A stretch of 64,000 bases of DNA from Vulcanimicrobiota bacterium. Its GTDB lineage: Bacteria > Vulcanimicrobiota > Vulcanimicrobiia > Vulcanimicrobiales > Vulcanimicrobiaceae. The notes below the pieces were generated by a model. That model saw only the letters and a program-made list of their open reading frames with translations. It was not told where the DNA came from and ran no database searches. Made by a program: the position numbers and the translations under genes. Position 1 is the first letter of the stretch; every line of letters begins with the position of its first letter. Positions 1 through 64,000 of this stretch are shown here, in pieces. The stretch lies in contig CAWGBN010000007.1 in the NCBI GenBank assembly GCA_963820825.1, positions 160,001 to 224,000 of the forward strand, given 5' to 3'.

Positions 1-178
1 CGATCTCCACCAGTGTGCAGGATTCAACAATCGTTAGACCGCAGTGGCCAGCAAGACCGCGAATTCCGCCGCTGGCCTGCGTTATGGGTTTTCTATTTGC
101 AATCGCGGGCTTAACCTTCCCCAACTACAACTCAGGAGAGAACCTATCGAAGCACGATAGCTAAGGAGAAAATAACGA

Positions 179-1255
179 ATGCGTTTCTTAACTGCAGCGC
201 TGTCTAGCGCAGTCGCTGTCGCACTCCTCTCGAGCTGCTCCGGCGGCTCGACGCAGAGTACGCCGGTGCCGAGCACCATTGGAGCACAGAACCACTTGCG
301 GAACGGGCATTTCACGCCGCAGTTCTCGAAATTCGCCACTCTCATTCCGGCCGAGGAGCGATCTTGGAGCCCGCAGCGTGTTCTTAGCAGAACCATCGCG
401 CCAGCGACGCTCACGACGGGAATCTACGGGAGCCAGTTCTTCACCGCCGTCATCAACGGCTATAAGAACAGCGGAGCCGGCCCCATTTGCACCCTCGCCG
501 CGAGCTATCCCAATGGCATCGCGGTCGACGGCAAAGGAAACCTTATCGATCCTGACGGCGGCTCGCGCACGGTCATCGTCTACAAAGGTCCCGGCATGTG
601 CGGTTCATCGCTCGGATCGGTCGCCGACCCCTTCGGTCAGCCGTCCGATGCAACGAGCAAAAACGCCAAGACGAGCACGATCGTCGTTGGTAACATTTTC
701 GATACGAGCGGCGCCGGGAGCGTCTCGTTGTGCACGCTCTCGGGCGGGTGCTCGAACCTAACCAACTCAAACATGTACGAAGTCGCCGGCGTCGCCCAGG
801 CCCTTAATGGCGATTGCTGGGCCTCGGCTTCAAACTCCGCGGGAACTGCGACGCTGACCTACTTCAAGCGTTGCTCCGGATCGGGCCAGGCCGCGACGGG
901 TTTTATGAACGCGTATTACGGTGGTCTGGACATCGATAAACACGGCTACCTCGTCTCTATCGATGCGTTCGCCCCGGCGCTGTGGGTCTACAAGGGCTGC
1001 AACCCCACTTGCAAACTGGTCGGCGGACCGTTTGCGCTTCATGGCGACGCGATTTACGGTCGCTTGAACGAGAAGTCGACGCACCTTATTACCGGAGACT
1101 ACGTTAACGGGGCGCTCGACGTCTACAAGTACACCCCGACTCGTCTCACCTACCAGTCCAGCATCACGAACGGCCTTAGTGCAAGCGGCGACGTCGAAGG
1201 CGCGGCTTACAATCCGCGTTCATTGGAGCAGCTTCCAACCCCACCTCCGAGGTAA
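179..1255 (+). CDS. Secreted Cys-rich lipoprotein, NHL/beta-propeller-like
   Basis: AAGGAG RBS upstream; hydrophobic signal with lipobox LSSC; repeated P-x-GIAVD / GLDIDKHG blade-like motifs. Confidence 0.75.
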   Translation: MRFLTAALSSAVAVALLSSCSGGSTQSTPVPSTIGAQNHLRNGHFTPQFSKFATLIPAEERSWSPQRVLSRTIAPATLTTGIYGSQFFTAVINGYKNSGAGPICTLAASYPNGIAVDGKGNLIDPDGGSRTVIVYKGPGMCGSSLGSVADPFGQPSDATSKNAKTSTIVVGNIFDTSGAGSVSLCTLSGGCSNLTNSNMYEVAGVAQALNGDCWASASNSAGTATLTYFKRCSGSGQAATGFMNAYYGGLDIDKHGYLVSIDAFAPALWVYKGCNPTCKLVGGPFALHGDAIYGRLNEKSTHLITGDYVNGALDVYKYTPTRLTYQSSITNGLSASGDVEGAAYNPRSLEQLPTPPPR

Positions 1256-1264
1256 CGCGCAAGG

Positions 1265-1306
1265 AAGGTGAGAAACGGGATGGCGAAATCGCCATCCCGC
1301 CACCTT
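1265..1306. terminator. Hairpin between convergent genes (probable terminator)
   Basis: CGGGATGGCGA-AA-TCGCCATCCCG (1276-1299) extended by AAGGTG/CACCTT; no clear U-tract. Confidence 0.55.
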
Positions 1307-1334
1307 GCCCACCAGAGATTACGAACCTTGGCGC

Positions 1335-1616
1335 TTAGCCGCTACGCGGCGCGTCGATCGCTTCCATCCACTCCCGAACGTACCATCGATCGACGACGCC
1401 GTTGAGCACGAACGGATCGCCGTTGGCGAATCGCTCGGCCGCGTCGCGCGTTGTAAAGATCGCCAACGCGCCTTCCTTCGGATTCGAAAACGGGCCGACC
1501 ATCAGCAGCGTACCGTCGGCGAGGAAGTCTTGCCAGTGCGCCCGATGCGCGGCCCCGTAGATCGGCGCTTTCGCAAGCACGTCGGGTGACGATTCGTAGA
1601 ACAGAACGTACTTCAC
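1335..1616 (-). CDS. YciI family protein
   Basis: 93 aa; AHRAH, GPF and A..F...DPFV.NGVV..W.VREW motifs. Confidence 0.85.
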   Translation of the reverse strand: MKYVLFYESSPDVLAKAPIYGAAHRAHWQDFLADGTLLMVGPFSNPKEGALAIFTTRDAAERFANGDPFVLNGVVDRWYVREWMEAIDAPRSG

Positions 1617-1629
1617 CGGCTGCGCCGCG

Positions 1630-2592
1630 CTACTGTTGCTGCGTGAAGTCCGTCGGAACGCCGAATACGGGGTCGTTCGCAGCGATCGGACGCACGTTCC
1701 CGCGTTCGGTGGAGATCGTCACCGAGTGTCCGCTCTGCGAAAACGTCATCGCATCGAACATCGCGAGCTTGCCGAGCGGAAGCGGCGGACCGCTCTGCTT
1801 GAGGCTGAAGCGCGAACTCATGCCGTGAGCGGCGAGTGCGCGCATAGCGAGCGCGTACTGACCCATCATCGCCATGCCCGCGGCGCCCTCGGCCGGCGGA
1901 CTCTCTCCGCCGCGGGCGCAGTTGAGCGCCGGACTCGCAACGCTCGAGTAATAGGCGAGCAAATTGCCGTTCTGGGTCTCCGACTCGCCCGAAGGCTTCG
2001 TCGTCGTCATGACCAGATCGGAGCGGTATCCCTTCGTGGGCTGACCGTCGACGGTACGCGCGCCGAGCGCGGTGTTGGTCACGGAGAGCGCGATGCGGCT
2101 GCCATCGTCGGAAAACTTCGACGCGCCCGATCCGCCGCCCGAGCCGGAGCTCGACGGCGAGTCCATCGACTCAACCTTGTAGGTCTTATGGCGCATGTCG
2201 AGCGTGGTAATCGTTCGCGCGGCGCAATCGGAGATCGTCGCGGTTAGAAACGCCAACTCATCGATGCGCTCTTTGGTACCGGCAAGATAATGGCGCTGGG
2301 CGGTGCCGGTCTTCATCATCTGCTGCGTGGCTTCGGCCATTGCTTGGGCCCGGTGCATCTGACCGAAGATCCCGCCGCCTCCGCCTTGATCGGGCATCTG
2401 GACCGCGGCCGCGGCGGTGTAGTCGGAACCGAAGTCCCCCGGCTGCACCGACGCCGCGTCGGCATCCATCGAGAACTTCATGACGGTATCCCATGCGAGT
2501 CCATTCGAGGCTGCGGAGGCGGGGATCGGTGCGGCCGCGGGTGCGGCAACGAGCATAGCGAGGGCGGCGACGGCCGCGATATATCGGTGCAT
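1630..2592 (-). CDS. Secreted hypothetical protein
   Basis: Ala-rich signal peptide; C-terminal DPVFGVPTDF resembles LolA-like/DUF4412-type ends. Confidence 0.65.
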   Translation of the reverse strand: MHRYIAAVAALAMLVAAPAAAPIPASAASNGLAWDTVMKFSMDADAASVQPGDFGSDYTAAAAVQMPDQGGGGGIFGQMHRAQAMAEATQQMMKTGTAQRHYLAGTKERIDELAFLTATISDCAARTITTLDMRHKTYKVESMDSPSSSGSGGGSGASKFSDDGSRIALSVTNTALGARTVDGQPTKGYRSDLVMTTTKPSGESETQNGNLLAYYSSVASPALNCARGGESPPAEGAAGMAMMGQYALAMRALAAHGMSSRFSLKQSGPPLPLGKLAMFDAMTFSQSGHSVTISTERGNVRPIAANDPVFGVPTDFTQQQ

Positions 2593-2634
2593 GCAGCGCG
2601 ATTCAACGAGCGAGGCTGCGCCGCCCTGCCGCGC

Positions 2635-3264
2635 CTACATGCTCTGCATCTGCCCCATGCTGTTGAGATGATAGGCCGCGGCGAGATCCTTCATCGCCGT
2701 CGTGAGTATGGCGTGATACTGCGCATCGGCCGCGAGTCCGTACTTGGCGTCGATGTCCTTCATCACTTGGATGTGAATCGGATGCGATACGGCGCGGTCG
2801 AGCATCACTTCGACGTTGAAGCCTTCGCCGGTTTGACCGGCCGACCATAACGCGCCGCAAGCGCCTTACCGTCTTTCGGGTTGGGGTCGGGCTGCACTGG
2901 GCAGCGCGACCTTCTTCTCGGTCACGATGCGCAGCGAGTCGTTGACGACGAAATCAAAGGTCTTGAGGAACTGGCCGACCTGGTCCTTACCGTATTCCTT
3001 CGTCAGCTTCGCAACTTCGGCGTCGAAGAGCGGGCCGGTCAAAACCTTGAGCAGCGTGACGGTGCTGAAGTCCTTCGGACCTCCGCCGGCTTCGACCATC
3101 GACAACGTTACCTTCAGCGCGGGTGCACCGGTGTAGACGCAGCACCAGCCCGAGAAACGCGTCGGTTCGCTCACGACGTTGGGCATGAGGGCGGCCGACG
3201 CGATGCCGCTGCCGAGCAATGAGAGGGCGACCGCCAAGGCGGCGGTCAATCGCAGGTTCTTCAT
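2635..3264 (-). CDS. Secreted hypothetical protein (one frameshift near 2890); probable SigK-like target
   Basis: Signal peptide MKNLRLTAALAVALSLL; reading continues in another frame (PDPNPKDGKALAAALWSAG...HPIHIQVMKDIDAKYG...YH) to TAG at 2635-2637. Confidence 0.65.
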
Positions 3265-3310
3265 GATTTCCTTTCCGAGCGGAAGCTCTTGCGAGGTTCA
3301 TCTCGCAAGG

Positions 3311-3337
3311 AAACGGGCGGATCGGGCGTTTGGATTG
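3311..3337 (-). promoter_or_regulatory. ECF (SigK-like) promoter candidate CAATCC-N15-CCGTTT
   Basis: Same motif and spacing as the site upstream of the sigma gene (4707-4733). Confidence 0.6.
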
Positions 3338-3348
3338 ACCTGCCGGCG

Positions 3349-4129
3349 CTATAGCTGGGTGACGGCGATCGGGGCGCTGGTCGGCTGCTTGGAGCCGCCC
3401 TCCGGCTCGACGCTAACTGCGACCGCGGCGAACGTCGCTCGGCCGATTCGGGCAAGCGAATGACCGTCGACGCCGCCCGGCGCCGGCCGGAACGTCAATG
3501 AGGGCGCCATCTTCTTCGAGCCCTTGGGAAGCGTCCAGGCCTGATAGACCTTGCCTGGCGGCGGCGCCGGGAGCGCGCGCATCGGCAGGTAGAGGCGCGG
3601 TCCGTGAGCGAGTACGTCGCCGTTTCCGAAGCGATAACGCGAGGCGTTGCTCGCCGTGAATCGGCGATTGTTTGACTCTGCTCGGCATTCTGCCGCGCTG
3701 CCGAGTGTTTTGCTCCGCCTGACGCGCGTTCTGCCGCAACTGCGCGGCGATCTCGTCTGGGCGACTCTGCAACTGGTTGCGCAGCGAGAGGTTGCCGAGC
3801 GTGCGTGACGATGGCGATCGCGAGGCATGCCGCCGCCAGCGCGTAGGCCGGCCACGTGCGCGGGCCGGCTTGGAAGCGGCCTCGGCGCGGACTTGCTTCA
3901 TGATGCGCGCCTTGAGCATCGGGCTGGCAACGTCGGCGCCCTGGACGGATCGGCGCACGATTCGGCCGAGTAGGCCACGGCGGTAACCGCCGGCTGAAGC
4001 AGCTTCGTACTCGGCCGCGGCACGCCTCGCACGTCTGCAAATGCGCGCGACCTCGGCCGCCTCCGCCGGGAAAGCAGCGCCCAAGGCGTACGCCGCGACG
4101 CTATCCAGCAGCTCGTCGTGCGAATTCAT
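3349..4129 (-). CDS. Anti-sigma factor, RskA-like (frameshifted)
   Basis: N-terminal HDELLDSVAAYALGA, TM segment WPAYALAAACLAIAIV, C-terminal LPAPPPGKVYQAW and FAAVAVSVEPEGGSKQPT; these parts lie in different frames. Confidence 0.85.
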
Positions 4130-4662
4130 ACCGTTACCGCGCCTTCCAAGGCGTTACGAAGCCGGCGCAGCCCGGTGCGCATTCGCGTCTTGACCGTCCC
4201 CAGCGGGAGCCCGGTCTGCCGCGCGATCTGGTCCTGCGTGATTCCGCCGAAGAAACCGAGCTCGATGAGGCTGCGTTGTTCGTCCGGCAACTGCGCGAGC
4301 GCCGTCGCGGACGAGTTCGCCGTCGAGTCGGGCCAAGGCGCGGTCTTCGAGCGCATCGTCGGCGGGAAGCGCTTCGGGCAGGTCGCTCTCCGAGCGCACG
4401 GCACGGCTGCGCAGCACGTCCACGGCGCGGTTGCGCGCAACGCGGGCCAGCCAGCCGGCGAAGTTGCCGCCGCGAAAGAGTTCGGGGCTCGCTCCAGAGC
4501 TTGAGGAACACCGACTTGGGTAACGTCTTCAGCGCCGGCGGGGTCGGCGAGAACGCGCATCGCGAGTCCGTAGACGAGCCGGTGGTATTCGTCATAGAGC
4601 CGCTCGAACGCGCCGGCATCGCGGGCGCGCACGCGCTCCATGAGCCGGCCGGCTTCTTCCAC
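4126..4662 (-). CDS. ECF RNA polymerase sigma factor, SigK-like (frameshifted)
   Basis: AFERLYD, AEDVTQ.VFLKLW (region 2); LIELGFFGGITQDQIA...PLGTVKTRMR (region 4); overlaps anti-sigma start; start codon uncertain. Confidence 0.85.
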   Translation of the reverse strand: MEEAGRLMERVRARDAGAFERLYDEYHRLVYGLAMRVLADPAGAEDVTQVGVPQALERAPNSFAAATSPAGWPALRATAPWTCCAAVPCARRATCPKRFPPTMRSKTAPWPDSTANSSATALAQLPDEQRSLIELGFFGGITQDQIARQTGLPLGTVKTRMRTGLRRLRNALEGAVTV

Positions 4663-4706
4663 GCGGCCGTCTTTCGCTGAAATTACCTCGGTGCACTTCC
4701 CTCGGT

Positions 4707-4733
4707 AAACGGGCCGCAACGCCGATCAGATTG
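4707..4733 (-). promoter_or_regulatory. ECF autoregulatory promoter candidate CAATCT-N15-CCGTTT
   Basis: Matches 3311-3337 with identical spacing. Confidence 0.6.
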
Positions 4734-4796
4734 CGCGGCTCCCGGCCGCGCGAGGCTACCCCTGATAACGCGATCGGGACGCCGACGCGCGAGAGT

Positions 4797-5854
4797 TTAG
4801 GCGGGCGATGGCGCGGCAGCACGGCGATGCTAGGCGACCGCGCGGCGCGACGTTCGCGACGAGGGTAAAGCGGTCGTTGAGCGCCATCGAGCCCATTTCC
4901 ATGGCGCCAAAGCTATTGCCGATCGCCGTCTCCATGATCGCCCCGCCAGCATCGCGCCGACGGCGAAGAGCCGACGAACGTCCAGGTGACGCGCGGCGGA
5001 AACGACTTGCGGTAGATTGCGATGAGCGGCAATATCAGCAGAGTCACCGTAAATAAAGCTGGTATTGGCGCCCAGCGGAATGCCGGCGTTGGCCAGAAAG
5101 CGGGCGATCGGGAACGTTTCCCATCGAGCAGACGAATGTCGCCACCGCAATGAGCAATCCGACCACCAGCAATAAGACGTAGCCGACGACCGGCACCGCA
5201 GCCGACGGCGTGCAGCGCGGCCGGCCAGCCAGCCCGTTGGAATCAAGGCCGCAGCGAAGCCGGCGATAAGATAGCCGACGACGAGCTCGGTGCGCAGCAT
5301 CTTCACGTCGGCGATCGCCGTTGCGGCAACCGCCTCCCAATCGCGCCGCTCCGGTTCGTCGCCGTGACAATGATGATGCGACTCCTCGCCGGCCTTCGTA
5401 AGTGCGTCTGCAGAACGCGCCAGCTCCGGTCTCGCCTACGAGCAGAGCGTCAGACCGATCGTCACCACCGCGATGATGATGATGCCACCGAAGAACTCGG
5501 CAAAGGCAAACTGCCATCCGAGCAGCGACCAAAAAAGATGAGGATCGCAAGATTCATGTTCGTCGAAGCAATGAGAAAGCTGAAGACTGCGACGCGGTCG
5601 CCGCCGGACCGGTAGAATCCGCGCGCCGCCGCCGCCGCTCCATACGAACAGGCCGACGAGATTATGCCGAATCCGGCCCCGTAGAGGATGCCTTTGAGCT
5701 CCGGGACCGAGGTATCGCTCCATCGTCGCCGGCGTAAGCATGACCTGCGCGATCGCCGAGATCAGAAAACCAAAAACGAGTCCGAAGAGGCTATCCCAAA
5801 AGAACTGGGCCGCTTGCGCGAGCCCGGCGAGCAGGCCGTGAAGAACGGCTCCAT
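4797..5854 (-). CDS. Permease, DUF318/ArsP-like (multiply frameshifted; ends approximate)
   Basis: FFWDSLFGLVFGFLISA, SSACSY, ASTN, FAEFFGG, FVCSMGNVP, SFIYGD fragments across frames. Confidence 0.75.
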
Positions 5855-6605
5855 TATCCGCCGACCGCAGACGGGCGCGTGCCCGAAGAGCGGCGGAATG
5901 TAGTGTCCGGCCAAGTATGAGATGATGAAGACGCCGCACCCGTAGAGCGCGACTTCGACGACCCTTGCGGATCGGGCTTCGTTCGCTCAAGCGTGCCGGC
6001 GTAGAATCCGACCTGAAGAGATCCGACGACGGCAAAGAGCAGCGCCGGCCACGTCGAGCAACGATCGTTGAGACGGGAAGCATGAACGCAACGATCGGCA
6101 GGAGCGATCCGGCACGCGAACGAGACGCTCATCGCGAGCGGCCGCGCGAAGTCCCGCGATCTTCGGCCTCGCGCGGATCGATGCCGAACTCGTCGCGGAC
6201 CATTTCGTAGAGGTAGATGTCGGGATGTTGCGTCAAGCGCCTGACGATCATCTCGGCTTCCTCGGCGCTGAAACCTTTGAGTTTATAGTAGGCGACCTGC
6301 TCGGTAAACTCGCCCTGCGGATCGTCGGCCATCTCGCGTTTTTCGAGATCGATCGTCGCCTGCACGACCTCGCGCTCGACTTTGCGGCCGAGATACTCAC
6401 CGACGCCCATCGAGAGCGCGCCGGCGACCAGCGCCAAGAAACCGCTGATAAAGACGGCCGACCGATCTCCTTCGGCCACGCCGACGCCGGTGATGATCCC
6501 CAGCGTCGTGAGAATGCCGTCCTGAACGCCGAATACCATCTCGCGAATGCTTCGGCGTTTCTCGAGCGTCCGGCGCTGCTGCGTATCGGGAATTCGCGGG
6601 TGCAC
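5854..6605 (-). CDS. VIT1/CCC1 family Fe/Mn transporter (frameshifted)
   Basis: REMVFGVQDGILTT, AGALSMGVGEYL motifs; C-terminal TM part continues in other frames to TAA near 5854. Confidence 0.85.
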
Positions 6606-6749
6606 TCTGCTGCCATCCGGGAACGTCGACGACGACGTTTTCTACCGGCGGCGTCAGGTTGCGATCGCGTCGTGAAGCTCCGCCATGAAGCTCGGAGCGG
6701 CACTGCTTGGAAGCGCTAGGCGTTCGCGCAAGCTCCTACAATCTGCTCC

Positions 6750-8175
6750 ATGGCCAGACTACTTTCGACGTTGGCCGTGCCGCCGGCCTCACATCCGCGA
6801 CGATTCTCCCCGCGCGTGCCGTAATTGGCCGGTCTTTGGCTTACGACCCCTCGCGCAGCGGCTTCAACTCCGCCGAGCGGACGCTCACGGTCGGAAACGT
6901 GCACCGTCTTGCGCGAGAAGTGGCAGATTTCGCTCGTTCGCCGTTGCCGACTCGACACCGATTCTCGTGCAGCACGTTGGTCGGACGCTTCTATCACACC
7001 CTGCTCTTTCAGACGACGCACAGCGGCGAGACGTCGGAATCGATGCGTGTCGGGAAAGATCATCTGGCATTTTACGACGACGGGCCGAACTATACGCATT
7101 CGACCCCCGTCGCCGATCCGTCCGGGAAGACGATCTTCGTTCCCGGCGTCGATGGAAAGATCCACAAGCGTCGGCGAACAACGGCCACGAGATCGCGGCG
7201 GGCGGATTCCCGGCACGGATCACGCGCATACCGGCCACCGAGACGAACGCGTCGCCGCTCAACTGGCCAACGGCTACGTCTACGCACGTTCTCCGGCTAC
7301 GACGGCGACGGCACGCCGTACGACGGACACGTCGTTGCGGTGAAGCTGAGCACCGGCAATACGACCGTCTTGCAACTCGCTCTGCAGCGAGAAGCACAAG
7401 CTGCTCGACGCTGCGGGATGTAGTCGCAGCGCTCGGGAATCTGGGCGCGCGGCGGTGCGGTCGTCGATCCCGATCCTCGATGAACGGCCGCGTCTACGCT
7501 GCGACCGGCAACGGCGACTTCAATGCGAACTCGGGAGGCCAAAACTATGGTGATTCCGTGGTCGCGCTCAGCGCCGACCTTCTGGATTTACTCGGCAGTT
7601 ACACGCCGACCAACTATCAACAACTCCAAGACGGCGACGTCGACCTCGGCAGCACCTCGCCGACGATTCTGCCGCAGCAACCCAGCAGCCAAACGCCCTG
7701 GATGATGACTGAGGGCGGGAAGGATGCCGTCCTGAAGCTGCTCAATCGGGCGGCGTTGCCCGGCGTCGGCAACGAGCTGCAGCTTTTGGACCTGCCGGGG
7801 CCGCTCTTCTCGACGCCGGCCGTCTGGAGCGACGGCTCGAACAATACGTGGCTCTTTATGGGCTTCTCCGACGTGGTCGAAGCCTATCGCTTGGAGACCA
7901 ACGGCTCGGGACAGAGTCAGATCGTCGGGATTTGGCATGCGAGTCCGGCGCAGACCGGCGGCGAAGGCACCTCACCGGTCGTTGCCAACGGTATCGTCTT
8001 CGTTGCATTCGACAACGCAATCGTCGCGCTCAACGCAGTCAACGGCAGCGTGCTCTGGAACAGCTCGCAGCATCCGAAGTCGATCGGCCCCGTACACTGG
8101 CAGAGCCCGATCGTCGCGAACGGCTGGGTCTACTGCTCGGACCAGAACGGCCACCTAACGGCCTTCTCGATCTGA
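6750..8175 (+). CDS. Secreted PQQ-binding-like beta-propeller protein (frameshifted)
   Basis: WPVFGYD..RSGFN, IWARGG, VYAATGNG, DVDLGSTSP, SPVVANGIVF, SPIVANGWVY; TACAAT 7 nt before the ATG at 6750. Confidence 0.75.
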
Positions 8176-8224
8176 AGTCGGCGCGACTCGCCGTCGCGCA
8201 GCGGCCGCTGCGGCGGATCGTCCG

Positions 8225-9019
8225 CTACCATGCCGGTTCGCCGCGCTCGCGCGCGACGAGATGACGCACCGCCGGGATAAACGGCAAGCCGTCGAGCTCG
8301 CTGCGCCGCTGCGTCAGCTCGCGATCTTGAGTTTCGTCCTCCTGCGCAAAGACCGCTTGCGCAAGCTCCGGCCAGAGCGCGACGCTGCCCGAGATGCAGC
8401 CCGCAACCCCGCGGCGTTTCGCCGCGAGCAGATCGCTCTCGGATCCGGGAAAGACCGCCAAGTCTCGGTGCGCGGCGAGGAGATCGCTTTGGAGCGCGAC
8501 GTCGTTCGAGCTATCTTTCAAGCCCGCGATGATATCGGGAAAGCGCCGGAGCAGCCGTTCGACCAGCGCCGGCCGAAACGCGATGCCGCTCATCCGGGGA
8601 AAGTTGTAGAGCAGCACGCGCCAGCGCGGCGGACTCGTCTGCGCGAACAGCGCCTCGAAGAACTCGGCGACTCCGTCGTCGCTCGCATCGCGAAAGAAGA
8701 ACGGCGGCATGACGAGCGCTGCGGTAAATCCGAGCGCGAATGCGCCCCGGGTGAGCGCGACCGCGTCCGCGAGCGAGGCAGCTCCCGTTCCAACCATGAC
8801 CCGCTCCATCGGCAAGCCGCTCGACGCGACCGCCGCCATGTACTCCAAACGCTGCGACGCGCTAAACGACATCGCTTCGCCCGTGGTTCCGAGCAGATTG
8901 ATTCCGTCGCAACCGCGCGCCAGCAACTCGCGATAATAGGGGATTGCGGCCGGCGCATCGGGCACGAAGTCGCGGTCGACCGGAGTGAGGGCCGCCGCCC
9001 AGATGCCCTGGATCGTCAC
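8225..9019 (-). CDS. Dihydrodipicolinate synthase-family aldolase/lyase
   Basis: GTTGE, LYNFP, LKDSS motifs; ends abruptly at AW-TAG, and a PPQRPL-like tail follows in another frame (possible error). Confidence 0.88.
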   Translation of the reverse strand: MTIQGIWAAALTPVDRDFVPDAPAAIPYYRELLARGCDGINLLGTTGEAMSFSASQRLEYMAAVASSGLPMERVMVGTGAASLADAVALTRGAFALGFTAALVMPPFFFRDASDDGVAEFFEALFAQTSPPRWRVLLYNFPRMSGIAFRPALVERLLRRFPDIIAGLKDSSNDVALQSDLLAAHRDLAVFPGSESDLLAAKRRGVAGCISGSVALWPELAQAVFAQEDETQDRELTQRRSELDGLPFIPAVRHLVARERGEPAW

Positions 9020-9945
9020 CGGCTCGGAAAGAACGCGCCTTTGATAAAGAAGGCGACGTTGGCGGGGCGCTCGGCGAGCCGGCGCATGAGATAGGGGAAC
9101 CAGTACTCGCCGTACGGGATCGAGAGGCGTACGCGATAGCCGCGCTCGATCGCTCGGCGCGCCAGCGCCGTCGCAATTCCGTAGAGCATCTGAAACTCGA
9201 ATCGTCCGCGCTTGGGCAGCGCGCGCTCGGCGACGATCGCCTCAACGCGCTCGATGATCTTGGGATCGTGCGTCGCAATCGCGGTGTAGCCCGGATGCGC
9301 GAGCGCCGTCTCGGCCAGCCGCAGGTAGTTCGCGTCGACGTCGGCTTTTCGCGCAAACGCGAGTTCCGCCGGCTCGAGATAGGCGCCTTTAACGATGCGA
9401 AGGTTCGGCGCGAGCGAGAGCATGGCGCCCAGATCCGCGGCGCTGCGATAGAGATACGATTGCAGCACGAAGCCGACGTTTCTATGGTGCTCGCGCAACC
9501 TCCGATAGATCTCCAGCGTGCGATCGACGTACCGCGATTGTTCCATGTCCATCCGCACGGTGTTGTTGCTCTGCGCGGCCGTTGCGGCGATGCGCGACGC
9601 ATTCTCGAAGGCGAGCTCGGGGTCGATGTCGAGGCCGACGTGCGTCAGCTTAAAGGCGACGTTCGCGTCGAGCCCCTCGCCGGCGAAGGCGCCGAGCAGC
9701 CGGCAATACTCCTGCGTCACCGCGGCGGTCTCGTAGCGGTCGCGCACGCTCTCACCCAGGAGCGTCGCCGCAACGGCAAAGCCCTGCGCGTTCGCCGCTC
9801 GCGCCGCCGGCAAGAATTGCGCGACGTTCTCGCCGGCGACGAAGCGCCGCGCGCCGAGGCGCATTCCGTATCGGGTGACCGCACGGCGGACGAGCGCGTT
9901 ATCGGCCGCCGCAAGAATTCCGGCGCGAAGCGGACGATCCAACAT
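9016..9945 (-). CDS. Monofunctional proline dehydrogenase
   Basis: RFVAGE, RMDME, QSYLYRS, RIVKGAY, ATHD, FEFQMLYG, YLMRRLAERPAN. Confidence 0.92.
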   Translation of the reverse strand: MLDRPLRAGILAAADNALVRRAVTRYGMRLGARRFVAGENVAQFLPAARAANAQGFAVAATLLGESVRDRYETAAVTQEYCRLLGAFAGEGLDANVAFKLTHVGLDIDPELAFENASRIAATAAQSNNTVRMDMEQSRYVDRTLEIYRRLREHHRNVGFVLQSYLYRSAADLGAMLSLAPNLRIVKGAYLEPAELAFARKADVDANYLRLAETALAHPGYTAIATHDPKIIERVEAIVAERALPKRGRFEFQMLYGIATALARRAIERGYRVRLSIPYGEYWFPYLMRRLAERPANVAFFIKGAFFPSR

Positions 9946-10010
9946 CGAGCCCACTCAGGCGTACTTCTGCACCCGATAGGAAGCGACTGCATCGGCGGGA
10001 AGGCCCCGGC

Positions 10011-11357
10011 GTGAAGGTCGCCTGGGTGCTGATCGCCGCGATCCTCGGCTCGGCGATGACGTTCATCGATAGCACGGCGGTCAACGTCTCGCTGCCGGTG
10101 ATTCAGCACGAGTTGCACGCCACCAGCGGCCAGGCGCAGTGGGTGATCGAAGGCTACGCGCTCTTCCTCTCGGCGCTGATTCTGCTGGGCGGAGCGCTCG
10201 GCGATCTCTACGGCCGAAAGCTCGTCTTTGCCCTCGGCGTCACGCTCTTTGCCGTCGCGTCGTTGGCCTGCGCGCTGGCCGGGAGCATCGACGCGCTCAT
10301 CGCCGCGCGCTGCATTCAAGGGGTCGGCGGCGCGCTCGCGACGCCGGGAAGCCTGGCGTTGCTCAGCGCCGCGTACGACGAGCGTTCGCGCGGGCGCGCG
10401 ATCGGGCTCTGGTCGGGCTTCAGCGCGCTTACCTCGGCGCTCGGGCCGGTGATCGGCGGATGGCTGACGCAGAGCTTCTCGTGGCGTTACGTCTTTCTGA
10501 TCAACGTTCCGGTCGCGATCGCGGTCGTGCTCATGCTCGTCTTTCGCGTTCCCGAGAGCCGCGACGACTCGGCGGCGCGCCGAATAGACGTGACCGGAGC
10601 GACGCTTGCGACCGCGGGTCTGGGATTGCTGGTCTACGGATTGATCGAAATGAACGCCGCGCGCTTCTCCGCGCCGGCCCTGGCGATAACCGTCGCGGGG
10701 ATGGTCGTGCTGACGCTCTTCATTCTCTTCGAACGCCGCACTCCCGACCCGATGGTGCGCTGCGATCTCTTCGCCTCGCGCGCCTTCAGCGCGGCAAACC
10801 TCTATACGTTCTTACTCTACACCGCGATCGGCGGAAGCCTCTACTTCGTTCCTTTCGTTCTGATCAACGTGCACCGCTACTCGCCGACCGCGGCCGGCGG
10901 CGCGCTGCTGCCCTTCATCTTCATCATGGTCGTCGCTTCGCGCTGGTCGGGCGGACTCGTGGCGCGCGTCGGCGCGCGAACGCCGCTGCTCTTCGGCGCC
11001 GCGGTTGCCGGCCTGGGCTTTCTCGCCTACGCGCTGCCGGGCAGCGACGGATCGTATTGGACGACCTTCTTCCCAGCCGCGACCGTGCTCGGCATCGGCG
11101 GCGCGCTCTTCGTCGCGCCCCTGACGACGACGGTGATGAGCTCCGTCCCGGTCGAGCATTCAGGGGTGGCATCCGGAATCAACAACGCGGTCGCGCGCAC
11201 CGCCGGGCTGATCGGCATCGCTGCGCTTGGAATCGTGGTAACGAGCGCACCCTCGTATGTTGCCGGGTTCCGCGGCGCGATGGTGATCTCGGCTCTCCTG
11301 GCGTTCGCCGCCGGCGGCGTTGCCGCGCGCGGATTCGCGCGGCAGCCACGTATTTAA
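10011..11357 (+). CDS. MFS drug:H+ antiporter (DHA2/EmrB-QacA-like)
   Basis: DSTAVNVSLP, GALGDLYGRK, WRYVFLINVP; many TM helices. Confidence 0.9.
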   Translation: MKVAWVLIAAILGSAMTFIDSTAVNVSLPVIQHELHATSGQAQWVIEGYALFLSALILLGGALGDLYGRKLVFALGVTLFAVASLACALAGSIDALIAARCIQGVGGALATPGSLALLSAAYDERSRGRAIGLWSGFSALTSALGPVIGGWLTQSFSWRYVFLINVPVAIAVVLMLVFRVPESRDDSAARRIDVTGATLATAGLGLLVYGLIEMNAARFSAPALAITVAGMVVLTLFILFERRTPDPMVRCDLFASRAFSAANLYTFLLYTAIGGSLYFVPFVLINVHRYSPTAAGGALLPFIFIMVVASRWSGGLVARVGARTPLLFGAAVAGLGFLAYALPGSDGSYWTTFFPAATVLGIGGALFVAPLTTTVMSSVPVEHSGVASGINNAVARTAGLIGIAALGIVVTSAPSYVAGFRGAMVISALLAFAAGGVAARGFARQPRI

Positions 11358-11366
11358 CGCTGCGAG

Positions 11367-11435
11367 ATTCGCGCGAGCCTGTATTGGAAGAGCACGGTTA
11401 CCATCATCACCTATGACGAGAATGGTGTCCGCTAG
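11367..11435 (+). pseudogene. Orphan fragment of an AcpA-type phosphoesterase gene
   Basis: Translates to IRASLYWKSTVTIITYDENGVR*, matching the family motif W..T.IIITYDENGG; no start codon. Confidence 0.55.
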
Positions 11436-11594
11436 GAACGCGCGACGCCGCGGCAAACCCGTTCTCGAACGCGTTCACCTTTAGCTGCTAGCATCCCCAA
11501 CGCCGAGCAACGCCACCCCCGCCGACGCGAACCGGCGGGGGTTTCCTTCTGCCGCCATCCCAAGCAAGCGGCTGATCCACGCCGGGGAACGAAT

Positions 11595-13002
11595 ATGGAA
11601 AGGATGGCGAGGAGTTTCGAGCTGAGGACGTTTTGCGCGTGGCTTACGGCGGCATTCGTCGCGCTTGCGATCGCCGCTTGTAGCAGCGGCGGCGCGGGAA
11701 CGGCAATTCCGCAACCGCCGCCGCCGGGGCCGTCGCACAGAAACGGCAGCGGCGTCATCAAGCATATCGTCATCATGATTCAGGAGAACCGAAGCTTCGA
11801 CGACCTCTTCGCCACCTTCCCGAAAGCCTACGGAGCGACGCAAGGCCGCATCAAGAGCGGGAGCAGCTACACGTATGTCGCGCTTAAGGAAGTCAACTTG
11901 GCGGAGCGCTGTGATTTCGGCCACGGCTATGCCGGCTTCTTGAGAAACTACGACGGCGGCAAGATGGACGGCTTCGTTCTGAGCGGCAATAAATGCAGCG
12001 GAAACCACGACGCGGCCTATCAGTACGTCAATCCGTCACAGATCGCGTCGTACTGGACGATGGCTCAGCAGTACGTGCTTGCCGATCAAATGTTCCAAAC
12101 TCAGGGGAGCGCCAGCTTCACCGCCCACCAAGATCTCATCGCCGGCTCGACGCTCATCAACCAGCCGTCCAACACCGAGAGCATCGTCGACTATCCGACG
12201 GCCTCGCCGTGGGGCTGCGATGCGCCATCCGGCACCAAGACCTCGTACCTCCTCTGGACCGGATCGAAGATCGAGTCAAAGTACGACAAGGGGCCCTTTC
12301 CGTGCTTCACCTACCCAACGATGCGCGATCTCCTCGACGCAAAATCGGTTTCGTGGAAGTTCTACACGCCGCAGGTCAACACGCCCGGCGGGAATTTGGA
12401 ACGCCTTCGACGCGATCAAGGCCGTGCACGACGGACCGGAATGGAAGAACAACGTCATCAGCCCGGAGACCACCGTGCTCACCGACATTTCGCACGGCCG
12501 TCTGCCGGCGGTTACGTGGGTCATTCCCGACCGCAATAACTCCGACCATCCGCAGTCCCCCGCGTACCACGGTCCGTCGTGGATTGCGAGCGTCGTCAAC
12601 GCAATCGGCACAAGTTCCTACTGGAAGAGCACCGCGATCGTGATCGTCTGGGACGATTGGGGCGGCTTCTACGATAACTGGGCGCCGCCGTCATTCGATC
12701 ACTGGGGCGGCCTCGGATTCCGGGTTCCGATGATCGTGGTCTCGCCCTACGCCCGCGAGACTCAGAAAGGCACGCCCGGCTACATCTCGCATACGCAGTA
12801 CGAGTTCGGAAGCATCCTCAAGTTCGTCGAGGAGACCTTTAATCTCGGGTCGCTGCATACGACCGACGCGCGCGCCACGAGCATCTCCGATTGCTTCGAC
12901 TTCTCGCAATCACCGCGCAAATTCCAACAGATTCCGTCGAGCCGGTCGAAGGACTTCTTCTTGCACGAGCGGCCTTCCGGGCTGCCGGTCGATCCCGAGT
13001 AG
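11595..13002 (+). CDS. Phosphoesterase/phospholipase C (alkaline phosphatase superfamily) lipoprotein, frameshift near 12390
   Basis: Lipobox IAAC; IKHIVIMIQENRSFD, SFTAHQ, WDDWGGFYD, GFRVPMIVVSPY. Confidence 0.88.
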
Positions 13003-13013
13003 CGCCTCGCGCG

Positions 13014-13688
13014 TCACGACGCTTCGAAGCGGCGGATCGCGTCGAGGGAGTCGAGTGCCGTCGTTAGGCTTCGACCGGCAATCGCATCGGCCAGCGGGCG
13101 CATCTGCTTCGAGCTTTCGAACCAACGGCGATACCGCCGGGCAACGAAGACTGCTGCGGGTATGACGGCGATGCCGAAGAGCAGATTCGCGGCGAGCCAA
13201 GCCGTTCCGGCCGCATAGACGTCGACGCCGAAGATCCCGCGCAAGCCGACGATCAGCAGCGGAACCCACATCAGCGGGGCGAAGAGCAGCGTGGCCAGCG
13301 TAGTTCGTACGCGCAGCAGGCGCAGCTGCTCGAGCCGCTTTTGGATAGCAACGACGGGCTCGTCGTAGTCGAGGCTGCGAACCGCGGCGAGTTGGCGCGC
13401 CCCGGCGACGATCAAGGCGATTGCGTAGCAATCGAGCATCGCCGCCGGAATGAGGAAGCGCGGCTCGTGCAGATGCGCGCTCGCGAAGAGGCCGATCAGC
13501 ACGACGCCGATCGCATTAACGATCAGTTCGAAGGCGATCTCTCGTGCCATCCAGCTCAACGCGGTATCCGTCTTGCGAAGGTTCCACTGCGCGAGCAGCG
13601 TCGTATTGAGGCGCGTACTCGCCTCGAGTCTGCGATTGCTCTCGGCCCAGAGGCTCTTGATCTCGTCGATCTCCATCTCGTTCTCCAT
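13014..13688 (-). CDS. Membrane protein, putative anti-sigma partner of the adjacent ECF sigma
   Basis: MEIDEIKSLW start; about 4 TM segments; 2 nt downstream of the sigma gene. Confidence 0.7.
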   Translation of the reverse strand: MENEMEIDEIKSLWAESNRRLEASTRLNTTLLAQWNLRKTDTALSWMAREIAFELIVNAIGVVLIGLFASAHLHEPRFLIPAAMLDCYAIALIVAGARQLAAVRSLDYDEPVVAIQKRLEQLRLLRVRTTLATLLFAPLMWVPLLIVGLRGIFGVDVYAAGTAWLAANLLFGIAVIPAAVFVARRYRRWFESSKQMRPLADAIAGRSLTTALDSLDAIRRFEAS

Positions 13689-13690
13689 TT

Positions 13691-14200
13691 CTATCTATGC
13701 CCGGCGGCGATTGTGCGTTTCAGTCGTTCTTTGATGCGCCCGATCTTCGTTGCGACGTTCGTCTCCGAGATGCCGAGAATGGCGGCGATCTCGGCATGCG
13801 GATGGTCGTCGAGATAGAGCAGCATCAGTGCGCGGTCGAGGGGAGCGAGCCCGTCGATGAGCTCGTGCAACCGCTCGAGCCGCTCGTCGCTCGCGGGTTC
13901 GCCGGCTGCCGGAATCTGCTCGAGGACGTCCGCTTGCGCCGGTATCACGCTATCCCGTCTGCGCGCGTCGCGACGCACGAACGCGATCGCCACGTTCATC
14001 ACGACGCGATACATCCACGTCGAGAAGCTCGAGCGCGCGTCGAAGCGCGCGAAGGCGCTCCAGAGTTGCGCAACCATCTCCGCAATCAAATCTTCGCGGT
14101 CGCTCTCGTTGCGGGCGTATGCGTTGGCAACCCGGAACAGGATTCCCCGATGCCGGTCTATCAGTTCGACGAACGTGTCGTGCGAGGCAACCCTGCTCAT
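13691..14200 (-). CDS. ECF RNA polymerase sigma factor
   Basis: DREDLIAE, FSTWMYRV, LLYLDDHPHAEIAAILGISETNVATKIGRIK. Confidence 0.92.
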   Translation of the reverse strand: MSRVASHDTFVELIDRHRGILFRVANAYARNESDREDLIAEMVAQLWSAFARFDARSSFSTWMYRVVMNVAIAFVRRDARRRDSVIPAQADVLEQIPAAGEPASDERLERLHELIDGLAPLDRALMLLYLDDHPHAEIAAILGISETNVATKIGRIKERLKRTIAAGHR

Positions 14201-14207
14201 TTCAACC

Positions 14208-14240
14208 CGTTAGTCGCTCGGCGCCGCGAAAAAATCACAC
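14208..14240 (-). promoter_or_regulatory. Possible ECF autoregulatory promoter (GTGATTTTT...CGACTA)
   Basis: Bipartite motif ending about 10 nt before the sigma ATG; single copy seen. Confidence 0.4.
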
Positions 14241-14295
14241 CCCGACCTCGTCTCTCCCAGGGCGCTTACCCTCCTTACCGAAAGGGGGGCGTCGC

Positions 14296-15240
14296 ATGAG
14301 AAGGCCGTTCCACGCAACGATCGCCGCCGCCGCGTTCCTCGCCGGCTGCGGCCTGCCCGCGCAGCTTGGATCGCCGCCGCTTGGCGCGCGCGCCGCGGCC
14401 TCCTGGATGAGCGCAGATGCCAAGACGCAGGATCTGCTCTACATTTCCGACGTCGGCACCAACGAAGTCTATGTCTACTCCTATCCCAAGGGCCGCCGCG
14501 TCGGGACGCTGCAAGGCTTCTCGTCCCCCGTGCGGGTCTGCTCCGATCGCGCCGGCGACGTCTTCGTCACCAACACCGGCGCGCAGCAGATTCTCGAGTA
14601 CGCGCACGGTGGAAAGAGTCCGATTGCTACGTACGACGACCACGGATTTCTGCCGGTCGATTGTTCGGTAGACCCGGTCAGCGGCACGCTGGCGGTAACG
14701 AACTACGGGCCGAACGGATCGAACACCGGGAGCGTGGCGATCTACGCGCACGGCAAGACCTCGCCGAAGATCTATCGCGCGGCCAACGTGCAGGCCTACC
14801 TCTTCTGCACCTACGACGGTGCGGGAAATCTCTTCGTCAACGGGCTGAACTCATCGTACGATCCGGCCTTCATCGAGAAGCCCAAAGGCGTGAAAACGTT
14901 CGAGCGGATCGTGCTCGATAAGCAGCTTCCCGGTTGGGGCGGCGTTCAGTGGGATGGAAAGTACGTCGCGCTCGGCGACGGAATCTCGACGATCTACGAC
15001 TTCGCGATCGCCGGCACGAAGGGCAAGCACGTCAAGACGATTCATTTGCGTAAGGCGGTCAACCTCGTGCAGTTTTGGATCGACGGTTCGACGCTCGTCG
15101 CGCCCGACGGACCGAACGGGGCGCAGCACGACGCGGGCCTCTGGCAGTATCCGGGCGGCGGCTCCCCGATCAAAACCATCGGCGGCAGCTTCAAGAATCC
15201 CAGCGGCGCGACGATCAGCCTCGGCGGGAAGAGCCGATGA
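14296..15240 (+). CDS. Lipoprotein, NHL-like beta-propeller
   Basis: Lipobox LAGC; LLYISD..VYVYSYP.G, CSVDPVSGTLAV, GGVQWDGKY. Confidence 0.8.
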   Translation: MRRPFHATIAAAAFLAGCGLPAQLGSPPLGARAAASWMSADAKTQDLLYISDVGTNEVYVYSYPKGRRVGTLQGFSSPVRVCSDRAGDVFVTNTGAQQILEYAHGGKSPIATYDDHGFLPVDCSVDPVSGTLAVTNYGPNGSNTGSVAIYAHGKTSPKIYRAANVQAYLFCTYDGAGNLFVNGLNSSYDPAFIEKPKGVKTFERIVLDKQLPGWGGVQWDGKYVALGDGISTIYDFAIAGTKGKHVKTIHLRKAVNLVQFWIDGSTLVAPDGPNGAQHDAGLWQYPGGGSPIKTIGGSFKNPSGATISLGGKSR

Positions 15241-16031
15241 GGATTCCCTTCTATCACGTTGACGCGTTCACGCAAACGCCGTTCGGCGGAAATCCCGCTG
15301 GAGTCTGCGTGCTCGAGCAACCGCTCGAAGAACGCACGATGCAGGCCATCGCCGGCGAGATGAATCTCCCGGCCACGGCCTTCTTTGCGGCCGGCGGCGG
15401 CGAGGCTACGCTGCGGTGGTTCGCGCCCGGGGGCGAGTTAGAGTTGTGCGGTCATGGGACGCTGGCCACGGGATACGTCGTTCTGAACGTTTTACAGCGC
15501 GATCGCTCGAGCGTTCGGTTCGCAACGCGCACCGGACCGGTTGAAGTGCGACGCGAGGGCGAGCGCCTCGCCCTCGATTTTCCGGCAATGCGTCCGGAGC
15601 GCGAGCACGATCCGAGTCTCGTTGCGCCGGCGCTCGGCCTTCGGCCCTCCGAGCTCTGGGAAGCCGCGGGCGGGCGCGGCATGGCGGTTCTCGACGACGC
15701 GACCGAAGTTCGGGAGCTTCGACCCGACGTCGCGGCGATCGCGGCGCTGCAGTTTTCGGCGCTGATCGTCACCGCTCGCGGATTCGAGGGCGACTGCGAT
15801 TTCGTCTCGCGATACTTCGTTCCCAAACACGGAATCGCCGAAGATTATGTCACCGGCTCGGCGCATTGCGTGCTGACCCCCTACTGGTCGGGCATGCTCG
15901 GCAATGCCAGACTCTTCGCACGCCAACTCTCCGCGCGCGACGGCGAGTTATGGGTCGAATACCGCGGCGAACGCGTTACCATCGCCGGCGAGTGCCTCCC
16001 GTTCGGCGAGGGAACGCTGACGCTTCCTTAG
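15237..16031 (+). CDS. PhzF family epimerase/isomerase
   Basis: VDAFT..PFGGNPAGV, ELCGHGTLA, EDYVTGSAH; ATGA overlap with the upstream gene. Confidence 0.92.
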   Translation: MRIPFYHVDAFTQTPFGGNPAGVCVLEQPLEERTMQAIAGEMNLPATAFFAAGGGEATLRWFAPGGELELCGHGTLATGYVVLNVLQRDRSSVRFATRTGPVEVRREGERLALDFPAMRPEREHDPSLVAPALGLRPSELWEAAGGRGMAVLDDATEVRELRPDVAAIAALQFSALIVTARGFEGDCDFVSRYFVPKHGIAEDYVTGSAHCVLTPYWSGMLGNARLFARQLSARDGELWVEYRGERVTIAGECLPFGEGTLTLP

Positions 16032-16750
16032 TGCTGCTTGACCCCCGAGTCCTTGAGCAGCTTTAAGCCCACGACGTCGTTGCTGTAGACGCTTCGGTAC
16101 GGGATATGCGTCCGCGTATCGGTGACGATTACGGCGAGCTTCGCCGCCGGATCGTAGACGATGTTCTGCTTCGACTTGGCTTTGAGATACGTGCCGCCTT
16201 GCTGGTCGAGCGTACCGTCGGCCTCGACGAGCAGTAACGACGCCGCGCTCTTGATCGGTCCTTTGCCCGTAAACTGATAGGAACAGAGCCAATTATTCGG
16301 CGCTCCGGCGAACCCCGTCGCGCCCGGGATGATCGCCGCGTAGGCCTTATAGCTGCGCGACCAGCTCGAGGTTCCAGCGGTGTTGAGCGCCTTGAAGACG
16401 CCGATCGCCAGCAGCGGAAAGATCGTGAGCTGCATCGGCGATATTGCGTACGGCGCCTGCGAGCACATCACGTTGCCGTTGAGATGCACCTCGCACGTGT
16501 TCGTCGCGCGCGGACGCACCGTGTTCCACCAGTGATCCGTTCCGCTGATCTTCAGACCGCCGTCTTTGGTGGGATATGAAATGTCGATGGTCGTCGTACC
16601 GGTGCCTTGCCCGGAACTCGCCGCCGGCGTATTGTATCCAAATTGATAGACCAGATGGCGCGTGTACTTCACCGCCGTCTGCGGTGCGGCCGCCGGCGTT
16701 TGAGCGCTCAGCACGAAAATCGCCGTGACGAGCAAACCGATGCGTTTCAC
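16028..16750 (-). CDS. Secreted hypothetical protein
   Basis: Signal peptide MKRIGLLVTAIFVLSAQ; GGAGGG RBS. Confidence 0.65.
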   Translation of the reverse strand: MKRIGLLVTAIFVLSAQTPAAAPQTAVKYTRHLVYQFGYNTPAASSGQGTGTTTIDISYPTKDGGLKISGTDHWWNTVRPRATNTCEVHLNGNVMCSQAPYAISPMQLTIFPLLAIGVFKALNTAGTSSWSRSYKAYAAIIPGATGFAGAPNNWLCSYQFTGKGPIKSAASLLLVEADGTLDQQGGTYLKAKSKQNIVYDPAAKLAVIVTDTRTHIPYRSVYSNDVVGLKLLKDSGVKQH

Positions 16751-16818
16751 GTTTCTTCTACCCTCCTAAGTTGGGTCGAGTCATTCGCCGACCGCCCGCT
16801 CGCCAACTGCTCGCCCTC

Positions 16819-17985
16819 CTAGGCCCGCAGGACCGGGAGTGCGCGTTCGAGGTCGGCGATGAGGTCGCTGGCGGACTCGAGCCCAATGCTCAAACGCACG
16901 AGACGGTGATCGTATGACGGCCGCTCCGGCGCGGAGCGCATCGTGTACGCGACGGCGAGGCTCGTCGTACCGGCCCAGCTATAGCCGATCTCGAAGAGCT
17001 CCAGCGCGTCGACGAAGGCGCAGACCTGCTCGCGCGTCGGTCCGGGGCGCAAGACGATCGAAAAGACGCCCGACGAACCCGTGAAGTCGCGCCGCCAGAA
17101 CTCGTGGCCGGGACATGAGGGCAGCGCCGGATGGAGCACGCGCTCGACCTCGGGACGGGTTTCGAGCCGGCGCGCGATCTCCAGCGCCGAGGTCTCGACG
17201 GCGCCGAGGCGCACCGCGAGAGTCTGCAGGCCCCGCAGCGCGAGGCTGCAGTCGTCGGGCGAAACGGCGCAACCCACGACCTGGCGCGCCGCTCCGATTT
17301 TTTGGTAGAGCGCTTCGTCTCGAACGGTGATCGAGCCGAGCAGCAAATCGCTATGGCCGCCGACGTACTTGGTCAGCGCCTGCATCGTTACGTCCACGCC
17401 GTGCCCGAACGCATCGAAGAAGAGCCCGGCCGACCAAGTGTTATCGAGGACGACGATAGCGCCGCGAGCGTGTGCCGCAGCGGCGATTGCCGGAACGTCC
17501 TGCACCTCCATGGTCACCGACCCCGGACTCTCGACCCAGACCAGACGCGTCTTCGGCCGGATGAGATCGCCGATGCCGGCGCCGGCGAGCGGATCGTAAA
17601 AGGTCGTCTCGATGCCGAACCGCGCGAGCAGGGAGATCGCGAGCAGCCGATTCGGATGGTAGACACTGCGCGGCACGAGTATATGGTTGCCCTGTTCGAG
17701 CAGCGCCAGATCGATCAGCGAGATTGCCGATTGGCCCCCGGGCGTGAGGATGGTTCGCCCGCCGCCCTCGAGCGCTGCAATGCGCGCGGCCAGCTCGAGC
17801 GCGGTCGGCGTACCGTAAAGGCCGTAGGTGTAGCCCACGCGCTCTTGATCCCATCGGTCGTTCACGGCTTGCGCCGACGCAAATAACGTCGTCGAACCAC
17901 GATAGACGGGTACCGCGAGCGAGCGGTAGCCTTCGGGCACGCGAATGTCGGGATGAATCAGTTGCGTCTTCCACGATCTGCTCAT
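16819..17985 (-). CDS. metC: Cystathionine beta-lyase
   Basis: YGLYGTPT, ESPGS.TMEVQD, DNTWS, ALTKYVGGHSD (PLP Lys), IGYSWAG, RLSIGLE. Confidence 0.88.
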   Translation of the reverse strand: MSRSWKTQLIHPDIRVPEGYRSLAVPVYRGSTTLFASAQAVNDRWDQERVGYTYGLYGTPTALELAARIAALEGGGRTILTPGGQSAISLIDLALLEQGNHILVPRSVYHPNRLLAISLLARFGIETTFYDPLAGAGIGDLIRPKTRLVWVESPGSVTMEVQDVPAIAAAAHARGAIVVLDNTWSAGLFFDAFGHGVDVTMQALTKYVGGHSDLLLGSITVRDEALYQKIGAARQVVGCAVSPDDCSLALRGLQTLAVRLGAVETSALEIARRLETRPEVERVLHPALPSCPGHEFWRRDFTGSSGVFSIVLRPGPTREQVCAFVDALELFEIGYSWAGTTSLAVAYTMRSAPERPSYDHRLVRLSIGLESASDLIADLERALPVLRA

Positions 17986-18041
17986 GGCGCCGTCTTTATT
18001 CCGCCGAGGGTGCAAGCCTTTCACCGCCGTACTCATGTTGC

Positions 18042-18542
18042 GTGAAGGTGTATTTCTTACGTCACGGCATCGCCGTCGAGCCCGACGCGTGGAACGGCTC
18101 CGATTTCGATCGGCCGTTGACGCAAGAGGGCCACCACCGCATGGAGCGGGAGGCAAACGCGATCGACGAGCTTTCGCTCGGCCTCGATTGCATCGTCACG
18201 AGTCCGCTCCTTCGCGCAAAACAGACCGCTGCGATCGTCGCCGCGCAGCTGGACATGCGTGCGAAGGTCGTCGAAGACCCGCGCCTTGGCGGCGGCTTCA
18301 ATCTGACGGCGCTCGGGGCGATTGTGTCCTCGCATGCCGACGCGAGCGCGATGATGCTCGTCGGCCACGAACCGTCGATGAGCGCGGTAATCGGCGATGC
18401 GATCGGAGGCGCGAGCGTCGAGCTCAAGAAAGCGGCGCTCGCCGCGATCGAGCTCCCCGACCGCGCCTCGCCGAGCGGTACGCTGCTCTTCTTAATCCCG
18501 CCGAAGGCGCTCGTTGCGCTCGGAAAGCGCCGGCGCTCGTAG
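18042..18542 (+). CDS. sixA: Phosphohistidine phosphatase SixA family
   Basis: RHG, RPLT.EG, SPLLRAKQT, LVGHEP. Confidence 0.85.
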   Translation: MKVYFLRHGIAVEPDAWNGSDFDRPLTQEGHHRMEREANAIDELSLGLDCIVTSPLLRAKQTAAIVAAQLDMRAKVVEDPRLGGGFNLTALGAIVSSHADASAMMLVGHEPSMSAVIGDAIGGASVELKKAALAAIELPDRASPSGTLLFLIPPKALVALGKRRRS

Positions 18543-18554
18543 CAGTAGAAGGAT

Positions 18555-19412
18555 TCAGGCGCGGGCCGGCCGCAGCCACGCCGGGGCTACGATCAGCGAC
18601 CGGCGCCTCGCGGCGACGAGCAGCATCACGGCCGCAATGCAACACGTGAGCACCGCTGCGACGCCCGCCTCAGGCCCGAACGCGCCGCCCGTGACGATCG
18701 GGGGCCCCGTAACCCGTGCCGTCAACACGCTTGCGTGCAGGGCCGCGCCGGAGACTTGCGTCCCGTAAACCGGTCCCTCGCAGAAGTTCCACGCGAAGTG
18801 CAGTCCAATGGGCAACCAGAGATTGCGGGTGACGACGAATGCGGCGCCGAGCAAGATGCCGGCCTCGAGTGCGATTGCAAGCGATGAGACCCACGTGGCG
18901 CCCGGATTGCCCGCGTGCACGAGGCCAAAAATCGCCGCGGAGACGGCAAGCGCGATCCAGGTGCCGGCCCACTCCTGAATCAAGCGAAAGAGTACGCCGC
19001 GAAAGAGCAGCTCTTCGCCGATAGCCCCGCCGATCAGCAACAACACTACGGGCATGAGACTCCATGCCGGATGCACCCCTACGATACGATAGAAGCCGCC
19101 CAACGCCAGTTCGGCCACGACCAGCGAGAAGAGCACGCCGCCGAGCAACGCGCCGAGAAACAGGTCGCGCAGCGCATGCGCCGGAGCGAATCCGATCTCG
19201 GCCGGCCGCTTCCCGGCAAAGATGCGTTCGACCGCAATCATCACCGCCGCCAATACGATCGCGATCGCCCAAGAGACCGCGACGCTGCGCCAATGACTCC
19301 CGGAAGGATGCACGGTGAGGATCACCGGCGCGATCAACGCGGCGAATAATATCACGATCGAAGCGAGGCGAACGAGCGGAAAGGCCGCTACGCGCCGCAA
19401 TCGGCTCTTCAT
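18555..19412 (-). CDS. CPBP (CAAX/Abi) intramembrane metalloprotease
   Basis: EELLFRG, FGLVH, HFAWN motifs. Confidence 0.9.
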   Translation of the reverse strand: MKSRLRRVAAFPLVRLASIVILFAALIAPVILTVHPSGSHWRSVAVSWAIAIVLAAVMIAVERIFAGKRPAEIGFAPAHALRDLFLGALLGGVLFSLVVAELALGGFYRIVGVHPAWSLMPVVLLLIGGAIGEELLFRGVLFRLIQEWAGTWIALAVSAAIFGLVHAGNPGATWVSSLAIALEAGILLGAAFVVTRNLWLPIGLHFAWNFCEGPVYGTQVSGAALHASVLTARVTGPPIVTGGAFGPEAGVAAVLTCCIAAVMLLVAARRRSLIVAPAWLRPARA

Positions 19413-21967
19413 TACTGCGGGGTACGCGCGAGCCGCTGCGATTGTTTCGACGCGAAAAAGAACGCCTTGCCGATTTCGATGAGCGACAGATAGAGTACCA
19501 CCATCAACGCGAGAATCGCAAAGAATGCCGTGGGCAATGGAGTGAAGCCGAGCAGCAGACCGGCCTTCGTAAAGGGGAGCGCCACGCCGATCGCCACGAC
19601 CGCAATCGTCGTCGCCGTTAAGGCAAACGAGGGCCGGCTGCGAAAGAACGGCACCCTTCTGGTCCGGATCAGGAAAATAACGAGGGATTGCGTGGCGAGC
19701 GACTCGACGAACCAGCCCGTTCGAAAGAGCTCGTGCGTCGCGTGAAAGACGAGGAGCATCACGCCGAACGTCGCAAAGTCGAAGATCGACGAGATCGGCC
19801 CGAAGAACATCATGAATCGGCGGATGAATCGCGGATCCCAGTGTGCCGGCCGGTGAAGCTGCTCCTCGTCCACCGCGTCGGTGGGAATTGCCATCTCGCT
19901 CACGTCGTAGAGCAGATTGTTGAGCAGAATTTGCGACGGCAGCATCGGGAGAAACGAGAGAAAGAGCGACGCGCCCGCCGCGCTGAACATATTGCCGAAG
20001 TTCGAGGACGTCCCCATCAGGACGTACTTGATCGTGTTGGCAAAGATGCGGCGCCCTTCCATCACGCCGTCGGCGAGGACGCTCAGGTCCTTCTCCAGGA
20101 GCACGATGTCGGCCGCGTCGCGCGCAACGTCGACCGCCGACTCAACCGAGATGCCCACGTCGGCATCGTGCAGCGCGACGGCATCGTTCACGCCGTCGCC
20201 GAGGAAGCCGACATCCATTCCCGAGGCCCGCTGCACTCGGATGATCCGCGATTTTTGCTCCGGCGAAACGCGAGCAAATATATTCGTCGCCGGCAGGGCG
20301 GCCGCGAGTTGCTCGTCGCTCATCGAAGCGATCTCGGCACCATTGAGAACGCCCGTAACCAGAATGCCTAAGCGCTGGCATATACTCTGCGCGACCCGCG
20401 CGTTGTCGCCGGTCACGATCTTGAGGGCAACGTCGAGCTCTTCGAGACGCGCGAGGCTCGCCCGGGCGTCGGTCTTCGGTTCGTCGGCGAAGCGCAACAA
20501 CGCGTCGACCTGCAGCTCTCGCTCGTCGTCGTCGGCGATCTGCGTCAGGCCGGCAGCCGACTTCGACGCGACGGCGACGACGCGATCTCCCAGCTCGAAC
20601 TCGCGTTCTAGAAGCGCGCGCACGCGCTCGTCGGCGCTCGTGCACCGGGCGAGGATGGTCTCAGGCGCACCCTTCACGATGAGCCGGCGCAGTCCGTCGG
20701 GTCCGTCGGCGAGGACCGCCATCATTTGGCGATCGTAGTCGAACGGCACCCGGTCGAGCACGCGATAGCGCGCGGCTTCCGCGATGCGCTCCGGACCGGC
20801 CGCCTCCCAGAGCGCAACGTCGAGCGCGTTGCCGCTCACGACGCGACCGCTCTCCACGATGACGTCGGTGCAGACGAGGCCGGCGACCGCGCCGAGCTCG
20901 GTGACGCTGCCGCTTGGATCGATCGCATCGCGAAAGCGCACGCGCCCCTCGGTGAGCGTACCGGTCTTATCGGTGAAGAGCACCTCGACGTTGCCGAGAT
21001 CCTCGATGCTGACCAAGCGTTTGACGATCACTCCCCGTTTCGCGAGCACGCGTGCACCGAACGAAAGGCTGACCGTAACGATTGCCGGGAGCAGTTGCGG
21101 GGTCAAGCCGATCGCGATCGCGAGCGCGAAGAGCAGCGACTCGAGCACGGGATGGTGCAAGAGCGCGTTGAGCACGAAGATCGTGCTCGTCAGGGCGATC
21201 GTCACCCGAACGAGCAGCACCGAGAAGTCGCGAAGCCCGACTTGGAAGGCGGTCTGGGGCGGATGGCGCGTCAGCTGCCGCGCGATCGCACCGAATCGTG
21301 CGCTCCGTCCCGTTGCCACGACGACGCCGGTCGCGACGCCGTTTTTCACCACCGTCCCCGAGTAGGCGCAGTTGCCGGCGGTCGCGCCGGGCTCCATCGC
21401 GGAGACCGCGGCTGCCGACTTCGCCTCGGGCATTGCCTCGCCGGTGAGCACGGATTCGTCGCATTCGAAGGCGCGCACGTCGATCAAGCGCACATCGGCC
21501 GGCACGATATCGCCGACGGCGAGGAAGACGACATCGCCCGGAACGAGCTCGGCGACGTCGATCGCCGCCTTCTGCGAATCGCGCGCGGCGATCGCTTTGC
21601 GCGCAACGCGAGCGCGCAGATCCTCAACGACGCGTTCCGACCGGTACTCGTTGAAGAAACTCAAGCCCACGCTCAAGACGACGATTCCGAGAATGATCAC
21701 CGCGTCGGAACTGTCGTGCAGGAAGAGCGAGAACGACGCCGTCACGACGAGCAAGATCAGGAACGGGTTGATAAGCTGACGGACGAAGACGTCGAGCGCG
21801 TTCGTGCCGCGGGCAGCGATCTCGTTGCGTCCAGATGCCGCGAGCCTCTCGGCCGCTTCTGCCGCCGTGAGACCCGTTGGCGAGCTTGCGAGGCGCTCGA
21901 GAACGTCGCCGGCGCTGAGAGCTGCGGCGGCCTCGATCGTCAGGGCGCCGGGCGGCGTCGAGCTCAT
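19412..21967 (-). CDS. mgtA: Mg2+-translocating P-type ATPase
   Basis: TGE, DKTGTLT, GDGVND, SSNFGNMFS, NLLYD, WFVESLATQ. Confidence 0.93.
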   Translation of the reverse strand: MSSTPPGALTIEAAAALSAGDVLERLASSPTGLTAAEAAERLAASGRNEIAARGTNALDVFVRQLINPFLILLVVTASFSLFLHDSSDAVIILGIVVLSVGLSFFNEYRSERVVEDLRARVARKAIAARDSQKAAIDVAELVPGDVVFLAVGDIVPADVRLIDVRAFECDESVLTGEAMPEAKSAAAVSAMEPGATAGNCAYSGTVVKNGVATGVVVATGRSARFGAIARQLTRHPPQTAFQVGLRDFSVLLVRVTIALTSTIFVLNALLHHPVLESLLFALAIAIGLTPQLLPAIVTVSLSFGARVLAKRGVIVKRLVSIEDLGNVEVLFTDKTGTLTEGRVRFRDAIDPSGSVTELGAVAGLVCTDVIVESGRVVSGNALDVALWEAAGPERIAEAARYRVLDRVPFDYDRQMMAVLADGPDGLRRLIVKGAPETILARCTSADERVRALLEREFELGDRVVAVASKSAAGLTQIADDDERELQVDALLRFADEPKTDARASLARLEELDVALKIVTGDNARVAQSICQRLGILVTGVLNGAEIASMSDEQLAAALPATNIFARVSPEQKSRIIRVQRASGMDVGFLGDGVNDAVALHDADVGISVESAVDVARDAADIVLLEKDLSVLADGVMEGRRIFANTIKYVLMGTSSNFGNMFSAAGASLFLSFLPMLPSQILLNNLLYDVSEMAIPTDAVDEEQLHRPAHWDPRFIRRFMMFFGPISSIFDFATFGVMLLVFHATHELFRTGWFVESLATQSLVIFLIRTRRVPFFRSRPSFALTATTIAVVAIGVALPFTKAGLLLGFTPLPTAFFAILALMVVLYLSLIEIGKAFFFASKQSQRLARTPQ

Positions 21968-21982
21968 GCCGCGCAGCGATTA

Positions 21983-22019
21983 CCGTTGGCGTTGAGCGTC
22001 ACCACTCGCACGCCAACGG
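21983..22019. promoter_or_regulatory. Hairpin in the aqpZ-mgtA spacer (mgtA leader)
   Basis: CCGTTGGCGT...ACGCCAACGG 10-bp stem, 15 nt before the mgtA ATG. Confidence 0.45.
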
Positions 22020-22042
22020 CTTTCAGGTTAACGTGGCCTAAG

Positions 22043-22780
22043 TCATTTGGCCCCGGGGACTGCGTCGCCGATGATCTGCACCTCGCTCACCTCTTCGCCG
22101 AAGAGCGCGCGATAGCAGACGCCGGCAAAGCCGCCGCCGACGAGCGGAGCGAGCCAGAAGAGCCAGAGTTGCGAGAGCGCGGCCGCGCCGGCGAAGAGCG
22201 CCGGGCCGGTGCTGCGAGCCGGATTGACCGACGTGTTGTCGACCGGAATGCTGATCAGATGGATGAGCGTCAGTGCGAGACCGATCGCCAAGCCGGCGAA
22301 GCCCACCGGCGCGCGTTTGTCCGTCGCGCCGAGAATCACCATGAGGAAGGCAAACGTGCAGACGACCTCGATGATCAGCGCCGAAGCCATGCCGTAGCCG
22401 CCCGGCGAGAGTGGACCGTAGCCGTTGCTGGCAAACTGTCCGGCAACGAAGCCCGGCTTGCCGTTCGCGACCGCATAGAGCACCGCCGCCGCCGCGATCG
22501 CACCGATGACTTGCGCGATTACGTAGGGCAGAACGTCACGCGCCGGAAATCGTTTCGCGAGACAGAGTCCGAAGGTGACGGCCGGATTGATGTGACATCC
22601 CGAGATCGGCCCAATAGTGTACGCCATTGTCAGCAGCGTCAGTCCGAACGCCAAGGCGACGCCGGCGAACCCGATGCCGAGCTGTGGAAATGCCGCCGCG
22701 AGCACGGCGCTTCCACATCCGCCGAAAACGAGCCAAAACGTGCCGAGGAGTTCCGCAGAGACGCGTCTGGAGAGTGGCAT
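22043..22780 (-). CDS. aqpZ: Aquaporin Z
   Basis: [30 protein letters not shown]. Confidence 0.95.
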
Positions 22781-22861
22781 TACCCGTTCCTTTCCGCGAA
22801 TGCGTGTATCGCTTCTTCGTTAGTTGCTCACATCGAGCCGGCGCTCCTCCGCTTGCCTCGT

Positions 22862-23308
22862 TTAAAGCGATCTTCGAAACTTGACGAGGCGTTCGGTCTC
22901 GATGAAACCGCAACGAGCGTGTGCCTTGAGCGAATCGGCGTTGCGAAGGTCGCTATCCGAGGCGAGCTCGATGAACCCGCGTTCGCGCGACCACGCCGCG
23001 GCCGCCTCCATCATGGCGCGTCCGACGCCTCGCCCGCGTGCAAACGGCTCGACGTACCAGCCTTCGACGTGGGGCACCGGACTCGACTCGCATCCGTCGG
23101 CAAACGCACGCACCGAGAGTTCGATGAAGCCGGCCGGAACCGACTCGACTTCGGCGATAAAGGCCGCAGCAACGATCGCGACCTCGGACCCGTCAAGAAA
23201 CGCTCGCGCTTCTGCCATCAGCTCCCGCTCGCCGGCCTCCCGCCAGAGCCGTGCACGAAGCGCGCCCCACGCATTGGCGTCGCTGCTCTGCATCGCGCGA
23301 ATCGTCAC
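22862..23308 (-). CDS. GNAT acetyltransferase, AAC(6')-I-like
   Basis: FIELSVR..ADGCESSPV.HVEGWYV, ELASD...N..S..AH...GF.ETER. Confidence 0.8.
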   Translation of the reverse strand: MTIRAMQSSDANAWGALRARLWREAGERELMAEARAFLDGSEVAIVAAAFIAEVESVPAGFIELSVRAFADGCESSPVPHVEGWYVEPFARGRGVGRAMMEAAAAWSRERGFIELASDSDLRNADSLKAHARCGFIETERLVKFRRSL

Positions 23309-23385
23309 GTAGCTAGATTTTTGAAAAGACCGGGACCGGCGCCTGCCTTTCGTGTATCATTCCGGCAAAACGAAAGGCGGTTTAG

Positions 23386-23847
23386 GTGAAGACGCATACC
23401 TACGGCATCCATCTCCATTGGTCGTCAGGCGATAGCGAGGGGACGAAGAGCTATCGCAGCTACTCCCGCAACCATACGATCGGTGGCGAGGGTAAGCCGG
23501 ATATTGCAGCGTCGAGCGATCCGGCATTCCGCGGCGACCCATCGCGTTACAACCCCGAAGAGCTGCTCGTTGCGGCGCTCTCCTCCTGCCACATGCTCTG
23601 GTATCTACACCTTTGCGCCGTCAATGGAATTACGGTCGTCGAGTATCGCGACCGCGCATCGGGGTCGATGGAAGAGCAGGGCGACGGCTCCGGCCGATTC
23701 GTCGCAGCCGTTTTGCGCCCGGTCGTGACGATCGCGCCCGGCGGCGATCGCGCAAAAGCGATCGACCTCCATCACGAGGCACACGAGATGTGCTTCGTCG
23801 CGCGTTCGGTGAACTTCCCGGTGACGGTCGAACCACAAGTCGCATGA
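23386..23847 (+). CDS. OsmC family protein
   Basis: SSDPAFRGDPSRYNPEELL..LSSCHMLWYL, AHEMCFVARSV. Confidence 0.9.
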   Translation: MKTHTYGIHLHWSSGDSEGTKSYRSYSRNHTIGGEGKPDIAASSDPAFRGDPSRYNPEELLVAALSSCHMLWYLHLCAVNGITVVEYRDRASGSMEEQGDGSGRFVAAVLRPVVTIAPGGDRAKAIDLHHEAHEMCFVARSVNFPVTVEPQVA

Positions 23848-24317
23848 ACGCACGAGTTGGCGAACCGCCGGCACGCCGGCAGCTCGAGAGCTTCATCGCC
23901 CGCTTTGCGCCGGAGATCGCCCAGCGCGCCCGCGCGGCACTAACGACGATGCGAAAGCGCCTCCCCGGTGCCTTCGAGCTCGTCTACGACAACGCGTACG
24001 CGCTCGTCGTCGGGTTCAGCCCGAACGAGCGCCCGTCCGCGGCGCTCTTCTCGATCGCGATCTATCCGCGCAAGGTCACCCTATGCTTCCTGTACGGCGC
24101 GCATCTGCCCGATCCCGATCGGCTTCTTCAAGGAGGTGGAAATCAGGTGCGGCACATCCGGATCGAAGACGAGAAGACGCTCGGCAAACGAGGCATTCGT
24201 GCGCTAATGAAGAGTGCGGTCGAGTCGGCCGGAAATCCGTTTCGCGGCACCGGAAGCGGAACGACGATTGTCCGCGCCATCTCGAAAAACCGCCGGCCGC
24301 GGCGAACTCTTACCTGA
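23844..24317 (+). CDS. DUF1801-like protein
   Basis: ELVYDN.YALV, DPDRLLQGGGNQVRHI; ATGA overlap with osmC. Confidence 0.7.
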   Translation: MNARVGEPPARRQLESFIARFAPEIAQRARAALTTMRKRLPGAFELVYDNAYALVVGFSPNERPSAALFSIAIYPRKVTLCFLYGAHLPDPDRLLQGGGNQVRHIRIEDEKTLGKRGIRALMKSAVESAGNPFRGTGSGTTIVRAISKNRRPRRTLT

Positions 24318-24334
24318 GGCTGCCCTTTAGGCGG

Positions 24335-24586
24335 TCAGACGATCATTTCGTCGACGTAGCACCAGCGCCAGTCTTCACCCGGCTGGAACGATCGAATGAT
24401 CGGATGGTGGGTCGCGTGAAAATGCTTGGTCGCGTGCTTATTCTTCGAGCTGTCGCAACAGCCGACGTGACCGCACTCCAAACATTCGCGCAGATGAACC
24501 CACGTGTCGCCGATCCGAAGGCAATCTTCGCATCCTTCCGCGCTCGGCGTGACGTTCTTAATGTGATTGAGGTGCGCACACTCCAC
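24335..24586 (-). CDS. UBP-type zinc finger protein
   Basis: C.HL, CEDC, WVHLREC..CGHVGCCDSS..KHATKH, WCYVD. Confidence 0.9.
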   Translation of the reverse strand: MECAHLNHIKNVTPSAEGCEDCLRIGDTWVHLRECLECGHVGCCDSSKNKHATKHFHATHHPIIRSFQPGEDWRWCYVDEMIV

Positions 24587-24597
24587 AGTTTTGCCTC

Positions 24598-25257
24598 CTA
24601 TATTTCGTTCTCGCCGAAGCCTTCTATGCGGCGGTAGAGGACGTACGAATAGACGATCGGCACGATGGCGATCACGGCCAAGACACCGATGAGTACGGCA
24701 ACGACCTCATTGCCCGCGAAACTCGTCGCGGCGAGGAGGACTCCCCCGATCATAAAGAGCGTACCGCCGAGACGATTCGTTCGTTGCCAGACCTCATCGC
24801 TGGCCAGCGTCCACGGGGTGCGCACGCCGATCCAGAAGTTCTTCTTCAGTCTTCCCATCATGCTGCCCAGAATCACCAGCAGGATGCCGAGCGGTATCAA
24901 GAAGAGCGCGTTGGCGGGCGCCGATCCGGTCACTTCGGCGTGCAGCAATCCGATGTGAATCGCGAGCATCATCGCGACCACGGCGAGCGTGCTCGTATAG
25001 AACGGCCCGGCAAAATCGTCCAATCGAAAGCCGCGCGGCGATATTGCCGGTAGGACGAGCATCAACAGCCAGGTGAACGCAACGACCGCCGGCATGATGC
25101 TGACCGCAAAAAGCTTGGAAGAATATCCGTTCACCTGCCCGGCGAGATCCCAGTGCCTCGCAACCCATGGCGGCAGCATCGGATACGCCCACGCGGAGAA
25201 CGCCACCGATGCCAGGAAGAGAAATAGGCCAAGCAGCAACGCGCGGTTGCGCGTCAT
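24598..25257 (-). CDS. SdpI family membrane protein (DUF1648 + SdpI)
   Basis: HW...G.VNGY, NFWIGVRTPWTL.SDEVW..TNR.GG. Confidence 0.88.
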   Translation of the reverse strand: MTRNRALLLGLFLFLASVAFSAWAYPMLPPWVARHWDLAGQVNGYSSKLFAVSIMPAVVAFTWLLMLVLPAISPRGFRLDDFAGPFYTSTLAVVAMMLAIHIGLLHAEVTGSAPANALFLIPLGILLVILGSMMGRLKKNFWIGVRTPWTLASDEVWQRTNRLGGTLFMIGGVLLAATSFAGNEVVAVLIGVLAVIAIVPIVYSYVLYRRIEGFGENEI

Positions 25258-26699
25258 CGCACACCCGCCCCGCTCGCGCAGCGGTCGCGTTCTGAAGCAA
25301 CGTACTCGAGCAGCGCTCTACCGAAATCGCCGACGACGACGAGCGCCGAAAGATCGATCGGCGTCAGCGGCATCTGCAGCCGCAAAGAGTCTTTGCCGTC
25401 GAGCATCCACGGGCCGACCCCGGAGAAGTAAAAGCCCCGCGACTCCATCGCCTCGCAGAGCGCCGGCGTGCCGGGGTCCTCGAGCGGGAGTTCGGCGTAG
25501 ATCGCACCGAGCCGGCACGTCGCGCGTAAGTCTTCCACGGCTTGCGAAACGAGGTCCGGGGTCTCGGCACCGATCTCCTCCACCGCAATCGTAGCGATGT
25601 TGTCGCCGCGCGTAATCCCGGTGCGAAACGCCCCGCGGCCGCTTCGCGCCGCTCCGGCCTCGATCGCCACGGGCAAGCCGAGCTGTTCGTAGATGCCCGT
25701 GACGATCGCGCGGTGCCGAATCGGCGGGTAGATCGTTCGCCTCTCGCGCGGTCGAAGCGGCTTGACGTAGAGCATGCAGCTCTGTCGTTGCGTCGTCGTC
25801 GAAAGCTCCATGTGCCGAGCGATGAATTTGCGCGGCGCCACCCCCAGCGTAATGCCGCAGGCCTTCGCGCCGAAGTTTTCGCTTGCGCGCTGCGTACGCG
25901 GATGGTCGGTCACCGGTTCGGAATAGTACGCCGCCAATCCGAGGGCAATCGCTTCGCTTTCGGCGCGATCGCGCAGCACGTTGAGCAGGCCGCGTCCGCG
26001 ATGAGCCGGCAAAACGATCGCACCGGCCGCATCGGCAATCGGTTCGCCCCATTCGCGCGCCAGCGCGTAGTGCCCGACCACGTCGCCGCCGGCATCGAGC
26101 GCAACGATCGAGACGTAACGGCCGCTCGCGTTCATTTCGACCAAACGCTCGGGAACGTAGACCGCGCAGAGATCGTACGCGTAGCCGTAGGTGAGGTAGA
26201 AGGCGCGCGCGACGCCAGGCGCGTCGGCTGGTTCGAAACGTCGCACGCGATACTCTTGTTCCGGCGCCAACGGAACCTCTGCCTGGCCTGGATTCCGAGC
26301 GGCGATCGCATCTACGATGTCGTGTCTCCGGTTTACCACCAGCCGCAGCTCGCTACCCGCAGTTCCATGCGATCGCCAGTGCGCTTCATCGATCTCGCCG
26401 ACGAGTTCGTTCCATCGGGGATCGCGTCGCGCGAACGCGTCGTCCATCGGCAAACCGCGTTCGAAGAGCGATAGCGTGAGTCGCTCCGGCGTGCAGGCCG
26501 CCACGATCCGCATCGGCTCGCGCGCTTCGGCGAGCGCCTCGGAGACGATGATCGAGAAGCCGCGATCGGCCGCGTCGAGTATACCGCATTGCTGCGCTTC
26601 GGCAAGCTCGCTGCGCCGCGCGGCATCCGCCGCGAACGTCCGGACGAGCGAGCCGAACTCGCTCGAAGGCGGGACCCGCAGCTCGGTGGTAAAGTTCAT
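25254..26699 (-). CDS. Degenerate HATPase-like domain fused to GNAT domain(s)
   Basis: N-terminal LSLFERGLP...DEAHW...G.GSELRL; central YGYAY, HRGRGL, EPVTDHP.TQ. Confidence 0.7.
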   Translation of the reverse strand: MNFTTELRVPPSSEFGSLVRTFAADAARRSELAEAQQCGILDAADRGFSIIVSEALAEAREPMRIVAACTPERLTLSLFERGLPMDDAFARRDPRWNELVGEIDEAHWRSHGTAGSELRLVVNRRHDIVDAIAARNPGQAEVPLAPEQEYRVRRFEPADAPGVARAFYLTYGYAYDLCAVYVPERLVEMNASGRYVSIVALDAGGDVVGHYALAREWGEPIADAAGAIVLPAHRGRGLLNVLRDRAESEAIALGLAAYYSEPVTDHPRTQRASENFGAKACGITLGVAPRKFIARHMELSTTTQRQSCMLYVKPLRPRERRTIYPPIRHRAIVTGIYEQLGLPVAIEAGAARSGRGAFRTGITRGDNIATIAVEEIGAETPDLVSQAVEDLRATCRLGAIYAELPLEDPGTPALCEAMESRGFYFSGVGPWMLDGKDSLRLQMPLTPIDLSALVVVGDFGRALLEYVASERDRCASGAGVR

Positions 26700-26704
26700 C
26701 TGCG

Positions 26705-27547
26705 TTACGGTTCGACCAGCGACGTATCCGTCGCGTTCGGTTCGACCAGCGGCTGATCGTAGATCGTGGTCTGCTCGCGTATGTTTTGAAACGCAATCGC
26801 GGCATTGCGAACGACGCGGCGATGCGTGAGGTAGAGCGTATTCGGCGTCGTCTCGCGGTCAACGTACGGTGCGCCGTCGATGGTCGTGAAGTCTACGGTC
26901 CACGCTACGTCCACGAACGGCGCGAGCGTAAAGTTGCCCGCGAGGATAGCTCGTCTCGGCAGATAGTCCGTAATCCCAATCCAGACCTCTCGCAACCGGT
27001 TCGTCTTCGGCTGCCGTAGCGGATCGAGCTTGAGATGATAGGTCGGCACGCCGTCGATCGCCGGCGTATCGAGTAGAGTCACGCGGTACTCCGGCGACTG
27101 GGATCTTACCGTCGCGATAACTGGCAGCGAGTTCTTCCCACCCGGTTCTTCACTCATCTTGATCGCGGTATATTTCATTCCAAACATGTACGTCGGGGCC
27201 AGAAGCGGCAGCCCGAGCAGATCGTCGTATGGGGCAGAATGGCCGAGGGGGAGGCTGATCCCGGTGCCGCACGGACCGTAACCGGAGCAGAGGCCAATGA
27301 AAACATTGGTATTGAAACCGTGCGGAACCGGGGCCGGCTTGGCCAGCTCCTCGTCGCTGATGGGAAATGTTCGCACGCTGCCGTCTGCGGGATCGCAGCT
27401 CCCGCGATAGTGATCCGCGACGGGCGCTGCGCCGTCGAGACCGCTGATCGCGATCGTATAATCTATTCGGCTCGGGTAAGCGGCACTGGTCACCGCGGTG
27501 CGCGCGCGCGTCCACAGCTCGTAAGCGTCTGCTGTCGGCGCGATCAT
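26705..27547 (-). CDS. Hypothetical protein (LolA/MucB-like region possible)
   Basis: Starts MIAPTADAYELW at an ATGA overlap; YHLKLDPLRQPKTNRLREVWI. Confidence 0.6.
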   Translation of the reverse strand: MIAPTADAYELWTRARTAVTSAAYPSRIDYTIAISGLDGAAPVADHYRGSCDPADGSVRTFPISDEELAKPAPVPHGFNTNVFIGLCSGYGPCGTGISLPLGHSAPYDDLLGLPLLAPTYMFGMKYTAIKMSEEPGGKNSLPVIATVRSQSPEYRVTLLDTPAIDGVPTYHLKLDPLRQPKTNRLREVWIGITDYLPRRAILAGNFTLAPFVDVAWTVDFTTIDGAPYVDRETTPNTLYLTHRRVVRNAAIAFQNIREQTTIYDQPLVEPNATDTSLVEP

Positions 27548-28180
27548 GTGGCCGGTTCCCGAATTCTCCAGGCTGCAACGAAGAGCCAGAGCATGAAGAT
27601 CAACTCGCCGACCGGCGTAATCATCGTGATCGCGAGATCGGTATTCGGATAAAGATAGGGTTGCACGCTGTCGGCGATCCAGCCGAGCCCATCGAGGACG
27701 AGCAAGATTCCCACGATGATTGAGACGAGCAGGGAAATGTAGCCGCAGCGAGCGACCAAATAGCCGAGCAGCACCAGATGAATGCCGAAGATCCCCAGAC
27801 TCAGCGACCAGTCGTAGCGAAACGAATGCAAGAGCAGGTCGACTTGCGCGTGGAGCGGAGCTCGCCCGAAAATCATGAGGAAGTATGGCGTCGTGAGCAG
27901 ACGATCGACGGTTACGAGGTTCATCGTGCCGACGAGCACGATCGCGGCATAGATCAACCGAAACCATGCGGTGAGCAACGATAGCGCACGGTTGACCGGC
28001 AGCAGTAGATAGTAGAGCGGCCACGCGATGACGATGTCTTCGATGAAGCAAATTAAATAGCAGCAGATCGCCGAAACGAAGAGCCTGCCATGGGTCGAAA
28101 TGTTTTGGACGGTCTCTTCGACGTTGCCCGGAATCACCAGCTTGGGAACGAGGGCAGCCTGCCGCAGCGTTATTCGTTCA
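27544..28180 (-). CDS. DUF4386 family membrane protein (5' end damaged or shortened)
   Basis: DIVIAWPLY.LL.PVNRALSLLTAWFRL.Y, FGIHLVLLGYL, GELIFMLWL; no in-frame start before TLRQAAL. Confidence 0.7.
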
Positions 28181-28246
28181 CGAGGGCGCGAAACGCTCAC
28201 CGCAGCGGACTTCGCGATGCGAGCGCGAGATGCTTGCGGCCGGTTC

Positions 28247-28912
28247 TCAGCCGCCGTCCAGTAGGGCGCGAATCGTATCGACGCTGAGATCGTCGAGCTG
28301 GGAGAGGCGGCGATTCGCCAGCGCAAGAGCACTCTGCTCGGGAGGATAGGCACGGTTCGGGATCGCGACCACCGCGAGTCCGGCGGCATGCGCCGATCGG
28401 ATTCCGTTCCCCGAGTCTTCGACCGCCGCGCTGCGCTCGCGATCGGCCTCGAGCAGCGCGAGCGCGCGCAGATAGACGTCGGGCGCAGGCTTTCCGCGTG
28501 CGACCGAATCGGCCGAAACGACCACGGCGAAATACTTCGCCCAGCCCGTCTTCCCCAGCACCGTCTGCGCGACGCGCAACGCCGACGAGGTTGCGACCCC
28601 AAGCACGAATGCCTCCGAGAATCGCGCGAGCACCGCGCCGGCACCCGGAAGTACCGGAACCCGTGCCGCGAAGCGCTCGGCGACGGCCTCGACGCAGCGT
28701 TGCGCGATCGTTTCGGGCGAAAGCGAAACGCCGAGCTCGTCGTGGATGAAGCGCGCCCATTCCTCGGTGCGCATGCCCATCATCGCCGCCTGCGCGCCGT
28801 CGGTCCATCGTCCGCCCTGCTCGACGACGAAATCGCGCCGGATCTCGGCCCAAATCTCCTCGCTCTCGATCAGCGTTCCGTCGAGATCGAAGACGACCCA
28901 CGCACGTTGCAC
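28247..28912 (-). CDS. HAD family phosphatase
   Basis: FDLDGTL, GKPAPDVY, VEDSGNGI. Confidence 0.9.
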   Translation of the reverse strand: MQRAWVVFDLDGTLIESEEIWAEIRRDFVVEQGGRWTDGAQAAMMGMRTEEWARFIHDELGVSLSPETIAQRCVEAVAERFAARVPVLPGAGAVLARFSEAFVLGVATSSALRVAQTVLGKTGWAKYFAVVVSADSVARGKPAPDVYLRALALLEADRERSAAVEDSGNGIRSAHAAGLAVVAIPNRAYPPEQSALALANRRLSQLDDLSVDTIRALLDGG

Positions 28913-30585
28913 TACTCGCGCATGACTTGATGAACGAACGAGATCGCAATCGAACCTTCGCCGACCGCCGACGCGACGCGCTTGATGCTCTCGCTGCGAA
29001 TATCGCCGACGGCAAAGACGCGCGGGAGACTCGTTTCGAAGAGGTATGGCGAGCGCAAGAGCGGCCAGTTCGCCGTACTCAGATCCTCGGGCGAGAGCTG
29101 CGGCCCGGTCTTGACGAATCCTTTTGAATCGAGCGCGACGCACCCTTCGAGCCATGCACTGTTCGGCGCACCGCCGGTCATCACGAAGACGTGGCGTATC
29201 TCGTGCTGCTCGCTCTCGCCGGTTTGATTGTTTCGCCAGCGCACCGATTCGAGATGATCCTCGCCGGTGAGCTCGGCGATCTCGGTGTGCGGGTGCAGAA
29301 CGATATTCGACGTCTCTTCGATACGCCGGGCGAGATAGCGCGACATGGTCGCGGCGAGTCCGTCACCCCGAATCAACACGTGCACGCGCGTGCAGGATTT
29401 TGAAAGGAAGACCGCCGCCTGCCCGGCGGAGTTGGCCCCGCCGATGACGGCGACGTCCTCGTCGCAGCAGAGTTGCCGCTCGATCTCGGTCGCGCCGTAA
29501 TAGACGCCGGCGCACTCGAACTGGTCCAGCTTCGCAACGTCGAGCTTTCGGTACTGAACGCCGGTTGCGATCACGATGTTCCGCGTTTGAATGCGCGCGC
29601 CGTCGCTCGTCTCGACCGCATACGGCTGACGATCGCACCGTAGGCGCGCACTCGTCGCGGTGAGCAGCTGCGCGCCGAACTTCTCCGCTTGAGCGTAAGC
29701 CCGATCCGCGAGCTCTTCGCCGGAGATCCCGTTGGGGAAGCCCAAATAGTTTTCGATTCGCGAGCTCGATCCGGCCTGACCGCCCGGAGAGCCCGTCTCG
29801 ACGACGAGCACGTCGAGCCCCTCCGAGGCACCGTAGACCGCCGCCGCTAATCCCGACGGCCCCGCTCCGACGATCACGAGATCGCGAATCTGCTCGAGGC
29901 TGATCGATTCGTTGAATCCCAGGCACTTCGCAATTTCTTGGTTCGAAGGATTCCGCAGCGCGGCCTGACCGCGACAGATCACGACCGGAATATCTTCGGG
30001 CGTGAAATGGAAGCTCTCCATGAAGCCTTGGACGTCCGGATCGCGGTCGAGGTCGAGATAAGCAAAGGGATAGGCGTTGCGCCGAAAAAACTCTCGGATC
30101 CGTAGCGTATCCTTCGAATGAAGCGACCCGATGAGCGCGACGTCGCCGATCTCCGATCGAACCAAGCCGGCTCGGCGCAGGGTAAAGGCCCGCATGATGA
30201 TTTCGCCGAGCTCGGCGTCGCCTTGCACGAGCGCGATCAAGTTCTGACGGTTGACTTCGATCGCCTCACCCGGCTTGGTCACGCGAATCCGAAACAACGC
30301 CGGCCGCCCGACGAGCAGATTCACCTCGCCGGTAAACTGCCCCGGCCCGGTCACGCTCACCAAGTTTTCCGCATTGGTATTCGGCATCGGCCAGACGGTA
30401 TGAAGCTCGCCGGTTCGTATCAGAAGGAAGGGAAATGCCGTATCGCCTTGCTCGACCAGCACCTCGCCTTCGTGCAACGTACGCACGTGCCCCCGGGCCG
30501 CGACCCGCGACATTCGTGCCTCGTCCAGAGTCGGAAAGACGAGCTCAGGCGGGCCGGTGAACTTCACTTCTCGAGTCAGCGCCAT
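28912..30585 (-). CDS. cNMP-binding domain + thioredoxin-reductase-like FAD oxidoreductase
   Basis: GQFTGE cNMP region; VGAGPSG, SSRIENYLGFP, GGANSAGQ, GDIRS.SIKRVASAVGEG. Confidence 0.9.
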   Translation of the reverse strand: MALTREVKFTGPPELVFPTLDEARMSRVAARGHVRTLHEGEVLVEQGDTAFPFLLIRTGELHTVWPMPNTNAENLVSVTGPGQFTGEVNLLVGRPALFRIRVTKPGEAIEVNRQNLIALVQGDAELGEIIMRAFTLRRAGLVRSEIGDVALIGSLHSKDTLRIREFFRRNAYPFAYLDLDRDPDVQGFMESFHFTPEDIPVVICRGQAALRNPSNQEIAKCLGFNESISLEQIRDLVIVGAGPSGLAAAVYGASEGLDVLVVETGSPGGQAGSSSRIENYLGFPNGISGEELADRAYAQAEKFGAQLLTATSARLRCDRQPYAVETSDGARIQTRNIVIATGVQYRKLDVAKLDQFECAGVYYGATEIERQLCCDEDVAVIGGANSAGQAAVFLSKSCTRVHVLIRGDGLAATMSRYLARRIEETSNIVLHPHTEIAELTGEDHLESVRWRNNQTGESEQHEIRHVFVMTGGAPNSAWLEGCVALDSKGFVKTGPQLSPEDLSTANWPLLRSPYLFETSLPRVFAVGDIRSESIKRVASAVGEGSIAISFVHQVMRE

Positions 30586-30683
30586 TTCGTGAACCGCTTT
30601 CTAACGAAGCCGCGGGTCCACCCTGCGGGTGAGGTGAATTGCCCCCGGCCGCGAAACGTCCCGGCCTCGGAGGTAACGGCACA

Positions 30684-30920
30684 ATGGCAAACGACTCGCT
30701 CGACTTCGAAAGAGATATTCGCCCGATGTTCACCGATACGGACGTCGCTCACATGAAGCCGCTCGGCATCGATCTCTCTTCGGCCGCAGACGTGAAGCAG
30801 CACGCCGCAGCCATCTCCTCGACCGTCAGCGAAGGAACCATGCCGCCGCCAGGTTCGGGAGAGTCGCGCTGGTCACCCGAAATGTGCGACCGCTTCAAGC
30901 GTTGGATGGAACAAGGCTAA
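30684..30920 (+). CDS. Small conserved protein (F..DIRP.F...MPP...W...F..W motif)
   Basis: GGAGG RBS; 78 aa. Confidence 0.7.
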   Translation: MANDSLDFERDIRPMFTDTDVAHMKPLGIDLSSAADVKQHAAAISSTVSEGTMPPPGSGESRWSPEMCDRFKRWMEQG

Positions 30921-30927
30921 CCGCCAC

Positions 30928-32518
30928 GTGACGGCGATCATCGTCGTCTTTATCGCGATCATCGTTCTCGTCACGATCGCGAATCGGATCAACGTCGCGT
31001 ATCCGATCGTTCTCGTGCTCGGCGGGATGGCGATCGGCTACATCCCGGGCGTTCCGACTTTTCCGCTCCCGCCCGAGCTGGTCTTGGTCGTCTTCTTGCC
31101 CCCGCTGCTCTATTGGGAGAGCATCACCGCGCCCACGAGCGAGTTCCGAGCGGGCGCTTTTTGGATCTTCCAAATGGCCTTCGGATTGGTGATCATCACG
31201 ACGATCGTCGTCGCCGCGCTCGCGCATGCAATCGTGCCGGGCATGGGCTGGGGCGTCGCGTTCGTGCTCGGCGCGATCGTCTCGTCGACCGACGAGGTCG
31301 CATTTGCCGCGATTGCCGATCAGCTCAACGTGCCGCGGCACATCATCGGAACCATCGAGGGCGAGTCCCTCGTCAACGACGCGACATCGCTGATTCTCTA
31401 CGCCATCGGCATCGCGGCGGTCGTCGGCGCCTCTTTCTCGCTGCTGCACGCCGCGGGGGCTTTGGTTCTAACGATCTTCGGATCGGTCGTCCTCGGCCTT
31501 GCCGCTGCCGGACTCGCGGCTTTGGCGTGGCGCGTGCTTCAGAGACGAGACGTTGCAGGCCACGATCTCGGTGGTGGTTCCCTTTCTCGCCTACTTGCCG
31601 GCGTACTATCGTCGGCGCGTCGGGAGTGCTCGCGACGGTAACCGACCGGAGTCGTCGTCAGCCGCTTGTCGCCGCGCGTCTTGCAACCACGCGCGCGGGA
31701 GCTGCTAACCGGCTTCTGGGTGATCGTCGTCTTCTTGCTCAACGCCTTCATCTTCACCGAGGTCGGCATCCGCTTTCACGGATCGTTTCGGCGCTGCACG
31801 AATACTCTGCGTGGCAGCTGATTTGGTGGGGCTGCGCGGTCGCGCTAGCCTGCGTCGTGGTTCGTTTAGTCTGGACGTTCGCGCAAGGTCTGCTGCCGGT
31901 AACGAACGAGCCCGAACATGTCGCTGGCAAAGCCGATTGGTCGCACGTCGCCGCTCTTGGGGTGGACGGGAATGCGCGGCGGCGTTTCGCTCGCCGCGGC
32001 GCTCGCCATTCCGTTCGAGACCGTCGCCGGGCCCTTCCCGTTTCGAGACTTCTGATCTTCTTGACGTTCGTCGTGCTGCTGGTAACGCTGGTTGGACAGG
32101 GCGGCACGCTGCCGTGCACTGATCGCCGGCTGGGGATCGAAGGACGACGGTGCCGCCGTGCGCGAGGAGCGGCTGGCGTTGATGGCAACGGCCACGCGCG
32201 GGTTTGCGGGACTCGACGAGCTGGAACGCGAGGGGAATATACCCGCCCGACGTCTGGAACTGCACCGCAAGCGACTCAGGCGAGGCTCGCCGAGTTCACC
32301 GGCGGACGGCGGCGAGACGCGCGCCGCGCAAAAGACCGCGCGCTATCGGCGAGCTCAGCGCGAGCTAATCGCGGCCGAGCGTGCAAAACTCATCGAGCTT
32401 CGCGACACGCGGTAAGATCGACAACACGGTTTTACGGCGCCTGCAGCGCGTCTTCGATCTCGAGTCGGTCGAGCTCCAGGTCCTCGGTACGACCGGTCAT
32501 TCGGACATCGAGGAGTAG
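30928..32518 (+). CDS. Na+/H+ antiporter, CPA1 family (frameshifted)
   Basis: FLPPLLY, EGESLVND, GMRGGVSLAAALAIP, TLVGQG.TLP; several indels after about 31540. Confidence 0.85.
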
Positions 32519-32547
32519 CGTCGCGCGCCGGGGAAGCGGTTGGCCAT

Positions 32548-33895
32548 GATGCTGCGCTACGTTGCCGTCGTCTTCTTCACGCTTGCCGGATGCGCGACGG
32601 GCACGCAATCGACGCTGCCGTATATGCGCGAAGACGCCACGCTGCGTGCCGTCAACGCGACCGGCGCCGGAAAAATCACGCACGTGATCTTCATCGTGCA
32701 GGAGAACCGCAGCTTCGACAATCTCTTTCAAGGCTATCCCCACGCGGATACCGTTTCGCAGGGTATGAACTCGAACGGACAGACGATTACCCTTCAGCCG
32801 TCGTCGCTAAAGACCGTCTACATCATCGATCATTCGGTCTACGGCATGTTTGCGGCGTGCAACGGAACGGGAAGCGTTCCCGGGACGAACTGCCGCATGA
32901 ATGGATTCAACAACGAAGACACCTTCGGCGGACCGCAGAACCCGCAGTACGTCTACGTTCCCCATGACGAATCGAAGCCGTACTTCGACATGGCCCACGA
33001 GTGGGTCGTCGGCGACCGCATGTTCCAGTCGCAGCTCGACGAGAGCTTCGTCGCCCATCAGTACGTGATCGCCGCTCAAGCCCAATCGAGCGTCGATCTG
33101 CCGTACGGCGGATATTGGGGATGCAAAGGCGGGCCGCCCGACGTCGTTGAGACGATCACCCAAGACCGCAACCCCTACGGTCCCACGCAACAGGCCTGTT
33201 TCGATTACGAGACGCTCGGCGACGAGCTCGACCAGGCGAAGCTCACCTGGCGCTTCTACGCGGTACGCTACGGCAACGATGCCGGCGGCAACGGCGGCAC
33301 GTGGTCGGCTTATCAGGCGGTCCGCCACATCTTCTACGGCCACGATTGGAAGAGAGACGTCATCTCACCGAATTGGAAGTTCATCACCGACGTGCGCGCG
33401 GGCAAGCTCGCGAACTTCACCTGGATCACGCCCGAATGCGCCGAGTCGGATCATCTCGAATGCGGCGGCGGATACGGACCGTCGTGGGTTTCAGCAATCG
33501 TCAACACCGTCGGTGCCAGCAAGTTCTGGGATTCGACGGCGATCTTCGTGCAGTGGGACGACTGGGGCGGATTCTACGATCACGTCGCCCCCTCGTACCT
33601 GGATTACGACGGCACCGGCTTCCGCATTCCGCTCTTGGTCATCTCGCCGTACGCCAAGAAGAACTACGTCTCGCACACGCCGTATGAAACGGCGAGCGTT
33701 CTCCGCTTCGCCGAGGACCTTTACGGCCTCAAACAACTCGCCGCCGCGGACGCTCGCGCAACGTCGCCGGCGGGAGACTGTTTCGACTTCACCCAGAAGG
33801 CGCGCGCCTTCGTAAAGATCGAGGCTCCGTACCCGGCGAAGTTCTTTATCCGGCATCGCTTCTCGAGCAGTTACTTCGCGCCGGACTACGAGTGA
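32548..33895 (+). CDS. Phosphoesterase/phospholipase C lipoprotein
   Basis: Lipobox LAGC; QENRSFDNLF, SFVAHQ, WDDWGGFYDHV, GFRIPLLVISPY. Confidence 0.9.
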
Positions 33896-33904
33896 GGCGC
33901 TCGA

Positions 33905-34477
33905 GTGCCCGACCACCTCGAGGTTGAGCCGCACCGGCTGCAAGAAGACATCGCCGAAGCGCACGAATCGCTCGCCGAGAAACAGGGCGACGAGCGGCCG
34001 CCGATATGGGTACGCTACGTCGGTTTGACCGCCGCGATTTTTGCGGTGATTGCCGCAATCGCGGCGCTGCGCTCCGGTGCGCTGATCAACGAAGCCACGA
34101 TCGACCAAATCAAAGCCTCCGACACGTGGACCGAGTATCAGGCGTCGCGCGAAAAGGAGCATCTCTACACGATCGCGCTCGACGAGCTGACCGATCGCGG
34201 ATCGAAGAATACCAAGCGAATGAACGCCTACCGCGGTCAGATCGCCAAGGAGGTCGGCAAAGAGCAGCCGCTCGCCACGCGAGCGCGCAGCCTCGAAGAG
34301 GAGTCGGCCGCGGAAGTGCGCCGCCATCACGCCTTCGAATACGCCGTTGCGCTCTTGCAGGTCGCCATCGCCCTCGGCGCGGTCTCCGCGCTCGCGCGTT
34401 TCAAACCGGCGTGGTTCGTAAGTTTAGCGGCGGGCGTTGCCGGTGTCGCCGTCTTTCTTTGGGGGTTCGCGATTTAG
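33905..34477 (+). CDS. DUF4337 family membrane protein
   Basis: AIFAVIAAI, ASDTWTEYQA, AVALLQVAIAL. Confidence 0.75.
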   Translation: MPDHLEVEPHRLQEDIAEAHESLAEKQGDERPPIWVRYVGLTAAIFAVIAAIAALRSGALINEATIDQIKASDTWTEYQASREKEHLYTIALDELTDRGSKNTKRMNAYRGQIAKEVGKEQPLATRARSLEEESAAEVRRHHAFEYAVALLQVAIALGAVSALARFKPAWFVSLAAGVAGVAVFLWGFAI

Positions 34478-34548
34478 GGGAAGCGCTCGTGTAAGTTACG
34501 GCGGGGTGGGTATAGATTTCGTCTCTGAGCCCCGCAGGAGAACCAGCG

Positions 34549-35109
34549 ATGCGCACACTCACCCTGCTCCTTTTCGGCCTCGCGCTTACGGCTCAACCCG
34601 CAGCAGCGGCTACGGATCCCTATGCCGACGTTAGCACGATGCGATCCGCGTTTACGCACGTTCGCTCGGTCGTTGCGGTGGAACGCTTCAGCACCGGCCA
34701 AACCGCAACGGTCGAGTTCGCCTCTCCGAATCGCTACCACATCGTCATGCCGCGCTCGCAGATCATCCTTGCGGGAAACGTCGAGTACGCGCGCGCCAAC
34801 GGGGGCAGTTGGCGACGAGCTCCTCACGGCGCGGAGCATCAAGCCTTGCTCCAGGCAAGCTGGCAGCTCGCCGGACCGCCGAATATCGATATCCACCGGC
34901 TCTTCACGATCACTGCCCTCGGTACGCGAACGATCGACAACGCTCCCGTGCGCGGGTACCTGCTCCACGATGCGAATGGTGCCTATACTGAGACGATCTG
35001 GATCAACGCCAACAATCTCCCCGCGGCCGCGCGCATCGAGATGCCCACGGAGACGGTCGACATCCACTATATCAACTACAACGCCTCGGTCTTGATCGCG
35101 AAACCGTAA
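34549..35109 (+). CDS. Secreted hypothetical protein (LolA/LppX-like fold possible)
   Basis: AGGAG RBS; signal peptide; VEFASPNRYH, TIWI..NNLP, YNASV.I.KP. Confidence 0.6.
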   Translation: MRTLTLLLFGLALTAQPAAAATDPYADVSTMRSAFTHVRSVVAVERFSTGQTATVEFASPNRYHIVMPRSQIILAGNVEYARANGGSWRRAPHGAEHQALLQASWQLAGPPNIDIHRLFTITALGTRTIDNAPVRGYLLHDANGAYTETIWINANNLPAAARIEMPTETVDIHYINYNASVLIAKP

Positions 35110-35169
35110 GAGTCCGGGCCCGCCTGGTAGAACGTTCACAGCCTCAGAACCGAGGCCGTGAGGTGAGCA

Positions 35170-36816
35170 ATGCCGTACGCCGATCCTAATGCGTCGTTCG
35201 ATAGCGCCATCCGGCATTTTTTTCGTTATCTCGGCGACGTCCATCGGCTCAAACAGAATCCGCTGGTGCGCCGCTTCTTTGTAGGCGACGTCGTGCCGGC
35301 GCGATCGGCCCGCGTTCGGGACGAAGCGGCGCTGGCGCTCGTCCACCGCCTCGTTCGGGAAGCCGCGCAGCGCAGCTGCGACAGCGATGCGGCCGCAGGA
35401 CGGCACGAGCAGTCCCGCTGCAAGCACGCGATCGTCGCGCTGAATCTGCTCGGCGGGGAATCCGTCGAAAGCGTCGCGCGAACGCTGGGCGTATCAGCTC
35501 CGCATTGTTATCGCCTGCGAGCCGGCATCTGCAAGGCGATCGCCCAGCAGATTCAAGCCTACGATGACGAGCCGCCCGCCACGACCCTCCCCGCACTCGA
35601 CGAGTTTCGCGCGCGAATGTCCCACGCGGCGCTGCGCATCCGCATCGGCGACTTCGACGGCGCCATCGACGAGTACGAGCGCCTCGCGCAATCGAGCGGT
35701 TCGATACCGCGAAAGGTCGAGGCGCTCGGGCGGCTTTCGACGGCGCTGGTCGAGCGCGGGCGCGTCGATCGCGCCGAGGCGGCGCTTTCGTCGGCAGAGC
35801 GGCTGCTCGCAACGAATCCGGCTTCGCTCGGAGCCTCGGCGCGCGACATCGCTCGAGCACAGACGGAGTTCGCGCGATGGCGCCTGGCATCCGAGCGATG
35901 CGACCCGCAGGGTACCCTCGATGCGATTGCATCGGCCGCCGCACGCTTGGCCGGACTTCGCGGCGTGAAGCCGGATCACGTCGAGGAACTCCACGCCGAG
36001 GTGCTGCTCTACCTGAGTTGGACGCTACGAAACTACGGCGACTCCCGTGCCGCCGAGGAACGGGCGCTCTGCGACGCGGCGTCGGCGATCGCCCGCGTTC
36101 GGTCGCCGCGGCCCGCGCTCGCACTCGAGATCGGGCTCATCTTCGAGCGCACGCGCAACACCCGCATCCTCGACGCCGCGCAATGGCGACCGGCGCGGCG
36201 CCGACTGGAGGCGCTCACCGAACTCGACGAACGCGCCCGCGCGCTCGGCTCGTTCGATATCGATCTCAGCGCCGCGCTCGGATTCGTCGAGTACGGCGCC
36301 CAAATGGGCGATATCGAACTGGCCTGGCGGGCTGCCCGTTACGCGCTTTCGCTCGCGCGCCGGCATCCCAATCCACGCTTCGTTGCCGAGAACGCCGTGC
36401 ACGCCGCTGAGATCCTCGCGTATACCGATCACTGGCAATACGCACCGAGGCTGTTGCGCGAAGTCGATCGCGACGTGCTGTGTCTGGCTCGCCGCAGCGT
36501 GCGGGAGTGCGTCGAAGCCCTCTGTCACCTGCGTGCCGGACGCCATCACCGCGCGTGGAGCCTCGCGACCGCGCCCGAGCGCGCGGCAGATACGCCGCTC
36601 TACGCGGCGAAGATGAGCGCGATTGCAGCGAGCGCCGCCGAGGCATTGGGCTTGCACCGCAACGCGACCGAGCTCATCGAAGGCGCCGTTTCGCAACTGG
36701 AGGAGATTCGGACCGCGCTTCCGTTGCGCTACTCCTACCGACTTGCGGCCGAGATCACCGGCGATCGCCGATTCGGTCGAAAGGCCGATGACGTAACCTA
36801 CTTGGTCACGAGCTAA
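35170..36816 (+). CDS. Putative regulator: sigma70-r4-like HTH followed by a TPR-like helical region
   Basis: LKQNPLV; GESVESVARTLGVSAPHCYRLR HTH; Ala/Arg-rich helical repeats. Confidence 0.6.
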   Translation: MPYADPNASFDSAIRHFFRYLGDVHRLKQNPLVRRFFVGDVVPARSARVRDEAALALVHRLVREAAQRSCDSDAAAGRHEQSRCKHAIVALNLLGGESVESVARTLGVSAPHCYRLRAGICKAIAQQIQAYDDEPPATTLPALDEFRARMSHAALRIRIGDFDGAIDEYERLAQSSGSIPRKVEALGRLSTALVERGRVDRAEAALSSAERLLATNPASLGASARDIARAQTEFARWRLASERCDPQGTLDAIASAAARLAGLRGVKPDHVEELHAEVLLYLSWTLRNYGDSRAAEERALCDAASAIARVRSPRPALALEIGLIFERTRNTRILDAAQWRPARRRLEALTELDERARALGSFDIDLSAALGFVEYGAQMGDIELAWRAARYALSLARRHPNPRFVAENAVHAAEILAYTDHWQYAPRLLREVDRDVLCLARRSVRECVEALCHLRAGRHHRAWSLATAPERAADTPLYAAKMSAIAASAAEALGLHRNATELIEGAVSQLEEIRTALPLRYSYRLAAEITGDRRFGRKADDVTYLVTS

Positions 36817-36840
36817 CGCGTCCGCCGCGGCGCCGCGCCC

Positions 36841-36870
36841 TCCGTTTTATCGCAACGCTTCCGTTTTATC
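36841..36870. promoter_or_regulatory. Direct repeat TCCGTTTTATC x2 (operator candidate)
   Basis: Exact 11-mers at 36841-36851 and 36860-36870, upstream of the lipoprotein gene. Confidence 0.55.
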
Positions 36871-36914
36871 CGAATGCCGCGGGTGCCGCGGCGCCTTCGC
36901 GAAAACTGCGTCGC

Positions 36915-38108
36915 ATGAAGACTTCAACGTGGTGCAGGGCTCTGTTGGGCGCGCTTGCCGCCGGCCTACTCGCCGGATGCGGCAACGGTGCGCAGACGCC
37001 GATAGGCACCCTGACGCGGTCGAGCGGCTTCGCGCCGAGGCGCATGCTCGAGCTCCAAGCCGAGGGCAAGATCCCCGGCCCGTTTCCGAGGGCCGTCTTG
37101 CAGCAGGAGCTCAAGGAGATCGAGGGACATCCTCGCCCCCGCATCGAGGCTCATGGAAACGCGTCATCCGTGGCAATTTGGGCGACGAACGCCGAGTTCA
37201 ATTATCTCCTCGGCCTGAGCGCCAACGGCAAGAAGACGATCGCAGCGATCGACCTTCAGCCGCAGGACTGCTACAACCCGTTGAGCGTGAAGATCGACGG
37301 ATCCCACAACGTTTGGGTGTCCTGCGAATACAACTTCCTCGGAACCGGGGGAGAGATCCTCATCTACAGTAGCGCCGGAAAACTGAGGCAAACGTACGCG
37401 TGGTCCCCGTGTCCGCCTTCTTACTATTACTGCCTCACGAACGGCTACGACGATGGGCGCGATGCCAAAGGCAACGTCTTTGCCGCCGTTTCGTTCTACA
37501 CGTATGGAAATCCGAGCGGATCGGCGAGCGGAGCCGGCTTTGAATGGTGGAATCACAAAACGCCGTCGGCGCCTCCGAGCCTGATCGGTTCCGGCGCGTA
37601 CTGCGCGCCGGTCTGCACGGTCTATTTCATGGACGTGGACAACGCGGGAGACATCTGGTTCACCTACTTCGGAACGCAGAATTCCGTCAATGGTTATGGG
37701 CTCGCCGAGGTGACGCATCCAACGACGAATCCGAAGGTCGTCCCGATTATCGCACCCGGCGCGTACCAGTTCGCGGACGGCGTCTACGTGAGCGATCGAG
37801 GCAAGACGCTCACCGTCACCGATACCGGTACCCGCAAGCTCTACCAATACCATCTGCCGATCGCTCCGGGCGCCGCGCCATTCAATATTCTGGGTCCAAC
37901 GCCGTTAACGCGCATCCACGCCGGGGCGCCGTACAGCGGAAGCTTTAACAAAGACGAGAGCCTCATCGTCGAAGGCGACGAGTCTGGCTGGCTCGACATC
38001 GGAACCGTCGCGACGAACACGTGGAAGCGCGCCTGGCGCAATCCCAACTTCTCGCTGGGCTTGGGCGGCGCAGCGTACACGCCGTCAGACAAAAAAGAGG
38101 CGCTCTAG
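36915..38108 (+). CDS. Cys-rich lipoprotein, beta-propeller-like
   Basis: Lipobox LAGC; P.SVKIDGSHNVWV, MDVDNAGDIWF; C-terminal GAAYTPSDK. Confidence 0.75.
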   Translation: MKTSTWCRALLGALAAGLLAGCGNGAQTPIGTLTRSSGFAPRRMLELQAEGKIPGPFPRAVLQQELKEIEGHPRPRIEAHGNASSVAIWATNAEFNYLLGLSANGKKTIAAIDLQPQDCYNPLSVKIDGSHNVWVSCEYNFLGTGGEILIYSSAGKLRQTYAWSPCPPSYYYCLTNGYDDGRDAKGNVFAAVSFYTYGNPSGSASGAGFEWWNHKTPSAPPSLIGSGAYCAPVCTVYFMDVDNAGDIWFTYFGTQNSVNGYGLAEVTHPTTNPKVVPIIAPGAYQFADGVYVSDRGKTLTVTDTGTRKLYQYHLPIAPGAAPFNILGPTPLTRIHAGAPYSGSFNKDESLIVEGDESGWLDIGTVATNTWKRAWRNPNFSLGLGGAAYTPSDKKEAL

Positions 38109-38145
38109 CGGTAAGCTCGGGGTCGAACCTGGGTAACACCAGGGT

Positions 38146-38442
38146 ATGTCGCGAGCACCGCACTTCGATAAGATCGTGGAGCAAGTACACAAGCGCGTGC
38201 CGGAAGCGAAGGTCGAGACGACCGACGAGAATTTGCCGCGCTGGATGCTTGCCAACCGCGCGGCTTGGCTCGAGTACGATACTGACGGCAAGCTCTTGCT
38301 CAGCGGCACGAAGGGCGGCGGGTCGACCGTTACCCGCAAGCACAAGAATGACGAGACGGCCTCGGATGCCGCAGCCGTGATCGCCGAGCTTCTTCTCGAG
38401 CCGGTCAAGCCCGTGGAGGAAGGAGCCGAACGGCCGATCTGA
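38146..38442 (+). CDS. Hypothetical protein
   Basis: 98-aa ORF with normal composition filling the gap between genes. Confidence 0.55.
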   Translation: MSRAPHFDKIVEQVHKRVPEAKVETTDENLPRWMLANRAAWLEYDTDGKLLLSGTKGGGSTVTRKHKNDETASDAAAVIAELLLEPVKPVEEGAERPI

Positions 38443-38510
38443 CCTACTTCGGCTCAGCTTCAAAGGCGCGCCGGGCGCAGATCCGGTGGCCGTAATACGT
38501 TCAGCGCCGG

Positions 38511-39905
38511 TTACTCGCGGTCGTCGTCGGGGATTCCCGACGATCTCGGATGCTTGAGGAAATACTCCGCGCCGAGCGGTGCAGGGATGTGCGCAAAGGG
38601 TTTGGGTGACTGCGAAAAGTCGAAGCAGTCGGATAGATCGTCCGCGCGTACGTCGGTCGTGCCGAGCGAGCCGAGATTGAAAGCCTCCTCGGTGAACTTC
38701 AAGATGCTGCCGAACTCGTGCTGCTCGTGCGAAATGTAGCGTTGCTTTGCATAGGGTGAGATGACGATCAACGGCACGCGGAAACCGAGCTCGTAGGAGT
38801 TGTATTGCGCCGGGGCGACGTGGTCGTACCATCCGCCCCAGTCGTCCCAGGTAACGAAGATTGCGGTGTTGCCCCAAAACTTACTCTCGCCGATCGCGTT
38901 GACGACCGACGCAACCCACGATGGCCCCGAGCCGTCGGTGATGCCGGCATGGTCCGACGCTTGTGCCGTCGGTGTGATCCAGGTCACGGTCGAGAGGTTT
39001 CCGTTTGCGACGTCGGTGAGAAACTGCGACGGTGGCGCGACGACGTCGGTGGAAAACTGCGGGCTGTCGTACGTCGGCGAGACGGCAGCCGGCGCGTCCC
39101 AAAGCCCCGGTCCGAGGAAGCCCAGATAATAGTGCCACGTAAGCGACCGCCCGTCGATTAAATCCATCAGCGAGAGCCGATCGAAACAGGGGAAAATCGG
39201 ATGGCCCTCGCGCCCTCTTTCGTTAATGACGGGAACGAAGGTGTTCGGGCGCGAGTCGCAGCCGCCTCGATGGAATTCCGGCCCGGGACCGGCGGGGTTC
39301 TCCGACGCGCGCAACGGGGACCCGTTGCTGATCGTCGAGGTGCCGCTAATGAGGTACTGATGCGCCGGAAAGCTGGGCCCTTCGTTCGTTTGGAACATGT
39401 GATCCGCGAACGCGTAGGTTTCGGCCATGGTGTAGTATGGCTCGACTTCGCTCTTGGGAACGTAGGCATACGCGCGAACGTTGGCCGGTGGACAAGAGGG
39501 TTTCTCTCCCGCCGCGCATTGCGAACGAGCGCGATCGAAGCCGTCGAGCAGACCGTGCGCGTATTCGATTTTGAAGTTCTTATGGGTGTGGATGATGTCG
39601 AAGGGTGCCGTCAGCGGCGTGGCCCGTAGTCGTACGCGCTTGCCGCTCGAGTCTTTACCGCTACGTACCGTATCGGCTCCCCGCAACTCATGGAAGAGGT
39701 CGTCGACGCTCCGGTTCTCTTGAATGATGATAACAACGTGCTCGATTTTGCCGTCACCGGCCGAAGTATGCAGCGTCGATCCTGCGACCGACGGCAGAGG
39801 ACCGGCTCCGAAGGCCGCCGAGCTGACGGATGTGCCGCTGCAGCCCGACAGCAAGGCCGCGACGACCAGCGCATCACGTCGAATCCGCTCGGTACTCATA
39901 TCCAT
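38511..39905 (-). CDS. Phosphoesterase/phospholipase C lipoprotein
   Basis: Lipobox LSGC; QENRSVDDLF, GPSFPAHQYLISG, WDDWGGWYDHV, GFRVPLIVISPY. Confidence 0.9.
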   Translation of the reverse strand: MDMSTERIRRDALVVAALLSGCSGTSVSSAAFGAGPLPSVAGSTLHTSAGDGKIEHVVIIIQENRSVDDLFHELRGADTVRSGKDSSGKRVRLRATPLTAPFDIIHTHKNFKIEYAHGLLDGFDRARSQCAAGEKPSCPPANVRAYAYVPKSEVEPYYTMAETYAFADHMFQTNEGPSFPAHQYLISGTSTISNGSPLRASENPAGPGPEFHRGGCDSRPNTFVPVINERGREGHPIFPCFDRLSLMDLIDGRSLTWHYYLGFLGPGLWDAPAAVSPTYDSPQFSTDVVAPPSQFLTDVANGNLSTVTWITPTAQASDHAGITDGSGPSWVASVVNAIGESKFWGNTAIFVTWDDWGGWYDHVAPAQYNSYELGFRVPLIVISPYAKQRYISHEQHEFGSILKFTEEAFNLGSLGTTDVRADDLSDCFDFSQSPKPFAHIPAPLGAEYFLKHPRSSGIPDDDRE

Positions 39906-40128
39906 AAGCCTACCTGGCGGATACGACTTCCCTGAGAAGATCTTGCCCCGAAATCTCCTCGAATCTTCCCAAGACGGGAAGCCTCGCTCTTCGCCGCTCC
40001 GCATCCGCCTCGCCGCGTGCTAGCTTTGCCTAGCTAAAGGAACGAAGCTGACCGATTGGGCTAGAACGTACCAGGCCAGATCCGCCGATCGGCGCCGGGG
40101 TAGCTTATTAGACGAAGGTTGCCATGCA

Positions 40129-41108
40129 ATGAGAGGGCCTGTTCTTGGCTACATGCTAGGCATCGGCGTCATTGCAGCATTGCTCGCGGCGTGCGGCGCG
40201 CCTCGACAGGGTCAAGGTGACACGACGCTGCCGACCGCGGTGCCGCGAACGATCGGGCAGAGTCCGACCGAAGCGCCCGCCAAGTCTTTTCGCGTGTTGT
40301 ACCGGTTCGCCGGTGGCCGCGCCAACCACGCCTTTCGAATCGACATCCGGTGCAGTGAAATATCGGGTGCTCTACAGCTTCCGTGGCCGTGACGGATCGG
40401 AACCGCTCGCGAGCTTGATCGACGTCGATGGCACGTTATACGGAACGACGGCCGAGGGTGGCGCCCATAACGTTGGAACCGTCTTTAGCATCACTCCCAG
40501 CGGCAAGGAACGGGTGTTGTACAGTTTTCAAGAATCGGGCCGCTCCGGCAACTACCCTGCGGCCGCCTTGATCGATGTGAGCGGCACGCTCTACGGCACG
40601 ACGTTGAGGCGGGCCTTGGCAAGGCAACTCCGCGGGCAGCACGGTGACGGTCCGTCTTCGCATTACGTACCGGCTGGTCAAGGATACACGCGCTGCATAG
40701 TTTCGGGGACTCCGATAGTTCGGGTGTGCAGCGGAGTAAGGGAAGCTACTCGGCGGCACGGAACGCGGACGCTAAACATCTTCGGGCACCCCTATCGCAG
40801 CGATACGGCCGGAAATTCTGGCGAGCAGCTTTGATGGAGCACCGACGGTGCGACTCTAGCGGCACTAATCGTTGAAGGGGAGATTTACGGACGACCGAAG
40901 CGCGCTGTTCGGAACCCTGGCCCCGGTGACGGCACCGTCTTTAGCATCAGTGCACGGTGGCCAGGAACACGTGCTGCACAGCTTCGGCGCGAGCCACGAC
41001 GGAACGAGTCCCCGGGCGGGTTTGCTCGACGTCAATGGAACGCTATACGGTACGACGTGGAGCGGCGGTTCGTACGGCAAGGGTACTGTTTTTGCGTTGA
41101 CAGCATAG
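40129..41108 (+). pseudogene. Lipoprotein with tandem LYGTT..GG...GTVF repeats (choice-of-anchor GloVer-like), heavily disrupted
   Basis: Lipobox LAAC; intact repeats GTLYGTTAEGGAHNVGTVFSITPSGKERVLYSF and GTLYGTTWSGGSYGKGTVFAL; garbled repeats at about 40600-40920 (decay or read error). Confidence 0.7.
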
Positions 41109-41114
41109 CGAACT

Positions 41115-42707
41115 TCACTGCGTTTGGACGACGACCATCGACCAGGGTGACAGGGTGAGGTCGATGGAGTCGTTCCAGTTCGCTAACGTCGTGGCGCTCG
41201 GCGGATCCCAGACGTTTCTTGCGCTCTTTCTGTAGATCGCTTTGTCGTACGTAACGACGATACCGCCGCTGCCCGAGCTCTTACCGGTAATGCCGACTGC
41301 GACGTCTTGGGGAATGTGACGGTTGAGATTAAAGAGCATGAATGCGTAGCCGCCCTTGTACGTTCCGGCATAGACACGCACGTCGCCCGATCCCGTGACG
41401 GAAGCCCCGAGCATCCTCTCGCCGGCATGAACGAAATATGAGGCGGCGAGAAAGGCGCTCGCGGTCGCCAGCAGGGTGTTGCGCGGCGATCGAGCGGGAC
41501 GATTATGCGTCGGGCCATCCGAGAAGATCATCGCTCCGCCGTAGTTTTGCATCCCATAGACGTCTTTGCTAAAGTCCCCGCCGTTGTTTCGCGCGTCGCA
41601 GGAGCCCAAACCGACGTGCCAGGTCATTGCCAAGAGACCATCTTGCTCGACCTCTCCGACGGCCATTCCGGCGTATAACGCGCCGACTATTGACTGCGAT
41701 TGCCTGCCGTACGGGCCGAGCTCCGACGATATCTCCCCGAGATAGATCGGTGTATTCGGCTTACCCGCCGTTGCGAGTTCGCCTTTGATGGCGTTGAGTT
41801 CGCTCGTCAGCTGCGGCACGGCGTCATAGAGTAGGAACTGATCGCTGGTCGTCACCCGTTGCGGATAGTAGTGAACTTCGACGCAGTCATATTTGGCAGA
41901 GGCAAATACGGTTGCGTTCCACTTGCTCTTACTGTTCTGTAGATTGGCGTCGATGCAGACGCCGATATTGGGATTCGCGCGCTTAACGGCATCGTAGAAC
42001 GCCGGCTCGTTCGCGGAGTATTGATAGGGATCCCGAGACGACGTACAGCCGGGTTGGCGACAGTCGACCGCGCCCGGTACGTATTGCTCGTTGCCGACGG
42101 TCGCGAAAGCGACGTTGTAGCCTTTTCGTTCTGCGTAGGCGATCAAACCGGCGGCCTCGGCGGGATCGGCGCCGGCGGTGCAATCGGCGTTGCTGCCGTA
42201 GTTAAGCGTAACGGCAACGCGCAAATTCGCCGGGATTGCGATATCTTGCATGAGCGCGTCGAGCGTCGAAGCCGGATTCGCCTTGCCGGCGCACGGCGTG
42301 CTCGGCGGACCGTCGGTGCCCGTTTCCCAATGGTAGATGTCGGCCTGTGCGCCGCCGGGAAATCGCGTGATCGCTAAGTTCGCAGTTTGGAATGCTTGGG
42401 CGATGCCCGGTAAGGTGAAGTCGTACCATACCCCCATGCCCGACCCGAGGTCAGAGAGGTTCATCGCCGGTCCCACTTGCGACGGGTCGATCGTGACGGT
42501 CACGTTCGGTGCCTTCCGGTGATGCTTGCGGCGCCATAGCGGCGAACCGGTTGCGGCCTGACGACCGACCCCGGGCAAGTTCGAGCCTATCTGGGCGGGA
42601 AGTTGCGCACCACCATTACATCCACTAAGGAGAGCGGCGGCCAGGAGCGCGGCTCGACCGAGGAACGATTCAACGGCGGCACGACGCGCGGTATCGACGA
42701 CATCCAT
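41115..42707 (-). CDS. Clan GH-A glycoside hydrolase lipoprotein (GH51/GH44/GH79-like)
   Basis: Lipobox LSGC; RFPGGAQADIYHW, VGNE (acid/base), YLGE (nucleophile); C-terminal beta-sandwich LSPWSMVVV. Confidence 0.75.
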   Translation of the reverse strand: MDVVDTARRAAVESFLGRAALLAAALLSGCNGGAQLPAQIGSNLPGVGRQAATGSPLWRRKHHRKAPNVTVTIDPSQVGPAMNLSDLGSGMGVWYDFTLPGIAQAFQTANLAITRFPGGAQADIYHWETGTDGPPSTPCAGKANPASTLDALMQDIAIPANLRVAVTLNYGSNADCTAGADPAEAAGLIAYAERKGYNVAFATVGNEQYVPGAVDCRQPGCTSSRDPYQYSANEPAFYDAVKRANPNIGVCIDANLQNSKSKWNATVFASAKYDCVEVHYYPQRVTTSDQFLLYDAVPQLTSELNAIKGELATAGKPNTPIYLGEISSELGPYGRQSQSIVGALYAGMAVGEVEQDGLLAMTWHVGLGSCDARNNGGDFSKDVYGMQNYGGAMIFSDGPTHNRPARSPRNTLLATASAFLAASYFVHAGERMLGASVTGSGDVRVYAGTYKGGYAFMLFNLNRHIPQDVAVGITGKSSGSGGIVVTYDKAIYRKSARNVWDPPSATTLANWNDSIDLTLSPWSMVVVQTQ

Positions 42708-42880
42708 GTAAGCCTCGCGTGCTAGATATTGTGAGAGTATTGTTTGGTTTGCGAGGCCGCTGTCGCGGATCCCAGAGGAAAGCCGCGCCAGAGGTCTGAG
42801 TGATCATAAGACGTCGTCGGCGCAGCCTCCTGGCGACTTTCATTAATTATTTGCAAACGGACCGAAACGCCCAGGGAAAG

Positions 42881-43318
42881 ATGAAGCCACTCGATCTCCG
42901 AACGCAGCCGCCGCGTCCCCCGCGCGAGACCCTGCTGGGATTCTACTTCTTGCCGCGCACCATCGATAAGCTGCGTGCCGAACTGCCCGGAGGAAACCCC
43001 GGTGCGTACCTCAACCACGAGAACGGATTCAGCGCTTACGTCGTTAGGCGATTAGGTTTGAGTATGAACGAGTTCCGTGACGCGGTCGCAAACGCCGCCG
43101 ACGAGGCTGCGACCGTGGAGTGGCTCGCCGCACGAATCGACCTCGCGGCTGCCCCCGCGCTCAACGCAAAGCTCGAAACATTCGTCGCGGAACGCATGTT
43201 GGTCGCCGATCGGGTCCTCTTACGCGAGCGCCACCCCGTGCTCGCGGAACGGCCCGACCTCTCAAAGATCCTCGATATCCTCGAAGCCGACGATCGAGCC
43301 GCCTTCCCAAGCCTCTAA
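42881..43318 (+). CDS. DUF5069-like protein
   Basis: DLR..PPRPPRE.L.G..FLPRTIDK.RA. Confidence 0.7.
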   Translation: MKPLDLRTQPPRPPRETLLGFYFLPRTIDKLRAELPGGNPGAYLNHENGFSAYVVRRLGLSMNEFRDAVANAADEAATVEWLAARIDLAAAPALNAKLETFVAERMLVADRVLLRERHPVLAERPDLSKILDILEADDRAAFPSL

Positions 43319-43459
43319 GAGCGCGGCTCGCCGCTGGCTAAACACGATGAGCCCCTCTCCCGTTGCTTCTTTCCATCCCGCCCGTGCCGCCGCCGGCGTC
43401 TAAAGCCTCTCGCCGGGCGTCGCGCCAGAACGACTCGGCTTTCTCGCCATTAAGAGTCT

Positions 43460-44611
43460 CTATTGTTCGAGTTCGTGCAGCGTGTTCGTTTCGGTGTCGG
43501 TATAGAACAACACCGTATCGCTGTCGCTCGTACCGGCCGCAAGGAGTCCGAAGACGTGAGCGGTCGCGCTCGTGTCGATGCTTTTGGTGGCGAGCACCTT
43601 TCCCGCCGGCGTCAGCTCCACAAGCTTGTTCCCACCTTTGGTATTCGCAACGACGAGATTTCCGTTCGGTAGCAGGGCTGACGCTACCGGCGCATTGAGC
43701 GGAGAGCCACTATAGACGAGCGTCGCGCACGTGTCTTTCGGGTGAGCGCATTTGAATTTCTTTCCGCCCGGCTGCACGACGATCTCGTCCTTCTGAAGTA
43801 GAGCGCTGGCGGTCGAGACGGCGACGACCGTGTTATCGACCCCATCCACGATATAGAGCGTGTCGTTGCAAAGGCTGCCGGTTCTTTTGTTATTGTACTG
43901 TATTCCCGATGGACCCAAGACGCTCCAACCGGAGCCCTTATTAACCCCGAAGCCGCTTATAACTTCGATCGTCGTCGTTTTACCGCTAACGGGAACGAAT
44001 GCCAACTTGACAATCGCGCCGGTCTTGGCATCCGCGACGTAGATGTCCTCAGGCGCGTACGGCAGACCGCAGAACGCATCGGCGTCGGCGAACGGAGCCT
44101 CGATGTGCGAACCGTAACTCTTCTGGAGCGAACCGTTTTGGTCGAACTGAGAGACGAGACCGCCGAGCATCCCCGCGCCGTAGACGTGATTGTTCTCAGT
44201 GACTGCATCGCCGTCGCATCCCTTTACCTTAGCGCTTTGCGTAAAGGTCGCCGGCTTGGAGTGCGGTTTTGGATTGAGTATTTCGATTGTCGTGCCTTTG
44301 CCGGCGGCACCGGCAGAGTCTTCGAAGTTGCAGACGAGCAGCTGTCCCTTCTTGAGCCCGAAGGTCGATCGAACCAGGGAGATCGCGCGCGGCCCCATGT
44401 CGCCATTCTTACTATCGACTGTCGAGCCGATGTCGACGTCCTTCGTAAGTTTTTTCAAAATCGAGGTCGTGTCGTTTGGTACGACCGAACCCGCGCTTAG
44501 TGCAGAAACTTGCGCTGCTCCGCTTGGAACGGTGGTGTTTCCCCCACACGCCGACGTAGCGAGAAGTGTTCCCGCGATCAGCACAAGCACGCGATTGTCG
44601 AAAGTTGGCAT
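43460..44611 (-). CDS. Lipoprotein, beta-propeller-like
   Basis: Lipobox TSAC; STVD..NGD.GP, GQLLVCNF, LNAPVASALLPNGNLVVAN. Confidence 0.7.
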   Translation of the reverse strand: MPTFDNRVLVLIAGTLLATSACGGNTTVPSGAAQVSALSAGSVVPNDTTSILKKLTKDVDIGSTVDSKNGDMGPRAISLVRSTFGLKKGQLLVCNFEDSAGAAGKGTTIEILNPKPHSKPATFTQSAKVKGCDGDAVTENNHVYGAGMLGGLVSQFDQNGSLQKSYGSHIEAPFADADAFCGLPYAPEDIYVADAKTGAIVKLAFVPVSGKTTTIEVISGFGVNKGSGWSVLGPSGIQYNNKRTGSLCNDTLYIVDGVDNTVVAVSTASALLQKDEIVVQPGGKKFKCAHPKDTCATLVYSGSPLNAPVASALLPNGNLVVANTKGGNKLVELTPAGKVLATKSIDTSATAHVFGLLAAGTSDSDTVLFYTDTETNTLHELEQ

Positions 44612-44837
44612 CCCAAACCTCAATCCGGACGCAGTGATCACGCAGTCGGGTTCGAAGTGCTCCCTTCGTCGCCTGCAAGAAGTACGCTTGACCTGGGGTA
44701 AGACCAAGCCTCGCAAGATCGGCGGCACGAGCCCGGTAAAAAGCGCTCCCTGACGGGCGACTTCTACCCGCCGGGCGGCGCGGTCTCGGTCGAGAAGCTA
44801 ACCTGCGATCGTTTCTACTTAAGAAGGGAGCAGTGTC

Positions 44838-45872
44838 ATGAATATGGCTGGTTTAATGAAATACGCCGGCGCGCTGGTTGCAGTCGCGCTATGCTCGGCA
44901 TGCGCCGGCGCCCTTCGACAGGCTCAGGGTGACCTGGCGGTCGCGCCGTCAACCGCCGCGGCCAATAGCCGATACATCGGTAGAACGCTCTTCGTGAACG
45001 GAATGCCGGTAACGGCAGCGCGCGCGAATCTGAGCCCGCTGCCCCGCTATGCGACGATTCTTCCCGACCGGCATCGGAAGAAGAAACTTGAGTACGTCAT
45101 CAACTTTTACGGCACCTACGCCACGATCTTCGACTACCCGAAGAGCGATAAACAGATCGGTACGATCGATGACGTCGGGGGCCAGGGTTGCACGAACGTC
45201 CTCCACGGCTATGGGGAGAAAAACTTCTGGATCGTCGCGGCGTACAACCAGATCACGGAGTATACGGTTCCCCAGAAGCCGATCAAGACGCTCTCCGTCT
45301 CCGACGGCAGCATGCCATCGAGCTGTGCCATGAATACGGCCGGCGACCTTGCAGTCGGGATCTTGGATGGGCCGTCTACGGGCGATATCGTCATCTACAA
45401 GAACGCGAGCGGCTCCGGCACCTTCATCAAGACGCCGTTGGCCAGAGAGTACTTCGACGGCTACGACAACAAGGGCAATCTCTTCTTCGACGGCTTCACC
45501 AGCGGCTCTGATTTTGCGCTCATCAAACTCCCGCAGGGCAGCAGCCAGCCCCAAGTCATCACGACGAGCAACACCGTGGAGTTCCCCGGCTCGGTCCAGT
45601 GGGACGGCACGTACCTGACCGTCTTCGATCAGTTAACGAACAAGCTGTATCAGTACGATGTCAAGGGCACGAAGGCGACGTTGAAGGGCACCGTATCGTT
45701 CTCGGGTTCCAGCGATTGCGCGCAGACCTGGATCGCGAAGGGCGTCGTCTATTGCGGGGACGCGGGTAACGACAACGGTTCGGTTTTCAGCTACCCGGGC
45801 GGCGGTTCACCGCTTGCGGTCTTTACGGGGAATTTCGACTTCCCGCTCGGCACGGTGGCAGCACAGAAATAA
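44838..45872 (+). CDS. Lipoprotein, NHL-like beta-propeller, carrying a repeat-derived ALRQAQGD segment
   Basis: Lipobox CSAC; YDNKGNLFFDG, FPGSVQWDGTYL, VFSYPGGG.P; paralog of 14296-15240. Confidence 0.8.
   Translation: MNMAGLMKYAGALVAVALCSACAGALRQAQGDLAVAPSTAAANSRYIGRTLFVNGMPVTAARANLSPLPRYATILPDRHRKKKLEYVINFYGTYATIFDYPKSDKQIGTIDDVGGQGCTNVLHGYGEKNFWIVAAYNQITEYTVPQKPIKTLSVSDGSMPSSCAMNTAGDLAVGILDGPSTGDIVIYKNASGSGTFIKTPLAREYFDGYDNKGNLFFDGFTSGSDFALIKLPQGSSQPQVITTSNTVEFPGSVQWDGTYLTVFDQLTNKLYQYDVKGTKATLKGTVSFSGSSDCAQTWIAKGVVYCGDAGNDNGSVFSYPGGGSPLAVFTGNFDFPLGTVAAQK
44911..44933. repeat. REP-like half element inside a CDS
   Basis: CCCTTCGACAGGCTCAGGGTGAC; its reverse complement GTCACCCTGAGCCTGTCGAAGGG matches the intergenic GTCATCCTGAGC...GTCGAAGGA unit at 62675-62707. 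Confidence 0.7.
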
Positions 45873-45910
45873 TCTGACTCGCTCGTCTGCCGCCCAGGAG
45901 CCACAAACGA

Positions 45911-45935
45911 AGAGCACCGGTTCTGCCGGTGCTCT
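45911..45935. terminator. Hairpin downstream of tmRNA and the convergent lipoprotein gene
   Basis: AGAGCACCGG-TTCTG-CCGGTGCTCT; short U-rich run on the minus strand. Confidence 0.7.
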
Positions 45936-45944
45936 CGTGTATCT

Positions 45945-46298
45945 TGGTGGAGCTGTCGGGGTACCGCCCCCCGAGTCCAGGATGCCTAACGGGCGCTTTC
46001 TCCAGGCTCAGCTTCGGCTTTTTCTTGATCGAACGTACGCCCCAAAGCGCGGCTTACCGTTCGCTGCAGACCCTTGTTCTCGCACGTGCGTCGGATCGGG
46101 TGCGCGTGCCAGCCCGAATTTATGACCGGAAGGCAGAGTAGTTCGGGCCGACTCTCTGCGTCCGGTGACTAACCTAAATTAGGCAGCCAGTGCGTATTCG
46201 TGATTGGCAGATATTGCCGTTGCGATCGTTTTAGGAGTGCTCGCAACTCCGCCTGCTGACGCCGGCTACAACGTTCCTGTCGAACCTATTTCAGCCCC
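45945..46298 (-). ncRNA. ssrA: tmRNA, 354 nt; tag peptide ANHEYALAA* (46208-46179)
   Basis: 5' GGGGCUG pairs with CAGCUCC-A-CCA including the G3:U alanine identity pair; GGUUCGAC after the 5' stem; internal tag ORF ending YALAA-UAA. Confidence 0.96.
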
Positions 46299-46319
46299 AT
46301 GTTGCCAAACGCGACATCC

Positions 46320-46328
46320 AGTATAACA
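46320..46328 (-). promoter_or_regulatory. Extended -10 promoter for ssrA (TGtTATACT)
   Basis: TG-n-TATACT about 20 nt upstream of the mature 5' end. Confidence 0.6.
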
Positions 46329-46405
46329 CGGTGGGGCAAGCGCGGGGTTTCGGCGCCGTCCGCCAGTCCGATCGACGGCGGGCGGGCGGCGCCTTGCGCG
46401 CGGAC

Positions 46406-46774
46406 TTAGGCCCTGCGGGCTTCGGCCTGGCTTGAGAGCAGAATAAGCGTCGAGACGATCGTCATGATGATCGCACCATACAGATCGGCCAGCCAGGGAT
46501 TCACGCCGCTGCCGGGATCGTAGAAGTTGATGAAGCGGACGGTGATGACGAAGAGCAGGTAGTTGACCACGAAGGAGAACAACCCGTGCGTCAACCACGT
46601 GAGCGGCAGCGAAATCAGCGTAAGGACCGGTCCGATGATCATGTTGACCAAGCCGAATACGATGGCTGCGCCGATCGCGCTCCAGATTCCGACGTTATGG
46701 TAGAAGCCTGGAACGTACTTTCCGATCAGGTAGAAGACGATGGCATTGATGAGGAACCTGAGCAACCAGTTCAA
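46406..46774 (-). CDS. 4-TMS phage-holin-family membrane protein (YvlD-like)
   Basis: FGLVN.IIGPVL.LISLPL..LT.GLFSFVVN. Confidence 0.85.
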   Translation of the reverse strand: MNWLLRFLINAIVFYLIGKYVPGFYHNVGIWSAIGAAIVFGLVNMIIGPVLTLISLPLTWLTHGLFSFVVNYLLFVITVRFINFYDPGSGVNPWLADLYGAIIMTIVSTLILLSSQAEARRA

Positions 46775-48729
46775 GATCGATACCCTCCTTCCAGTTCCTG
46801 TTTAATCTTTGCGGCCAATGCGGGCGTCATCCCTTTGACCGCTGCGATTTCGTCGAGGCCGGCGCGCCGAATCCCGGCCGGCGAGCCGAAGGCGGTGAGC
46901 AGCCGTTTCTTCCGCACCGGACCGACGCCGGCCAGCGCGTCGAGCGCCGACTGCGTCATCGACTTCGCCCGGCGCTGGCGGTGGAAGGTGACTGCGAAGC
47001 GATGCGCTTCGTCGCGAATTCGTTGGATCAAGTGGAGCGCCGGCGAGTTGGGCGGGAGCACGATCGGCTCCGATTGATTGGGAAGGTAGAGCCACTCGTG
47101 CTCTTTCGCCAGCCCCGCGACCGGAAGGCCGGTCATGTCGAGCTCCTCGAGCACCTCGACCACCGCGCTGAGTTGCCCTTTGCCGCCGTCGATGAGCAGC
47201 AGATCCGGCTTTTTATTGAACTTCTCTCTCTTGGCCAAGGCGCGCTCGATCGGCGTGTCGGCATGGTCGGTCTCGCGGCGTAAATAGCGCAACCGGCGGC
47301 GCAGCGTCTCCTGCATCATCGCAAAGTCGTTCGGACCGCGGTCGTATTGGATCTTGAATTTGCGGTACTCGCTCTTCTTCGCCCGCCCCTCGACGAAGAC
47401 GACCATCGACGCGACGGGATTCGTACCCTGAATGTTCGAGACGTCGTAGCACTCGATCCGGTGCGGGGGCTCGGGCAGTTCCAGAGCGTCGGCGAGATCG
47501 GTCAGCGAGCGCGCCTGGGCCGTCTCCTGAACTTCTTGATGCGCCAGGAAGGCCTTGAGATTCTGCTCCGCATTCTTCTGCACGAGCCGAAGGTACTCGG
47601 CGCGCGCGCCCCGCTGCGGCTGCAGAATCCGCACCCGCTGTCCTTTAACGCCCGAGAGCCAAGACTCGATCGTCGCGCGCTCCTCGGGAAGCGCGGTCAC
47701 CAGCAGCTCTTTTGGAACGGCCGCCGCGCTCGCCGTCTTCGCACGCCGCTTCTCCGGAACGGGTGCCTGGTTGTCGCGCGCGATGCGTGAATAGGCCGGC
47801 TCTTCGGGCGCGCCGGCCGTCCGCGCGGTGTAGAACTGCTTGAGAAACTCCGCGGTGAGCACCGCGTCGGGCTGCTCGTAGACGCCCTCGAGAATGAAAT
47901 GCTCCTGGCCGATCAGCTTGCCGCCGCGAACGAGAAAGGCTTGCACGCAGGCCTGCCCCTGCGCGCGGGCGACCGCGACGAGGTCCATGTCGAGCCGCGA
48001 TTTCCATACGACCTTCTGCTCTTCCGTGACGCGGCGCACCGCGACGATCCGATCGCGCAGACGCGCCGCCGCTTCGAAGTTCAGGTGTTCGGCCGCCTCG
48101 CTCATCTCGTGCTGCAGACGCGCGAGCAGCGACTCCTGTTTGCCCTCGAGGAAGAGCACCACCTCGTCGATCGTCCGGTCGTACTCTTCTTCCGTCTGAT
48201 AGCCGACGCACGGCGCGAGACAGCGTTTGATATGGTACTGCAGGCACGGGCGTTTACGCCGGCCGTCGATCGGCTCGCGGCAGGTTCGCAGCGGAAAGAC
48301 CAAGCGCACGAGGTCGATCAGCTCCCGAAGCCCGTGCGCGTTGGTATACGGCCCGAAGTACCGCGCCCCATCGTTGCGCACGAAACGGGTGAACACGACG
48401 CGCGGAAACGCCTCGTTCGTCACCTTCAAATATGGATAGCGCTTGTCGTCGCGCAATCGGACGTTGAACGGCGGCTGATGGCGCTTGATCAGGTTTGCTT
48501 CGAGGATCAAGGCCTCGACTTCGTTCGTTACGACGATCGTGCGGACGTCGGTAACTCTCTCGACCATCGCGGTCGTCCGCGGATGGTGCACCGCACCCTC
48601 TTGGAAGTACGAGCGCACGCGGTTGCGCAGCGATATCGCCTTGCCGATGTAGAGAATCTCGCCGTCGCGCCCGACCATCAGGTAAACGCCCGGGGCGTCC
48701 GGGATCTGCGCGAGCTGGACCGGCGTCAC
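46771..48729 (-). CDS. uvrC: Excinuclease ABC subunit C
   Basis: GIY-YIG PGVYLM/YIGKA; RIECYDVSN; LIDGGKGQL; RDEAHRFA; HhH tail. Confidence 0.97.
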   Translation of the reverse strand: MTPVQLAQIPDAPGVYLMVGRDGEILYIGKAISLRNRVRSYFQEGAVHHPRTTAMVERVTDVRTIVVTNEVEALILEANLIKRHQPPFNVRLRDDKRYPYLKVTNEAFPRVVFTRFVRNDGARYFGPYTNAHGLRELIDLVRLVFPLRTCREPIDGRRKRPCLQYHIKRCLAPCVGYQTEEEYDRTIDEVVLFLEGKQESLLARLQHEMSEAAEHLNFEAAARLRDRIVAVRRVTEEQKVVWKSRLDMDLVAVARAQGQACVQAFLVRGGKLIGQEHFILEGVYEQPDAVLTAEFLKQFYTARTAGAPEEPAYSRIARDNQAPVPEKRRAKTASAAAVPKELLVTALPEERATIESWLSGVKGQRVRILQPQRGARAEYLRLVQKNAEQNLKAFLAHQEVQETAQARSLTDLADALELPEPPHRIECYDVSNIQGTNPVASMVVFVEGRAKKSEYRKFKIQYDRGPNDFAMMQETLRRRLRYLRRETDHADTPIERALAKREKFNKKPDLLLIDGGKGQLSAVVEVLEELDMTGLPVAGLAKEHEWLYLPNQSEPIVLPPNSPALHLIQRIRDEAHRFAVTFHRQRRAKSMTQSALDALAGVGPVRKKRLLTAFGSPAGIRRAGLDEIAAVKGMTPALAAKIKQELEGGYRS

Positions 48730-49343
48730 CCTGCGCGAGCCGGCTTGGCCCTCATTCGCATGACGATAATCGTAACGATCACGGCAACGACGGCGACGCC
48801 GAGCACGAGATATCCGCCGCGGCGCAGCAGCGGAATGACCGCCGAGAGGTGCGAGCCCAGCGCGCTGCCGAGCAGAATCAAGAACGTACAGAAGATCAGC
48901 GAGCCCAGAAAGGTCCAGGCGTAGAAGAGCCAGAGGTTCATCTCCGCGATGCCCGCCGGGATCGCGGAGATCCCGCGGACGAATGGCAAAAAACGGCAGA
49001 CGAAGATGGCGAACGTTCCCCAGCGTTCGAAGAAGCGGTGCATCCGCATCAGGCGATCGTGGCTGAAATGAACGTACTTTCCGTAGCGTTCGATGAGCGG
49101 CACGCCGCCGTAACGCCCGATCGCGTAGCCGACCGTGCCGCCGCCTAACTCACCCGCCAGCGCGACGGCGATCGTGAGCCAGAGCGTCCCAAGATGGCCG
49201 TTTGCGGTAAGCGCGCCGGCGACCGGAAGAACGATCTCGCTGCCGATCGGCACGCCGAAATTCCCTAGCGCCAGTGCGATGAAGAGCCCGAAGTATCCGT
49301 AATGATCGATCAGCCCGGTAACGGCTTGCTGAAGGTGCTCCAC
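48726..49343 (-). CDS. DedA family membrane protein
   Basis: P.GSEIVLP.AG, GYAIGRYGG, FVCRFLPFVR..ISAIPAG. Confidence 0.9.
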   Translation of the reverse strand: MEHLQQAVTGLIDHYGYFGLFIALALGNFGVPIGSEIVLPVAGALTANGHLGTLWLTIAVALAGELGGGTVGYAIGRYGGVPLIERYGKYVHFSHDRLMRMHRFFERWGTFAIFVCRFLPFVRGISAIPAGIAEMNLWLFYAWTFLGSLIFCTFLILLGSALGSHLSAVIPLLRRGGYLVLGVAVVAVIVTIIVMRMRAKPARAG

Positions 49344-49351
49344 GAAGCTCG

Positions 49352-49757
49352 TTACTCGACGGGGGAGACCGTGTTTCGGGAAGCGGCGCGCCGGAGAATC
49401 TCCGCCGCCGAGCTGCCGCCCTCGGCCCGCAACGCTTCGAAGAGCTCGAACGGTCCGACCTCACGCTCTCCCGCACGCTCCTCGGCGAGCGCGACGATCC
49501 GGCGCAGTCGCGGCGTGATCAGGATACCTTCCCAGAGGCGGTCGTCGCCGGTGCCGAGCGCTCGGCGAACCTGCGCGTGCACCTCGGGCACGTCGATGCC
49601 GGCCTCGTCGAGTGCCCGCAGCGTCGCCGGGTCCCGCTCCTCGAGCAGGGCCGCGAGCAAGTGTTCCGCACCAACGTAATAATGGCTATGGTTCCGGCAC
49701 TCTTGCTCGGCGATCCGAAGCACGCGCCGCGCGGCCGAATTAAAATTTCGAGAACAA
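49352..49757 (-). CDS. Stand-alone Clp N-terminal-domain protein (extra T near the start)
   Basis: GGAAGGA RBS then TTG MFSKF-NSAARRVLRIAEQEC...HYYVGAEHLL; TPRLRRIVALA. Confidence 0.75.
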
Positions 49758-49778
49758 GGTCCTTCCGAGGAGGGGCTA

Positions 49779-49852
<74 letters not shown>

Positions 49853-49960
49853 ACGAACCTCGTAGCTTGCACAGTCCCACGCCGGCCTCCTTGTGGCGTG
49901 GTGCAGGGCCCACGCAAGCCAGGGTAAAACTGAGATTCTTCTGAACCCCGTTCGCTATTC

Positions 49961-50635
49961 ATGAGATACGTGATCGTCGGGTGCGGACGCGTCGGATCTG
50001 CGCTCGCGAAACTCCTCGACTCCGACGGACACGAAGTAATCGTTGTCGACGAAAATGCCGCTGCATTCAAGCGGCTTGGTTCGAAATTCAAGGGACACGA
50101 GGTGGTCGGCACCGGCATCGATTACGACGTGCTCAAGCGGGCTGGCGCGGTAGGAGCCGATGGTTTCGTCGCGGTGACCAACGGCGACAACCGCAACATC
50201 ATGGCCGCCCTGATCGCGCAGCGCATGTTTAAGATCCCGCGCATCGTCGCGCGCATCTACGATCCGCCGCGCGGACAGATGTATCGCGACCTCGGCGTAC
50301 AGACGGTCTGCCCGACGACCGTCGGCGCGAAGATGATTCGCGACGTGCTCATCGAGGCGCCGTGGGATACGCAGAACTTCGACCTCGGCAAGCTCACCTC
50401 GCTCTCGGTGGTGGTCGGGCCAAAGGACGCCGGCAAGCGCATCGACGAGATCGAAGCGCCGGGACGCATTCGTATTGCCGCGGTGCGACGCGGGGTCAAC
50501 GAGGTAACCGTTGCGTCGAGCGATCTGGTGCTCGAGGAGGGCGACGAGCTCAGCGCCGTCGTCGCGCCCAACGCCATCAGCGATTTCGCGCAGCGCTTCC
50601 CGCAGGTCGCGCCTCGCACCAAGGTAACCGCCTAG
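49961..50635 (+). CDS. TrkA/KtrA-family RCK potassium-uptake regulatory protein
   Basis: IVGCGRVG, AVTNGDNRNI, ARIYDP; TrkA-C tail. Confidence 0.9.
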   Translation: MRYVIVGCGRVGSALAKLLDSDGHEVIVVDENAAAFKRLGSKFKGHEVVGTGIDYDVLKRAGAVGADGFVAVTNGDNRNIMAALIAQRMFKIPRIVARIYDPPRGQMYRDLGVQTVCPTTVGAKMIRDVLIEAPWDTQNFDLGKLTSLSVVVGPKDAGKRIDEIEAPGRIRIAAVRRGVNEVTVASSDLVLEEGDELSAVVAPNAISDFAQRFPQVAPRTKVTA

Positions 50636-50636
50636 C

Positions 50637-51317
50637 ATGTTTATCCTCATCGTCGGCGGCGGGAAGGTCGGAACCTATCTCACGCGCGCGCTGCTCAAGC
50701 AGGGTCACGAGGTCGTCGTCATCGAGAAGGACGATCGCAAAGCGAAGATGCTCGAGCGCCTGATCGACCGCCAGGTGACGGTGGTCGGCGACGGCTGCGA
50801 TCCCTACGTGCTCGAGGCCGCCGGCGTGAATCGCGCCGACGTGGTCGTCGCCGATACCGGCGACGACGAAGACAATCTGGTCGTCGTCCTGCTCGCAAAG
50901 CGCAAGTCCAAAGCCCGCTGCATCGCGCGCGTCAACAACCCGGCAAACAAGCTCATCTTCAACTCGCTCGACTCCGACGACCCGGTCATCGTCATCTCCT
51001 CGACCGAGCTCATCCTCGACGTGCTCAACGAACACGTCAACGCTTCGAAGTACCGATCGATGCTCGAGACGATGCACCTCTTCGGCAAGGGCGACATGCA
51101 GCTGGTGAAGATGGCGATTCCGGAACAATCGCCGGTCGCCGGCAAGCGCCTCGCCGAGATCGACTTTCCGCACAACTCGGTCGTCGTTGCGGTCGATCGA
51201 CCCGAGCACGATCTCGAAATTCCGACCGGAGATACCACGCTGAACGCCGGCGATTCGATGATCGTGATCGTCAAGAACGGCGCGGGCGAACGGATTCGCG
51301 CGATCGTCGGCGGCTAG
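50637..51317 (+). CDS. TrkA/KtrA-family RCK protein (second paralog)
   Basis: IVGGGKVG, TGDDEDNL, ARVNNP; TrkA-C domain. Confidence 0.9.
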   Translation: MFILIVGGGKVGTYLTRALLKQGHEVVVIEKDDRKAKMLERLIDRQVTVVGDGCDPYVLEAAGVNRADVVVADTGDDEDNLVVVLLAKRKSKARCIARVNNPANKLIFNSLDSDDPVIVISSTELILDVLNEHVNASKYRSMLETMHLFGKGDMQLVKMAIPEQSPVAGKRLAEIDFPHNSVVVAVDRPEHDLEIPTGDTTLNAGDSMIVIVKNGAGERIRAIVGG

Positions 51318-51953
51318 ATGTAGCCCTTTCGCAGGGCGACGACGGCGGCTTGCGTCCGGTCGGCGGCAGAGAGCTTCTCGAGAATATCGCGGATGTGCCC
51401 CTTCACCGTTCCTAAGCCGATGATGCAATCCCTCGGCGATTTCGGAGTTCGCGCGGCCGTCGGAGATCAGGCGAAGGATCTCGGTCTCGCGCGGGGTCAG
51501 CGGCGAGAACTTGGGGTCGGAGGATCTCTCCGACGAGAAGCGCGCCAAGACGACGTGCGCGATTCGCGGATCGAAGTACGCGCCGCCCTCGCCGGCGATC
51601 CGAACCGCATCGACGATCCGATCCGGATCCGAGCTCTTGAGACAGTAGGCGTCGGCGCCGGCCGCCAGCGCTGCAAGAACTTCTTCTTCGAGGTCGACCA
51701 TCGTCACGATGACGACACGCGTCGACGGGAGCTCCGCGCGCACCCGTTTGGTCAACGCAACGCCGTCGAGCGCCGGGATGCCGATATCGATCACCGCGAC
51801 GTCGGGGCGTTCGCGCGCAATCGCCTCCCAGCCGGTAAGCCCGTCGGCCGCCTCGGCAACCACGTCGCACGAAGATTGCAACGCCGTGCGCAGGCCCGCG
51901 CGCGTGAGCGCGTGATCTTCGACGATGACGACGCGGGTGCGCTGCCCTTCCAC
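51314..51953 (-). CDS. NarL/LuxR family response regulator (frameshift near 51425)
   Basis: VEDH, DIGIP.LDG, YCLK; LTPRETEILRLI..G..N.EIA; GTVKGH..DILEKL...DRTQAAV. Confidence 0.9.
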
Positions 51954-51956
51954 GTA

Positions 51957-53564
51957 CTATGCCGCCATCGGAAGCGTCAGCGTGAAGATGCTGCCCCGCG
52001 GCGTTCCGCGGACGTACGAAACGGTTCCACCATGCTTCTCGGCGATTCGCCGGACGATGTAAAGACCCAGCCCGCTCCCCGATCCCGGACGTCGCCCCGC
52101 CAAAGCGCTGAAAGAGCCCCTGCGCTGCTCTTCGCGCACGCCGTAGCCGTCGTCTTCAACGGCCAACGCGACCGACGCGCCGTCGCGAGCGACCGTCGCG
52201 CGTGACGTGTCCGCCTTCGCGGCGTGGCCGTCGATGGCATTGGCGAGCAAATTGACGATCGCGCGTCTCATCTCATGCGGGTCACCCATGACCCGCAGCG
52301 GTTCGCGCGGAACCGCCGAGCGCAGCTGCGATTCCTTTGATCTCCGCAACCGGACGAAGCTCTTCGACGACGCCCGTCAACAACTCGCCCGAGTCGACCG
52401 GTTCGCGCACGATCGCGTCTTCTCCGGATTCGTAGCGGGCGACGAGCAGGAGCGTTTCGACCATGCGGCGCTGATCGTCGTTTGCCGCCAGCGTCGTGCT
52501 GCAGGATCTCGCGATAGCGCTGCGGCAGTTCGCCATAGGAACCGTCGAGCGCCTGATTCATCGTCACGTCGCGCCGCGGCGAGCGGCGTGCGCAGGTCGT
52601 GCGCGAGCGCGTAGACGATGTCGCGAATGACGTCGCTGCGGTCGATCAGCTCGTCCTTCTGCCGCGCAATCTCCTCGTTACGCTCGCCGAGCTGCGCGAA
52701 GAGACGCGCCTGCTCTAGCGCGATCGCGGCCTGCTCGGCAAAGGCTCGCATCGTCGCCAGCGCGTCGCCGAGAAAGGGTTTCTCCTCGGTCGCCGATGCG
52801 ATCAGGACGCTCTCGGCGGAACCGCTCGTCGCAATCGGCGTCACCAAGGCGTCGCTCGCGCCGAGCGCTTCGAGCGTCACCCGTCCCGAATGCGATCGTC
52901 TGCGGGTGACGCGAACGACGTCGTCGGCGTCCGCGGCGCGCGCGACGAGCGAGGCGAGTTCGGTCGACAGCATCCGCCGTTCCACCGAGATTTCGGCGGT
53001 CGCCCGTCGAGCAGCTCAGGATGAGCGCGAGCCCAAAGGGCCGCTCGCGCACGATCGAGCATTGCCGTCGAGGCACCGAGCAGCTCCAACGCCTCGCGAG
53101 TAATCGCCCGCGCACGAGCTCGACGTTGAGCGTGCTCCCGAACGCGGCCCGTCGCTTCGCGCAGCGCTTTCTCGATCTCGACTTGGCGCATGCGCCCCGC
53201 CGAGACCCCGGCTTCGCGCGCGTACTCTTGCGTTTTGATGCTCAAGTATCCGACGAGCACGAACGACGCGGCTAAGCAGCAGCCGGTCTCCGATCGCCGA
53301 CGCCGTCCCAATGGTGGCCGGCCTGAACGCCGTTTACGTAACCGGCGATCGCGTTGGCGATTTCCGCGGCGATCGACCAGGTTGCATCGTCAGCCTGCCC
53401 CGCAGCGCCAGGCTGCTGAGCGCAATCGGACCGTTGAGCAAGATCGCCGCGACGAAGAGTTGCGGCGTCAGGAGATCGACGATCCACGCGGCGACGAGCA
53501 ATCCGTAGCAGAGCCAGGCCACAGACGCGCGGTCTCGGGTCGACCGGCGGGGGCGCCTTGCCAT
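51957..53564 (-). CDS. Membrane sensor histidine kinase (TM + GAF + HisKA + HATPase), frameshifted; start approximate
   Basis: Hydrophobic N-terminus; FAEQAAIALEQARLF; AHDLRTPL; NLLANA; DDGYG; GSGLGL. Confidence 0.85.
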
Positions 53565-53586
53565 GCCGCGCGAAGGCTGCGGCACG

Positions 53587-55761
53587 ATGGATCGCACCGC
53601 CCGGGCCGAGGAGCTTCTTACGCGAGCTAGGCTCGCGCGCGCGACTCGTCGTCTACATCGCGAGTGCTCCCGGAGCCGGGAAGACGCGCCGCCTGCTCGA
53701 AGACGCGCCGCCGGCTCGCCGCCGCCGGCAAGCGCGTCGTCATCGGCTGGATCGAAACGAAGGGACGACCCGATCTCGAGCGTCTCGCCGCCGGACTTCC
53801 GCGCATTCCGCCCCGCCAGGTAAAGATCGGCGAGCGCATCTTCGAGGAGTTCGATTACGAAGCGGCGCTACGCGAAGAGCCCGACGTCGTGCTGCTCGAC
53901 GAGCTGGCGCACGACAATCTCGGCGAAGCCGCCCACGCCAAGCGCTGGCAGGACGCGCTCGCACTGCGAGGAGGCGCGGCATCGGCGTTATCGGCGCCTT
54001 GAACATCGCGCACCTCGAAAACGGTCGCTCCGACGGCCGAAGCGATGATCGGCTATCCGATCCGCGAGATCGTCCCGCTCTCGTTCCTGCAGAGCAGCCG
54101 ACGAGGTCATCGCGCTCGACGTGTCGCCGACGCCTGCTCCAAAGCCGCGTTCGAGCCGGTAAGATCGTCAACGAGCAGGACATCGATCGCGCGCTCAACG
54201 GCGCGTTCAAAGAGCAGACGCTCTACATGCTGCGGGAGCTGCTGCTTCGCACGGTCGATAGTCTCACGCTTCCCGTCGTAAAGGCGGGGCGCAACCTCGA
54301 TGGCCGCCGCCTTCGTCTATCCGAACCTCGATCCCGTACCCTTTCTCAAACGCACCGCCGGCGATCGCACATGCGCTCGATCTCGGGCTCGAGGTCGTGC
54401 CCGACCCCGGCGTCGAGCGCGCGACGATCGAACCGATCGCGCGCGAACTCGGCGGCGAGATCCTGCACGAGACGCTCGACCCCGCCGGTATTCCCGGCGA
54501 CGAGCTGCGCGCCGTCACTCGTGGCGCTTCCCACCGGGCAAGATTGCCGCCAAGCTCGCGAACTACGCCGCTTCCGTACGATCTCTTCATCGTCGGCGCC
54601 GGTCAGACGTATCTCGGTGCGAATCCGGCGCGTTCGCCGTACTCGCAAACCGCCGGCGACCGCTGCGTGTCGGCTACGGTAAGCTCGATGGTCTACCTCG
54701 GCGCGGCGGCCGGTGCCGGCAAGACCTACGCGATGCTCGATCGCGCGCACCAGCTCCAGGCCGAAGGCGTCGACGTCGTCGTCGGCTTCGTCGAAACGCA
54801 CGGACGTAAGGAGACGGCGGCACTGCTCGACGGCCTGGACGATGGTGCCGCCGAAGATCGTCAATGCCAACGGGATCACGTATCAGCGAGTTCGATCGCG
54901 ATGGCGTTGATCGCGCGCAAGCCCGCAAGTCGCGCTCATCGACGAGCTCGCTCATACCAATGCGCCCGGTTCGATCGCGCCGAAGCGCTTCTACGACGTC
55001 CTGGCCGTTCTGCGCGCCGGCATCGACGTCATCACGACGCTCAACGTCCAGCATCTCGAAGGCTTGGGCGATACCGTTCTGCGGCTCACCGGAACGGTCG
55101 TGCGCGAGACGCTCCCAGACGGCATTCTGTCGCTGGCCGACGAAGTGATTCTCATCGACGTTACTCCCGAGACGCTGCGCCAACGGCTGCGCGAGGGGAA
55201 GATCTATCCGCCGGACCGCATCGAGGCGGCGCTGGCAAACTTCTTTCGCACCGAGAATCTCTTCGCGTTGCGCGAGCTCGCGTTGCGCGAAGCCCTTCGG
55301 GCCCGCCATCGCGAGCGAATCAGCTCGCCGTTCGAGCGGCTACTGCTCGCGGTCGGCTCGCGCGAGGTCGATCTCGTCGATGATCGCGCGCGCTGGGCGC
55401 ATCGCGGCGCGCCTCGCAATCGAGTTTGCCATCGCGCATGTGGCTCCGCGCCGATCGCGCGTCGACGCCAAGCACGGTCGAAATGTTGCGCACCGAGGCG
55501 CGAAAGACCAACGTCGAGTGGATCGACGAGGTCGCCGACGACGTGCCGAAGCGGTTGCTCGAGATCGCGCGCACGCGTCCCGAGACGACCATTGCGCTGG
55601 CCGGCACGCGACGCGCGCCGCGATGGCTCGAGCGCCCGTCCTTTCCGCGCCGCTTGCTCGACGCCGGCGCGCGCGAACTGCTCGTCCTCATGCCGCCCGG
55701 CGCAACGCCCGCCACCGAAGACGGACCTAGTCGGGTTTCAACCCGTCCAGCGCGAGGTTGA
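53587..55761 (+). CDS. kdpD: Soluble KdpD-like sensor with two tandem KdpD N-terminal domains plus USP-like regions (frameshifted)
   Basis: Two Walker A copies (ASAPGAGKT about 53660; GAAAGAGKT about 54700), each followed by DELAH.N, KR..D and LN..HLE; no TM or kinase motifs; stop at 55730 or 55761. Confidence 0.8.
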
Positions 55762-56308
55762 GCTGAAGGACGTTGACGTGCGGTTCGCCGAGGAATCCAA
55801 ACGTTCGCCCTTGCACGTGCTGCGCGACGATCGAGTTGACGCACCGACCAGACGTCATGTGGCGCGCCTTTGCGACACGCGGTGCCTCCCAGTAGGCGGC
55901 CTCCGGCGTGATGTCGGGATCGATGCCGCTGCGCGCTCGACGTGATCAGATCGATCGGCGGCGGACCGCTCGCATCCGGATTCGCCTTTTGCAAGCGCGG
56001 CGAGCGTCGCTTTCGTCGCATTGATCAGCTTCTTCGACGTCGGTCCGAGGTTCGTTCCTCCGGTCGAAGTTGGATCGTAGCCTTTTCCCGCCGCCGAAGG
56101 ACGTCCCTGAAAGTACTGCGGCTTCGTCCAGAGCTGTCCGATGATCGACGATCCGACGACTCTGCCGTTCACCGTTACGAGCGAGCCGTTGGCCTGTCTT
56201 GGGAAGAGTACTTGCGCGATTCCCGTCATCGCCAGCGGATAGATTAGCCCGAAGATGACGATGCAGACGATCGTGATCTGCAGCGCAGTGCCCAAATGTT
56301 CGTATCAT
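55727..56308 (-). CDS. kdpC: K+-transporting ATPase subunit C (frameshifted)
   Basis: [49 protein letters not shown]. Confidence 0.9.
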
Positions 56309-56320
56309 TCGATTCGATTC

Positions 56321-58387
56321 CTACGTGAGGTGGAGCGCGGCCAGGATCATGTCGATGAGCTTGATGCCGATGAAGGGAACGATGATTCCGCCGACGCCGT
56401 AGAGCATGACGTTCTCGAAGAGCACGCGCGTTTGCACCCTTCGGCTCGTAGCTTCACGCCGCGCAGCGCAAGCGGAATGAGCGCGATGATGATGAGCGCG
56501 TTGAAGATGACGGCCGAGAGAATCGCGCTCTGCGGCGTAGTCAGACGCATGACGTTGAGCACGGTCCATCGGCTGGTACGCGATCGCAAACATCGCCGGC
56601 AGGATTGCAAAGTACTTCGCGACGTCGTTGGCGATCGAAAACGTCGTGAGCGCGCCGCGCGTCATCAGCAGCTGCTTGCCGATCTCGACGATCTCGATGA
56701 GCTTGGTCGGATCGGAATCGAGATCGACCATGTTGGCGGCCTCTTTGGCGGCTTGCGTGCCCGAGTTCATTGCGACGCCGACGTCGGACTTGCGCGAGTG
56801 CCGGCGCGTCGTTCGTGCCGTCGCCGGTCATCGCGACGAGGCGCCCCGACGTCTGCTCGCGCTTGATGAGCTCCATCTTCGTCTCGGGCGTCGCCTCGGC
56901 GAGGAAATCGTCGACGCCGGCCTCCTTGGCGATCGTGGCCGCGGTCAGCGGATTGTCGCCCGTGATCATCACGGTCCGAATGCCCATGGCGCGCAGCCGA
57001 TCGAAGCGCTCGCGCATGTTCGGCTTGAGAATGTCTTTGAGATAGATGACGCCGAGTACGAGGGCGTTGCGGGCGAACAGCAACGGCGTGCCGCCGCTGC
57101 GGGCGATGCGTTCGACGTGCGGCGAGAGATCGGCCGACGGATTACCGCCCTGCTCGCGGACCCACGCGAGCACCGAATCCGGTGCGCCTTTGCGAATCTT
57201 GGTTCCGTCCGCCAGATCCAGTCCGCTCATGCGCGTGTACGCGCTGAACGGCACGAACGACGCGCATCTGCCGGAGCCTCACCGTCACGAGCGCCGTCCT
57301 GCTGGGCGAGCGCAACGATCGATCGTCCTTCCGGCGTTTCGTCGGCAAGCGAAGAGAGATAGCGCGATCCGCGCTGCATCCTTGGGGTCGATGCCGGCAG
57401 CCGCAGATGATTTCGACGGCCTGACGATTGCCGAGCGTGATCGTTCCGGTCTTATCGAGCAGGAGCGTGTCGACGTCGCCGGCCGCCTCTACGGCCCGTC
57501 CGCTCATCGCCAACACGTTGCGCTGCATGACGCGGTCCATTCCGGCGATGCCGATCGCCGAGAGCAGTCCGCCGATCGTCGTCGGAATCAGACAGACCAG
57601 CAGTGCGATGAGAACCGTAACGCTTTGTGGCGTTCCCGCATAGATCGAATACGGTGCCAGCGTCGCAACGGCGATCACGAAGATGATCGTCAGACCCGCG
57701 AGCAGGATCGAGAGCGCGATTTCGTTCGGCGTCTTCTGCCGCTGCGCGCCTTCGACCAGGCGAATCATCCGGTCGAGGAAGCTCTCGCCGGGGTTGGCGG
57801 TCACGCGCACGACGATGCGATCGGAGAGCACGCGCGTGCCGCCCGTTACCGCGCTGCGGTCGCCGCCCGATTCGCGAATCACCGGCGCCGACTCTCCGGT
57901 AATCGCCGACTCGTCGACGGTTGCCGCGCCTTCGAGCACGTCGCCGTCGGCCGGAATGATCTCGCCGGCCTCGACGACGAACCGGTCGCCCTTGCGCAAG
58001 ATCGTGCTCGACACGACCGCTCCTCGGCGCCGTCGTCGCGAAGCAGCCGCGCCGTCGTATCGGACTTCGTCCGTCGCAGCGAATCGGCTTGCGCCTTGCC
58101 GCGACCTTCGGCCACGGCCTCGGCAAAGTTCGCGAAGAGCACCGTGAACCATAGCCACGCGGCGATCGCAAAGTCGAATCCTGCCATGCCGGTGTGGCCG
58201 GCGAGATCGCGCACGAAGAAGATCGAGACCGCCGCGCGCCGACTTCAACGACGAACATCACCGGGTTGCGCACCTGCCAGCGCGGGTCGAGCTTCTTGAA
58301 GGAATCCGCGAGCGCGCGAGTGACGATCGCCCGGTCGAAGAGCGAGCGTGCCTTGGGACGGCGCTCCAAGCGACTTTGACTAAGCAT
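56321..58387 (-). CDS. kdpB: K+-transporting ATPase subunit B (frameshifted)
   Basis: [49 protein letters not shown]. Confidence 0.93.
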
Positions 58388-60088
58388 TAGAACGTCTTTC
58401 CTTGCATGACGAGCAGATGTTCGACGATCGGCCCGAGCGAATCGGCCGGGAGGAAGGTGAGCGCACCGACGATGACGATGACGCCGAGAAGCAGCGCGAC
58501 GAAGATCGGCGAGTGCGTCGAGAACGTGCCGAAACTTTCGGGCACCGATTTCTTGCCGGCTAACGCCCCCGCTAGGGCAAGCGCCGGCATGGCGACGGCA
58601 AAACGTCCGAACATCATGTTGACGCCCATCATGAGATTGTAAAACAGATTCGGTCCGAGGCCCGCAAACGCCGAGCCGTTGTTGGCGTTGCTCGAGGTAA
58701 AGGCGTAAAGGATCTCGGAGAACCCGTGCGGTCCAGCGTTATTGAGCGTCGCCAAGCCCGCCGGGAGTACCGCGGCGATCGCCGTCGGCACCAAGCAGAG
58801 TACCGGTGTCACCAGCACCGCCAAAATCGCGAACTGCACCTCACGGCGTTCGATCTTTTTACCGAGGTATTCGGGCGTGCGTCCGACCATCAGGCCGGCG
58901 ATAAACACCGTTAGAACGACGAAGACGATCATGCCGTAAAGGCCGCTGCCGACGCCGCCGAAGACGATCTCGCCGAGTTGCATGTCGACGAGCGGAACGA
59001 GCCCGCCGAGCGGCATGAACGAATCGTGCATCGAGTTGACGGCGCCGCACGACGTGTCGGTCGTCACGGTGGCCCAGAGCGCCGAGGCAGAAATGCCGAA
59101 TCGGCACTCCTTGCCTTCCATGTTCGCACCGGCGGCACCGAGTTGATGGACGATCGGATTACCGGCCGCCTCCGCCCAATATGCGACGCCGAATCCCACG
59201 AAGAAGAGAATCGCCATCGCCGCGAAGATCGCCCAGCCTTGCCGCGTGTCTTTGACCATCTTGCCGTACATGTACGTCAGACCGGCGCCGAGCGAGAAGA
59301 TCAGCAGCAGCTCGATGAGATTGGTCAGCGGATTCGGATTCTCGTTCGGCGAGGCCGAGTTCGCGTTGACGAAGCCGCCGCCGTTGGTACCGAGCTCCTT
59401 GATGACTTCTTGCGACGCCATCGGTCCCCCGGTAATCGTCTGGGCGAAGCCTTCGATCGACTTCACGTCTTCATACGCGTGGAAGTTCTGGGGCATCCCC
59501 TGCGACACCAAGAAGAGACCGACGACGATCGAGATCGGCAGCAGCACGTAGAGCGAGCATCGGGTGAGGTCGACCCAGAAGTTTCCGAGCGTCTTGACGC
59601 TCGTGCGCACCAAACCGCGCACGACGGCCACGGCAATCGCGATGCCGACCGCCGCCGAGACGAAGTTATGCCACGCCAAACCGGCCATTTGCGAGAGATA
59701 GCTCATCGCCGCTCTCGCCGGAGTAAAACTGCCAGTTCGTGTTCGTCGTAAAGCTGACCGCCGTATTCCACGCCAGGTCGGGCGTCATGTTGTCGATGTG
59801 CTGCGGATTGAACGGCAGCCATTTCTGGGTGCGCAGCAGGACGTACAGATAGGCCAGGCCGATCAGCGAAAAGGCGAGCATCGAGAGCGCGTAGACGTAC
59901 CACGCCATCTCCTCGTCTTCGCGCACGCCGCAAAGGCGGTAGATCAGCTTTTCGATCGGAACGAGCACCGGACTCAGCCAGGTGCGGCCGCCCTCGAAGA
60001 CGCGCGCCATGTACGAGCCCAGCGGCTTCGTCAGCGCCAGAATGATTAAAAAGAAGACGATGGCCTGAAGCCATCCGATCGCCGTCAT
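58387..60088 (-). CDS. kdpA: K+-transporting ATPase subunit A (frameshift near 59705)
   Basis: SFTTNTNWQ.YSGE, LGTNGGG, GAVNSMHDS, GRTPEYLGKKI, NNGSAFAG. Confidence 0.95.
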
Positions 60089-60177
60089 CAGAACTTCTCC
60101 GGGCGAAGCATGGCGTAGACGAGATAGACGAGCCCGCCCAACGTCAGAACCAGGCCCAACGCGTCATCGAAACCCAT
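60088..60177 (-). CDS. kdpF: K+-transporting ATPase subunit F
   Basis: MGFDDALGLVLTLGGLVYLVYAMLRPEKF; TGATG overlap with kdpA. Confidence 0.9.
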   Translation of the reverse strand: MGFDDALGLVLTLGGLVYLVYAMLRPEKF

Positions 60178-60179
60178 GG

Positions 60180-60266
60180 CTAAACCTTTTCGCAGCCAAG
60201 AACGTAGAGGTCCAAGAGTGCAAAGCACACAATCGACAGGACCACGATTCCTATCTCGAGCAGCAT
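60180..60266 (-). CDS. 28-aa hydrophobic peptide upstream of kdpF
   Basis: MLLEIGIVVLSIVCFALLDLYVLGCEKV*; stop 2 nt before the kdpF ATG; TATGCT 6 nt before its ATG. Confidence 0.7.
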   Translation of the reverse strand: MLLEIGIVVLSIVCFALLDLYVLGCEKV

Positions 60267-60308
60267 GCACCCAGCATAGCGTAGCGCCCGAGATAGCACC
60301 ACCCGCCA

Positions 60309-60348
60309 ATCGGATGATCCGATGGGACGTCCATGTGGATAATCCGAC
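60309..60348. promoter_or_regulatory. Palindromic operator candidates in the kdp divergent promoter
   Basis: ATCGGA-TGA-TCCGAT (60309-60323) and a second copy TGTGGATAATCCGAC (60334-60348). Confidence 0.55.
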
Positions 60349-60394
60349 CGGCGGCTGCTAGACGCGGGCGTTCCGCCGTATAATCAGGAGCGTT

Positions 60395-61276
60395 ATGATT
60401 GATCACCGTCTCATCGCATCGGTCTACTTGGCGTGGGCCATCGCGGCAAGCGCCGGAGTCGCGCGAGCGCAAGCCGCGCCGAGCCCGCCGCCGTCACCTT
60501 CGCCGGCACCCTCGACTTCGGCGACGCCGAGCGCGCCGAGCGATCCTTGCGGTTCGCTCCTTTCGATCGTTAACAGGCCGACGGTCAGCACGGCCGTTTG
60601 CACCGTGCGCACCGGACACATCGAGCTTGAAAACGGTTACACCAACACGACGACGACCGGCACCCCGGGCGGGAGCAGCGCGCTCTATCCGCAGTCGCTG
60701 CTGCGCGTCGGCACGTTCGATCCGCACCTCGATTTCGAGTTCGGTTTCCCGAATGCGGAGACGTCCTCGGTCGGCCAGTCCAGGATCACGGGCTCGACCG
60801 ACATCAGCTTGGCGTCGAAGTACGAACTCGGATATAGTTCGAGCGGCGATTGGGGCATCTACGGAGCCGTGACGATCCCGACCGGCAGCAACGCGTTCAC
60901 CGCCGGGAACGCGCAGTTCACCGGCGATCTCGACGGCGCGTACACGATCAACTCGGAGTTCAGCTTGGCGGGCACGCTCAGCTTCAACGCTTTGAGCGGC
61001 GCGAACGCGGCCGGTCTCGCGCAGTCGTACTTTGCGTTCATCCCGAGCCTCGAGCTGAGCGCGGCGCTGCCCGGCGGTCCGTCGCAACTCTCGGCTGAGT
61101 ACGCGTACTTCTCGGCGGTAGGGCCGGGCTTGCCGGGGAAGAGCCTCATCGACTTCGTCTATCAGCGGGACTTCGGCACCCACGTGCAGTTTGACGTCGA
61201 GTACGGTTTCTCGCCGACGCTCATCAACGGGCAATCGCAGCATTACGTCGGGGCGGGCCTCTCCTTCATGAACTAG
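60395..61276 (+). CDS. Putative outer-membrane beta-barrel transporter (MetA-pathway/phenol-degradation-like)
   Basis: Signal peptide, Pro-rich linker, NRPT.ST.VCTV..G..ELENGY, PTGS..FT, C-terminal YVGAGLSF. Confidence 0.65.
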   Translation: MIDHRLIASVYLAWAIAASAGVARAQAAPSPPPSPSPAPSTSATPSAPSDPCGSLLSIVNRPTVSTAVCTVRTGHIELENGYTNTTTTGTPGGSSALYPQSLLRVGTFDPHLDFEFGFPNAETSSVGQSRITGSTDISLASKYELGYSSSGDWGIYGAVTIPTGSNAFTAGNAQFTGDLDGAYTINSEFSLAGTLSFNALSGANAAGLAQSYFAFIPSLELSAALPGGPSQLSAEYAYFSAVGPGLPGKSLIDFVYQRDFGTHVQFDVEYGFSPTLINGQSQHYVGAGLSFMN

Positions 61277-61356
61277 CACCGGCGGCCGCGGAGGCGGGAG
61301 AATCGCTGCATTCGGCCAAGGCAAGCCAAGCAAGCTTTCCCAAATCTCCGCGGAGG

Positions 61357-62607
61357 ATGCCGATGCCTGCCACGCAGATGCCCGTCAACGTCGGGAACAC
61401 CGGTTTCATGCTGCTCTGTGCGAGCCTCGTCATGCTAATGACGCCGGGGCTCGCCTTTTTTTACGGCGGCCTCGTACAGCGCAAGAACGTCCTTACGATC
61501 ATGATGCAGAGCTTCATGTCGCTCGGATGGACGACGGTCTTGTGGTTTGCCTTCGGCTATTCGGAGAGCTTCGGCCCCGATTGGCACGGAATCATCGGCA
61601 ATCCGGCCACTTACGCGTTCTTACGCGGCGTGACCCTGCACACGATGTTCACCGGCAACGACGCGGGAATTCCCCTGGTCGTACACATCGCCTATCAGAT
61701 GATGTTCGCGATCATCACGCCCGCGCTCATCACCGGCGCCTTTGCGAACCGCGTCACCTTCAAAGCCTACTTCTGGTTCCTTACCGGCTGGCTGATCTTC
61801 GTCTACTTCCCGTTCGTGCACATGCTCTGGAGCCCGGACGGTATCTTGGCGAAGTGGGGCTGCCTCGACTTTGCCGGAGGGATCGTCGTCCACGCCTCCG
61901 CCGGCTTCGCGGCGCTGGCATCGGTTCTCTACGTTGGACGGCGGCACGTTATCGAGAACAAACCGCACAACGTTCCGTTGATCGCGCTCGGAACGGGCCT
62001 GCTCTGGTTCGGATGGTACGGTTTCAACGCCGGCTCGGAGCTGCGCGTCGACTCGGTCACGGCCTCGGCGTTCCTCAACACGGATATTGCGGCGTCGTTC
62101 GCCGCCATCGCCTGGCTGCTCGTCGAATGGGCTCGCAGCCGTCAACCGAAGTTCATCGGCCTCCTCACCGGCGCGGTCGCCGGATTGGCGACGATCACTC
62201 CCTGTGCCGGCTACGTCTCTCCCACGACCGCCGTCATCGTCGGAATAGCGGCCGGCGTCGTCTGTTATTTTGCGGTCGCGCTGAAGAACAACCTCGGGTG
62301 GGACGACGCGCTCGACGTCTGGGGCGTACACGGAGTCGGCGGGTTCCTCGGCATCGTGCTGCTCGGCGTCTTTGCGTCGACGCTCTGGAACCCCAACGGC
62401 GCCGACGGTCTGCTGCGCGGTAATCCGTCGTTTCTCGGCAAGCAGTTCGTCGCCGCGCTCGTCTGCAGCGCGTGGGCCTTCTGCTTCACCTTCGCGATGT
62501 TGTGGCTGATCAATCTCGTCACGCGGGTCAAGGTCGACGAAGCCGCCGAAGAGCGTGGGCTCGACGTTCACCTGCACGGGGAAGAGGCCTACCCAATCGG
62601 CATCTAG
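61357..62607 (+). CDS. amtB: Ammonium transporter
   Basis: MTPGLAFFYGG, QMMFAIITPAL, DFAGGIVVH, WFGWYGFN, DDALDVWGVHG. Confidence 0.95.
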   Translation: MPMPATQMPVNVGNTGFMLLCASLVMLMTPGLAFFYGGLVQRKNVLTIMMQSFMSLGWTTVLWFAFGYSESFGPDWHGIIGNPATYAFLRGVTLHTMFTGNDAGIPLVVHIAYQMMFAIITPALITGAFANRVTFKAYFWFLTGWLIFVYFPFVHMLWSPDGILAKWGCLDFAGGIVVHASAGFAALASVLYVGRRHVIENKPHNVPLIALGTGLLWFGWYGFNAGSELRVDSVTASAFLNTDIAASFAAIAWLLVEWARSRQPKFIGLLTGAVAGLATITPCAGYVSPTTAVIVGIAAGVVCYFAVALKNNLGWDDALDVWGVHGVGGFLGIVLLGVFASTLWNPNGADGLLRGNPSFLGKQFVAALVCSAWAFCFTFAMLWLINLVTRVKVDEAAEERGLDVHLHGEEAYPIGI

Positions 62608-62610
62608 CCG

Positions 62611-62857
62611 ATGTGTCGTCCTGAGTAGCACGCACCTCCATGTGTCATCCTGAGCAGCGCCCGCACCTGCATGTGTCATCCTGAGCGCAGCGAGCGAAGT
62701 CGAAGGACGAACAAGGGCTCCTAATCCTTTCCGCCGTCCTTGGACTGCGCCGCTTCGCAAAGCTCAGCGTCGCTCCGCTCAGGATGACACGATTGTGCCT
62801 GCGCGAAGCGCAGTCCTGAGCGAGGCGCAGCGCCGAATCGAGGGATCAGCATGACAC
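62611..62857. repeat. REP/BIME-like palindromic repeat cluster
   Basis: ATGTGTCRTCCTGAG at 62611, 62640 and 62671; the third extends to GTCGAAGGAC; inverted partner GTCCTTGGAC...GCTCAGGATGACAC at 62736-62790; degenerate copy at 62813-62857. Confidence 0.8.
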
Positions 62858-63073
62858 GGAAGAGTTGCGACGTTGCCAGCGATAGACCGCAACGGCGGCC
62901 CAGATTGCTTCGACGATGCCGAATGGCCACGCCCCTTGCAGAAAGCCATAGATCGAGCCGAGCACGCACGCGCCGGCGAACGCCAGGGTAAACCAGCGGC
63001 TTCGCGCCTCGAGCGCGTAGGTAACGAGCATCGCGGCCACCGCCAGCAAACCGAAGCTCGTCAGCGCGTTCAT
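62846..63073 (-). CDS. Small membrane protein
   Basis: MNALTSFGLLAVAAMLVTYALE...YGFLQGAWPFGIVEAIWA; ATGA overlap with the antiporter. Confidence 0.75.
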   Translation of the reverse strand: MNALTSFGLLAVAAMLVTYALEARSRWFTLAFAGACVLGSIYGFLQGAWPFGIVEAIWAAVAVYRWQRRNSSVSC

Positions 63074-64000
63074 CGTAAGCGACGTCCTAGGGCGACGCGC
63101 TTGACGACCGGCACGATCGTTAGACTTGCGGCCGCCAACGTCGCTAGCGCGACGGCAAAGGTTGCGTCGATGATCGCTTCGCGGTACGGAACCGAAGCCG
63201 GAATCGCGAGCGCCAGCGCGAGCGAGAGTGCGCCGCGCATTCCGGCGACGCGCACCACGTCGACCCACTCGCGCGGATAGGGACCGAGCAAGAGAAATCC
63301 GGCGACGACGATACGGGCGACGGCGATCGCGGCGAGACAGGCAATGGTAAAGCCCGGCTGCTCGATGACGCGCCCGAGCTGCAGCGCCGCACCGACCATG
63401 AAGAAGACCAGCACGTTGGCGAACAGCGCTGCGAGATCCCAAAAGCGACCGACGTCCTCCGCGAGACGCAGCGTAATCCACGAGCGCTCGAAGTAACGAA
63501 AGGCGATGCCGAACGCAATCGTCGCAAAGATGCCCGAGAGCGCGAGCGCGTCGGCGGCGAAGTAGGCTCCGTAGGCACCCGCGATCGTGGCCGCGATTTG
63601 AATCCTCGCGCGATTGCTGCCGCGCAGCAGCTGCGCCGCGAGAAACGCGATCGCGACTCCGAGCGCGATGCCGCCAACGACTCCGCCCGCCGTCTTCAAA
63701 GCAACGAGTGCGGTCGCTCCGGCGCTCGCCGTACCAACCGCGAGCGCCACGAGCACGGCGCGATAGAGCGCGACCGCGACGGCGTCGTTGAAGAGCGACT
63801 CGCACTCGACGATCGTCACCAGCGTCTTAGGAACCTTCAGCTGGCGAAAGACCGCGACGACGGCAATGGGATCGGTCGCGCTCAAGATGGCGCCCGCGAG
63901 CAGCGCCGGCCCGAACGGAACGCGCACGACGGCGAGTGCGCCGGCTACGATGACCGCGGTGAGCAGCACGCCCGGTCCGGCGAGCGCCGCGATCGCGATC
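63070..64000 (-). CDS. Cation:proton antiporter, CPA1 family (5' end outside the window)
   Basis: SATDPIAVVAVF, ESLFNDA, GMRGALSLALAL. Confidence 0.88.
   Translation of the reverse strand, partial: IAIAALAGPGVLLTAVIVAGALAVVRVPFGPALLAGAILSATDPIAVVAVFRQLKVPKTLVTIVECESLFNDAVAVALYRAVLVALAVGTASAGATALVALKTAGGVVGGIALGVAIAFLAAQLLRGSNRARIQIAATIAGAYGAYFAADALALSGIFATIAFGIAFRYFERSWITLRLAEDVGRFWDLAALFANVLVFFMVGAALQLGRVIEQPGFTIACLAAIAVARIVVAGFLLLGPYPREWVDVVRVAGMRGALSLALALAIPASVPYREAIIDATFAVALATLAAASLTIVPVVKRVALGRRLR

What the first reader, a model, noticed from the sequence alone, without database searches (positions are those of the whole stretch)
44901..44933. REP-like palindrome half-unit in frame right after the lipobox Cys of two unrelated lipoproteins
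Seen: CCCTTCGACAGGCTCAGGGTGAC (44911-44933) follows the lipobox Cys codon of an NHL-like lipoprotein and encodes ALRQAQGD. A near-identical stretch, CCTCGACAGGGTCAAGGTGAC (40201-40221, APRQGQGD), lies 1-2 codons after the lipobox Cys of an unrelated GloVer-type repeat lipoprotein. Its reverse complement matches the ends of the intergenic repeat GTCATCCTGAGC...GTCGAAGGA at 62.6-62.8 kb. Known: in-frame palindromic elements in genes have a precedent in Rickettsia palindromic elements. Inference: the same position in different lipoprotein families suggests a domesticated repeat. It could be a recombination point that swaps promoter/signal-peptide cassettes onto different bodies, a regulatory site, or a post-lipobox sorting tag.
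Basis: partly seen in the sequence, partly recalled or inferred. Interest (0 to 1): 0.78.

Follow-up and report, generated by a model that had tools for sequence, protein, structure and literature searches.

The report
Hairpin repeat translated behind lipoprotein anchors
A small selfish-looking DNA repeat that normally lies between genes, and that in related bacteria brackets a tiny nuclease gene, sits in frame right after the lipid-anchor cysteine of several unrelated lipoproteins and is read as a few extra amino acids of their flexible tether.

Summary
Window 44910-44933 is a perfect copy, and 40198-40221 a decayed copy (4 mismatches), of a repeat family with 76 catalogued copies in this 2.98-Mb genome. 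Both lie in the same frame, 1-3 codons after a lipobox Cys.

The pattern is wider than two genes. 11 of the 76 copies start within 14 residues of a lipobox Cys, in at least 5 unrelated lipoprotein families. A few others sit in loops of IleRS and other non-lipoprotein genes.

The match is at DNA level. Rare codons are kept: P(exact codons | peptide) = 6e-6. Other frames and the opposite orientation also occur. Orthologues and paralogues with the same signal peptide lack the element. This argues against a sorting tag and against cassette swapping.

The same 22-mer occurs letter for letter in many phyla. In 24 of 27 loci from sister species, inverted copies bracket a ~100-aa single-domain GIY-YIG nuclease gene. 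This resembles the Ssn nuclease/hairpin-repeat system, but the published repeat pattern matches 0 of 76 copies. That nuclease was not found in this 85%-complete genome.

Best reading: an RPE-like, nuclease-associated hairpin repeat that survives in permissive coding sites, chiefly the lipoprotein tether, with local turnover.

Earlier scan notes record in-frame REP-like repeats and an Ssn-like cassette on other DNA, but none at a lipobox.

The parts
44838..45872 (+). Lipoprotein gene (344 aa). It belongs to a genus-restricted family of predicted beta-propeller lipoproteins with many copies per genome.
   Evidence: ORF. Family search: matches in 19 of 31 genomes, namely all 18 sister species plus G000 and 0 of 12 outside the genus, with 34 matches in G000. 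No Pfam or NCBIfam family. Fold.
44838..44903 (+). Signal peptide ending in the lipobox L-C-S-A-C; the lipidated Cys codon TGC is at 44901-44903.
   Evidence: The same signal peptide is present in 18 family members with or without the element.
44910..44933 (+). Perfect short-form repeat copy GCCCTTCGACAGGCTCAGGGTGAC, read in frame as ALRQAQGD, 3 residues after the Cys.
   Evidence: 0 mismatches. Orthologues in G002 and G018 lack it; G005 has it. It lies in a coil with pLDDT 20-27 in the model.
40129..40392 (+). 87-aa ORF carrying the signal peptide and lipobox (Cys TGC at 40192-40194) of a broken GloVer-repeat lipoprotein gene.
40198..40221 (+). Decayed short-form copy GCGCCTCGACAGGGTCAAGGTGAC, read as APRQGQGD, 1 residue after the Cys.
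   Evidence: 4 mismatches to the 23-mer. Control: 8 genome hits at exactly 4 mismatches against 0-1 for reversed or shuffled motifs.
40172..40834 (+). GloVer tandem-repeat body of the same gene, in a different frame from its signal peptide (frameshift; pseudogene or assembly error).
   Evidence: frames. TIGR03803, 71.4 bits, cut-off 44.
62615..62706 (-). Intergenic repeat copies in reverse orientation: three 3' boxes (62615, 62644, 62675), the last forming a complete long-form element with the 5' box at 62699-62706.
62738..62788 (+). Intergenic long-form element in forward orientation, 31 nt from the reverse copies. The arrangement (reverse copies on the left, forward copy on the right) is the one that brackets the nuclease gene in sister species, but with no gene between.

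Best explanation
The 23-mer is a copy of a REP-like hairpin repeat. The family has 7-bp inverted arms (GTCAYCC ... GGRTGAC), conserved boxes CCTTCGAC and CTCAGGRTGAC, and an optional inner hairpin.

The family is shared almost letter for letter by many bacterial phyla. In sister species, inverted copies bracket a ~100-residue single-domain GIY-YIG nuclease gene, an arrangement like the Ssn nuclease with its hairpin repeats.

Copies normally lie between genes. In this genus some have landed inside genes, in frame, where they add 8-15 residues, as Rickettsia palindromic elements do. They persist only where extra residues do no harm. The commonest such place is the unstructured tether directly after the lipid-anchored Cys of lipoproteins, which make up roughly a tenth of this genome's genes. 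Another is a surface loop of IleRS.

Once seeded, a site stays active. Copies are duplicated, inverted, partly deleted or lost. In multi-copy lipoprotein families the with-element and without-element states are passed between paralogues.

Shown: repeat identity at DNA level; translation frame; presence/absence among orthologues; clustering behind lipoboxes; association with the nuclease gene in relatives.

Inferred: mobility through that nuclease; purifying selection as the filter that leaves copies in tethers; local turnover and short-patch gene conversion.
For: 1. A real repeat family. A regex catalogue finds 76 copies in G000: 19 with a 3-nt spacer, most others with 16-43 nt. There are 27 hits at <=4 mismatches against 0-1 in controls.

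2. Hairpin design. The 5' flank logo is TCGC/TCAY before the box. Compensatory arm variants occur (GTCACCC/GGGTGAC, GTCGCCC/GGGCGAC, GTCATGC/GCATGAC). Long forms carry inner stems of different sequence.

3. DNA-level identity, not peptide convergence. The genome's GC3 is 0.79, yet the rare codons CTT (8% of Leu), CGA (11%), GCT (6%) and GGT (13%) are kept. P(exact codons | ALRQAQGD) = 6e-6. In 9 ZnuA orthologues, third-position diversity is 0.21 in the element (4 columns) against 0.40 in the gene (137 columns), resampling p = 0.048.

4. Clustering. 11 of 76 copies start <=14 aa after a lipobox Cys in a long coding ORF; 5 are elsewhere in CDS. The binomial against a 0.6% target zone gives 1.6e-21, or 8e-11 when collapsed to 6 of 13. 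The families involved are the window's propeller lipoprotein, a GloVer protein, a Gly-rich protein, ZnuA (PF01297) and two phosphoesterase (PF04185) groups.

5. Other frames and orientations occur behind lipoboxes (VTLSLSKG, VILS..VEG, SFD..AQDD). ZnuA tethers of sister species carry it in three frames.

6. Presence/absence. 8 of 20 members of the window's family carry it at the same site, and 12 lack it with a 21-nt difference. In ZnuA orthologues it is clear in 16 of 30, partial in 3 and absent in 11. In the IleRS loop it is clear in 8 of 28 rows, in either orientation and in short or long form.

7. Turnover. There are tandem partial duplications (L028, L041), a half copy (L045), arms joined after loss of the loop (L294) and 4-5 copies in one IleRS loop (L308).

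8. Nuclease. In the genus, 24 of 27 loci with a close homologue have copies on both sides (reverse on the left, forward on the right), 2 on one side and 1 none. The 3 distant YhbQ-like genes have none. The same arrangement appears in 4 of 6 small GIY-YIG loci of five other genomes, one of them Bacteroidota.

9. Spread. Of the 80 listed rows, 30 are labelled Vulcanimicrobiota/Eremiobacteraeota or named genera of that group; the rest come from more than ten other phylum-level labels.
Against: The tolerance filter alone may not explain how tightly copies sit against the Cys: short forms begin 0-3 residues after it in G000. No measure of how much other coding sequence would tolerate such inserts was made, so a target preference is not excluded.

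Among short-form in-CDS copies of G000, nearly all use the LRQAQGD frame: 8 by my reading, against 1 reversed. This points to some filter on the peptide or on orientation.

In the window's family the codon after the element is always ATG/CTG/ATA, while element-free alleles have TCN/CCG there. Simple independent deletions would not recreate this; gene conversion is an inference.

The cognate nuclease was not found in G000 (the assembly is 85% complete), so activity in this genome is unproven. No transposition or cleavage was observed.

Paralogy inflates the counts: the phosphoesterase copies on contig 8 are probably few events. The lipoprotein list is a crude regex (385 candidates including false positives). 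Gene calls are my own ORF and codon-score heuristics.
Confidence: 0.7

Rival explanations
1. Targeted or homing-like maintenance with a role in lipoprotein gene dynamics. The nuclease nicks the hairpin, and repair from a paralogue or from another copy moves the element in or out. The 5' ends of expanded lipoprotein families then become recombination-prone, giving diversification or control of exchange, as proposed for Ssn target repeats next to Neisseria surface-protein genes.
For: In the tree of the window's family, element state needs at least 3 changes on well-supported branches (6 by parsimony) and is no more clustered than shuffled labels (230 of 500 shuffles as low). Yet both junctions are the same in all 8 carriers. 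Sister pairs with like signal peptides differ only by the element (L008/L010). Copies sit 0-3 residues from the Cys in unrelated families. The Ssn paper (passages read, PMC11893778) reports its repeats clustered beside membrane-protein genes and discusses effects on recombination.
Against: Single-copy genes (ZnuA, IleRS) show the same behaviour without paralogues to recombine with. No recombination breakpoint was mapped. No conserved target sequence appears in the flanks beyond the element's own arms. G000 lacks the nuclease in its assembly. The tree has 11 of 17 inner branches unresolved.
Confidence: 0.15
2. Protein-level function: the encoded peptide (LRQAQGD and the like) is a selected spacer, sorting signal or processing signal placed after the lipid anchor.
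For: One frame dominates among short-form in-CDS copies. The peptide is hydrophilic and ends in an acidic residue. The position next to the Cys is where sorting signals lie in other bacteria (recalled general knowledge, not tested here).
Against: Few of the 385 lipoprotein candidates carry it. Other frames and the reverse orientation, which give unrelated and partly hydrophobic peptides, occupy the same place. The same peptide is inserted in cytoplasmic IleRS. Orthologues lack it. Rare codons are kept.
Confidence: 0.05
3. Nucleic-acid-level function inside the gene: the hairpin or rare-codon cluster just after the signal peptide slows translation or binds a regulator.
For: Synonymous sites are somewhat conserved, rare codons are kept, and the hairpin arms co-vary even in a coding copy (IleRS, GTCATGC/GCATGAC).
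Against: The lipoprotein short forms have lost most of the 5' arm (GGCGCCC instead of GTCACCC) and fold weakly (-1.6 kcal/mol). Copies decay and are lost freely. Conservation is equally explained by recent origin or by conversion from other copies.
Confidence: 0.05
4. Chance resemblance or annotation artefact: the true start lies downstream and the repeat is intergenic.
For: Di Nocera et al. 2013 (passages read, PMC3733652) warn that many N-terminal 'intragenic' REPs are annotation errors.
Against: The signal peptide and lipobox lie upstream of the element, and the conserved mature domain lies downstream in the same frame. Element-free orthologues join the same two parts directly. Shuffle controls give 0-1 hits.
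Confidence: 0.02

Closest known systems
Rickettsia palindromic elements (RPE) and other intragenic REPs (GTAG/CGTC-tagged REPs, Di Nocera et al. 2013, PMC3733652, passages read)
   Same: A short palindromic repeat family that is mostly intergenic. Some copies are inserted in frame in functional genes, including replication and translation genes, and add a short peptide in tolerated places. The number per genome varies.
   Different: The sequence and tag differ (TGTCAYCC arm, not GTAG or CGTC). Here the dominant coding niche is the tether after a lipobox Cys; that paper's text has no occurrence of 'lipoprotein'. The family is associated with a GIY-YIG gene, not a RAYT.
Ssn single-strand-specific GIY-YIG nucleases with NTS/SRM hairpin repeats (Chenal et al. 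2025, PMC11893778; abstract and passages read, 12 of 14 supplements searched)
   Same: A single-domain nuclease of about 100 residues whose gene is flanked on both sides by inverted hairpin repeats. The repeat carries a GTCAY tag, has tens of further copies around the genome, and is found across phyla.
   Different: The published SRM pattern matches 0 of 76 copies here. The element strings are absent from the supplements searched. Membership of the nuclease in cd10448 could not be tested; its nearest solved relatives are UPF0213 proteins. The paper reports its repeats as rarely inside genes (2% in N. meningitidis), whereas here 16 of 76 are in coding sequence.
REP/REPIN elements with RAYT transposases
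   Same: Hairpin repeats, head-to-head doublets and arrays, with a cassette in which repeats flank the gene of the presumed mobilising enzyme.
   Different: No Y1 transposase (PF01797) was found in G000. The flanked gene is a GIY-YIG nuclease.

Membership tests
In-frame intragenic palindromic repeats (RPE-like) | Member of a multi-copy repeat family that is mainly intergenic | tested here: met
   76 copies catalogued, about 60 of them outside coding ORFs. Controls give 0-1 hits.
In-frame intragenic palindromic repeats (RPE-like) | Copy lies inside an otherwise intact gene and keeps the reading frame | tested here: met
   Window 44910-44933 lies in a 344-aa ORF whose mature part is 66-84% identical to 17 relatives. 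The same holds for ZnuA and IleRS. The 40198 copy lies in a frameshifted gene.
In-frame intragenic palindromic repeats (RPE-like) | Orthologues with and without the insert | tested here: met
   8 with and 12 without among 20 family members. ZnuA: 16 clear, 3 partial, 11 none of 30. IleRS: 8 clear of 28 rows.
In-frame intragenic palindromic repeats (RPE-like) | Palindromic or hairpin design | tested here: met
   7-bp arms with compensatory variants. A full short form folds at -6.3 kcal/mol. Inner stems of long forms differ in sequence, but z-scores against shuffles are weak (mean -0.39; 5 of 53 below -2).
Ssn nuclease / SRM repeat system | Single-domain GIY-YIG protein of about 100 residues | tested here: met
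   100-103 aa ORFs, PF01541 at E 1.6e-15. This is in sister species and other phyla. In G000 only a distant YhbQ-like gene was found (41% identity).
Ssn nuclease / SRM repeat system | Nuclease gene flanked on both sides by the hairpin repeat | tested here: met
   24 of 27 genus loci on both sides, 2 on one side, 1 none. 4 of 6 small GIY-YIG loci in five other genomes.
Ssn nuclease / SRM repeat system | Repeat fits the published SRM search pattern | tested here: not met
   0 of 76 copies, each with 12-nt flanks and on both strands.
Ssn nuclease / SRM repeat system | Protein belongs to CDD family cd10448 | not testable with these tools
   No CDD is available. NCBIfam gave no family. The nearest PDB chains are UPF0213 proteins 1ywl (E 2.5e-12) and 1zg2.
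Ssn nuclease / SRM repeat system | Site-specific cleavage of the repeat as single-stranded DNA | not testable with these tools
   This needs a biochemical assay.
REP/RAYT (REPIN) | Cognate Y1 (RAYT) transposase gene | tested here: not met
   PF01797 gave 0 matches in G000, while the control genomes rang in 6 of 14. Only G000 was searched.
Lipoprotein sorting or export signal | A peptide motif at a fixed place after the Cys, shared by a class of lipoproteins and independent of the DNA used to encode it | tested here: not met
   Present in a handful of 385 candidates. Exact rare-codon DNA is shared with intergenic copies. Other frames and orientations occupy the same place.

The most novel reading that the evidence does not exclude
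The repeat is not just tolerated behind the lipobox. It is kept there as a nick or recombination site for the small GIY-YIG nuclease. In this phylum the 5' ends of expanded surface-lipoprotein families would then carry a built-in, nuclease-addressable switch. That switch would drive short-patch gene conversion, or limit replacement by foreign DNA. It would be a coding-sequence version of the Ssn-repeat clusters next to Neisseria surface-protein genes.
Probability: 0.15. Interest if true: 0.8.

Novelty: new variant of a known kind. Interest (0 to 1): 0.58.

Why it matters
In-frame selfish palindromes are known, but a preferred coding niche directly after the lipid-anchor Cys has not turned up in print. 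My searches for it were made, and the Di Nocera text has no 'lipoprotein'.

The finding matters in three ways:
1. It gives a natural map of where bacterial proteins accept 8-50 extra residues.
2. It warns annotators that conserved-looking post-lipobox peptides in this phylum are repeat DNA, not signals.
3. It links a repeat shared letter for letter across many phyla to a small GIY-YIG nuclease that the published Ssn repeat pattern does not capture, widening that newly described system.

If the nuclease acts on coding copies, lipoprotein genes would be sites of programmed DNA nicking.

Tried and rejected
- Rfam on 62300-63000: only a sub-threshold miRNA match (19.7 bits against 74, E 0.17), so no known RNA family.
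- Literature string searches for the repeat and its peptides: one search gave 10 papers, the 9 listed all unrelated; one search gave 0 papers.
- RAYT (PF01797) and DUF559 (PF04480): no match in G000.
- G000's own small GIY-YIG gene (contig 9, 251 kb) has no repeat within 1.5 kb, so it is not the cognate gene.
- Idea that the 62.7-kb doublet marks a deleted nuclease cassette downstream of the upstream neighbouring gene (I took it for an ammonium transporter from its C-terminal residues; no family search was run): a tblastn of a translation taken from the DNA upstream of the doublet, meant to be that gene's C-terminal part but read out of frame (full of stops), returned no hit in the 27 nuclease loci, so the synteny test is uninformative.
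- Idea that native GTCATG in IleRS is a pre-existing target: rejected. Other genera have an F-G-[LV] loop without it (9 rows), and the 'DVMH' alleles read as decayed copies.
- Idea that copies abut tRNA genes: ARAGORN finds no tRNA in 4 loci.
- Cassette-swap hypothesis: rejected from the signal-peptide comparisons.
- My first coding filter missed the lipoprotein cases because the left flank is short. It was replaced by the rule used.
- Structure model: too weak (mean pLDDT 55.9; residues 1-117 below 50) to prove that the tether is disordered. It is only consistent with that.
- Ssn paper supplements: the strings were not found in the 12 files searched; files 13 and 14 were not searched.
Full report
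**What is at the coordinates**

The 344-aa ORF 44838..45872 starts with a signal peptide ending L-C-S-A-C. The Cys codon is at 44901-44903. After GCC GGC comes GCC CTT CGA CAG GCT CAG GGT GAC (44910-44933), read as ALRQAQGD.

At 40129 a second ORF has a signal peptide ending L-A-A-C (Cys at 40192-40194). It is followed by GGC and then GCG CCT CGA CAG GGT CAA GGT GAC, read as APRQGQGD in the same frame relative to the motif.

The intergenic stretch 62615-62788 holds reverse and forward copies of the same boxes.

The second gene is broken. Its GloVer repeats (TIGR03803, 71.4 bits) are in another frame than its signal peptide.

The first protein matches no Pfam or NCBIfam family. A shallow-alignment AlphaFold model (mean pLDDT 55.9) is all-beta from residue 129. 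Its best PDB matches are NHL-type propellers (1rwi, E 6.6e-8). Residues 20-50, which include the insert, are coil at pLDDT 20-27. Since residues 1-117 are all below 50, this is only consistent with a flexible tether.

**The repeat family**

The window is G000:C7:160001-224000 of a 2.98-Mb, 9-contig, 62-65% GC genome.

A regex for the two boxes (one mismatch allowed in each) with a 0-45 nt spacer finds 76 copies. A short form has a 3-nt spacer (19 copies). Long forms have spacers mostly of 16-43 nt that hold an inner stem-loop whose sequence differs between copies.

The 5' flank logo and individual copies show 7-bp inverted arms, GTCAYCC ... GGRTGAC. Compensatory variants occur: GTCGCCC/GGGCGAC and GTCATGC/GCATGAC.

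The 23-mer has 27 genome hits at <=4 mismatches, against 0-1 for one reversed and six shuffled motifs. Rfam has nothing for it.

**Where coding copies sit**

I used a simple rule: an open frame through the element; a lipobox with n- and h-regions ending <=14 aa upstream; at least 150 aa downstream with positive codon score.

- 11 of 76 copies lie behind a lipobox.
- 5 more lie elsewhere in long coding ORFs. One of these, VILSDYAKG in a sugar-kinase-like protein, is probably a chance match.
- The rest are intergenic.

If 385 crude lipoprotein candidates times 14 residues make 0.6% of coding sequence, 11 of 16 has a binomial tail of 1.6e-21. Collapsing paralogues to 6 of 13 gives 8e-11.

Decayed copies that the regex misses add window 40198, C6 615215 and C8 370042, and C8 360588.

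The hosts are unrelated:
- the window's propeller family;
- a GloVer protein;
- a Gly-rich protein;
- a ZnuA-type binding protein (PF01297, 1.5e-72);
- two groups of PF04185 phosphoesterases.

Non-lipoprotein hosts under the rule are IleRS, a BNR/sortilin-like protein and two unnamed long ORFs (C2 263959 and C6 705351). From alone, and named from their sequences by eye, I also read in-frame copies in a LeuRS-like and an amidohydrolase-like protein.

Two sister genomes scanned by pattern gave 47 and 19 hits, with controls at 0. Among the 30 loci fetched, each genome again showed a post-lipobox copy (L261, L264).

**DNA, not peptide**

The genome's GC3 is 0.79, but the element keeps CTT, CGA, GCT and GGT, which are 8%, 11%, 6% and 13% of their synonymous sets. 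The chance of the exact codon string given ALRQAQGD is 6e-6.

In nine ZnuA orthologues that carry the LRQAQGD frame, third-position diversity is 0.21 over the 4 comparable element columns and 0.40 over 137 gene columns (resampling p = 0.048). This is a modest result.

Behind lipoboxes the element is also read in the reverse orientation (VTLSLSKG; VILS...VEG) and, for long forms, as SFD...AQDD.

In the tethers of ZnuA orthologues from 30 genomes of the genus, copies are clear in 16, partial in 3 and absent in 11. They occur in three frames: LRQAQGD in 10, an SFDSAQDD type in 3, and PST.LRVT in 3. There are also tandem partial duplications and one half copy.

These facts argue against a peptide tag. 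However, the LRQAQGD frame dominates among short forms in G000, which suggests some filter on what is encoded.

**Presence and absence**

The window's family is confined to the genus: 18 of 18 sister species and 0 of 12 genomes outside it, with 8-69 matches per sister genome and 34 in G000.

Of 20 members read from 18 loci, 8 carry the element at exactly the same site and 12 do not. (Two distant loci gave no row.) The difference is 21 nt. The next codon is ATG/CTG/ATA in carriers, and mostly TCN in the others.

The closest relatives split: G005 carries the element, while G002 and G018 do not.

A maximum-likelihood tree of the mature parts needs at least 3 changes of state on well-supported branches (6 by parsimony). 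The state is no more clustered than shuffled labels (230 of 500 shuffles as low). However, 11 of 17 inner branches are unresolved.

Signal peptides follow the body of the protein, not the element. L010 resembles L008, and L012 resembles L011. So promoter/signal-peptide cassettes are not being swapped. Identical junctions with a scattered distribution are best explained by short conversion tracts between paralogues, but this is inference.

**A second hotspot shows the dynamics**

The hotspot lies between SPSIYVRF and WTTTPWT of IleRS. Of 28 rows from 30 genus loci, 8 carry clear copies: forward short, reverse short, forward long, reverse long, or two together.

Nine rows from other genera of the family and order have a plain F-G-[LV] loop. 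One other genus carries the short form (L297). One genus member has 4-5 copies adding about 50 residues (L308; three loci gave no row).

Alleles reading DVMH keep the GTCATGC arm. One has the two arms joined directly (L294). So these are decayed copies rather than empty sites.

The picture is one or few seedings followed by local duplication, inversion, decay and loss.

**The enzyme**

G000 has no Y1 transposase and no DUF559.

An earlier scan note (e1-5219026) pointed to Ssn nucleases. Of the 80 rows listed, 30 are labelled Vulcanimicrobiota/Eremiobacteraeota or genera of that group. The others come from Bacteroidota, Verrucomicrobiota, Nitrospirota, Patescibacteria, Acidobacteriota, Chloroflexota, Rickettsiales and more. 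Most of these copies are intergenic and often tandem. One of 150 copies is again behind a lipobox, in a Vulcanimicrobiota record (L115).

In five of those genomes, 4 of 6 small GIY-YIG genes are bracketed by copies, reverse on the left and forward on the right. The ORFs are 100-103 aa. In three of them the last residues and the stop codon come from the element.

In the genus, 27 loci hold a close homologue (54-75% identity). Of these, 24 have copies on both sides, 2 on one side and 1 none. The spacer class usually matches between the two sides. The three distant YhbQ-like genes, G000's among them, have none.

This is the layout reported for Ssn nucleases (PMC11893778; abstract and passages read). 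But there are differences:
- the published SRM pattern hits 0 of 76 copies;
- the strings are absent from the 12 of 14 supplements searched;
- cd10448 membership cannot be tested here;
- the nearest solved relatives are UPF0213 proteins.

**Verdict**

The finding is real and more general than stated. It is an RPE-like phenomenon with a newly seen preferred niche, the lipoprotein tether. The repeat belongs to a pan-bacterial family tied to a small GIY-YIG nuclease.

Whether the niche reflects only tolerance or also targeting, or a use by the cell, is open.

Earlier scan notes describe in-frame REP-like repeats in CPR, Bacteroidota and giant-virus DNA, and an Ssn-like cassette in a Phycisphaerae genome. 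None concerns lipoboxes.

Noticed in passing
window 40129-40834: The GloVer-repeat lipoprotein gene is out of frame with its own signal peptide. It loses the repeat pattern again near its 3' end. It is either a pseudogene or carries indel errors of the assembly.
   Followed up: partly
window 62615-62788: Head-to-head repeat doublet (reverse copies, a 31-nt gap, then a forward copy) after the stop codon of the upstream gene, which I took for an ammonium transporter from its C-terminal residues by eye; no family search was run. It is arranged like the arms of the nuclease cassette of sister species, but empty. The tblastn meant to test shared synteny with those cassettes used an out-of-frame translation and returned nothing, so synteny is untested.
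   Followed up: partly
L220:1492-1803, L221:1486-1788, L219:1417-1728: The small GIY-YIG nuclease ORFs run into the flanking repeat, which supplies their last residues and the stop codon (..PSTGSG*, ..PSTSSG*, ..HPEPVEG*).
   Followed up: partly
L308 (G072:C2, IleRS loop): One sister genome carries 4-5 repeat copies in both orientations in the IleRS loop. They add about 50 residues to an essential enzyme.
   Followed up: partly
G000:C6 around 398,200 (LeuRS-like), C2 around 220,940 (amidohydrolase-like), C6 around 560,850 (BNR/sortilin-like), C8 around 557,560 (binding-protein-like): Further in-frame copies in non-lipoprotein genes of this genome. The host proteins were named from their sequence by eye, not by a family search, except for the weak F510_1955 glycosylhydrolase hit of the C6 560,850 ORF.
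   Followed up: no
G000:C8:652,500-652,560 and C4:21,740-21,800: A repeat copy lies next to a string that looks like the 3' half of a tRNA. Both sites share a further downstream sequence, so a longer composite repeat may exist. ARAGORN finds no tRNA gene there.
   Followed up: partly
window 38511-44728: Three more lipoprotein genes in the window (a PF04185-like phosphoesterase at 38511-40004, and ORFs 41115-42707 and 43460-44728, all on the minus strand) have lipoboxes but no repeat copy.
   Followed up: no
whole genus: The window's lipoprotein family is confined to one genus. It gives 8 to 69 matches per sister genome and 34 in G000, an unusually large lineage-specific expansion of unknown function.
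   Followed up: no
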